DNA from: Bdellovibrio sp.
GTDB lineage: Bacteria; Bdellovibrionota; Bdellovibrionia; Bdellovibrionales; Bdellovibrionaceae
Direction of reading: 5' to 3'
DNA length: 38,298 nucleotides
NCBI GenBank assembly: GCA_046318155.1
Contig: JBKCUU010000122.1
Coordinates: 1-38,298 of the forward strand
The position numbers and the translations under genes are program-made. Under the pieces are notes generated by a model. It saw nothing but the letters and a program-made list of their open reading frames with translations, had not been told where the DNA came from and made no database searches. Below, in pieces: positions 1 to 38,298 of this stretch. Position 1 is the stretch's first letter. Every line of letters starts with the position of its first letter.

Positions 1-935
1 GTCTTCATCCGGCTGATTTCGCCCTGGTGACGGTCACCACTTAAGACAACCAGATTTTTAATTCGGCGCTTTTTCAAGAGTTCAAACAGGCGCGCGCGTT
101 CATGTGGAAAATTCATCCATTTCTCAAAACCGTGATCTTCACCCACGAGCTGAATCGAGCTCACCAAAACTCGAAGCTCAGCCGGTTTGCGAAGTTCTTT
201 GCTCAGCCAAGCCCATTGCTCTTCGCCCAAGATGGTTTTTGATTTGTCGGCGGTCGCTTGGAAGATATCGAGCGGGTGCTTGGGCTTGAGGTTTTTCTCA
301 AGCGGGCTTCTGTTGTAGCGGGTGTCGAGCAGAATAAATTGGATTTTGTGCCCGAGCTTACCTGCAATGACCGAGTGGTAAACACCCTTTTGCCCCTCAG
401 GAATCAGCGAGGAGTCGACCGGGTAAAACGCACGAAAATCTTTGAGGGCGTCATTCTTAACGGGATTCTCCGCACCGCCATCGTTTTGACCATAATCATG
501 ATCATCCCAAGTCGAAAGCATCGGAACGACCGAGCGAAACGCGATGTATTCAGGAAGTTTGGCCTGCATCGCATAGATTTTTAGAAGAGGGCGCTCCTCC
601 GGTTTGGAGGCATAAACATTGTCACCCAAATTCAAATGCAGCTGGGGTTTGGTTTGCAAAATGGTGGACCACAAAGGTTGCGGCCGCTTTTGATCTGAAC
701 AAGAGCCAAAAGTAAAAAGCGTCAGGTCCTGCTTAAGATCCAAAGTCATCGCCGGCAGACTCGCGATCACCTCGGCATCTGAAGGCCCCAACTCCTGATC
801 GGGCAGCTGGGCCGGGTCGACCTTGCGTGCGCCCGAGCACGCGCTCAAGCTCATGGCGGCCGTGATGGCAAGGGCCCAAAAAAGAGGAGAAGCGACGGGT
901 TTTATCTTTGAAGCGAGAGGAGAGAGGAGTGTCAT
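1..935 (-). CDS. phoD: PhoD-family alkaline phosphatase, lipoprotein (3' end runs off the window)
   Basis: Not in the ORF track because it has no stop in the window. Manual translation from ATG 935 gives MTLLSPLASK...AMSLSAC (lipobox) and the PhoD motifs FGSC, LGDNVY, TWDDHDYG, LLDTRY, LGEEQWAWL, SSIQ, EKWMNFPHER and VVLSGDRH. Confidence 0.9.
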   Translation of the reverse strand, partial: MTLLSPLASKIKPVASPLFWALAITAAMSLSACSGARKVDPAQLPDQELGPSDAEVIASLPAMTLDLKQDLTLFTFGSCSDQKRPQPLWSTILQTKPQLHLNLGDNVYASKPEERPLLKIYAMQAKLPEYIAFRSVVPMLSTWDDHDYGQNDGGAENPVKNDALKDFRAFYPVDSSLIPEGQKGVYHSVIAGKLGHKIQFILLDTRYNRSPLEKNLKPKHPLDIFQATADKSKTILGEEQWAWLSKELRKPAELRVLVSSIQLVGEDHGFEKWMNFPHERARLFELLKKRRIKNLVVLSGDRHQGEISRMK

Positions 936-970
936 GGGATGACCTTTCGCGGGCAAATGGAGTTGGCCAC

Positions 971-1003
971 AAAAAAGCCCGTCTCCTCAGGAGCAAGACG
1001 GGC
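971..1003 (-). terminator. Intrinsic terminator of prpDBC
   Basis: 8-bp stem GCCCGTCT (977-984) / AGACGGGC (996-1003), followed on the minus strand by T6 (A6 at 971-976), just after the prpC stop. Confidence 0.75.
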
Positions 1004-1012
1004 CATCAAAAA

Positions 1013-2176
1013 TCATTTTCGTTCAGACAAGGGTTTGACATGGCGTTCAGGTGCTCCAATGTACTCAGACAAAGGACGGATAATGCGATTATTGCTTGCT
1101 TGTTCAATCACGTGAGCCGACCAGCCGGTTGTTCGCGCCATGACAAAAATAGGAGTAAAGAAATCGATTTCAAAACCCATCATGTAGTAAGCGGGCCCCG
1201 CAGGGAAATCCAAATTAGGATGAATCTTTTTGGCTTCAACCATCGTTTTTTCGAGAGCATCGTACATTTTCATCCATTTTTGTTCGCCCGTGACGTCGGC
1301 CATGACCTGTGCGTACTTTTTCATCGTGGGAACGCGTGAATCGCCGTATTTGTAAACGCGGTGACCAAAGCCCATGACTTTACGCTTTTGCGCCAGGGCA
1401 TCTTTCATCCACTGCTCGGCCTTGGCCGGATCTGCCACTTCGATCATCATGTGCATAACTTGCTCATTGGCGCCGCCGTGCAAAGGACCTTTCAGAGCGC
1501 CGATACCTGCGACCGTTGCAGAAAAAATATCAGACTCGGTTGAGGTGACAACGCGAGTGGTGAAGGTCGACGCATTGAAGCTGTGCTCAGCGTACAAAGT
1601 CAAAGACACATCAAAGGCGCGAACGACTTTTGCATCCGGAACTTTTCCGAAGCACATGTGAAAAAAGTTTTCGGCGATCGAAAGGCTGGGGTTCGGAGGA
1701 ATAAAGTCCAAACCTTTTTTAAACCGGTAATCAGCCGCGATCATTGTGGGGATTTTTGCGAGCATCATCATCGCTTTGTCGAGATTCGAAGATTTGTCCC
1801 AGATGCGCGCATCTTCACAGCCCAAGAATGAAACACCCGTGCGGATCGAGTCCATCGGATGGCACTTTTTAGGAAGCAAGCGAATCACTTCGAGATTGGC
1901 TTTTGAAATGTCGCGGTAGCTGCGCTCGATCTTTTCAAAGTCGGCGAGCTGAGCTTTGGTTGGAAGTTCACTGTTGTATAGCAGGTAAGCGACTTCCTCA
2001 AATCTGCAAGTCTCGGCCAGTTCTTGCACGGGGTAACCGCGGTAAACAAGTGAGCTGGTGTCGGGAGTCACTTTTGAAACCGAGGTGGTGTCGATGACGG
2101 CGCCATCAAGACCCTTTTTCACATTCATTTTCTCGGGTTCGGCAACGTAATCGGGATTGACGATTCTTTCGGTCAT
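1013..2176 (-). CDS. prpC: 2-methylcitrate synthase / citrate synthase
   Basis: Motifs YRGY, AEHSFNASTF, GPLHGGANE, MGFGHRVYK and HPNLDF; in an operon with prpB and prpD. Confidence 0.93.
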   Translation of the reverse strand: MTERIVNPDYVAEPEKMNVKKGLDGAVIDTTSVSKVTPDTSSLVYRGYPVQELAETCRFEEVAYLLYNSELPTKAQLADFEKIERSYRDISKANLEVIRLLPKKCHPMDSIRTGVSFLGCEDARIWDKSSNLDKAMMMLAKIPTMIAADYRFKKGLDFIPPNPSLSIAENFFHMCFGKVPDAKVVRAFDVSLTLYAEHSFNASTFTTRVVTSTESDIFSATVAGIGALKGPLHGGANEQVMHMMIEVADPAKAEQWMKDALAQKRKVMGFGHRVYKYGDSRVPTMKKYAQVMADVTGEQKWMKMYDALEKTMVEAKKIHPNLDFPAGPAYYMMGFEIDFFTPIFVMARTTGWSAHVIEQASNNRIIRPLSEYIGAPERHVKPLSERK

Positions 2177-2189
2177 GAAAAACTCCTAC

Positions 2190-3101
2190 TTATCTTTGTT
2201 TCTGTTCAACTTTAAAATTAAAAAGACCCGAGTCGAGCTTATTGTAGAGCTCGTATTTGGTCAGGTCATACAACTGTTGACGGGTTTGCATTTCGGGAAC
2301 AACGGCTTCCTGAGTGCCGTCGTTTTTAATGCGGGTGAGACCGCGTTCGACAATGCCCATGGCGAGGCGCAAAGTTGTGACGGGGTAGATCACCATATTA
2401 AATCCAACACTTTCGAGCTCTTTGGTTGTGAAGAGTTTGGACTTGCCAAACTCGGTCATGTTCGCGAGCAAGGGCACACCCACGGCTTTGCGAAACGTTT
2501 CAAATTCTTTCAGGTCAGCTAATGCCTCAGGAAAGATCATCTCGGCACCGGCATCAACATATGCCTTGGCGCGGTCAATGGCCTTTTCTAAACCCTCACT
2601 CGCACGCGCGTCGGTTCGGGCGATGATCAAAAAGTTGGGATCCAGCGCTTTGGCGTCAGCGGCGGCTTTTACTTTGCGAATCATATCTTCGGCAGTCACC
2701 AGAGCCTTGCCGTCCAAATGGCCGCAGCGTTTGGGATTAATTTGGTCTTCGAGGTGGCAACCCGCTAAACCCAGCTCAATAAATTCTTGAATCGTGCGGG
2801 CCGCACTCATTGGTTCACCAAAGCCGGTATCAGCATCGATAATCGAGGGGAGAGTGGTCACGCGAGCGATTTGCCGGCCACGCTGACCGACCTCGGTCAA
2901 CGTCGTCAAGCCAATATCGGGATAGCCCAAATCATTCGAAAGCACTGATCCCGAAATGTAGACGCCTTCAAAACCTAGTTTTTCGATTTGCATCGCCACC
3001 AGAGGTGAAAAGGCGCCCGGAAATCTTAAAAGTTTTCCCGAGGCGAGCTGCGCACGGAAATTTTTTCGTTTCTCAGAGGCGGTCAGCATCGGGAACAACA
3101 T
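2190..3101 (-). CDS. prpB: Methylisocitrate lyase
   Basis: Motifs DADTGFG, EDQINPKRCGHLDGK, IIARTDA and LLANMTEFGKS. Confidence 0.95.
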   Translation of the reverse strand: MLFPMLTASEKRKNFRAQLASGKLLRFPGAFSPLVAMQIEKLGFEGVYISGSVLSNDLGYPDIGLTTLTEVGQRGRQIARVTTLPSIIDADTGFGEPMSAARTIQEFIELGLAGCHLEDQINPKRCGHLDGKALVTAEDMIRKVKAAADAKALDPNFLIIARTDARASEGLEKAIDRAKAYVDAGAEMIFPEALADLKEFETFRKAVGVPLLANMTEFGKSKLFTTKELESVGFNMVIYPVTTLRLAMGIVERGLTRIKNDGTQEAVVPEMQTRQQLYDLTKYELYNKLDSGLFNFKVEQKQR

Positions 3102-4609
3102 TAAAAGATTCCTTTAGTGTCACGTTTGCAATTGGTCAAAGTCTCAAGGCCGATTTGAACGTTGAGCTGACCGACTTCATCAGCCGAAAGCTCGGGCAGA
3201 CGCTGCACGAGATTGATGAAACGATCGCGCTCAAGTTTGGTGATGATGCCTTCCGTGAGTGTGTCAAATTTGCGAATGTAATCAGCCCGTTTAAAGGGTT
3301 TTGCCCCTGCGGGATGGGCGTTCGCAACGCCGAGTTCGTCGATGATCTTTTCGCCATTTTTCATGGTGATCTCAACGCGGCCGCCGAAGCGTTTTTTGTC
3401 GGGATCTTGAAAGTGATAAGCTTCAGTCCATTTGGGATCTTCGAGCGTCGTGATTTTTTGCCACAAGGCCACGGTGTCAGGCCGCTGTGCACGCTCAGGA
3501 GCGTAAGACCCGACGTGGTGCCATTTTCCATCCTGCAGGGCGACCGCAAAAATGTACATGATCGAGTGATCAAGAGTCTCGCGCGAGGCCTTGGGATCCA
3601 TTTTTTGTGGATCGCCAGCGCCCGTGCCGATCACATAGTGTGTGTGGTGCGAGGTGTGGATGACGATGTCTTTGATGTCATCAAAGTTTTTAATTTTGTC
3701 TTTCATGCGAGCCGCAAGATCGATCAACGCCTGTGATTGATACTCGGCCGAGTGTTCTTTGGTGTACGTTTCGAGAATAGCCTTTTTCTCTTCGCCCACT
3801 TCAGGAAGTGGAACTTCGTATTTGCCGTCTTTGCCATCAAGCATGTAGGCGATCACCGAATCTTCACCTTCATAAATGGGAGAAGGCGCCCCTTCACCGC
3901 GCATCACGCGGTCCACGGCCTCAATCGCCAATTTGCTTGAGTGCGCAGGCGCGTATGCCTTCCAAGACGAAATCTCACCTTTGCGAGACTGGCGAGTCGT
4001 GAACGATACGTGGACGGCCTGTTGAATCGCTTGATAGATGGTTTCTTTAGGCAAATTTAAAAGTGTTCCGATGCCGGCCGCCGAAGCAGGGCACAAGTGC
4101 GCAATGTGATCTTTTTTGTGCTTGTGCAAGCAGATCGCTTTCACCAGGTTGACGTGCAATTCGTAGCCCGTGACGATTCCGCGCAAAAGTTCTTTTCCGT
4201 TTTTGCCCATTTGCTGAGCCACGGCCAAGATGGGCGGGATGTTGTCACCGGGGTGCGAGTAGTCAGCGGCCAAGTAGGTATCATGAAAATCCAATTCACG
4301 AACCGCGGTGCCGTTGGCCCAAGCCGCCCATTCACAGTCAAAGCGTTGGTTGTTGGGCATGCCAAAAACGGTGGCGCCCTTTTCGCGGGGGTGAGCAATT
4401 GCCATCGCTCGAGCTGAAGCCACGGGGCGACGGTTGGCCGCCGCAATCGCCACCGACGCGTTGTCGATGAGGCGGTTGATGACCATGTCGGTGACGGCGT
4501 CACCGATGGGGGCGTTGTCGGCCGAAATTTCGGCCATTTTCCAAGCGAGTTGATTCTCGCGGGCTAATTTTTCTTTGGAGGGGTAAACACGAACAGCATG
4601 TTTTCGCAT
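3101..4609 (-). CDS. prpD: 2-methylcitrate dehydratase (MmgE/PrpD family)
   Basis: Motifs [32 protein letters not shown] and RETLDHS. Start moved to ATG 4609, which has GAGGA 6 nt upstream. Stop overlaps the prpB start by 1 nt. Confidence 0.93.
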
Positions 4610-4854
4610 GATAAATCCTCTGACGAAAGCGTCGGTTGATCGTTTCATTTCACGTTTGAACGCCTGAATCTAACGAGCCAAAAGAGGGGTGTCATGGGAG
4701 TCTGCATCAGCTTGAAAACAGGCTGATTTTGCCGTTTCTGGGGCGACTGATGACAGCCTAGACAGGTGGCAGCCGCCGGGTTGGCCCAGAAGGCCTCTAG
4801 AAGGGAGGTGGGGCGCCTCTTTTGGTGGCATTTTTCTTGGAATAACAAGGTTCT

Positions 4855-6216
4855 ATGACCCGGCTGCTGCTCGCCATTTTCATTCTGCTTGCCTCTGGGG
4901 TGACCGCGGCCCTTGAGCTGACCCCGATGCAGCCCTATCAAAGCGGCCCCTCGCTCCGCCAAAGTCTTTTGGCCAGCGAGTTTAGGAGGGGGTATGAACA
5001 AGAGAAGGGCCACTTTTTGAGCGTCCCGCTGGATTACGCCAAGCCCAATGGTCCCCAAACCCATATCTTTGTTTTTACCCTCAAAGTGTTTGATGCGAGC
5101 AAGCCCTCGATGATTTATTTTAGTGGTGGACCCGGCGCATCGTCTCATGGCAATCACGCGCTTAGCCGCGCGCTGCCGGGCTGGAACGTGATCTTTTTTG
5201 ACCAACGTGGAACGGGTTTTTCAAAACCAGCCAGTTTCGAAATTTTGCGCGATCAAAACTACACGTCGTCAGAAATTGTCGCGCGCGATGCCAATCAGAT
5301 CCGGCAATTTTATCAAATCGAAAAAGTCTCGGTCTACGGTCATTCGTACGGCACCGTCCCCGCAATGATCTTTGGTCACCTCTTTGAAAAACAGACCCGC
5401 GCAGTCGTGCTTGAAGGGGTGGTTGCCAAAGGCGGCAAAGAGCTGTGGGCCTCAAGTTTTCGGTTGCAGCTCTTGCAACGCGCTTGGGATGAGTTTCCGC
5501 AAGAACTCAAAGATAAAGTTATTGAGGTCTCGAAAGACCCCGACCTTCCGCGCACCTGGTTTCATGATGTGGCCCGAGGCTTCATGTACTCTGATAAATT
5601 CGCAGCCAACATGCGTGCGTTTTTAGAGCAGGCCATGGGCAGCGAAGAGCCCGTCACGTTTTTGCGCGGCTCTAGTGGACAGTCGTTTTACTACACCGAC
5701 TCGTTTTTCTTTGGCGCCTTTACCTTTAGTCACATTGCCTGCCGCGAGCTGGGAATGACGGATGAGGGGTCGACCTGGGAGTTTCTTTTTGAAGAGGGCA
5801 TCTTCACGCCGGCTCGCAATCACTTTCGCACAGGACTTTGTGCGCCCTTGGGTTGGACACCGGACCTGACAAAAACGTACGCGGCCAAGTCCTACCCCTT
5901 GAAAGTGCCGGTCACTTACTTTCAAGGGGCCACCGACGGCGCGACAGTTGCCCCCGGCGCGCTTGAACATTTTAATCAATCAGCAAAAGGATCGGCTCAG
6001 CTTTATGTCGCCGATCAAGGGGGGCATTCACCCATGAAACAACTTTTAACAGAGAGCCCCGGGGCCGGGCGACTGCGCTTGGCCGCGATTCAAGTTTTTG
6101 AATCTGGTCTTCGCGGCGAGATGATACCAAAGCCCACGTGGATTTCGCTTCTTCACAAAAACGTTGAGCTGCGCGTCTGGCGCCAGTACATCAAAATCAA
6201 AAATCAAGAATTTTAA
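4855..6216 (+). CDS. Secreted alpha/beta-fold hydrolase (prolyl aminopeptidase/TAP-like)
   Basis: Signal peptide; motifs VPLDY, GGPG, DQRGTG, nucleophile elbow GHSYG, QGATDG (Asp) and GGHS (His). Confidence 0.85.
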   Translation: MTRLLLAIFILLASGVTAALELTPMQPYQSGPSLRQSLLASEFRRGYEQEKGHFLSVPLDYAKPNGPQTHIFVFTLKVFDASKPSMIYFSGGPGASSHGNHALSRALPGWNVIFFDQRGTGFSKPASFEILRDQNYTSSEIVARDANQIRQFYQIEKVSVYGHSYGTVPAMIFGHLFEKQTRAVVLEGVVAKGGKELWASSFRLQLLQRAWDEFPQELKDKVIEVSKDPDLPRTWFHDVARGFMYSDKFAANMRAFLEQAMGSEEPVTFLRGSSGQSFYYTDSFFFGAFTFSHIACRELGMTDEGSTWEFLFEEGIFTPARNHFRTGLCAPLGWTPDLTKTYAAKSYPLKVPVTYFQGATDGATVAPGALEHFNQSAKGSAQLYVADQGGHSPMKQLLTESPGAGRLRLAAIQVFESGLRGEMIPKPTWISLLHKNVELRVWRQYIKIKNQEF

Positions 6217-8999
6217 AAAGTGCCGATCGAAAAGTGAAAGACCGCGGGGTCTTCATTGCGGTCGCCATTGGCCTTTAGTTTCCACGCGTACTCGAGTGAC
6301 ACGGCTCCCACCGGCGTCACATAACGAACCGCCAATCCAGCCGAATCGCGCCAGCCGACTTTGACATTCAGGCACGCGGTATCTGTGGGTTCGCAATCGA
6401 CTTTAACTTGTCCACCGTCATAAAAAACGGCACCGCCGACGGCCCCCCAAAACGGAAAGCGAACTTCTGATTTAACCATACTCATGGTGGCCGATTTCCT
6501 CAGGCTATAGCGGTCAGTGCCAAAATCAATTTTGGTTGGAAAAGCTTCATCGGGTGTAAAACCACGAATGGTGCTTTGCCCGCCCAAGATAAAACCCTTT
6601 TTATCATAAGGAACAGCGCCGTTGGCTTTGTCCGAGAGGTTCTTGATGTATCCACCGCGAACCGAATTGGCCCACACAAAATTGGGGATCGAGAAAATGG
6701 GGAGGTAGTGAGTCAAGAGCCCGTAGGCGCGGCCGTACTGAATTTGCTCCGAGCTGCCTAAGTACGGAGCGCCGAACTCAAGATTGACCCTAGAAAAATG
6801 ACCTTCACTGGGATTGAACGGGTGATTTCGATAATCCAGATCCGCCGTAATCGCGGTCGAGCCGATATTCAGCGTGTTCGATTCATCGCGGTCGATAAAA
6901 AAGTCACGAATGGTGGCGATATTAAAAACATCCCATACGACAAGCAAATGAGAGGTCACATCTTGCTCAAGAGACCATGTCGTCTGATTGACTTCCGAGG
7001 CTTGTCTTTTATCGAAATCAGAAATGGCGGTTTGACGGGTCAGGTTCACTCGGCCCCGAATCCGCGAGTTAAAAAGGTAGGGTTCAACGTACCCGAGAGT
7101 GATTTTGTTTTCGAGGTACTTGATCTCATTTACATTGTAATTACCTTCAAGGCGCAAAGACCCACCACGTCCCGTGCCGTTGATATTTCGGTAAGCAATT
7201 CCGGTATAACCCCGAACGGTAATTCCACGTTCACTGTTAACGCCGGCGCCAAAATTAAAGACTCCCGGATCGCGGTCGCTCACGCGGACCAGAACAGTGC
7301 GCTCAGACACCATGGTCTTTTCTTCAAGCGTCTTAATCTCGACCGAATTAAAAAAACCGAGACGTTGCAAGCGTGAGATCGACTCGTCGATCAGTTGCGG
7401 CGTTAAAACGTCCCCGCGTGAAAACTCGAGCTCTTTGTAAATGACTTCATCACGGGTCAGCGTGTTGCCTTCGATCAAAATCGAAGCGACTCGGACTTGC
7501 GGGCCTTCAAAGATTTTAAAATTCAAGTGAACAAGGGTGTTATCGTCGTTGTAGGTGACCAGACCCTCTTTTTCGTTGACCAGATTCATTTCAAGGTAGC
7601 CGAGGCGGCGGTAGTAGTCCTTAATCTTTAAGATGGCTTCATCCAGGGCCGACAGGCGAAGGGGTTTGCCGGCCTCAAGATCCAAAACTTTGATCAGTTC
7701 GTTTTCAGGAAAGGCCTTCACGTCTTCAAAGCTGATTTTCTGAACTTGGGTCAGTGGGCCTTCTTCAAGGTTGATCAAAACGGTGACTTCGCTCCGATCT
7801 TTGTTGTAAATCGTTCGGGTTGAAACGACGCGGGCACGTAAGAACCCTTGGTTCCAGCGATCCGTAATCAAGTTTTTGATCCCCACATCAAGGTCGTCTT
7901 TGACGTAGCGGCCGCTCTCGACTTCAGAACTTGAGTGCTCTTTTAAGAAATTGACGTAGAACTTTTGCGGTTGTGAAAACGAACCGCTCAGTTCTATCTT
8001 CTCGATTCTGACTCGGGGACCTTCGTTGATTTTAAGAATCACGCGGCGGGTGTAGGGCTTGTTGCCTTCGATCTCTTCGGCGTCGATCTCGACTCTGGCA
8101 AAGCCCTTGGCCAAATAGTAAGAGCGGGCCTTGGTGGCCAGCTCACCGGCGACGTTCGGACTGCTTGAAAAGTAACTTTCCAGCTGCAAAGCCCCCTCAA
8201 GCTCAGGCTTGCGGATTTTGACATCGCCTTCGATATCAAAAAAGTACTGATCCGAGTTCTTGACATGAAAGGTCAGCTCGGCTTCGGACTCTTCAAAATT
8301 GCGTTTGATTTCGGGCTCCGGTATTTCGGTGCGCCAATATTTGTTGCTTGAGAGCTCTTTGCGTAACCGCCCCCGCAAGTCAGCCAGCGTGGCACTGTTG
8401 AGCGGGTCACCCTCAAAGCGGCGGGCGAGGCGCTCCATTTTGCCTTTGAGTTCAGGATTGTTAGCAACAATCCAAATGCGTTTGATCTCGGTGCGGGGCC
8501 CCTCGCGAATTTCGACCGTCACGTTAACGTCTGTTATGCTGCTATCTAAATATTTGACGTCGACCTGAGTTTTTGGGTAGCCCAAGCCCTCGTAGATGGT
8601 GCGGATTTTTTCACCCGCTTCAATCAAGAGGCTGGGATCAAAGGGAGCTTTTTCGGCCAAGCCGGTTTCGCGACGAAGGGCGGAATCGTTCAGGACCGAG
8701 CTGCCCGTAAACTGCAAGGTATGAACCCGGCGGATCTTTCCAACCACGGCGCGGTACTCATTTTCAGACATGCGCACGATTCGGGCCGAATCATACTGTT
8801 CATCTTTTATCAAAAATTGCAGAAGTTGATCCAGTTCTGAATACGTCCACGTTCCATTTTTTAAAGAGGGGATTCGTTGCAGGAGTTTTTCTCGCGTGCT
8901 CGGCGAAAAAGCGGAAAGATCCAGCTTTCGCGTTTGTCCGAAAACAAGGTGGGAGCAGAGAAGTCCCATCAGCAAGAGACTGAGGCTCCAGAGTCTCAT
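6213..8999 (-). CDS. Omp85-family outer-membrane assembly protein (TamA/BamA-like)
   Basis: Signal peptide, repeated POTRA-like units (Y...GY, I.EGP), IRGF motif and C-terminal beta-signal VFHFSIGTF; ATGA-coupled to tamB. Confidence 0.9.
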   Translation of the reverse strand: MRLWSLSLLLMGLLCSHLVFGQTRKLDLSAFSPSTREKLLQRIPSLKNGTWTYSELDQLLQFLIKDEQYDSARIVRMSENEYRAVVGKIRRVHTLQFTGSSVLNDSALRRETGLAEKAPFDPSLLIEAGEKIRTIYEGLGYPKTQVDVKYLDSSITDVNVTVEIREGPRTEIKRIWIVANNPELKGKMERLARRFEGDPLNSATLADLRGRLRKELSSNKYWRTEIPEPEIKRNFEESEAELTFHVKNSDQYFFDIEGDVKIRKPELEGALQLESYFSSSPNVAGELATKARSYYLAKGFARVEIDAEEIEGNKPYTRRVILKINEGPRVRIEKIELSGSFSQPQKFYVNFLKEHSSSEVESGRYVKDDLDVGIKNLITDRWNQGFLRARVVSTRTIYNKDRSEVTVLINLEEGPLTQVQKISFEDVKAFPENELIKVLDLEAGKPLRLSALDEAILKIKDYYRRLGYLEMNLVNEKEGLVTYNDDNTLVHLNFKIFEGPQVRVASILIEGNTLTRDEVIYKELEFSRGDVLTPQLIDESISRLQRLGFFNSVEIKTLEEKTMVSERTVLVRVSDRDPGVFNFGAGVNSERGITVRGYTGIAYRNINGTGRGGSLRLEGNYNVNEIKYLENKITLGYVEPYLFNSRIRGRVNLTRQTAISDFDKRQASEVNQTTWSLEQDVTSHLLVVWDVFNIATIRDFFIDRDESNTLNIGSTAITADLDYRNHPFNPSEGHFSRVNLEFGAPYLGSSEQIQYGRAYGLLTHYLPIFSIPNFVWANSVRGGYIKNLSDKANGAVPYDKKGFILGGQSTIRGFTPDEAFPTKIDFGTDRYSLRKSATMSMVKSEVRFPFWGAVGGAVFYDGGQVKVDCEPTDTACLNVKVGWRDSAGLAVRYVTPVGAVSLEYAWKLKANGDRNEDPAVFHFSIGTF

Positions 9000-11900
9000 C
9001 GGAACTCCCGACGGAATTCGAGATCCAGACCCAAAATGCTTTCGGTTTCTTGAACTTCTTGAATGCTTTGTTGATCGGCCCGGTTTTTTTGTTCAAAAGT
9101 GCCGATGGCCGAAACATTCGGCGACAATGAATACTCGAATCGATACTCGTCGGGCTGCTGGTCCGGCGGGAAGGCAACCGAAATTTTGGTTTTCTCAGAG
9201 AGCTGCTTAGTCACCGTAAATTTGCGAACCTCAACGTTGCGGGTGTTGTCGTATGCCGAAGAGTACTGCACGTTAATGCCCGCCGCCTTCTGAAATTTTT
9301 TGACAGGCTCAAATTGCTGCAAGAGGGCTGTGCCCACCTGAAATTGACCCGACTGTTCTTGGTCTTTCTGAGCCAGGCGTTTGTCGACATCTGCCGATGT
9401 CACGCCAAGGGCTAAGAGTGAAACGATATCTTGCTCCGACAAGGGCGGGGTACTGGAAGTTCGAATGACGGGGTTCTTGGCCGTTCCTTGAACCAAGAGG
9501 TTGACATCATACTCTTTCACACGCGCGCTCGCCGAAACATAAAGTTCGGGATTGAGTTCTTTGGGATCGTTAAAGCGAATATTGGCGCTACTCACATCAA
9601 AGGTTTTGTCGCGGAACAACAGCTTCGTGCCGCGTTCGCCCGTGATGCCGCCAAAAAGCAAAGGACTTCCGGGTGGGCCCTTGACCTGGATCTGACCCGT
9701 GATTGTTCCATCGACCATCGAGTTTTGGATGGTCAGAGGCTGGTTGATCAGGATTTGGAGATCGAGCAAGAGCGGCTCGAACGCACGCTGAAGAATGATT
9801 TTGGGGAGGTAACTACTCTGACGAATTTCATTTGAGAGGCCGTCGCCGCCGAGTTCTTTGTCGACAAAGCCACTTTGCACCCGGTACACGCCCGACAAGG
9901 TAAACGGAAACCAGCTCCCCGACAAGGTCAAATCACCAGAGCCCGTTGTACGCACCCGATCTGGAACGTTGAGCGTGACGCCATTCACTTGTGCGCGGAT
10001 TTGGGTGGGTATGTCGCGGACACCGTTGATGGTCACATGACCGTCAGCCGAGAAGGTCCCGCCGCCAAGTTCACCTTTGGCCGAACTGATCAGTACTTTG
10101 CTTTGCGAGAACTGAACATCGGCATCGATTTTTTCGAAGGGATGACCAAAGCCTTTGGCTTTGACGAACGCCGCTTGTGTCTGAGCCGACCCCAAAATTT
10201 CGGGTTTAAAGATGCCGCCGCCGACGGTGACCGAGGCTCTGGCTTTGCCCGAGAACTCTTCGAGAAAAGGCAAAAAGATTTGAAACAAGCGGAGCTCGGC
10301 TTCGACTTTCACCGTCGCCTCGAGGCGGTCACGCGAGGATCCTGCTGTGGCAACTTCAAGACGTGCTCCAGAGCCCGTGAGCAAAAAGTTTTCAAGCGCA
10401 AACGAACCATCACGTGCCGTGATTTGAATCGGCCGAGGATTTTCGAGCGACAAAGTCCCACGTTTTAAAAAGACACGCGCAATTGTGCTTTTGCCCGAAG
10501 AATTCCAAAAGCCACCGCGTTCGGCAAACAGATCGATCGTGCCCGTCAGGCTCGCTTGGTATTCCGAAATCAGGTTACCCGCGCCCAGCAAAGTGAACAA
10601 AGAGGTAAAGTTCCAATCCTCGGCATCGACGTTCAGGCGAAAGTTCTCGGACTCGTTAAACGGAAACTTAAACTTGGACGTCAGTTTGCCGCCAACCATG
10701 CTGGCGGTGCCTTCCATCGCCAGCGAATTGATTTTGACGTCAGCAAGCGTGTCGGGAAGTTCTTTTTCATCAACGATTAAGTTCTGAATGTTGGCCGTCA
10801 GCAATAAATTCGGAGAGCTGAGCTGCCCTGTGATCCCCATCTGAAAGTTCAAGAGGCCGCTGATGTTTGAACCCAGCCGGGAGATGTTTTCGGACTGCTC
10901 GAGCGGAAGTTCAGTTCCCTTCACGAGAAAATCAATTTCGCCAGAGGGATGACCCGTGCCCGACATTTCAATTTGATGTTTGCCTTTACTGGCTAAGGCT
11001 CGATCAAATTTAAACTTGCCGACGTTTGATGAGACTTGAACATCCACCAGATCAAAGTTCTCGTTGGCCGCGCTGACTTTGCTAAACTGCGCTTTGCCTT
11101 GATAGGTGAGCTTGTTGATCTCGAGCGGACCCTCAAGTTCAATGTTGCCAATGCCCGAGCCGGTCAGTTCAATCGGAATCTTAATCCGCCTTTCCAAGAT
11201 TTGGGTGATATCAACAAGATCGGCGCGGTCACTTTTGGCCGAGACTTTCAAGCGGTTGCGCTCCAGGTCTAAAGCCACCGTGCCCGAGTAAGACGTCGCC
11301 CCCACCACTCCGCTGACATTTTCAAAATACAGGAGACCCCGGTCATAGCGAAGTCCGGTGCGCAATTGACCTAAGAAAAAGTTCTCGAAGTAAATGTCTT
11401 GGCCCTCGGCCTGCAGCTGAAAATGAGCGCTCCTACTATGGCCGGCCGTCTTGCCGTTGATGCGTGCCGAGCCCTCGAGCTTAAGGCCACTTAAGTGCGG
11501 CACGTTTTTAAAGTTGAGGCGGGGAGTCGCAAACTGAATTTCAAATCCGCTTTCGTAGTGGATGACGCCCGAGCTGGTGCCGGCATCTTGTCCGATCTCG
11601 AGCTTGGTCTCGTAAGCGATTTTTTCGAGATCTATCGCAAAGCGGCCGTCAGCCTCAAAATTGTCGATCTGCAGAATCGTTTTTTCGAGGCCCTCGCCGC
11701 TGCGAACTTCAAGCTGATCGCCTTGCGCGGTGCCCTCGCATTCGATGAGCAAATCGGGGTACAAGGGGCCTGCGCACGTCACCTTGGTGGTCACAAAAGC
11801 TTCAAGCGGCAAATCGCCAACGCCCAGCTTCAATAAGAGCTCATGGAGATCGATGGCTTCGGCCTGGATTTTGGCTTTGAGCTCGACCCCTTTGAACGCA

Positions 11901-12952
11901 TCATTTTGCCGGATCAAGTTGAGTTCGATGTCCCGCACGTCGGCCAAGCCTGCATCATTGGTGAGTAGAACTTTGTCGACCTGAATGGTGTCGTTCAAGA
12001 GCCGACCTTCGGTTTCGACTTGTCCGATCTGAAATTGATCCACTTTGAGTCCCGAACCAAATAAACGAAAGCCACCGCTGACCATCGACCCTTGAGCGAG
12101 TTCAAGTTGGCCTTTCATTTCGACGTTGCCTTCGAGTTGCGGCGCTGATTTTATTTTTTTAAGGAGTTGGCCGATTTGCGGCAGAGCCGCTTTGACTTCC
12201 CATTGTGCTGAACCCTCGGGCGCCATCAGCAAGTAAGGCAAATTTGTAAAGCTGGCCGTCGCTCGTACCAAACTTCCAAGCCCGAGCAGACGCAAATCCG
12301 TGACATCAAGCCCCTGCGGACTGAGCGACGCGTCCGCTTGGAGCCTGAGCGGCGACGCTAAATCGCCCCAAACCAAATCAGCATCTTGCAGATCAAGCCT
12401 GATTTGCAATCGCTCTCGCTCGTTCAAGATCAACATGTCGAATTCGATCAAGTCGGCCTCAAGGTTATGCTTTGAGCTTGAGACATGCATACTGGCGCTT
12501 TGCAGGGCTAGGCGGCTAACGGGAATTTTTTTGAGCGCGCGGAAGATGGGGGCCCAGTCGATGGGTTTGGGTTCATCTTTGCTGACAAGAAAAGGATCCA
12601 AGTCAACATCGGTTCCAAATCCTTCGATCGTCACGCCCGACAGCCGCACGCGTCCGGCGAGGATCTGCAGCAAATCCAATTTAGCGGTGGCGCGGTCGAT
12701 ATCAAATTTCATCGGGCCCAAATCAAGTTCGGCTTTGGCTTGGATTTGAAGGCCTATGAGTTCCGCTTGCGGCAAAAAATATTCGAAACGAAAAGCTTGC
12801 GCCGTCATAACAACCGGCAGATTCGCCCTTGAAAAGCTTTCGAGATTGGTCAGAACCCAAGATTCGACACGGGGTTTTGCCAATTGAGCCATCACGGTCA
12901 TGATCGCCACCAGCACCACCGCCGGTCCCAATATCAGGAGCCAGCGTCTCAT
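8996..12952 (-). CDS. tamB: Translocation/assembly module TamB (AsmA-like, DUF490 C-terminus)
   Basis: N-terminal TM anchor, long beta-rich body and DUF490-like C-terminus (GTAKNP...SSTPPLSEQDIVSLLALG). Start at ATG 12952 gives an ATGA overlap with the upstream gene. Confidence 0.88.
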   Translation of the reverse strand: MRRWLLILGPAVVLVAIMTVMAQLAKPRVESWVLTNLESFSRANLPVVMTAQAFRFEYFLPQAELIGLQIQAKAELDLGPMKFDIDRATAKLDLLQILAGRVRLSGVTIEGFGTDVDLDPFLVSKDEPKPIDWAPIFRALKKIPVSRLALQSASMHVSSSKHNLEADLIEFDMLILNERERLQIRLDLQDADLVWGDLASPLRLQADASLSPQGLDVTDLRLLGLGSLVRATASFTNLPYLLMAPEGSAQWEVKAALPQIGQLLKKIKSAPQLEGNVEMKGQLELAQGSMVSGGFRLFGSGLKVDQFQIGQVETEGRLLNDTIQVDKVLLTNDAGLADVRDIELNLIRQNDAFKGVELKAKIQAEAIDLHELLLKLGVGDLPLEAFVTTKVTCAGPLYPDLLIECEGTAQGDQLEVRSGEGLEKTILQIDNFEADGRFAIDLEKIAYETKLEIGQDAGTSSGVIHYESGFEIQFATPRLNFKNVPHLSGLKLEGSARINGKTAGHSRSAHFQLQAEGQDIYFENFFLGQLRTGLRYDRGLLYFENVSGVVGATSYSGTVALDLERNRLKVSAKSDRADLVDITQILERRIKIPIELTGSGIGNIELEGPLEINKLTYQGKAQFSKVSAANENFDLVDVQVSSNVGKFKFDRALASKGKHQIEMSGTGHPSGEIDFLVKGTELPLEQSENISRLGSNISGLLNFQMGITGQLSSPNLLLTANIQNLIVDEKELPDTLADVKINSLAMEGTASMVGGKLTSKFKFPFNESENFRLNVDAEDWNFTSLFTLLGAGNLISEYQASLTGTIDLFAERGGFWNSSGKSTIARVFLKRGTLSLENPRPIQITARDGSFALENFLLTGSGARLEVATAGSSRDRLEATVKVEAELRLFQIFLPFLEEFSGKARASVTVGGGIFKPEILGSAQTQAAFVKAKGFGHPFEKIDADVQFSQSKVLISSAKGELGGGTFSADGHVTINGVRDIPTQIRAQVNGVTLNVPDRVRTTGSGDLTLSGSWFPFTLSGVYRVQSGFVDKELGGDGLSNEIRQSSYLPKIILQRAFEPLLLDLQILINQPLTIQNSMVDGTITGQIQVKGPPGSPLLFGGITGERGTKLLFRDKTFDVSSANIRFNDPKELNPELYVSASARVKEYDVNLLVQGTAKNPVIRTSSTPPLSEQDIVSLLALGVTSADVDKRLAQKDQEQSGQFQVGTALLQQFEPVKKFQKAAGINVQYSSAYDNTRNVEVRKFTVTKQLSEKTKISVAFPPDQQPDEYRFEYSLSPNVSAIGTFEQKNRADQQSIQEVQETESILGLDLEFRREFR

Positions 12953-14007
12953 CGGGCTCGCCCTCTCCACACAGCCAGCAGGGTGACCCCTGCCATGTAG
13001 TTGGGCTTGATATTCACGAGACCTTCCATCAAATCAATCGCTTCGAACCGACGGCCTAAGCCCCAAAGAGCTTGCGAGCGCAGGTACGTGATCGCGATGG
13101 TGGCATCTGGATTGGCCGAGGTTGTCTTTTCGAGTTCGACCAAATCCGCCAAGAGTTCAACGTAACGCCTAGTTCTTAACAAAGCTTGGAGTCGAAGCCA
13201 AATTGCCGATTCAGACTCGGGCGGCGTGACAAAACTGAGCGTGCCATTTGGGTTTTCCCACATCATGTGGGCGACGCCAAAATCAGTTTTGAGCTCAGGA
13301 TCAACAGCCCCCTGGCGGCCGCTCTCTTCGCAATACGTCTTCATCGAACCTTGAATTGCTTGCAGAATCTGGAGACTCTCGGGATCGAGTTCAGCTTCAT
13401 AGTCTTCAAAGTTGCGCTCATCGGGCTTGGACATTTTGGATTCGAGTAAACGCAGGGCTTTGCGACTGCGGTGCTCGGTAAACTGATCTTGAATTTGTGG
13501 GTCACGCGGAAACATTTTAAGAACTTTCTCGAGCAGGCGGCCTTCTTGTTCGTCCATTTCCTGCGACCGGAGCGTGTCGATTTGCAGCAACAGTTCGCGC
13601 TTGAGGTGCAAGGCTTTTTCGTTCAGCGCTCGGCGCCGAAGCTCGCGCTCTTTGGTCATCGAGTCACCAAAAGAATCCATGACGTGGCTGCGAGCGAGAT
13701 GCCAGCCCAGCGATTGTTCTTCGGCGCCTTGGAGCATCGCGGTTAGAATTTCTTGATCGAGGCGGTCATCGGCCATCGCGAGAGCTTCAACAAAATGTCC
13801 CCACGGAATAGGCGAACCCAATTCAATTTGTCCGCACAAAAAATCAAGGAGCGAGGCGGAAAGGCCGGCATGCAAAAAAAAAGTGGAGATCAATTCAGAT
13901 TGCGCCAAAGTGAGTGGGCTTGATCGGTATTTTTCGGACAAAGCTCGGGCTGCGCCATCGGCGTTACCGTGCAAAATAAGAAGGGACTGAATCTCGAGTT
14001 CTAACAC
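12949..14007 (-). CDS. TPR-like protein, probable homologue of Bdellovibrio Bd2492 (SgmX-like)
   Basis: Helical protein with a C-terminal TPR-like unit (YLRSQALWGLGRRFEAIDLMEGLVNIKPNY); lies between efp and tamB-omp85, matching the recalled Bdellovibrio synteny. Confidence 0.7.
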   Translation of the reverse strand: MLELEIQSLLILHGNADGAARALSEKYRSSPLTLAQSELISTFFLHAGLSASLLDFLCGQIELGSPIPWGHFVEALAMADDRLDQEILTAMLQGAEEQSLGWHLARSHVMDSFGDSMTKERELRRRALNEKALHLKRELLLQIDTLRSQEMDEQEGRLLEKVLKMFPRDPQIQDQFTEHRSRKALRLLESKMSKPDERNFEDYEAELDPESLQILQAIQGSMKTYCEESGRQGAVDPELKTDFGVAHMMWENPNGTLSFVTPPESESAIWLRLQALLRTRRYVELLADLVELEKTTSANPDATIAITYLRSQALWGLGRRFEAIDLMEGLVNIKPNYMAGVTLLAVWRGRAR

Positions 14008-14065
14008 CCTTCTATTTTGCTTAAAATTTCAGTGAAAATGCAGACTTGCTGCAATGTATTAGGAC

Positions 14066-14629
14066 CTAGGCCGTGACGCGTGAAACGTAGTCGCCCGAGA
14101 GCGTATCCACGCGGAGCAAGTCGCCTTCATTGATGTGCAAGGGGACCTTCACCACTAGACCTGTTTCTAGGGTCGCGGGTTTTGTCGCGCCCGTCACCGT
14201 ATCACCCCGCATGCCGGGATCGGTTTTTGCCACTTTCAAATTGACCGCTTTAGGAACGTCACATGAAACGGGCCGCTCGTTGTAAAATAGAATCACAACC
14301 TCAAGATTTTCGACGAGGTAGTTTTTGGCCTCACCGATTTCGTTTTCCATCACACAAATTTGCTCGAAGGACTCTTTATCCATGAAGTTGTAACCGTTGT
14401 CGTCACGGTACAAGAACGTCATTTCTTTATTGAGAACATCGGGAACTTCGAAGCGCTCGCCCGATTTGAAGGTGCGCTCAAGCTGTTGGCCGGTGAGCAA
14501 GTTGCGAAGTTTCGTGCGGGTGAACTGATTGCCTTTGCCGGGCTTCACGTGTTGAAAATCAAGGACTTGATAGGGCGATCCTTCAACCATAACTCGGAGA
14601 CCTTTTTTAAAATCTGACAGATCATACAT
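14066..14629 (-). CDS. efp: Elongation factor P
   Basis: Motifs FQHVKPGKG, GDT...KPATLETG and VPLHINEGD; ATG 14629 with GGGAG upstream. Confidence 0.97.
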   Translation of the reverse strand: MYDLSDFKKGLRVMVEGSPYQVLDFQHVKPGKGNQFTRTKLRNLLTGQQLERTFKSGERFEVPDVLNKEMTFLYRDDNGYNFMDKESFEQICVMENEIGEAKNYLVENLEVVILFYNERPVSCDVPKAVNLKVAKTDPGMRGDTVTGATKPATLETGLVVKVPLHINEGDLLRVDTLSGDYVSRVTA

Positions 14630-14659
14630 GCTCAAAACTCCCGCATTAAATGAAGAGAC

Positions 14660-14689
14660 ACCCTAGCTTTGAGGCTTCAATCAAGTCAA
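14660..14689 (-). promoter_or_regulatory. Putative sigma70 promoter of efp
   Basis: TTGACT-N18-TAGGGT on the minus strand, 30 nt above the ATG. Confidence 0.4.
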
Positions 14690-14730
14690 CACAAGTCCGT
14701 GGCCAACGACGTTGCGAGAATTCCGCAGTC

Positions 14731-15546
14731 TTAGCCCTGGAGTTGGCGCATGTCTTCGAGCTTTTTGAGGATTTTTTGGAGGCTTAGGATTTGTTTTTCG
14801 ACCACCGCGCGTTCGCGGGACAGAAGGGGGCGCAAAGGTTCGGCCTCGTCTTCCTCGTCATCTTTGAGCAGTTCCCAGCGGCGCCGCACTTGCGGGTGCT
14901 CGGGGAATTCTTGAAAAAGATCATCGACCATGTGTTTGGCTTTTTTCAATTCATTGCGCACCAAAAGAGCATCAATCAGAGACAACTGGCGCTCCAGTCG
15001 GCGCAAAGGATCCTCATTCGGGGCTGAGCCGGGCTTGGCTTTGGCAACCGGAATGGACGGCGTTGTCAAAGCCAAAGACTCCAGAGCGCGCGGGAGAGGT
15101 TTCATTTGAAACAGATCTTCTTCGTAATCCGTGGCCGAAAGCGTCTCGAGTTTTTGCACCGCTTTTTGCGAGCGCTCACTGGTGGGGTTGAGAAACAGCG
15201 CCATTTTGTGTGCTTTTAAGGCATCTTGTGGGCGTTGAAGTTCGATGTAAGCTTGTCCCAAGAGTTGATAAGCCAGCAAATTTTCAGGCGAGATTTGGAC
15301 GGCTTTGTGCAAGATCGGAAGAGCTTCGTCATAACGTTTTTGCGAGGTGAGCAGTCGGCCCAGCGCAACATACCCGCCGATATAATGCGGGTGGAGCTCC
15401 ATCCCTTTGCGCGCAGTGTTTTCGGCTTCTTTGAGCAGTCCTCTTTCGCGATAAGCATCAGCCAGCGCAGCGAAGACTTTGGAATTTGGCTCTTTCTGCA
15501 AAATTTCTTGGTACTTCTCAAGGGTTGCAAGCGATATCTGACTCAT
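14731..15546 (-). CDS. Tetratricopeptide-repeat protein
   Basis: Three to four clear TPRs (VFAALADAYRERG, GYVALGRLL, AYQLLGQAYIELQ); start taken at ATG 15546. Confidence 0.85.
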   Translation of the reverse strand: MSQISLATLEKYQEILQKEPNSKVFAALADAYRERGLLKEAENTARKGMELHPHYIGGYVALGRLLTSQKRYDEALPILHKAVQISPENLLAYQLLGQAYIELQRPQDALKAHKMALFLNPTSERSQKAVQKLETLSATDYEEDLFQMKPLPRALESLALTTPSIPVAKAKPGSAPNEDPLRRLERQLSLIDALLVRNELKKAKHMVDDLFQEFPEHPQVRRRWELLKDDEEDEAEPLRPLLSRERAVVEKQILSLQKILKKLEDMRQLQG

Positions 15547-15552
15547 GACTTG

Positions 15553-15620
15553 AGCTTGCCTTGAAAACCTGGTCACCGGCAACATTTTCTTTTGACCCCC
15601 GCCCGCGGGATGGCTTCAAT
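15553..15620. promoter_or_regulatory. Back-to-back sigma70-like promoters for the TPR gene (-) and ruvC (+)
   Basis: Minus strand: TTGCCG (15577-82)-N18-CAAGCT (15553-58), 6 nt to ATG. Plus strand: TTGACC (15592-97)-N17-TTCAAT (15615-20), 9 nt to ATG. Confidence 0.5.
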
Positions 15621-15629
15621 AGCAGCAAC

Positions 15630-16142
15630 ATGGCAGCAGAATCTCCGCTTATTATTTTAGGGGTCGACCCCGGCTCGCACCGCACGGGATTTGGTTTGAT
15701 CGAAGTCACCGGAGAGCGAATCCGGCATTTGAACCATGGTGTCATCATGTTGTCGGATGAAGCCAGTTTTCCAGCCAAGATGTTGGCGCTGGGCGAGAGT
15801 TTGCAAATGCTCATGAAAAAAAATGGGCCGAAGGTGATAGCGGTCGAAAAAATCTTCTTGGGAAAATCTCCTGAAAGCGCCTTTCAGTTAGGCCATGCTC
15901 GAGGCGTCGTCCTGGCCGAAAGTGCGCGCAGTGGGGCCCAAATTTGTGAGTACGCCACGCGGTCGGTTAAAAAGGGCGTCACCGGGAACGGCGGTGCCAG
16001 CAAGGAAGACGTGCAAACAGCCTTGCAAAAGCTGCTCGGACTTGTGAAGCTCGTCAATCTGGACGCCTCGGATGCGCTTGCGCTGGCGGTGTACCAAAGC
16101 CAAAAAACCTTGACCGCAACGCGGGAGAAAAAACTCAGATGA
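15630..16142 (+). CDS. ruvC: Crossover junction endodeoxyribonuclease RuvC
   Basis: Motifs ILGVDPG..RTGFG, AVEKIF, LGHARG, VKKGVTGNGGASK and DASDALA. Confidence 0.96.
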   Translation: MAAESPLIILGVDPGSHRTGFGLIEVTGERIRHLNHGVIMLSDEASFPAKMLALGESLQMLMKKNGPKVIAVEKIFLGKSPESAFQLGHARGVVLAESARSGAQICEYATRSVKKGVTGNGGASKEDVQTALQKLLGLVKLVNLDASDALALAVYQSQKTLTATREKKLR

Positions 16143-16717
16143 TCGGATCGCTTCGTGGTGAAATTCAAGACGTGAGTGCCGAGCATGTGCTGATTGAAGT
16201 GGGCGGTGTCGGTTACGAGTGTCTGGCCTCTTTAGGGACGTTGGCCGAGCTTTCAGTCAAGCGCGGACAAACTCTATTTTTATTGACCTATACGCACGTT
16301 CGCGAAGACGCGCTTCAGTTGTTTGCTTTTACCGACCGGGCTGAAAAAAATCTGTTTCTTTCGCTTTTAAAAGTCAATGGCATCGGCCCCAAAATGGCGC
16401 TCAATATTTTGTCGGGCGATCGGGTCGAGCGGATTTTGAACCTGATTGATCAAGGCGATGCCAAAGCGCTTTCAAAGTTTCCGAAAGTGGGCAAAAAAAC
16501 GGCCGAGCAAATGGTGCTGACTCTGAAAGGTAAATTGGTCTTGATTGAAACATCTCTTGCGCCGGTGCCTCCGGGCCGCAACAAAGAACTCACGTCGGCT
16601 CTGGTGAACTTAGGCTTTCGCTTGAGTGATGTCGAAAAGGTCGTTGAAGATCTACCTAAAGAACTGGATCTCCAAGAGGGAATCCGCCAGGGCCTGGCCG
16701 CCTTGACGACGATGTAA
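16139..16717 (+). CDS. ruvA: Holliday junction branch migration protein RuvA
   Basis: Motifs MIGSLRG, VGGVGY, HVREDA, KVNGIGPKMAL, KVGKKTAE and ALVNLGF. Confidence 0.97.
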   Translation: MIGSLRGEIQDVSAEHVLIEVGGVGYECLASLGTLAELSVKRGQTLFLLTYTHVREDALQLFAFTDRAEKNLFLSLLKVNGIGPKMALNILSGDRVERILNLIDQGDAKALSKFPKVGKKTAEQMVLTLKGKLVLIETSLAPVPPGRNKELTSALVNLGFRLSDVEKVVEDLPKELDLQEGIRQGLAALTTM

Positions 16718-16727
16718 GGGGAGAGCA

Positions 16728-17774
16728 ATGGTCAAAATTATTGATGCCACATCCGAAGATTTTTTGTTTGCCAATCAAGAGACGCGAAAAAACGTCTCCT
16801 CACTTGTTATTGAGGGTGATGTCTCTTGGGAAAACCAACTGCGTCCGCATCGCTTCGAAGACTTTCCGGGCCAAGATGACGTCAAAGAAAAATTGCGCGT
16901 GTTTGTTCAGGCCGCGCAGGCCCGCAAAGAACCTTTGGACCACGTGCTTTTGTCGGGACCTCCCGGTTTAGGTAAAACCACGCTCGCCCAAATCCTAGCA
17001 GCCGAAATGGGCTCTGAGATTAAAGTCACGTCGGCACCCGCGATCGAGAAAAAGGGTGATTTAGCCGCGATTCTCACAAGTCTAAAGCCCTTTTCAGTTT
17101 TGTTCATTGATGAAATTCACCGCCTGGGCCGTTCGATCGAGGAGTATTTGTACACGGCGATGGAAGATTATTACCTGGACATCGTCACGGGCGAGGGCCT
17201 GGGCGCGCGATCGATGAAATTTCAGCTTGTCCCCTTTACTCTCGTGGGTGCAACCACACGTGCGGGTCTTTTGAATGGTCCCTTTCGCGACCGCTTCGGT
17301 ATTGTCGAGCGCCTGCAGTTTTATGACCGCAAAGCTTTGCAGCAAATTTTAATGCGCTCGTCTGAAATCTTGGGCATCCAAGGTGACGATCAGGGTTTTG
17401 CAGAGATTGCCAACCGCGCCCGCGGCACGCCAAGAATCGCCAACCGCTTGCTGAAGCGTGTGCGTGATTATGCGCAGGTCAAAGGCAACGGCCGAATTGA
17501 TGGCGAGATGTCGAGATATGCGCTGGATCAGCTTGGTGTTGATAAGCGTGGCCTTGATCCCATGGACCGCCGAATCTTGCAAATGATTGGCGAAAAATTT
17601 GGTGGAGGCCCCGTCGGCATTGAAACGATGGCCGCGGCCTTAAGCGAAGAGTCCGATACTCTCGAAGAAGTTTACGAGCCGTTTTTGATTCAAGAAGGCC
17701 TTTTGCAAAAAACCCAGCGCGGACGCATTCTCACTGAGAATGGCAAAAAGCACCTGGGATTTTCTGAAGTTTAA
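16728..17774 (+). CDS. ruvB: Holliday junction DNA helicase RuvB
   Basis: Motifs LRP, GPPGLGKTT, FIDEIHRL, GATTRAG, RGTPRIANRLL and GGPVG. Confidence 0.98.
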   Translation: MVKIIDATSEDFLFANQETRKNVSSLVIEGDVSWENQLRPHRFEDFPGQDDVKEKLRVFVQAAQARKEPLDHVLLSGPPGLGKTTLAQILAAEMGSEIKVTSAPAIEKKGDLAAILTSLKPFSVLFIDEIHRLGRSIEEYLYTAMEDYYLDIVTGEGLGARSMKFQLVPFTLVGATTRAGLLNGPFRDRFGIVERLQFYDRKALQQILMRSSEILGIQGDDQGFAEIANRARGTPRIANRLLKRVRDYAQVKGNGRIDGEMSRYALDQLGVDKRGLDPMDRRILQMIGEKFGGGPVGIETMAAALSEESDTLEEVYEPFLIQEGLLQKTQRGRILTENGKKHLGFSEV

Positions 17775-17777
17775 GTC

Positions 17778-18245
17778 ATGCGAGCGCCCCGCGTTCCCAA
17801 ATCGAAAAAAACCAGGACTCCCAAAAAAATAAAGGGCGAGAATCTGGGCCCCATTGACACTCGAACTCCCCTGATGTTTCGTGATGAGCTCCCGGCTGAA
17901 AAGCTCAAAGCAGCCAAAAAGATTTCGGATCTCCGAAATTTGGGCCCTACGATGGAAAAAGTCCTGTACAAAGCGGGAGTGAAAACTGTCGATCAGTTTG
18001 TCAAATTGGGTTGGCAAAAGGCGATGGGCCGCTTGATCTTGATTCACCCGCGTTATATGCACGCCATTTGCGCTTACGCACTCATTGGTGCCCTCAAGAA
18101 TGTGGACTGGAATCGCATTTCGCCCGGGGATAAAGCCGAGGCCCTTCAGTTGATGGCCAAACTTCGCCAAGAAAATCCGAAAAAGAAAAAAGCCAGAACC
18201 AAAACGGGGTCTCAGTCGCGGTCCAAAGTAGCGAAAAAGAAGTGA
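17778..18245 (+). CDS. TfoX/Sxy C-terminal-domain protein with Lys-rich tails
   Basis: ISDLRNLGPTMEKVLYKAGVKTVDQFVKLG...YALIGAL..VDW matches the TfoX_C pattern. Confidence 0.75.
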   Translation: MRAPRVPKSKKTRTPKKIKGENLGPIDTRTPLMFRDELPAEKLKAAKKISDLRNLGPTMEKVLYKAGVKTVDQFVKLGWQKAMGRLILIHPRYMHAICAYALIGALKNVDWNRISPGDKAEALQLMAKLRQENPKKKKARTKTGSQSRSKVAKKK

Positions 18246-18252
18246 GCCGATT

Positions 18253-18876
18253 TTAGCGGCTGCCGCGATTGAAGTTCATGGTGGTGGCGGGGGGAGACCA
18301 GATCAGCTGAAATTGCAATTCAGCGCCATCGACAAATGAATTGTGCGAGATGCCGGAGTTATCACCTTGTTTGATCGGTCCGGACTTGTACCAGGCACCC
18401 AGTGCCCAGTACCAGCTCTCGTTCATTGGTATTTCAAAACCCGCACCAAAACCTGAAATCGGTGAGGTCAGAGTCACCTCGCTAGCCGTTGATCCCGATA
18501 CTTTGTTAGTCATGCGTCCCATCCCCGCCGCCAAAAAGACGTGAGGGTTTGGAAGCACCTTGAGACCAAAAAATGTTTCATCCCGTTTGAAGATGTTCGA
18601 AGAGGGATCTCCTTTGGCCTCGCCCACTAGGTAAGACCCAAAAAGCCGGAATTCACTTGTTGCCGATCGCCAAACTTGGATGTCGATGCCAATTCCCCAT
18701 TGATAACCTTTGTAAGACGCGAAGGAGCCGTCTGAATTGAGCAGGCGACTTTCAAGGTAAGAAACCGGAAGTGAGACCGATACAACCCCACGTTCGGTGA
18801 CGGTCGTTACACCGCCTGTTTGAGCGTGAACAGTGAGTGCCCATAAGCTGACAAGCAGCAAGGCTGCGATTTTCAT
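18253..18876 (-). CDS. Small outer-membrane beta-barrel protein
   Basis: Signal peptide MKIAALLL...VHA from ATG 18876 (ATGA overlap with the upstream gene), followed by about 8 amphipathic, aromatic/Gly-rich strands. Confidence 0.65.
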   Translation of the reverse strand: MKIAALLLVSLWALTVHAQTGGVTTVTERGVVSVSLPVSYLESRLLNSDGSFASYKGYQWGIGIDIQVWRSATSEFRLFGSYLVGEAKGDPSSNIFKRDETFFGLKVLPNPHVFLAAGMGRMTNKVSGSTASEVTLTSPISGFGAGFEIPMNESWYWALGAWYKSGPIKQGDNSGISHNSFVDGAELQFQLIWSPPATTMNFNRGSR

Positions 18877-19829
18877 GGCGCAACCGTAATGGCCGTTGGG
18901 TTTTGCGAAAAGGCGCTGGGTCCAATCAAAGGACCCGAAGTCGCTCTTGTCGCCGAGCCCGTGCCACTCCAATAAAGTTTTTCAATCGTGTCGGTCCCGC
19001 TGCTGCCCACGTAGATAAAACCATCGGCATCGGTGGCAATCGCGCGGGGCGTGCTCATGATGGCCGAATTCAAGAAGATTGTTTGCGGATTTGACCCATC
19101 CACGTCGACGGCGACAATCGAGTTCAGTGTGCTCAGTGTGACGAGGAGCTTGTTTGTGGGGGAGTGATAGGCGATCGCGGTGGGAGTGCCGGAGTTAAAG
19201 GGCGCTGCAATTGAGTGGTTCAAACAAGCGCCATCTTTTGAAAAGCGCGAGAACCGCCCAGCTGCACCAGCTGCAGAAATCACAACGACATCGCCGGTTG
19301 CGGGGATGACGGCTAAGCCCCAAGGATTGTTCAGCGAGCAGGGTGCCAACGTTGTTGGCAAGAAGGGGCTGCCAATGCGTTGACCAGAAGTCGTGAACTT
19401 TTCGACCGTATTGATGTTTTGCTCGGCCACGTAGATGCTGCCATCACCGGGATCGACCGCGACATGTTTCATCGTGGTTGCATTGAGTGCCACATTGGTG
19501 ATGGCCGAGGTTTGCCCCGAAGAAAGATTTAAAATTTCAAGGCGGTCCACGCCTTCGATCGCGATGACAAATTTATCAGGTGAGATAAAGCCAGAACCAG
19601 ACGCAAATTCGCCGCCTGGAAAAAGATCTCGCAAGGTCGCTTTAAAAGTCCCATCTGTTTTCCACGAAGACACTAAGCCAGGACCAGTGGCAGGATCGGT
19701 CGTCACCGAAGAAACAAGGAGAGTCCCCGAGTAGTTGGTTGCCGAGGACGCGCCATCGAAAGGCTTTTCACCCGAACAGCCGGCGAGGAACAGAAGCGAG
19801 AGAATATTGCAGACAAAAAAATTTTTCAC
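18873..19829 (-). CDS. NHL/beta-propeller repeat lipoprotein
   Basis: Lipobox LAGC; repeats VAVDPGDGSIYVAE, PWGLAV, PTAIAY, PRAIATDADGFIYVG and NPTAITV. Confidence 0.8.
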   Translation of the reverse strand: MKNFFVCNILSLLFLAGCSGEKPFDGASSATNYSGTLLVSSVTTDPATGPGLVSSWKTDGTFKATLRDLFPGGEFASGSGFISPDKFVIAIEGVDRLEILNLSSGQTSAITNVALNATTMKHVAVDPGDGSIYVAEQNINTVEKFTTSGQRIGSPFLPTTLAPCSLNNPWGLAVIPATGDVVVISAAGAAGRFSRFSKDGACLNHSIAAPFNSGTPTAIAYHSPTNKLLVTLSTLNSIVAVDVDGSNPQTIFLNSAIMSTPRAIATDADGFIYVGSSGTDTIEKLYWSGTGSATRATSGPLIGPSAFSQNPTAITVAP

Positions 19830-19837
19830 TCTTGTTA

Positions 19838-19864
19838 AGATCGGATAAAGTTCGCAAGAACTTG
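19838..19864 (-). promoter_or_regulatory. Sigma28 (FliA)-like promoter
   Basis: CAAG-N15-TCCGATCT, 8 nt above the GTG start (consensus TAAA/CAAG-N15-GCCGATAA). Overlaps the palindrome TCGCAAG-AA-CTTGCGA (19852-19867). Confidence 0.45.
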
Positions 19865-19956
19865 CGAGCCCTTTGTCTGGGTTCTTTACCGAACCTGAAC
19901 ATTTCTAAGACAAAGAGAAGCTGATGACCCCGACTTTAGGCGTGGAAGGCGGTCGC

Positions 19957-20667
19957 TTAGGCCGCCGATTTACGAATAGAGTCGAGCTTTTCTTTCATCG
20001 TTTGGAGCTGCTGTTTCAAGAGTTGGTTTTCTTGTGTCAGTGCCACGATTTTCTTGCGCAGCATTTGCAGCTCTTCTGAGGAAGGGCGTCCGGAAGAGGA
20101 GCCACCAGCCGCCGCGCTCGATTGAAGGCCGCTCGAGGTTCCTTCAAAAGCGGCTTCGATTTCTTTGTTGGTCGGCGGGCTGCCGCTATGACCCGCATTC
20201 AAAAGGTCTTCGATGTTTTCTGGAATAACTAAGTCGGGATCAACTTTTTCGAACTTGAGCGCCCCTTGAGCCGCCATGCCGCGGATTTCGTTGATGATCT
20301 TGATCTGACTAGACGCGCTCTCGCCTGGGTTTGGTTTCTTTTCTTTTAAAAGATCTTCGGCCTTGCGTCGTTCGGAAAAAGGCATCGCCCCCAAAAAAAC
20401 CTGCTGTTTCTCGGGATTCATCAACCCGATCGCACTGGCGATCACATTGGGCGTGAGGCGCGGCATAACTTCCATGAGATAGGATTGATTCCATGTTGAC
20501 AGGCGATCAAGTGAGATGGATTTTTTTCGGATCTCAGCCTCCCAAGCGGGATTTTCTTCTGCGATCATCTGCAAAAATTTTTGCGCTTTGGCGGGGGCCG
20601 TCGTCTCAATCAAGTTCAGGAGCTGAATGAAACCGCCTTTTTTTTTATACCGATTAATCATTGACAT
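19957..20667 (-). CDS. FliG C-terminal-like domain protein with C-terminal coiled coil
   Basis: The segment from IAEENPAWEAEIRKKSISLDRL to SQIKIINEIRGM resembles the FliG middle/C domain; SD AAGGAG. Confidence 0.6.
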   Translation of the reverse strand: MSMINRYKKKGGFIQLLNLIETTAPAKAQKFLQMIAEENPAWEAEIRKKSISLDRLSTWNQSYLMEVMPRLTPNVIASAIGLMNPEKQQVFLGAMPFSERRKAEDLLKEKKPNPGESASSQIKIINEIRGMAAQGALKFEKVDPDLVIPENIEDLLNAGHSGSPPTNKEIEAAFEGTSSGLQSSAAAGGSSSGRPSSEELQMLRKKIVALTQENQLLKQQLQTMKEKLDSIRKSAA

Positions 20668-20770
20668 CGAAATCTCTCCTTGCCGAAGTTCAAATCAACG
20701 AAAACTTGTCGGGTTTTGCAGTGCGGGACTCAAGTGGTCAGCACCTAGGCAGAGGTCGAGTTTTTCATAA

Positions 20771-21040
20771 TTACTGAGGTTCTGAGCATTCCCAATCATT
20801 TGAACTGGGATAAGGATGTCGGCCCGACAAATTGCAGCGTTTATAAAAAAAATCGGAGGGGCGTGGTTTGTTGGTGTCGGGAAATGACTGATCCCTGTAG
20901 AAACCGTCCATACTGTAGGCAGCGGGACGGGGGCGGGCTTGCGCTTGCCTCTCAATTAATTGCTCTCTCGGGGAGCGCGTACTGCAACCGAATTGCAAGA
21001 CAGAAAGACACAACAGGAAGAAAGGCAACCACATTCCCAT
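20771..21040 (-). CDS. Small lipoprotein, hypothetical
   Basis: Hydrophobic leader ending QFGC; two further Cys near the C-terminus. Confidence 0.65.
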   Translation of the reverse strand: MGMWLPFFLLCLSVLQFGCSTRSPREQLIERQAQARPRPAAYSMDGFYRDQSFPDTNKPRPSDFFYKRCNLSGRHPYPSSNDWECSEPQ

Positions 21041-21046
21041 GCCTCG

Positions 21047-21106
21047 ATTTTAGCAGCAAACAGCAAGGAATTGGAACTTGTCCCTAGCCCTTCTGCGAGG
21101 TAAAGT
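21047..21106. promoter_or_regulatory. Back-to-back sigma70-like promoters for the small lipoprotein (-) and lpxC (+)
   Basis: Plus strand: TTGTCC (21078-83)-N17-TAAAGT (21101-06), 6 nt to ATG. Minus strand: extended -10 TGcTAAAAT (21047-55), 6 nt to ATG. Confidence 0.55.
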
Positions 21107-21112
21107 TGGGGG

Positions 21113-22015
21113 ATGTTTTTGCAAAAAACCATTCGTAGTCGTGTTCAGGTCCAAGGCATTGGACTTCACTCCGGAAAGCCCTGCACCCTCTCTTTTGTCC
21201 CGGCTCCAGCCGGGACGGGCGTGTGTTTTGTAAGGGCCGATTTACCTGGACGTCCTTCGCTCAAAGTCGCCGCGCAAAACGTGACGGCCACCGGCTACGC
21301 CACGACACTTGGTGGTGGGCAGTTTTCAGTCGCCACCGTGGAACATTGTTTGTCGGCCTTAAGTGCTCTTCGTATCGATAATTTAGTCATCGAACTTGAT
21401 GGGCCCGAGATTCCCATCACAGATGGCAGCGCGCGCGACTTTTTAGCGGGACTGCAAAAAGTGGGGCTCGTTGAACAAGATCAGCCCCGAAAATATTTTT
21501 TGATCACGCAGCCCGTTCATTATGCCGAAGGTGACAAGCAAGCTTCGATTTTTCCGTACCAGGGTTTGCGGGTGACCGTGACAGTTGATTTTCCGCACCC
21601 GACCATCGGCAAACAAAAAATGGATCTTGATGTCAACGAGCAGTCGTTTGGTCGTGAACTTGCCCAGGCGCGAACGTTTGGATTTCTCAAAGACGTTGAA
21701 GCCTTGCAGGCCAAGGGGCTCGCTTTGGGCGGCAGCTTTGATAATGCCATTGTCCTTGATGACAAGGGTGTCGTAAATCCCGGCGGCCTGCGCTGGAGCG
21801 ACGAATTTGTTCGGCATAAAACTCTCGACGCCTTGGGCGATCTCGTGACGCTGGGGCATCCGCTGATGGGTCACCTGGTCCTGTTTAAAGCGGGCCACGA
21901 TTTGATGAACAAATTTGTCCGCCAACTGATGAATGCCGAAGATTCGTACCGTCTCGTTGAGCTGGGAGCTGATCTTTCGGAAGAGATGCGCCTTCGCGGT
22001 GCGGGCTGGGCTTAA
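21113..22015 (+). CDS. lpxC: UDP-3-O-acyl-N-acetylglucosamine deacetylase
   Basis: Motifs GIGLHSG, TVEHCLSAL, PITDGSA, ARTFGF, RHKTLDALGD and KAGH. Confidence 0.97.
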   Translation: MFLQKTIRSRVQVQGIGLHSGKPCTLSFVPAPAGTGVCFVRADLPGRPSLKVAAQNVTATGYATTLGGGQFSVATVEHCLSALSALRIDNLVIELDGPEIPITDGSARDFLAGLQKVGLVEQDQPRKYFLITQPVHYAEGDKQASIFPYQGLRVTVTVDFPHPTIGKQKMDLDVNEQSFGRELAQARTFGFLKDVEALQAKGLALGGSFDNAIVLDDKGVVNPGGLRWSDEFVRHKTLDALGDLVTLGHPLMGHLVLFKAGHDLMNKFVRQLMNAEDSYRLVELGADLSEEMRLRGAGWA

Positions 22016-22148
22016 CGCATAGCACATAGATTCACTTTCAGCCCCCTTCGGGCAATATCTTCTTCGAACCGAACCAAACCGTTTTTTGTATCCCTTGTGG
22101 GTACCAACTTAACAAACATTCGCGTGCAACATCGCGGGGAGTTTTTGG

Positions 22149-23255
22149 ATGATTATCGGAGTTCCGAAAGAGATCAAGATCAGTGAAAATCGCGTCGGGA
22201 TGACTGAAGCCGGCGTGAAGCAGCTCGTGAAAGAAGGTCACACCTTGTTGGTCGAAAAAGACGCGGGCGTGGGGTCAGGCATCACGAATCAACAGTACGA
22301 GCTCGCGGGCGCTAAAATCTTGGAGACCAAGGCCGAAGTTTACGCCAAGTCCGACATGATCGTAAAAGTGAAAGAGCCGCTCCCAGATGAGTATAATCTC
22401 CTCAAAGAAAATCAAATTCTTTACACGTACCTGCATTTGGCCGCTGAACCAAAACTGACAAAAGTTTTGTGTGAACGCAAAGTCAAATCAGTTGCCTACG
22501 AAACCATTCAAAAAGAAGACGGATCACTGCCTCTTTTAACTCCGATGAGTGAAGTTGCCGGGCGCATGGCCACGCAAATTGGTGCGTACTACTTGCAGCG
22601 CGATCACGGCGGCAAGGGCATCTTGATGGGCGGAGTGACCGGCGTTCGTCCTGGTAAAGTCACGATCATCGGCGGCGGCGTCGTCGGAACAAACGCAGCA
22701 AAAATGGCGGTTGGTCTGGGCGCCAGTGTGACGATCATGGATGTCAGCACAGCTCGCCTCGAATACCTTGACGATGTTTTTGGTGGACGTGTCACCACGC
22801 TGTTCTCGAATGTTCAAAACATTGAAACGGCCGTCGCTGAGTCTGATTTGCTTGTCGGTGCCGTGTTGATTACGGGTCACAAAGCACCCACGCTGGTGTC
22901 GAAGCAAATGGTCTCAAGCATGGGCCGTGGATGCGTTGTTGTGGATGTGGCTGTCGACCAAGGCGGCTGCATCGAAACCTGCAAACCAACTTCGCATACA
23001 AGCCCCACCTATGAAGTGGACGGCGTGATTCATTACTGCGTTCCCAATATGCCCGGCGTTGTGTCTCGTACTTCGACGTATGCCTTGACGAACGTGACTT
23101 TGAAATATGCGTCGATGCTGGCTGCGATGGGTGTTGAAGACGCCATTGCAAAAGACAAAGCGCTGTTCAAAGGCTTGAATGTGTACGGTGGATACGTTTG
23201 CTACGAACCCGTCGCTCGCGATTTGGGCATGGAGTACAAAGCGTTCCGCGCTTAA
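22149..23255 (+). CDS. ald: Alanine dehydrogenase
   Basis: Motifs [47 protein letters not shown] and VPNMPG. Confidence 0.97.
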
Positions 23256-23269
23256 GACTGTGAGGACCT

Positions 23270-23320
23270 GATTTTGGCAAAGGGAGGACCGGCGGTTCTC
23301 CCTTTTTTTTTGCTAAAATC
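23270..23320 (+). terminator. Intrinsic terminator after ald (possibly bidirectional with comEC)
   Basis: Stem AAAGGGAGGACC / GGTTCTCCCTTT followed by a T-run to 23311; outer inverted repeat GATTTTGGCAA / TTGCTAAAATC. Confidence 0.85.
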
Positions 23321-23360
23321 ACGGGACTTAAGAGAACGAGAGCAAAGACGAAGAGCGCCG

Positions 23361-24248
23361 TCATGGTCGATGCCACCGACGTTGCTGGCGAACGCGCCAG
23401 AGGTGAGCCATAATCAAGAGTGCCGCGACATACAGGGGTGACCAGAGCCGGGTCCCCAGACTCAATTTCTGAACACTCGGGACGAGCGTGCCCACTTGCA
23501 AAAGAATAAGATCCCAAACCCGATTCATCTCAGTCAGTACGCTCCATCCCGCGGGATAAAACAGTTCGGTCACGCCAATGGCAAACCACAAAGTCAAACT
23601 GGCGGGAGCCAGCAGCAAGCTGATCACAGCCAGCCAGGGACTGCTCACGGTCCATCCGGCCAGGAGCGGAGCCAAGAAAATCAAGATCACCAAAGCCCGG
23701 ATGACTTCATTCTTGACCTTGGGAACGAGCGCGATTCGAGCCGCGACCGAAAGATGAAGGGAACTCGACAAGATCCATTGCGGCTGCAATGCCAAACACC
23801 ACAACCAACTTTCGAGCACTCGGCGTTCAGTTGACTGGCGGCTCTGGCGAGAGCGCAGAGCTGGACGCATCGCCCACTCAAAAAAAGCCCTGACGACGGG
23901 AGGTTGCCAATTGCTCATGAAGGCAAAAACAAGGAGCACGGGAGGGATCAAAACTTTTGCAAGGCGTGCACCCAGAATCTTGCGCAAAGCCATTTCGAGA
24001 AAGGTTAGATGACTGCCCGAAACGACCAACAGGTGAAACAATCCAGATTCAATGTACAAGAGCCGCAGTTCGTGTGATGTGGGGGATTTGCCACAAAAAA
24101 GAGCGGCGTTTACATCATAATGGGCACTGCTTGACAGTTTTATCAGACAGATTTCGTGCATTGACTGGGCAAACCCTGCGAGAAGTTTGAGCAGGTTAAG
24201 TGAGTCTGGAAGTGCATGCGAGCTCAGCAGGAGCGCAAAAGTTGACAT
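23361..24248 (-). CDS. comEC: ComEC/Rec2-family competence membrane protein (core domain only)
   Basis: SGLFHLLVVSGSHL signature, PPVVRA, SSSLHLS and multiple TM helices. Confidence 0.8.
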   Translation of the reverse strand: MSTFALLLSSHALPDSLNLLKLLAGFAQSMHEICLIKLSSSAHYDVNAALFCGKSPTSHELRLLYIESGLFHLLVVSGSHLTFLEMALRKILGARLAKVLIPPVLLVFAFMSNWQPPVVRAFFEWAMRPALRSRQSRQSTERRVLESWLWCLALQPQWILSSSLHLSVAARIALVPKVKNEVIRALVILIFLAPLLAGWTVSSPWLAVISLLLAPASLTLWFAIGVTELFYPAGWSVLTEMNRVWDLILLQVGTLVPSVQKLSLGTRLWSPLYVAALLIMAHLWRVRQQRRWHRP

Positions 24249-24401
24249 GTCTCAAGGGCTTAGCAAATTCGATCGCAGCACCAACTCAAAACAGAGCTGA
24301 ACAGGCGCTCTTCTTGGCCCCAGATTCGGAAGCAAACAGAATGTTAGATTCTTAAAAAAGAAATTCTTATGCCTCTTATAAATGGCATTTTTATTTAGTG
24401 A

Positions 24402-24414
24402 TATCAACAACTTA
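24402..24414 (+). promoter_or_regulatory. IHF-binding consensus site
   Basis: TATCAACAACTTA is an exact WATCAANNNNTTR match, preceded by an AT-rich tract. Confidence 0.5.
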
Positions 24415-24500
24415 CTTCATGCTTCTGCTTTCAGCAAATCGCTGAAACCCTTGACCAGTCAATGGTCTAGGTCGGTCATCGTCATTCAATCCCCAAAAAA

Positions 24501-24509
24501 TGTGGATAA
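24501..24509 (-). promoter_or_regulatory. Perfect DnaA box
   Basis: TGTGGATAA is the reverse complement of TTATCCACA; intergenic. Confidence 0.5.
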
Positions 24510-24527
24510 CTTAAAGCGCTGAAGGTG

Positions 24528-24557
24528 TTGTCGTTTCATTAGACCTTGTGTCATCAT
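24528..24557 (+). promoter_or_regulatory. Putative sigma70 promoter of the TPR-LysM-dprA operon
   Basis: TTGTCG-N18-CATCAT with an extended -10 TG, 6 nt before ATG 24564; no SD. Confidence 0.45.
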
Positions 24558-24563
24558 TTTCTT

Positions 24564-25247
24564 ATGAAAATATTCATCTTGGTTTTCTCAAGCTTGCTTG
24601 TCTGTTGCGCACAATCCCCCGTCAAAAATCAAAAGACCGCACAGGCGTCGGTGCAAAAAAGTCCCATCGCCAAGTTGAATAAAAAGAGCGGCAAAACCAC
24701 AGTCCGAGCCGCAGCCGCGGACACGCAAGAGTTTAAGCGTGAGCAACAGATGGTGCTGCGGAGAAAACCAAGTTTAGCGACTCGTCCCCTCGCCGCCGCG
24801 GTGAATCCTCAGAACAAACGTTTGGTGCTTGACCTCAAATCAAACTTAAATGCCTCGCCAAATATTTCTGAAGCTAAGTTGATGGCAGAGCTTCAAGAGC
24901 AGTTTGATTTGAATAATGAAATTGGATTTCAATCGCGTTACCAAGCCTTTCAGCAAAGATTCCCCAAAAGTGGACGCATCAATGAAGCTCACTACATGGC
25001 GGGGTTACTGAGCCTCAGCTATAAAAACTACGGACGCGCGCTGAGATCCTTTGATGCCGTTCTTAAAAATCCACGCGGTCCTCAAGCTTCAAAAGCGATG
25101 TTCGCCAAAGCGATGACCTATCGACGCATGAATCTCGGTGAGCCTTCTAAGCAACTGTTGGTGCAAGTTCAGACTCGCTATCCAAAAACTCTTGAAGCGC
25201 AGCGCGCGGCGATTGAACTCAGAATCGCGGATAAACGGTTTCAATGA
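24564..25247 (+). CDS. TPR lipoprotein (CpoB/YbgF-like TPR domain)
   Basis: Leader MKIFILVFSSLLVCC; TPR units FQQRFPKS...AHYMAG, AMFAKAMTY and VQTRYPKT.EA..A. Confidence 0.75.
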   Translation: MKIFILVFSSLLVCCAQSPVKNQKTAQASVQKSPIAKLNKKSGKTTVRAAAADTQEFKREQQMVLRRKPSLATRPLAAAVNPQNKRLVLDLKSNLNASPNISEAKLMAELQEQFDLNNEIGFQSRYQAFQQRFPKSGRINEAHYMAGLLSLSYKNYGRALRSFDAVLKNPRGPQASKAMFAKAMTYRRMNLGEPSKQLLVQVQTRYPKTLEAQRAAIELRIADKRFQ

Positions 25248-26626
25248 GCAGCGTAAAATCTCGGCTTCAGGTCAAAACACTCATCTTGGCTCTGAGTCTG
25301 GGAATGCCTCTTGTTGCCCGGGCTGAAGACGCTCCTGACTTAAAGCGCGAGCGCCGCCTTTTTCAGAATTACCAAATGTTTAACTTGAAGCCCACCGCAC
25401 AAGAGCAGTGGCAAGAAGCGATCTCGGGGGTCTCTGAGCAGAGTTATCAAATTCAGCAGGGTGATACCTTGTGGGACATCTCTGAAACCTTTTTTGGCGA
25501 TACGGAGTTTTGGCCAAAGATTTGGTCCCTCAACAAAGAGGGAATTTTTAATCCTCATGCCATCGAGCCCGGTGATCAGATCCAGTTTGTGCCGGGGACC
25601 TTAGGTGAAGCACCTAACTTTGGCGCATCGCCTGGCGAGACGTCCGGCTCTGGCACATCTCTCGGCGATGCGCGTACGACAAACGAAAAAGATCAGCCTT
25701 TGACGGTCAGAGCCGGCTCGGGTGAAGACGCCGATCGAGTGGCGAAAGAATCCGACGCCATCAGGCAAAAAAAGCCCCAGTTTATCGAAGCGGATCTCTC
25801 GAATGTCGAACTGCCAACGCCGTTTGTTAAAAAGTCGGTGCGCGGGGCTGTCAATCTCCCTCAGAGTTTACCGACGTGGAAGATGCGAGTGAATGCAGAT
25901 CGGCAGTACCAATTCGAGATCCGTCCTGTTTCGCGCAATCCAGGCGCTTCTGAAATCACGCTCTTGTCTTATTTGTCTGAAGAAAATACGAATGCTATTG
26001 AGGGTGAGATCGTGGAGGCCGAAGCCGGAATGCATGCGGCTCATGACAATCAGTATGTTGTCGTCAAAGCCAAGGGTGCGGCCGCTGGACAAAAATTTCT
26101 CGTGATCCGCGATGCGGGCACTCTCAAGGCTGGCGAACGTGTGGGCACGATCCACCAGATCGACGGCGAAGTCACTCTGCAAGAAACCGTGAACGCGAGC
26201 GAAGGCCTTTACCGCGCGATCGTGAACCGAGCCTATTCGCCCGTTCTTGTTGGTTCAAAGTTGTCGAGCGGTGAAGTTCAGCGCGTAGTCGTTGATGATG
26301 CGGGCGTCGGTGGCGGCGGTTCTGATGGAGCGGCCAAAGTGCTCGGAGGTCCCGAAAGTGAATCTCGAGAAATTTTTGGACCCGGCCAACTTTTGTTTTT
26401 AGACGCGGGTGCGTCGGGTGGTTTGGCGCCAGGACAAACCCTGAATATTTATCGCCGTGAATCCTCGCGGACGGAGACCGAAACCAAACAGCTCGAAAAC
26501 CCACGCTTGATCGGAACGGTTCGCGTCCTTCAAACAAGCCCCGGTTTTGCGACGGCCTATGTCTCGTCAGCTATTGAAGCCATTCATGTCGGAGATTCGT
26601 CCAGCCGAGGTTCCCAGGTCAAATAA
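25244..26626 (+). CDS. LysM peptidoglycan-binding protein, TsaP-like
   Basis: Signal peptide; YQIQQGDTLWDISETFFGDTEFWPKIWSLN...NPHAIEPGD; C-terminal FLDAG..GL..GQ.LNIYR...IGTVRV; located upstream of dprA. Confidence 0.8.
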   Translation: MSSVKSRLQVKTLILALSLGMPLVARAEDAPDLKRERRLFQNYQMFNLKPTAQEQWQEAISGVSEQSYQIQQGDTLWDISETFFGDTEFWPKIWSLNKEGIFNPHAIEPGDQIQFVPGTLGEAPNFGASPGETSGSGTSLGDARTTNEKDQPLTVRAGSGEDADRVAKESDAIRQKKPQFIEADLSNVELPTPFVKKSVRGAVNLPQSLPTWKMRVNADRQYQFEIRPVSRNPGASEITLLSYLSEENTNAIEGEIVEAEAGMHAAHDNQYVVVKAKGAAAGQKFLVIRDAGTLKAGERVGTIHQIDGEVTLQETVNASEGLYRAIVNRAYSPVLVGSKLSSGEVQRVVVDDAGVGGGGSDGAAKVLGGPESESREIFGPGQLLFLDAGASGGLAPGQTLNIYRRESSRTETETKQLENPRLIGTVRVLQTSPGFATAYVSSAIEAIHVGDSSSRGSQVK

Positions 26627-26670
26627 GCACCAAAAGCAGCGGAGTCTGGCTCTTGAAGAGAGTCTTCGTT

Positions 26671-27603
26671 ATGACACGAGACTCTCTTTTCTATTTCGTT
26701 AGTTACTTGGCCGCTCACAAACTTCGCATGAATCAACAACATCGCGAACAATTGCTGCGCGCGTGGGAAAAGGGCTTGCGCCCAACCGTCCCGCAGTTTT
26801 TCAAGGTGCTCCCGGAGTTTCAAATTTTTGCAGACGCCAGCGGTGGCTTCTGGAGCCGCGGCGCCGATGAAATTGCCCGGTGGCAAGAGCGCGGAACCAG
26901 TTTTGTCAGTCCCGGTGAAGTGGGTTTTCCTCGTCGGCTGTTGCAAATGGACGAGCCGCCATGGGTGCTTGCCGTTCACGGGCCGTTGGATCTTTTGCAT
27001 GAACCTAGTCTGGCGGTGGTGGGAGCGCGCGAACCACTGGAAGGTTCACTGCACTGGATGCAGGAGCATTTGGGCTTTTTGCTTCAGCGCGCGCCGCTCC
27101 CGCTCGCCAGCGGAGGGGCCCGCGGCGTCGATCAAATGGCGCACCGACTTTGTTTGCGGTATGAACGCCCCACCTTGGTTTTTTTGCCCGCGGGCCTTGC
27201 CAATCTTTATCCCAAGTCAATGGAGCAGTGGAAATTGCCGGTGCTCCAGAGTGGCGGTGCATTTGTCAGCGAATTTCATCCCCGCGCGACGATGCGCAAG
27301 TGGCATTTTCAAATGCGCAACCGGCTGATTGCCGGCGTCTCCAAGTGCACGTTGGTGGTTGAGGCCCGCCACCGAAGTGGAACATGGCTGACTGCAAAGT
27401 TGGCCCTAGAGATGGGTCGGCCGCTGGGTGTTTTGCCCGGTTCTGCCATTGAGCCCCGGCAAAGTGGTAATCTGCTTTTGATCAACGAAGGCGCGACAAG
27501 TATTTGCGATGCTCAAGATCTTGTCATGTTTTTGAAAGGTGCTTGTCAGGATGACAAAACTCACGGCGCATCCCTAGGGCAAGCCACGCCTTCAATCCAC
27601 TAG
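26671..27603 (+). CDS. dprA: DNA-processing protein DprA (Smf)
   Basis: Motifs LAVVGAR, SGGARGVD, VSEF, F..RNRLIAG and VVEA..RSG..LTA; alternative TTG start at 26653. Confidence 0.92.
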   Translation: MTRDSLFYFVSYLAAHKLRMNQQHREQLLRAWEKGLRPTVPQFFKVLPEFQIFADASGGFWSRGADEIARWQERGTSFVSPGEVGFPRRLLQMDEPPWVLAVHGPLDLLHEPSLAVVGAREPLEGSLHWMQEHLGFLLQRAPLPLASGGARGVDQMAHRLCLRYERPTLVFLPAGLANLYPKSMEQWKLPVLQSGGAFVSEFHPRATMRKWHFQMRNRLIAGVSKCTLVVEARHRSGTWLTAKLALEMGRPLGVLPGSAIEPRQSGNLLLINEGATSICDAQDLVMFLKGACQDDKTHGASLGQATPSIH

Positions 27604-27668
27604 ATATGGGGGAGCATCTACTTTCTTGAGCTTAGATCAATGAAAGTGAAAAAATCTAAAAAAAGCCA

Positions 27669-27698
27669 TTGAGTTTTAGTCCCTTCGCTTTCTACAAT
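27669..27698 (+). promoter_or_regulatory. Sigma70-like promoter of the intergenic RNA
   Basis: TTGAGT-N18-TACAAT with an A-rich UP-like tract upstream; predicted start at about 27704-27706. Confidence 0.6.
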
Positions 27699-27704
27699 CT
27701 AGGA

Positions 27705-27777
27705 CAAGGGAGGGGCGATGTGGGTCACGGACGACCGACGTAGTAAGGACGCTACTGCATCGCTCTGTTTTTCTCTT
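27705..27777 (+). ncRNA. Structured RNA with two GGA-loop hairpins (TwoAYGGAY-like / candidate CsrA-binding sRNA)
   Basis: P1 27712-22/27756-66 (11 bp; its G-U pairs work only on the + strand) closes P2 GGTC-ACGGAC-GACC and P3 GTAGT-AAGGAC-GCTAC. Confidence 0.65.
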
Positions 27778-27786
27778 AAATACAAG

Positions 27787-27810
27787 CTGAAAATCAAACT
27801 GAAAATCAAA
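27787..27810 (+). repeat. 12-bp perfect tandem repeat
   Basis: CTGAAAATCAAA occurs twice in tandem. Confidence 0.9.
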
Positions 27811-27845
27811 TCACAATTGAAGTCTCTAAGAATCTAGGGCGTGTC

Positions 27846-28949
27846 CTAGTTCCAGATTTTTTTCAGGCGGTAAAGAGTAAAGCCGGCGAAGATCAGGTTG
27901 GGTATCCATAGTGCCAGCGCCACGGGCAACTGACCGCTTCGGGCGGCACCCTCAAGACTCACATACAAAATCCAATAAACAACGATCACGGCCAGACTTA
28001 AAATGAGTCCGTTTGATTTTATTCGGCGGTTGGTTTGCGTGCCAAGCCCGACGCCCAGGGCGCCTAAAATCACGCAGGCGATCGAGATGGCCCAGCGCTT
28101 GTGCAGTTCGGTCTTGAGAGTGCGGATCTCTTCGGGCTTTTTATCGCCCGGATTCTTAATTTTTTCTTGGACCTCTTCGATCGTCATCGACTGAGGTGAT
28201 TTTTCTCGCTGCTCGATCTGCACAGGATCGATCAGGCGGACGTCAAAATCTTCAAATTTAATTTTGGTGTGTGCTTCACCTTTGCGGTGAATGTCCCCGT
28301 CGGTCAGCTGCAGTAAGATCGACTGCCCCGGCTTGTGCGGATCCGGAATAATTCGGCCGGATTTTGCAATGATGGTCAAAGGCGAAGCGGGATCGCGCTC
28401 GTCGTAGATAAATATTTTTGTCAACTCGCCGCGCTGAGTGTCAACTTCGTTGGCGTAAACAACCAAGTCAAAAAAGCCTTCAGAAAAAGTGCCTTCTTTA
28501 AGGGTGGCGGTCGCCTTGGACTGGCCTAGCTCGTTGATCAAGATCTCGAACTGACGGTTGCCCCAGGGCGCTAAATGAAAAGATGTTTGGGCTGAAACCA
28601 CCGCGACGATAACGCTCAGGACGATGGCGGGAAGGATCAGCAAGCCTTGCGAGTAGCCTAAAGACTTGAGGGCCACGATCTCGGAGTCTTGGCTGAGCCG
28701 CCCGTAGGTGAGAACGACCGCAAACAACAAGGACATCGGAAAGAGGGCGGGTAAAAAGCTAATGGCAAGATACAGTACGATTTCGGCGATGACCTTGATC
28801 CCGATGCCATGGACCAAAAAAAACTCGGTCAGCCTAAGTGCCTGAAACATCAGCAAAATGAGGACAAACACGACAAGACCCAAAATCAGTCCAGGCCACA
28901 TTTCAAAAAACAAATACTGAGTGGCTTTGCGCCCAGCGAACAGATTCAT
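27846..28949 (-). CDS. lptF: LPS export ABC transporter permease LptF (YjgP/YjgQ family)
   Basis: PMSLLFAVVLTYGRLSQDSEIVALKSLG, 3+3 TM layout with a periplasmic beta domain, ELHKRWA and LWIPNL. Confidence 0.9.
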   Translation of the reverse strand: MNLFAGRKATQYLFFEMWPGLILGLVVFVLILLMFQALRLTEFFLVHGIGIKVIAEIVLYLAISFLPALFPMSLLFAVVLTYGRLSQDSEIVALKSLGYSQGLLILPAIVLSVIVAVVSAQTSFHLAPWGNRQFEILINELGQSKATATLKEGTFSEGFFDLVVYANEVDTQRGELTKIFIYDERDPASPLTIIAKSGRIIPDPHKPGQSILLQLTDGDIHRKGEAHTKIKFEDFDVRLIDPVQIEQREKSPQSMTIEEVQEKIKNPGDKKPEEIRTLKTELHKRWAISIACVILGALGVGLGTQTNRRIKSNGLILSLAVIVVYWILYVSLEGAARSGQLPVALALWIPNLIFAGFTLYRLKKIWN

Positions 28950-28957
28950 TGAGTTCG

Positions 28958-29023
28958 AGTTTAAAGAGCGGTTATCCAGAAGTCACGGCACCTCTTGCTT
29001 AATGGGGCGTCAAGTTTTAGCCT
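28958..29023. promoter_or_regulatory. Back-to-back sigma70-like promoters for lptF (-) and the pseudo-receiver gene (+)
   Basis: Minus strand: GTGACT (28981-86)-N17-TAAACT (28958-63), 8 nt to ATG. Plus strand: TTGCTT (28995-29000)-N17-TAGCCT (29018-23), 6 nt to GTG. Confidence 0.55.
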
Positions 29024-29029
29024 AAATGG

Positions 29030-29671
29030 GTGTCAAAAAAAATCTTGCTCGTCTATGACGATTACTCTGAAATGATTCGTATTCAAACCGACTTGATGAA
29101 GGTGGGTTTTGATGTTGTCGGGATCGTGAACGAAGCGCTCATGGCGGATCAACTGTTGATCTTTTACCCCGACTTGGTCGTCACGGCCGGTCGGGGCGGA
29201 AAAGTGTCGGCTGTCAGCGTCGCTCAGCGCCTCAAAGACAACGTGCGCTTCACCGCCAAGGTTGTGATCCTCCTGCCCAGCACTCAGCGCCCCACAACCG
29301 AGGAGCTGGTTCGGATTCGGATGGATGCCTTGCTCGAGATGCCGACGCAAATCGGCCGCCTTTTACAAACCTTGTCGAGGCTCCTGGGGTTAGATGCGGA
29401 TCAATTAATCGACAAATACGCCAAAGCGCGGCTGGCCGAAGGTGCCAGTCCCAGTGAAATTCAGGTCCTCAAAAACCAGGCAAATGACCGGGCTAGTCGA
29501 ATGGAGCGGGCTACTCGCGGGATCGAAATGGATACGAAGAGCACGACATTTGACCGCCAAAAAGTCAAAGACCGCCAACAAGAGCTCGAAAAAGACTGGG
29601 ATATCAAAGAACTAGAAAAGTCAGATGAATTGCGCCGTCAGTTCACCGAAGCCCTCTTCAAGAAGAGCTGA
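29030..29671 (+). CDS. Atypical receiver-domain protein with helical C-terminus
   Basis: KKILLVYDD...GFDV...PDLVVTA indicates a CheY-like fold lacking the phospho-acceptor Asp. Confidence 0.7.
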   Translation: MSKKILLVYDDYSEMIRIQTDLMKVGFDVVGIVNEALMADQLLIFYPDLVVTAGRGGKVSAVSVAQRLKDNVRFTAKVVILLPSTQRPTTEELVRIRMDALLEMPTQIGRLLQTLSRLLGLDADQLIDKYAKARLAEGASPSEIQVLKNQANDRASRMERATRGIEMDTKSTTFDRQKVKDRQQELEKDWDIKELEKSDELRRQFTEALFKKS

Positions 29672-29828
29672 GCCCACTTCCAAAAATGTGACCGGCCAAG
29701 ACCCCCGTTTGTTTCATGGTGAAACACCCAGGCAGAGTTGACAAAAGACCCAGAATCCCCAAATTTAGGGGAGCTCGACGACACGAGATGTGGTGCTGGT
29801 TTTAGCATCACCAAACCCGGGAGGAACG

Positions 29829-30149
29829 ATGGGCCAATTTACGAAACCAGTGACCGATGCAAATTTTGAGGCCGAAACCAAATCTGGTTTGGTTCTTGTC
29901 GATTTCTGGGCCGAGTGGTGTGGTCCGTGCCGCGCAATCGGTCCTAAGCTTGAAGAAATTGGCCAAGAAATGGGCGAGAAAGTCACCATCCTCAAATTGG
30001 ATGTGGACAATAATCAAGCGGTGGCGTCGAAGTTTGGCATCCGCTCAATCCCCACGATGATTCTTTTTAAAAACGGGCAACCCGTCGATCAGGTGATGGG
30101 AAATTTACCCAAAGACAACATCATCAGCTTTATTTCGAAACATCTTTAA
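29829..30149 (+). CDS. trxA: Thioredoxin
   Basis: Motifs VDFWAEWCGPC and GIRSIPT; GGAGG SD before ATG 29829. Confidence 0.97.
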   Translation: MGQFTKPVTDANFEAETKSGLVLVDFWAEWCGPCRAIGPKLEEIGQEMGEKVTILKLDVDNNQAVASKFGIRSIPTMILFKNGQPVDQVMGNLPKDNIISFISKHL

Positions 30150-30163
30150 TTTTTTTATTTTTT

Positions 30164-31291
30164 TTAAAAGAGGTACCGGCGGTAGGCGACACTCGAGACA
30201 AGCCCGAGGCCGGTCATCGTGGTCAGCATCGACGAGCCGCCGTAACTCAGGAGCGGTAAGGGAACACCCACGATTGGTAAAAGCCCGATGACCATACCGA
30301 TATTCACGAACATATGCCAAAAGATGTAACATAAAACTCCGACGACGAGGAGCGCCCCAAACTTATCCCGGGCCGTCGAGGCGATGCGAAGTCCAATGAC
30401 AAAGAGAACGGCAAAGAGCCCGACGGTTCCTAAACTTCCGATCAAACCATGTTCTTCGCTGAGAACGCTGTAGATAAAGTCGGTATGGCGCTCGGGCAAA
30501 AATTCGAGCTGTGATTGGGTGCCTTTTTGAAATCCCTTGCCGACCAAGCGGCCAGAGCCCACGGCAATCTTGGACTGAATGCTATTATACCCCGAACCTT
30601 TAGGATCATTCGTTGGCGACAAAAAGTTGATCACGCGATTTTTTTGGTAGTCGCGCAAAACAAACTCCCAAGCCACGGGGATCGCAATAATGCCGACTCC
30701 GATCACAACTGCCAAAATGCCTTTCCGGATCTTCATGAAGATCAGCATCGAGCCGCTGATCGCCGCGATCATTAAGCCGGTTCCAAGATCAGGCTGCTCC
30801 ACGACAAGTCCAAACGGGATCAGCATGAGCGCCAGGGGAAGGGCCAACTGGCGCAGGCCCATGCCGGGACCGTTGGTCGAGCGGTGCGAGAGGGCTTTGG
30901 CCATCACCATGATCATCGCGAGCTTCATGGTCTCAGAAGGCTGATAACTAAAGAAGCCCAGATCAATCCAGCGCTGAGCCCCCAGGGCCACGTGGCCAAA
31001 AAGAGTGACGTAGATAATCGCGCACAAGTTGGCAAAGTAGACGAAGTACGCCAGGCGGCTGACAATTGTGTACTCGATAAACGTGATGATGAAAAAGACG
31101 CTCCAACCAGTGGCCAAGAAAATCAACTGTTTGACGAAGAGGGGTTGAACGTCTTGCGAGTGCGGACCATGTGTCGCGCTAAAAAGATTCATGAGTCCGA
31201 TGACGTTCAAGGCCAAGATAACGAAAACCAAATTCCAATCGATCTTTTTAAATATCGTGCGTTGTGTAACGTGCAGTCTGATATCCGCCAT
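30164..31291 (-). CDS. rodA: Rod shape-determining protein RodA (SEDS family)
   Basis: Motifs GAQRWI, QPSE..K, QPDLGT, LPERHTDFIYS..EE and PLLSYGGSS; follows pbp2. Confidence 0.96.
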   Translation of the reverse strand: MADIRLHVTQRTIFKKIDWNLVFVILALNVIGLMNLFSATHGPHSQDVQPLFVKQLIFLATGWSVFFIITFIEYTIVSRLAYFVYFANLCAIIYVTLFGHVALGAQRWIDLGFFSYQPSETMKLAMIMVMAKALSHRSTNGPGMGLRQLALPLALMLIPFGLVVEQPDLGTGLMIAAISGSMLIFMKIRKGILAVVIGVGIIAIPVAWEFVLRDYQKNRVINFLSPTNDPKGSGYNSIQSKIAVGSGRLVGKGFQKGTQSQLEFLPERHTDFIYSVLSEEHGLIGSLGTVGLFAVLFVIGLRIASTARDKFGALLVVGVLCYIFWHMFVNIGMVIGLLPIVGVPLPLLSYGGSSMLTTMTGLGLVSSVAYRRYLF

Positions 31292-33268
31292 TTATTCGCC
31301 TTCCACGGGTGCGGGAGCTTCGACAACCGCTGCCTGGGGTCCTTTAGCCAACGCTTCGGCCGTTCTTTCGGGGTAATGTTTAGCAAAGTAAGTGCGCATG
31401 ATTTCGCGAACGACCGGGCCTGCGCCTGAAGATCCGTGGCACGAGTGTTCGGCCAAGGCGGCCACCACGATTTCAGGATTATCGGCAGGTGCGAACGCGA
31501 CGAACCAGCCGTGGTGACGCTGATTAATGGGACGATTTTCACATTTGGAGTAAATATCATTGGCTGCAAAGCTGCGAACCTGGGCCGTTCCTGTTTTACC
31601 GGCAATTTCAAATCCGGGGATGCGAACCGCTCGGGCTGTACCGCGAGAGCCCTGAACAACTCGCCTTAAGCCTTCTTTGACCGTTTTAAAAGTCGCCGCG
31701 TCGACGTGAATGCCCGTGCTTTGTGGTTGTTGGAGATCGCGCAAAACCACCGGCTGAGTCTCGCGCATGACTTTGCCCTCGAGATCCGCAACTTTTTTAA
31801 TCAAAAAGGGCTTCACCACTTTACCTTCGGTGCCAATGGCTAGGTACGAAACCGCAAGCTGAAGGGGGGTTGCCTGCACAAAACCTTGTCCGATCGCGCT
31901 GCTTAAATTTTCGCCGGGTTGCCAGTCTTCGCCCGTCGCTTGTTTTTTCCAGGCACTATTCGGCATCAGGCCCGAAGCCTCGCGCGGCAGCTCCACACCC
32001 GTTTTTTGGCCGATGCCCATGGTCGAAATGTAGTTGTACATTTTTTCGATCCCGAGCGAGATCCCCATTTTATAAAAAAAGACGTTCGAACTGCGCTCGA
32101 TCGCTTCAAAGATGGTGATCGTCCCGTGACCGCCGCGCAAGTGATCATGGTAGTTGCGGTTTCCAAAGCGCAAGGAGCCGGGGCAATTGATTAGAGTCGT
32201 TGGCGTTATAATGCTTTCTTGCAAAGCTGCAACGGCGATCAGAGCCTTAAAGGTCGAGCCAGGCGCAAAGAAATCTTGAATGACTTTATTGCGTAAGGGT
32301 TTGAAGGGATCGTTGATCAGCTTACTCCAGACGGCGCTCGAAATGCCGGCTGCAAAATCATTGGGATCAAAACTGGGGTTCGAAATCCAGGCCAAGACTT
32401 CGCCGTTGGACCGTAGGGCCACGACGCCGCCAATACGGCCTTCTCCCGAAAATGTTTTCCAAGCCGCTTCTTGGAGATCGCGGTCAATCGTCAAAATGAC
32501 GTTGGCGCCGGCGGTTGATTCTTTGTCTTTTATTTGCTCGCCGTAAATGTTAGGGGTTTGCGTGACGGCTTCGCGTCCAAAGGCATCGACCTGCACGTAC
32601 TGATAACCACTGTCGCCGCGAATATCGCGCTCGAGAATCTCCTCGATTCCAAACTTACCGACGATATCGCCCTGCTCAAACTGCAAACCTTTATAGAGTT
32701 CGTTGTAGATTGGGATCTGGCGTTTTGAAATCTCGCTGACGTAGCCAAAGAGCTGGGCGCCATTGTCTTTGAGTGGATAGGAGCGCATGACAGCTTCGCG
32801 GATCTCGAGGCCCGGTGTATCCAAACGAATTCGTTTGAGCCTAAACACTTCGTCACGGCTGAGGTTTTCTTTGATTCTGACGATCGCGTAGGGCCCATTT
32901 TGCCGGCGGCTGCGTTGCACCCGCTGAACAATCTTTTCGGGCTCGGTTCCCAAGATAGGCGCAATGACCGCGGCGACGCTCTCTAGATTTTTGATGTACT
33001 GAGGCGAGAGGGTCGCTTCAAACCCAGGTCTATTTTCGACTAAGATGCGGCCCTCGCGGTCGAGCATCAGTCCGCGCGGAGCGGCCACTTTGATCTGCTT
33101 GATCCTGTTTTTTTCAGAGAACTCGCGGAGCTCGGCCCCTTGAAAGACTTGCAGGTACCAGAGTCGCATCGAAAAAATCAAGACGGCCACGGTGATAACG
33201 AAATAGAAAATACGAAAGCGGGGCAGAAGCTCTTTGGTTTCATCGGGATTTTGAATGTAATCACTCAT
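31292..33268 (-). CDS. mrdA: Penicillin-binding protein 2
   Basis: Motifs APRG...DR.G, PGSTFK (SxxK), SSN (SxN), IGQG and KTGTAQ. Confidence 0.96.
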   Translation of the reverse strand: MSDYIQNPDETKELLPRFRIFYFVITVAVLIFSMRLWYLQVFQGAELREFSEKNRIKQIKVAAPRGLMLDREGRILVENRPGFEATLSPQYIKNLESVAAVIAPILGTEPEKIVQRVQRSRRQNGPYAIVRIKENLSRDEVFRLKRIRLDTPGLEIREAVMRSYPLKDNGAQLFGYVSEISKRQIPIYNELYKGLQFEQGDIVGKFGIEEILERDIRGDSGYQYVQVDAFGREAVTQTPNIYGEQIKDKESTAGANVILTIDRDLQEAAWKTFSGEGRIGGVVALRSNGEVLAWISNPSFDPNDFAAGISSAVWSKLINDPFKPLRNKVIQDFFAPGSTFKALIAVAALQESIITPTTLINCPGSLRFGNRNYHDHLRGGHGTITIFEAIERSSNVFFYKMGISLGIEKMYNYISTMGIGQKTGVELPREASGLMPNSAWKKQATGEDWQPGENLSSAIGQGFVQATPLQLAVSYLAIGTEGKVVKPFLIKKVADLEGKVMRETQPVVLRDLQQPQSTGIHVDAATFKTVKEGLRRVVQGSRGTARAVRIPGFEIAGKTGTAQVRSFAANDIYSKCENRPINQRHHGWFVAFAPADNPEIVVAALAEHSCHGSSGAGPVVREIMRTYFAKHYPERTAEALAKGPQAAVVEAPAPVEGE

Positions 33269-33798
33269 TCTTCAACTCCTCCGAGGTTCAGCGCCGAATC
33301 ATCCCCAGTCAGGCGGTCGAGCCACTGCATGACAAAATATTGTGGAATGCTCGCCAGAGGAGTTAGGATCACTTCGGTAAAGCGGCCAAAAAAGTGCAAG
33401 TCGGCGGGATTCGCCTCAATTAGGCGTGAAAGTAAAAAACTGGTGATGTGCCAACCAAGCGTCAGGGCCACGCTTCCCATTGCAAAGTAACGAGCGCCCG
33501 GCCAGAAGGCGTGCGCCTTGATCGAAGAACCAATCGGAACCAGGATGAAGAGGACGGCCCAAAAGAATCCAATCGAGATACTCGAAAAAGGCAAGAATAA
33601 GAGCGCCAGTAAATAACTCAAGAGAAGTGCATGGCGCAGTGATCGAAATAAAATAAAATAGAGAATAAGATTCAGCCACAGCTGCGGCGCGGGTACGCTT
33701 CCAAGCAAAAGCGGCCACACTGTCGTTTGCAGGCTGGCGATGACCAGGGCCCAGGCAGACCAAATTAAAATGATTTTTAACTTGCCGACGTAGTTCAC
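33265..33798 (-). CDS. mreD: Rod shape-determining protein MreD-like membrane protein
   Basis: About five TM helices; coupled between mreC and mrdA. Assignment rests mainly on position. Confidence 0.7.
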   Translation of the reverse strand: MNYVGKLKIILIWSAWALVIASLQTTVWPLLLGSVPAPQLWLNLILYFILFRSLRHALLLSYLLALLFLPFSSISIGFFWAVLFILVPIGSSIKAHAFWPGARYFAMGSVALTLGWHITSFLLSRLIEANPADLHFFGRFTEVILTPLASIPQYFVMQWLDRLTGDDSALNLGGVEE

Positions 33799-34688
33799 TT
33801 CGGTTTGGGCTCCGTTTCGGCAGAGGTGGGGGGCTGCAGAGCCCCAAGGGCGAAGCGGTTCGACAGATCTTCATTGGCGGCATTTATGATCACAAAAACT
33901 TCTTCGAGCTTGTCTGTATCAACCACGGGTTTTAGGTTCACTCGAAGTGAGGCCGCATATAGCTTGTTCTCGATCTCATCAACAATGGCCACCGGAAAAC
34001 CCTTTGGGAAAATGTTGTCAATTCCGCTGGTGACGATGAGATCACCTTTTTGAATGTCGCCCGATTTTTCGACGTAACGAAGCACCGCTGCGTCGGGGCC
34101 TTTGCCTTCGACGATCCCGCGTGCGCGTGAGCGGGCCACGAGTCCATCAACAACCGCGTAACGGTCCGACACCAAAAGAACTTGAGAGGTAAAGACATCG
34201 GGACGAAAGACATAACCCACGACACCTTCGGTCGAGATCACGGCTTGGCCCGCTTTTAGGCCATGGTGCGAACCTTTGCTGATGCGGATCGTGGCGTGAT
34301 CGGTCAAAAGATCGCGCGAGATCACGCGGGCAACGATGGTTTGCATCTTGGTCTTCGCCTGAAAATCAAGCAGTCCCAGGAGCCGGGCGTTTTCTTTTTG
34401 CAGTTCTTTCATCTCAACCAGTTGGGATTTAAGCCGTCGATTGTCGTCGGCGATTTTTTGACTGGTTCTTTTGATGTCGATCAAATTGATATAAAGTGCC
34501 GTTGTGCCCCGCACGCCATCGCTGAAGGAAAAAAAGCCATTTTGGACGATGCCGGCCATGAAGGAAAAAGGCTGGTCAAACCACGGAGCGTCCGAGGGGC
34601 GCTGCTGCATGTTGATCGACACGAGTGGCAAAAGCGCAGCCGCAAGCCAAACGGCGGCCTTGCGCAAGTCAAAGTTGAACCAATTCAA
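33795..34688 (-). CDS. mreC: Rod shape-determining protein MreC
   Basis: Coiled coil (ENARL..LL), KGS.HG, GVVG and GDLIVTSG...FPKGFPV; TTG start with GAGG SD. Confidence 0.94.
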   Translation of the reverse strand: MNWFNFDLRKAAVWLAAALLPLVSINMQQRPSDAPWFDQPFSFMAGIVQNGFFSFSDGVRGTTALYINLIDIKRTSQKIADDNRRLKSQLVEMKELQKENARLLGLLDFQAKTKMQTIVARVISRDLLTDHATIRISKGSHHGLKAGQAVISTEGVVGYVFRPDVFTSQVLLVSDRYAVVDGLVARSRARGIVEGKGPDAAVLRYVEKSGDIQKGDLIVTSGIDNIFPKGFPVAIVDEIENKLYAASLRVNLKPVVDTDKLEEVFVIINAANEDLSNRFALGALQPPTSAETEPKPK

Positions 34689-34943
34689 GTTTCACCTCTA
34701 GATGGGGTTCTTCCTCTAAATCGTCGCAAACTGGTGCAGCAATTGCAAAACATTTGCGAGGATTTCCTCTTGAAAATCGTCTCGAGAAAGAGTCAGATGA
34801 ACTCCTCATGGGCCAGCGGACAGGCGAAAACGACGGCAAGATTGGTCGGCAAATTTGTAATCGGGAGGCTAGCCTCAAGGTTCATGAAGAAAAGTTCCTA
34901 AAGAAGTGATGACGTGCAAATTTGAACCGATGGGGAGTGCCAG

Positions 34944-36461
34944 ATGAAGCGTGGGATGTTCGATCGACTCAAAAGTGATATGAATAAAGGTGGATTCAAC
35001 GCCAAGAGTGTTGTGGCTTTGCTGATTTTTGGTGCGATCATCATCGTCTTCGTTTTGTTCGGAATGACAGGCGCGCAAAACGCGACCGGATCTGGAGCTG
35101 CCGCACAAGTGAACGCGACTTTGATCTCAGCGGCTGACTTACGACAAGAAGCCCAACGTCTCGAGCAAATGTACGCGCCCATGTTTGGCGGTCAAATGGG
35201 CTCAGACACTCAGCGTCAATTCATTCGGCAGCAAGCGCTCGAGAATTTGATCTCGACCGAGCTGATGGCTCAGGGGGCGAACAAAATCGGCATCTTAGCA
35301 ACAGATGAAGAGGTTAAGAACGTCATCGTCCGCGAAATTCCGGCCTTTCAAGATAATGGCAAGTTTCAGCGCGAGCGCTACCTCGGAATTTTGCAAGCCA
35401 ACCGTTGGACACCCGGCGAGTTTGAAACGCGTATTCGCAAAGAGCGCCAAACCCAGCGCCTCAGACGTCTGTTTGAGATCGTCGCGTCACCCACGACCCA
35501 AGAACTCGAAAAAAACAAAGAGATGCGTGAGCGCAAGCGCAATGTGGACTTCGTCCGTATTGAAAAGAGCGTCGTCGTGAGCAAGATGCCTGTGTCGGAC
35601 GCCGATGTTCAAGCGCGTCTAGCAAAAGAGGACTTCGCGAAAAGAGTCCAATCGGAGTTCGAAGTTAACAAAGATCAGTACGGCACTGAAGAGCAAGTGA
35701 AAGCTCAGCACATCCTGGTAAAGACCAATCCCGGCAAGCCTGCTGATGACAAAGTAGCTTTAGACAAGATCAAGCAAATCGCTCAGCGCGCTGGCAAAGA
35801 GGACTTCTCGAAGCTCGCCGCAGAGGTTTCTGAAGACCTCGGCTCCAAAAAATCAGGCGGGGATTTGGGCTACTTCGGTAAAGGCAAGATGGTTCCAGCT
35901 TTTGAAAAAGCGGCGTTCTCGCAAAAGGTGGGAACGATCAGTGAGCCCATTAAGTCTGATTTTGGCTACCACTTGATCAAGGTCACCGACCGCAAAGCGG
36001 CCGTTGAGCCCAAGGTTGAACTCGCGCGCATCACGATCGGCCGTCGGTTGATCGCAGCTGAGCGTTACGAGGAAGAAGTTAAAAAAATCGAAGAGGCGCT
36101 TGCGAAAGGTGAGACTTCGACGGTCGAAAAATTTGTCAATGATCTGGGGCTGTCTTGGGACGAAACCGGCTATTTTGAGATCGGTCTTGAAGCCGCTCCG
36201 AAATTGACAAGCCCCGTGGCGACGTCTTTAGCCTTGGAAGTCAGTCAAGCGCAGCCATGGCCCAAAAAACTCGCGCGTGATGGCGGCACCTTGTACCTCG
36301 TCAAATGGAAGGGCGATAAACGTGAGCCGCTTCCGGCCGGAGAAAAAGTCGCCGAAAACTTGGAGCGCGAGCGGTCGTCTGATTTGATGAATTCTTGGCT
36401 CGAGGCCGTCAAGAAAGACTCGACGATTGAGCGCAATGAAACGCTGTTGAATAGCCTGTAG
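34944..36461 (+). CDS. PpiD/SurA-type membrane-anchored chaperone with parvulin (PpiC) domain
   Basis: N-terminal TM, SurA-N-like region, and motifs [34 protein letters not shown] and [10 protein letters not shown]. Confidence 0.9.
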
Positions 36462-36463
36462 TT

Positions 36464-37042
36464 TTGGGTCCCGCCGTGCGTGCTCGTTTTTTTCGGATTT
36501 ATCATGTCCCAGTGGTCATCCAAGATAAAGTCGAGCGCGCAGACGTGCGAGTCTGCCTCGAAAGTGGCGTCGATCCGCTCTCCGGGATGACGCTCAATCT
36601 CACGCAAGTTGACTCGGCGGCTTCGCAATACCAAATTCAAATCAAAGATCAAAGTTTTGAAAGTGGCCGCCATTTTTTTAGAGAAATGCTGAACTTTTGG
36701 CAGCGTGAGTTGAGCCAGACGGGCGCCCAGCTGGCGGAGCTGACGCTGGCCGGCCTTTCATCACCGCAAGGCTGGTTCTGGCAGCAGGGCCTGGTAGATC
36801 CCTTAGTAAAAACTCGCGTTTGGACTCAAGTCCGATTTCAGCAGGAGCTGCGCCAAGGTTGGACCGACTATTTGATTCCGGAAGCGGCTATGCGTGAAAC
36901 TTCTTTGCCAATTTCTCAAATCTCGGTCACAGTCGCTGGCGAAAAAGAGATTGCGGCTCAGTTGGCACATCAATGCCCGGCCGCCATCCGAGCCAGCTTC
37001 CGGGACGACGCAACCGGTGAATCGTGGGGATACAAAAAATGA
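36464..37042 (+). CDS. Hypothetical protein with a degenerate PTPS/QueD-like segment
   Basis: Fills the gap exactly and is ATGA-coupled to the next gene; VDPLSGMTLNLTQVD resembles the PTPS segment IDP.TGMV.NL. Confidence 0.6.
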   Translation: MGPAVRARFFRIYHVPVVIQDKVERADVRVCLESGVDPLSGMTLNLTQVDSAASQYQIQIKDQSFESGRHFFREMLNFWQRELSQTGAQLAELTLAGLSSPQGWFWQQGLVDPLVKTRVWTQVRFQQELRQGWTDYLIPEAAMRETSLPISQISVTVAGEKEIAAQLAHQCPAAIRASFRDDATGESWGYKK

Positions 37043-38229
37043 AGAAAAGAGATCTGTTCGGTGACGAAGAATCAGAAGTCAAAGGTGAAGACTTTGAGAC
37101 CATGCTGAATCAAAGCATGAACGTCACCCGCCGCAAGGTGGGAGAAAGCTTTAAAGGCGAGATTCTCTCGATCGGAAAAGAGCAGGCCTTTATTTCAACC
37201 GGCACGCCCACCGATGGTCAAATTCCGACGCTCGAGCTTTTGAGCCCCGACAAAGTTTTGCAATTTAAGACGGGCGACGTGATCGAAGTGCGGGTGTTGC
37301 GCGTTCGCGAAGGCGAAATGCTTTTACGCCGTGAAGATGCCAAGGGTGCCGCAGCCGGTTTTGAAAACCTTGAAGATGCTTTCGACATGGAACTTCCGGT
37401 CGAAGGTAAAGTCCTTGAAGTCGTCAAAGGCGGATACCGCGTGCAGATCGGCAATGCCAAAGCCTTTTGTCCCATCAGCCAGATGGATCTTCGCGCGGGA
37501 GCCGACTCGGCGACCCACGTCGGTCAAAAATACGAATTTTTGGTGACCCAGTTTGAAGAAAAAGGCCGCAACATCGTGGTTTCGCGCCGCCGCTATCTTG
37601 AACAGCAAAGAACCGAGAGCGAAGGTCAATTTTTGCAAACCGCAAAGCCGGGTGATCTTTTTACCGGTACCATCATGCGCATCGAGAAGTTCGGCGCCTT
37701 TGTCTCAATCGACAATGGGCTTGAGGGTTTGATTCCAATTTCAGAAATGGCGTGGGGCCGTGTTCAAAATCCGGGTGATGTCGTGACTATCGGTCAAAAA
37801 GTACCCGTGGCTTTGATCAAAGCCGAAGAGCAGGGCGATCGTTTGCGCCTGTCGTTTTCGATGAAACAAGCGGGCGGTGAATCGGATCCGTGGCTCAAGG
37901 TCATGAATCAATGCCCAGTGGGCACCATCATTGAAGGCACGGTCGATAAAAAAGAAAACTTCGGTCTCTTTGTTCAGCTGGCTCCGGGGATCAGTGGTCT
38001 TTTACCGCGCTCAAAGTGGCGGGACAGCAGTGAGGCTTCGCAGTACGAGTCGAAGAAAAAAGGCGATAAAATTCAAGTGATGGTTCATCAAGTGCAGTTC
38101 GAAGAAAAGCGCCTGACCCTTGGGCTTCCTTCAGAAAAAGAAGACAGCGAGTGGCGCGACCACGCGGGAGCCGCGAGCGGCCCAGCAACCAAGGGGCTCG
38201 GCCCCCTGCGTGTTCTCTTCAAGAAGTAA
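37039..38229 (+). CDS. S1 RNA-binding domain protein (short RpsA-like, about 4 S1 domains)
   Basis: Motifs AFCPISQMD, NIVVSRR, FGAFV...GLEGLIPISEMAWGRV and FGLFVQL.PGISGLL; start at ATG 37039. Confidence 0.88.
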   Translation: MKKRDLFGDEESEVKGEDFETMLNQSMNVTRRKVGESFKGEILSIGKEQAFISTGTPTDGQIPTLELLSPDKVLQFKTGDVIEVRVLRVREGEMLLRREDAKGAAAGFENLEDAFDMELPVEGKVLEVVKGGYRVQIGNAKAFCPISQMDLRAGADSATHVGQKYEFLVTQFEEKGRNIVVSRRRYLEQQRTESEGQFLQTAKPGDLFTGTIMRIEKFGAFVSIDNGLEGLIPISEMAWGRVQNPGDVVTIGQKVPVALIKAEEQGDRLRLSFSMKQAGGESDPWLKVMNQCPVGTIIEGTVDKKENFGLFVQLAPGISGLLPRSKWRDSSEASQYESKKKGDKIQVMVHQVQFEEKRLTLGLPSEKEDSEWRDHAGAASGPATKGLGPLRVLFKK

Positions 38230-38298
38230 GAGTGCCTGCTTCCCTTTGCCGAAGCGGGGGGGGCCCCGGGGGGCGCCGGCGGGTGGCGCGGGCGGCGG

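Follow-up and report, generated by a model that had tools for sequence, protein, structure and literature searches.

A conserved intergenic element of the order Bdellovibrionales: a candidate minimal CsrA-antagonist RNA, preceded in Bdellovibrionaceae by an NrdR-type operator

The intergenic element found between dprA and lptF in Bdellovibrio sp. is very probably a conserved, uncatalogued, order-wide gene for a structured RNA. The RNA is spread over five families of the order at several loci, a distribution that was not in the initial annotation of this DNA. Our preferred reading, held with moderate confidence and drawn from sequence comparison, is that of a minimal CsrA-antagonist RNA, single-copy and order-wide, which in Bdellovibrionaceae is probably controlled by NrdR. 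The RNA most likely acts like a minimal Csr sponge and is a member of neither the TwoAYGGAY nor the Csr/Rsm families.

A 2020 review leaves it undecided whether there is any species in which FliW and small RNAs jointly act on CsrA (PMC7652899); in a 2026 paper, FliW organisms are still described as lacking CsrA-sponge RNAs (PMC13407953). The candidate sponge sits in a culturable, genetically tractable predator with a functional CsrA that has been implicated in predation (PMC13443453), and the NrdR-type operator provides a testable input for the unexplained switch from the replicating growth phase to the flagellated attack phase. If the reading is true, DNA replication would be linked to flagellum production via the dNTP sensor NrdR and the translation regulator CsrA, and the NrdR regulon would extend to a regulatory RNA whose control site is remote and in helical phase with the promoter.

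In the window, that is, the whole stretch of 38,298 nucleotides analysed (contig JBKCUU010000122.1, forward strand), the open reading frames and domain matches place dprA (+) upstream of the element and lptF (-) convergent with it; the location between these two convergent genes given by the initial annotation is borne out by the matches to PF02481 and PF03739. The annotation had also described a promoter TTGAGT-N18-TACAAT, a three-way junction, two hexaloops and a U-tract, and direct reading places all of them where they had been reported. The parts of the locus are as follows.

26653..27603, + strand: dprA, the upstream neighbour (PF02481, E 5.8e-54); its stop codon lies inside the strong NrdR-type box
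27565..27580, no strand: weak partner NrdR-type box (score -8.3), in the last dprA codons; keeps A6, T11 and G13, not C4
27597..27612, no strand: strong NrdR-type box of the CACTA-N4-TAGTG family; C4, A6, T11 and G13 all present
27640..27665, + strand: phased A-tracts, conserved, separating the operator from the -35; they resemble an UP element or a DNA bend
27669..27674, + strand: -35 hexamer TTGAGT, read from the sequence; 18-bp spacer to the -10
27693..27698, + strand: -10 hexamer TACAAT, read from the sequence
27706..27772, + strand: predicted small RNA of ~67 nt; start placed at 27705-27707 and end within the U-tract, both by inference
27706..27711, + strand: single-stranded 5' leader AAGGGA, a third GGA site; RBS-like
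27712..27722, + strand: P1 5' arm; core CGATG/CATCG near-invariant across the order
27723..27736, + strand: P2 hairpin, loop ACGGAC at 27727-27732
27740..27755, + strand: P3 hairpin, loop AAGGAC at 27745-27750
27756..27766, + strand: P1 3' arm; C/U exchanges preserve G-C or G-U pairs on the + strand
27768..27777, + strand: U-rich tract (U-tract proper 27768-27772); with P1, probable intrinsic terminator
27846..28949, - strand: lptF (LptF/LptG permease), the convergent neighbour (PF03739)

Across the aligned loci, the A-tracts are conserved to the extent that A is found at 85-99% at positions -53 to -49 relative to P1. P1 and the U-rich tract are probably the intrinsic terminator of the predicted RNA; a simple terminator scan of the window did not call the U-tract and P1 as a terminator. 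Elsewhere in the window, positions 23361-27603 form a competence cluster, with a ComEC-type gene (-) divergent from an ORF of unassigned function, a LysM protein and dprA (+). Behind ruvCAB, at 17778-18245, is a gene with a TfoX C-terminal domain, and a lone FliG C-terminal domain match was found in the ORF at 19957-20667, outside any flagellar operon.

The + strand of the element takes the three-way-junction shape with a z score of -2.9 (3 of 200 shuffles as good), and the - strand has no comparable fold (z -0.8); the signal is weaker (z -1.56) when the folded segment also takes in promoter sequence (36 nt) and 3' flank (20 nt). A strict descriptor, defined as two ANGGAN hairpins closed by a stem of at least 8 pairs, matched one site in the 2.75-Mb genome and none in each of 12 Markov-3 control genomes, while a looser one adds a single genome site, which folds differently. 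The four G-U pairs that had been noted in the 11-bp P1 were seen, and the + strand orientation deduced from them agrees with the fold and with the C/U exchanges. The 11-bp P1 itself is correct for this genome but not as a general feature: it reflects a 1-nt insertion specific to this genus, the family form having a 9-bp P1 and a 6-bp P3. The suggested extension of P1 by pairing of AAGGGA with TCTCTT was not upheld, as these positions are unpaired in the consensus of 83 sequences.

Conservation of the loops is judged from loci chosen by synteny, because in the first alignment 59 of the 83 rows had come in through a search pattern in which loops and P1 core were already fixed. For the synteny set, 30 loci were picked by lptF similarity alone, 27 of them from Bdellovibrionaceae, with an anchor consisting of the 5' leader and P1 arm only, loops not included. 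The complete element is present in 25 of the 27 family loci, the remaining two being cut by contig ends, and both loops read ANGGAN in all 25. The GGA loops are therefore kept alongside the stems, contrary to what the initial annotation had expected of a plain terminator. On the 83-sequence alignment, RNAalifold yields the same three-way-junction structure, with 98.9% of cells paired and five pairs showing changes on both sides; this pairing level was reached by none of 500 shuffles and slid controls gave 32-65%, although the rows are related sequences, so that the shuffle controls overstate significance. The comparison of dprA-lptF intergenic regions that had been proposed thus revealed covarying stems, as judged by RNAalifold and by counts of pair changes against shuffles, together with conserved loops. 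In the P1 3' arm, C and U alternate at positions facing invariant G's, in agreement with the + strand being the one that pairs. Moreover, the leader GGA, a third site that the initial annotation had overlooked and that was not fixed by the search pattern, is invariant in 83/83 aligned sequences. In 108 of 114 sequences, 18 nt separate the last two GGA motifs. Among divergent sequences, 8 of 50 have a single GGA between the P1 arms, including several lineages with ordinary CsrA and fliW, and the single-sequence folds of many divergent members lack two clean loops. One longer variant (L194, G118:C217) carries an extra GGA-bearing hairpin inserted between P2 and P3.

A species-level genome collection scanned by pattern gave at least 119 matches. 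Among the 80 matches listed, the labels are almost only Bdellovibrionota, with three named B. bacteriovorus strains among them, and a convergent lptF is the neighbour in 75 of these 80; two pattern matches with no leader or stems (L066 and L137) were left out of the alignment, and neither matches the final covariance model. A first covariance model found a strong match in 93 of 150 genomes of the order, and a second one, rebuilt after adding 56 divergent matches (strong meaning E at most 1.2e-5), in 98 of 150, with one match per genome. Strong matches were distributed over the RNA's own family (36/37 genomes) and four others (2/2, 21/22, 28/37 and 11/26); there was none in eight small families of the order, and across 120 genomes from the phylum's other orders no match fell below E 0.002. 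A P1-only pattern applied to the 150 order genomes added, among the matches listed, no further member with a GGA from the families that the model had not matched, and a viral scan returned two matches, of 24 and 15 bits and with P2/P3 broken, which were treated as chance. In the only genome of the family without a model match (G032, L245), dprA is not beside lptF in the stretch examined, and csrA, fliW and nrdR are kept.

In three of the other families the RNA adjoins neither dprA nor lptF. The neighbours at other loci, for which 48 flanking frames were scanned, vary and are found in either orientation, often with a histidine-phosphatase gene downstream. The predicted promoter, the three-way junction and the U-tract are kept when the RNA occupies these other loci. 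A TTG-spacer-TANNNT-like promoter pattern occurs at the right distance in 97/112 and 46/50 loci, against 24/541 and 9/246 control windows, the pattern having been loosened after inspection of the data. Having its own predicted promoter and differing neighbours in either orientation, the RNA is therefore regarded as a probable free-standing unit and not as a terminator or leader of its neighbours. In two other families, it often lies just upstream of a same-strand gene of the histidine-phosphatase family (L191, L194-L196, L202-L204, L211, L232, L239).

As for the protein partner, the initial annotation had asked for csrA and fliW in the genome; both are present and adjacent to each other. Throughout the order, csrA is found in 97 of the 98 RNA-positive genomes and fliW in 92, but the co-occurrence of csrA and the RNA is weak evidence because csrA is present in 142 of the 150 order genomes overall; an RNA match is absent from 45 csrA-positive genomes of the order and from 106 of other orders. 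The one RNA-positive genome without a csrA match (G067) has flagellins and is missing both adjacent genes, which suggests an assembly gap. CsrA is reported to bridge sites 10-63 nt apart, with an optimum above 18 nt (PMC7652899), and the 18-nt GGA spacing of the RNA stands at the lower edge of the reported optimum for one-dimer bridging. Furthermore, B. bacteriovorus CsrA represses a B. subtilis hag reporter (PMC13443453), and B. bacteriovorus csrA has been implicated in predation, as cited second-hand in the same paper. The csrA leader of this genome (G000:C50:27990-28055) folds into a hairpin with the loop ACGGAA beside the RBS, and five other csrA leaders (L313, L314, L315, L317, L319) have a conserved GGAT motif, CTTTGAC-n-GGATGTTGAAG, just 5' of the RBS, which suggests possible csrA autoregulation across the order. 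Flagellin leaders are GGA-rich, in part from the RBS itself, in a count made without a control. In four small Bdellovibrionales genomes that have no match to flagellin or fliW (G108, G112, G124 and G161; L302-L306, L219, L223, L241), csrA has diverged, CsrA H43 is changed and the RNA loops have decayed; these genomes represent a natural experiment on the roles of CsrA and the RNA without flagella. The residue concerned, H43, is a residue of the CsrA pocket; this histidine, next to R44, has been lost. Overall, the RNA is quite likely to bind CsrA, and CsrA antagonism is, with somewhat less assurance, proposed as its main role.

The main job of a real RNA could also be performed through the invariant P1 or the G-rich 5' end, by binding another protein, acting as a ribosome decoy or pairing with mRNA, with CsrA as a stabiliser or matchmaker. 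The P1 core is near-invariant across the order in the model-fitted alignment, while P2, P3 and their loops vary, non-flagellated and some ordinary genomes retain the RNA with one GGA loop or none, and the 5' end of the RNA reads as an RBS followed by AUG, the sole variant seen being GUG. Nevertheless, A-N-G-G-A with a free N is kept in both loops of the family loci that were not loop-selected (25/25), the AUG is buried in a stable helix and no conserved peptide follows it, and this role is considered rather unlikely. The lineages with one GGA and ordinary CsrA, together with the unchanging P1 core, make a second ligand possible, since a pure CsrA decoy does not explain P1. Translation of a short peptide from AGGGAG-N5-AUG at the 5' end is hardly credible: even though neither the RBS-like motif nor the AUG varies within the family, and the majority frame stays open for ~18 codons, 28 of 164 sequences have stops inside the element (at codon 2 in six of them), some lengths change the frame, that of this genome included, and variability is equal at the three codon positions (0.33/0.29/0.33). 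A peptide gene is largely refuted by these stops, frame changes and flat variation. It is likewise very improbable that the element is a mere terminator for dprA/lptF or a mobile TwoAYGGAY/REP-like repeat. Its location between convergent genes, the U's that follow and the dispersed family of twin-GGA repeats in the genome would agree with such an origin, but the predicted promoter is kept at loci with neighbours in either orientation, and the dispersed repeats do not match the RNA's model; the plain terminator and the mobile repeat were rejected on account of the own promoter, the other loci, the single copy and the conserved loops.

With CsrA antagonism as the preferred role, control of the RNA can be considered. 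In Bdellovibrionaceae, a pair of NrdR-type boxes 32 bp apart is located ~95-140 bp upstream of the predicted RNA start, an operator that the initial annotation missed. Of 108 loci obtained by pattern or synteny, 87 match the palindrome CACTA-N4-TAGTG at 8/10 or more, compared with 6% of shuffles; among RNA loci of other families, 2 of 49 do. Intergenic DNA of this genome has a single perfect copy, which lies before a ribonucleotide reductase (RNR) gene; among five complete relatives, with one to four perfect copies per genome, four have one at the RNA locus. An operator matrix built from 85 RNA-upstream boxes (the window box being in the training set and the RNR site not) ranked the RNR-gene site first and the window box second genome-wide, and scored 12.3-24.1 before the main RNR gene in 23/23 relatives and at most 5.3 downstream. 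Second RNR genes have no strong upstream box at 6 of 7 loci, the seventh match being 345 bp before the matched domain and probably in a coding region. The weaker partner box at 32 bp occurs in both the RNA and the RNR sets, with a signal peaking exactly at that spacing; in this genome it is weak (score -8.3). As a motif, the box pair of the RNA is identical in kind to that of the main RNR gene, and nrdR is present in this genome and in 36/36 family relatives. A further 8/10 match in the window, at 24537, overlaps the start of an ORF of the competence cluster and is possibly due to chance.

The distance from the strong box to P1 is 111-118 bp in 51 of 70 loci, with the other 19 near -104, -126, -137, -146 and -156. 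These distances step by one helical turn, and none of 20,000 random draws was as phased, bearing in mind that relatives are not independent and that some far values may be the partner box. The strong box ends ~57 bp upstream of the -35, with no overlap with the RNA promoter. At RNR genes the promoter is just upstream of the boxes, as for repression; at RNA loci a promoter in that position is found in 14/89 (forward) and 3/89 (reverse), and the sole conserved promoter at the dprA-lptF locus is the RNA's own, ~100 bp downstream of the box. Control of the RNA promoter by NrdR is considered probable. The distal, phased position would be activator-like, with Pseudomonas aeruginosa topA, which NrdR activates, as precedent (PMC4409342); activation is only slightly favoured over repression, the choice being near a coin toss, and the position is also compatible with repression through a bend in the DNA or with the blocking of transcription that reads through from dprA. 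It is also conceivable, if less probable, that the RNA is a CsrA decoy, an arm shared with the preferred reading, and that the NrdR-type site serves something else: it could block read-through from the dprA operon, belong to a hidden promoter, upstream or antisense, or be a relic. In favour of this, the site is confined to the dprA-lptF locus, where it stands ~60 bp ahead of the -35 and not, as at RNR genes, on the promoter, and the box often overlaps the dprA stop. Against this, its distance to the RNA is tight and helically stepped (sd 9 bp) while that to the dprA stop is scattered (sd 23 bp), RNR-like promoter positions are as infrequent as given above, and, in the loci examined, the dprA ends of other-family genomes in which the RNA sits elsewhere have no strong box (best score 5.6). 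An origin of the site as a relic of a dprA-topA arrangement was also considered and found no support, topA being on another contig and dprA having no strong box nearby in the other-family loci examined.

Under NrdR control of a CsrA antagonist, a sigma-70-type promoter would make the RNA and P1 and the U-tract would end the transcript. Its two GGA loops would fill the two RNA pockets of one CsrA dimer, and the sequestration of CsrA would free GGA-rich leaders, for example those of flagellins and of csrA itself. More weakly inferred, dATP-loaded NrdR would bind ~95-140 bp upstream and stimulate the RNA promoter; towards the end of growth, NrdR would switch RNR off while increasing the amount of the RNA, so that leaders would be freed as progeny build flagella. 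CsrA would thus be released as replication ends inside the prey, leading to flagellin translation, with the RNA acting alongside FliW. NrdR is reported to bind DNA when dATP rises (PMC13584703), and in strain HD100 the transcripts of the class I nrd genes and of nrdR (0.5 vs 268 RPKM for nrdR) belong to the growth phase and that of the main flagellin to the attack phase (PMC3627812). The whole chain, from NrdR about ten turns upstream, through a two-site RNA and CsrA titration alongside FliW, to flagellin at the end of replication, is a tentative proposal, possible rather than probable. If true, it would mean that an organism with FliW also has an RNA antagonist of CsrA and that NrdR controls a regulatory RNA; no published case of either was found.

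With regard to expression, the B. bacteriovorus locus L063 used as query gave only small shares in sequencing runs. Of 12 runs, four were examined: three had one or two contigs, with a depth of ~4 and running past the element into unrelated flanks, and one had none, such contigs being blind to ends, strand and level. Strain HD100 would carry the element, judging from three other named B. bacteriovorus strains. Its Bd2471-Bd2472 (lptF-dprA) gap, 2,374,931-2,375,102, is not among the eight HD100 attack-phase sRNAs of a screen that kept only attack-enriched regions (PMC3627812).

Several known systems can be compared with this RNA. No description of it, or of an NrdR-controlled CsrA RNA, was found in print, in line with its being called undescribed in the initial annotation; subscription journals are thinly covered by this search, and the supplements of bioRxiv 10.64898/2026.09.22.753630 may list Bdellovibrionota matches. 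Other intergenic small RNAs of the same organism family, merRNA and APsRNA1-7 (PMC3627812) and the bd0103-bd0108 sRNA (PMC3818213), have no HD100 coordinate inside the Bd2471-Bd2472 gap. The likeness to TwoAYGGAY (RF01731) asserted by the initial annotation holds for topology, two sequential hairpins on a common basal stem, and fails for loop sequence and covariance-model match. RF01731 gave no match at E<=10 in 27500-27950, in five relatives or in 8 related loci, its genome search matching two other sites only, and just 57 of 230 GGA contexts are AYGGAY, AAGGAT being the commonest (99). Furthermore, TwoAYGGAY as described (PMC2864571; bioRxiv 10.64898/2026.09.22.753630) has tens of dispersed, mobile-like copies and a long or extended basal stem and belongs to a different phylum, whereas the RNA here is single copy, with a promoter, a U-tract and a short 9-bp basal stem. 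Membership of TwoAYGGAY is contradicted by the missing RF01731 match, the ANGGAN loops and the single copy. The genome also contains a separate dispersed family of ~9 copies, with two GGA-loop hairpins on perfect 40-60 bp basal stems whose sequence differs between copies (G000:C80:2519-2671, L003; C23:55541-55687, L004; related copies on C23, C93, C3, C82 and C41). With RF01731, two copies reach 29-37 bits and so stay under the cut-off of 43; the family looks like mobile TwoAYGGAY-like repeats.

Among the other Rfam families, no match reached the gathering score in the window, where three chance matches near E 3-9 were found locally, and there was none in 8 related loci; homology to the Csr/Rsm families was found in neither. 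The resemblance to CsrB/CsrC and RsmX/Y/Z (PMC7652899) consists of GGA motifs in short hairpin loops, csrA in the genome and a predicted stand-alone small RNA. In contrast to them, two loop sites and one leader site are held here in a closed three-way junction, and the upstream element recognised here is NrdR-like, those sponges being activated by BarA-UvrY/GacS-GacA. The RNA also co-occurs with fliW, which is reported to be absent from Gammaproteobacteria, the hosts of the CsrB/Rsm sponges (PMC7652899). Finally, the operator shares with the NrdR operators described (PMC13584703; PMC12051234) two 16-bp partial palindromes with a 16-bp linker, C4, A6, T11 and G13 being kept in the strong box; the known operators, as far as these sources describe them, overlap the polymerase site, whereas the box pair here lies ~95-140 bp upstream of the predicted start and precedes a non-coding RNA gene.
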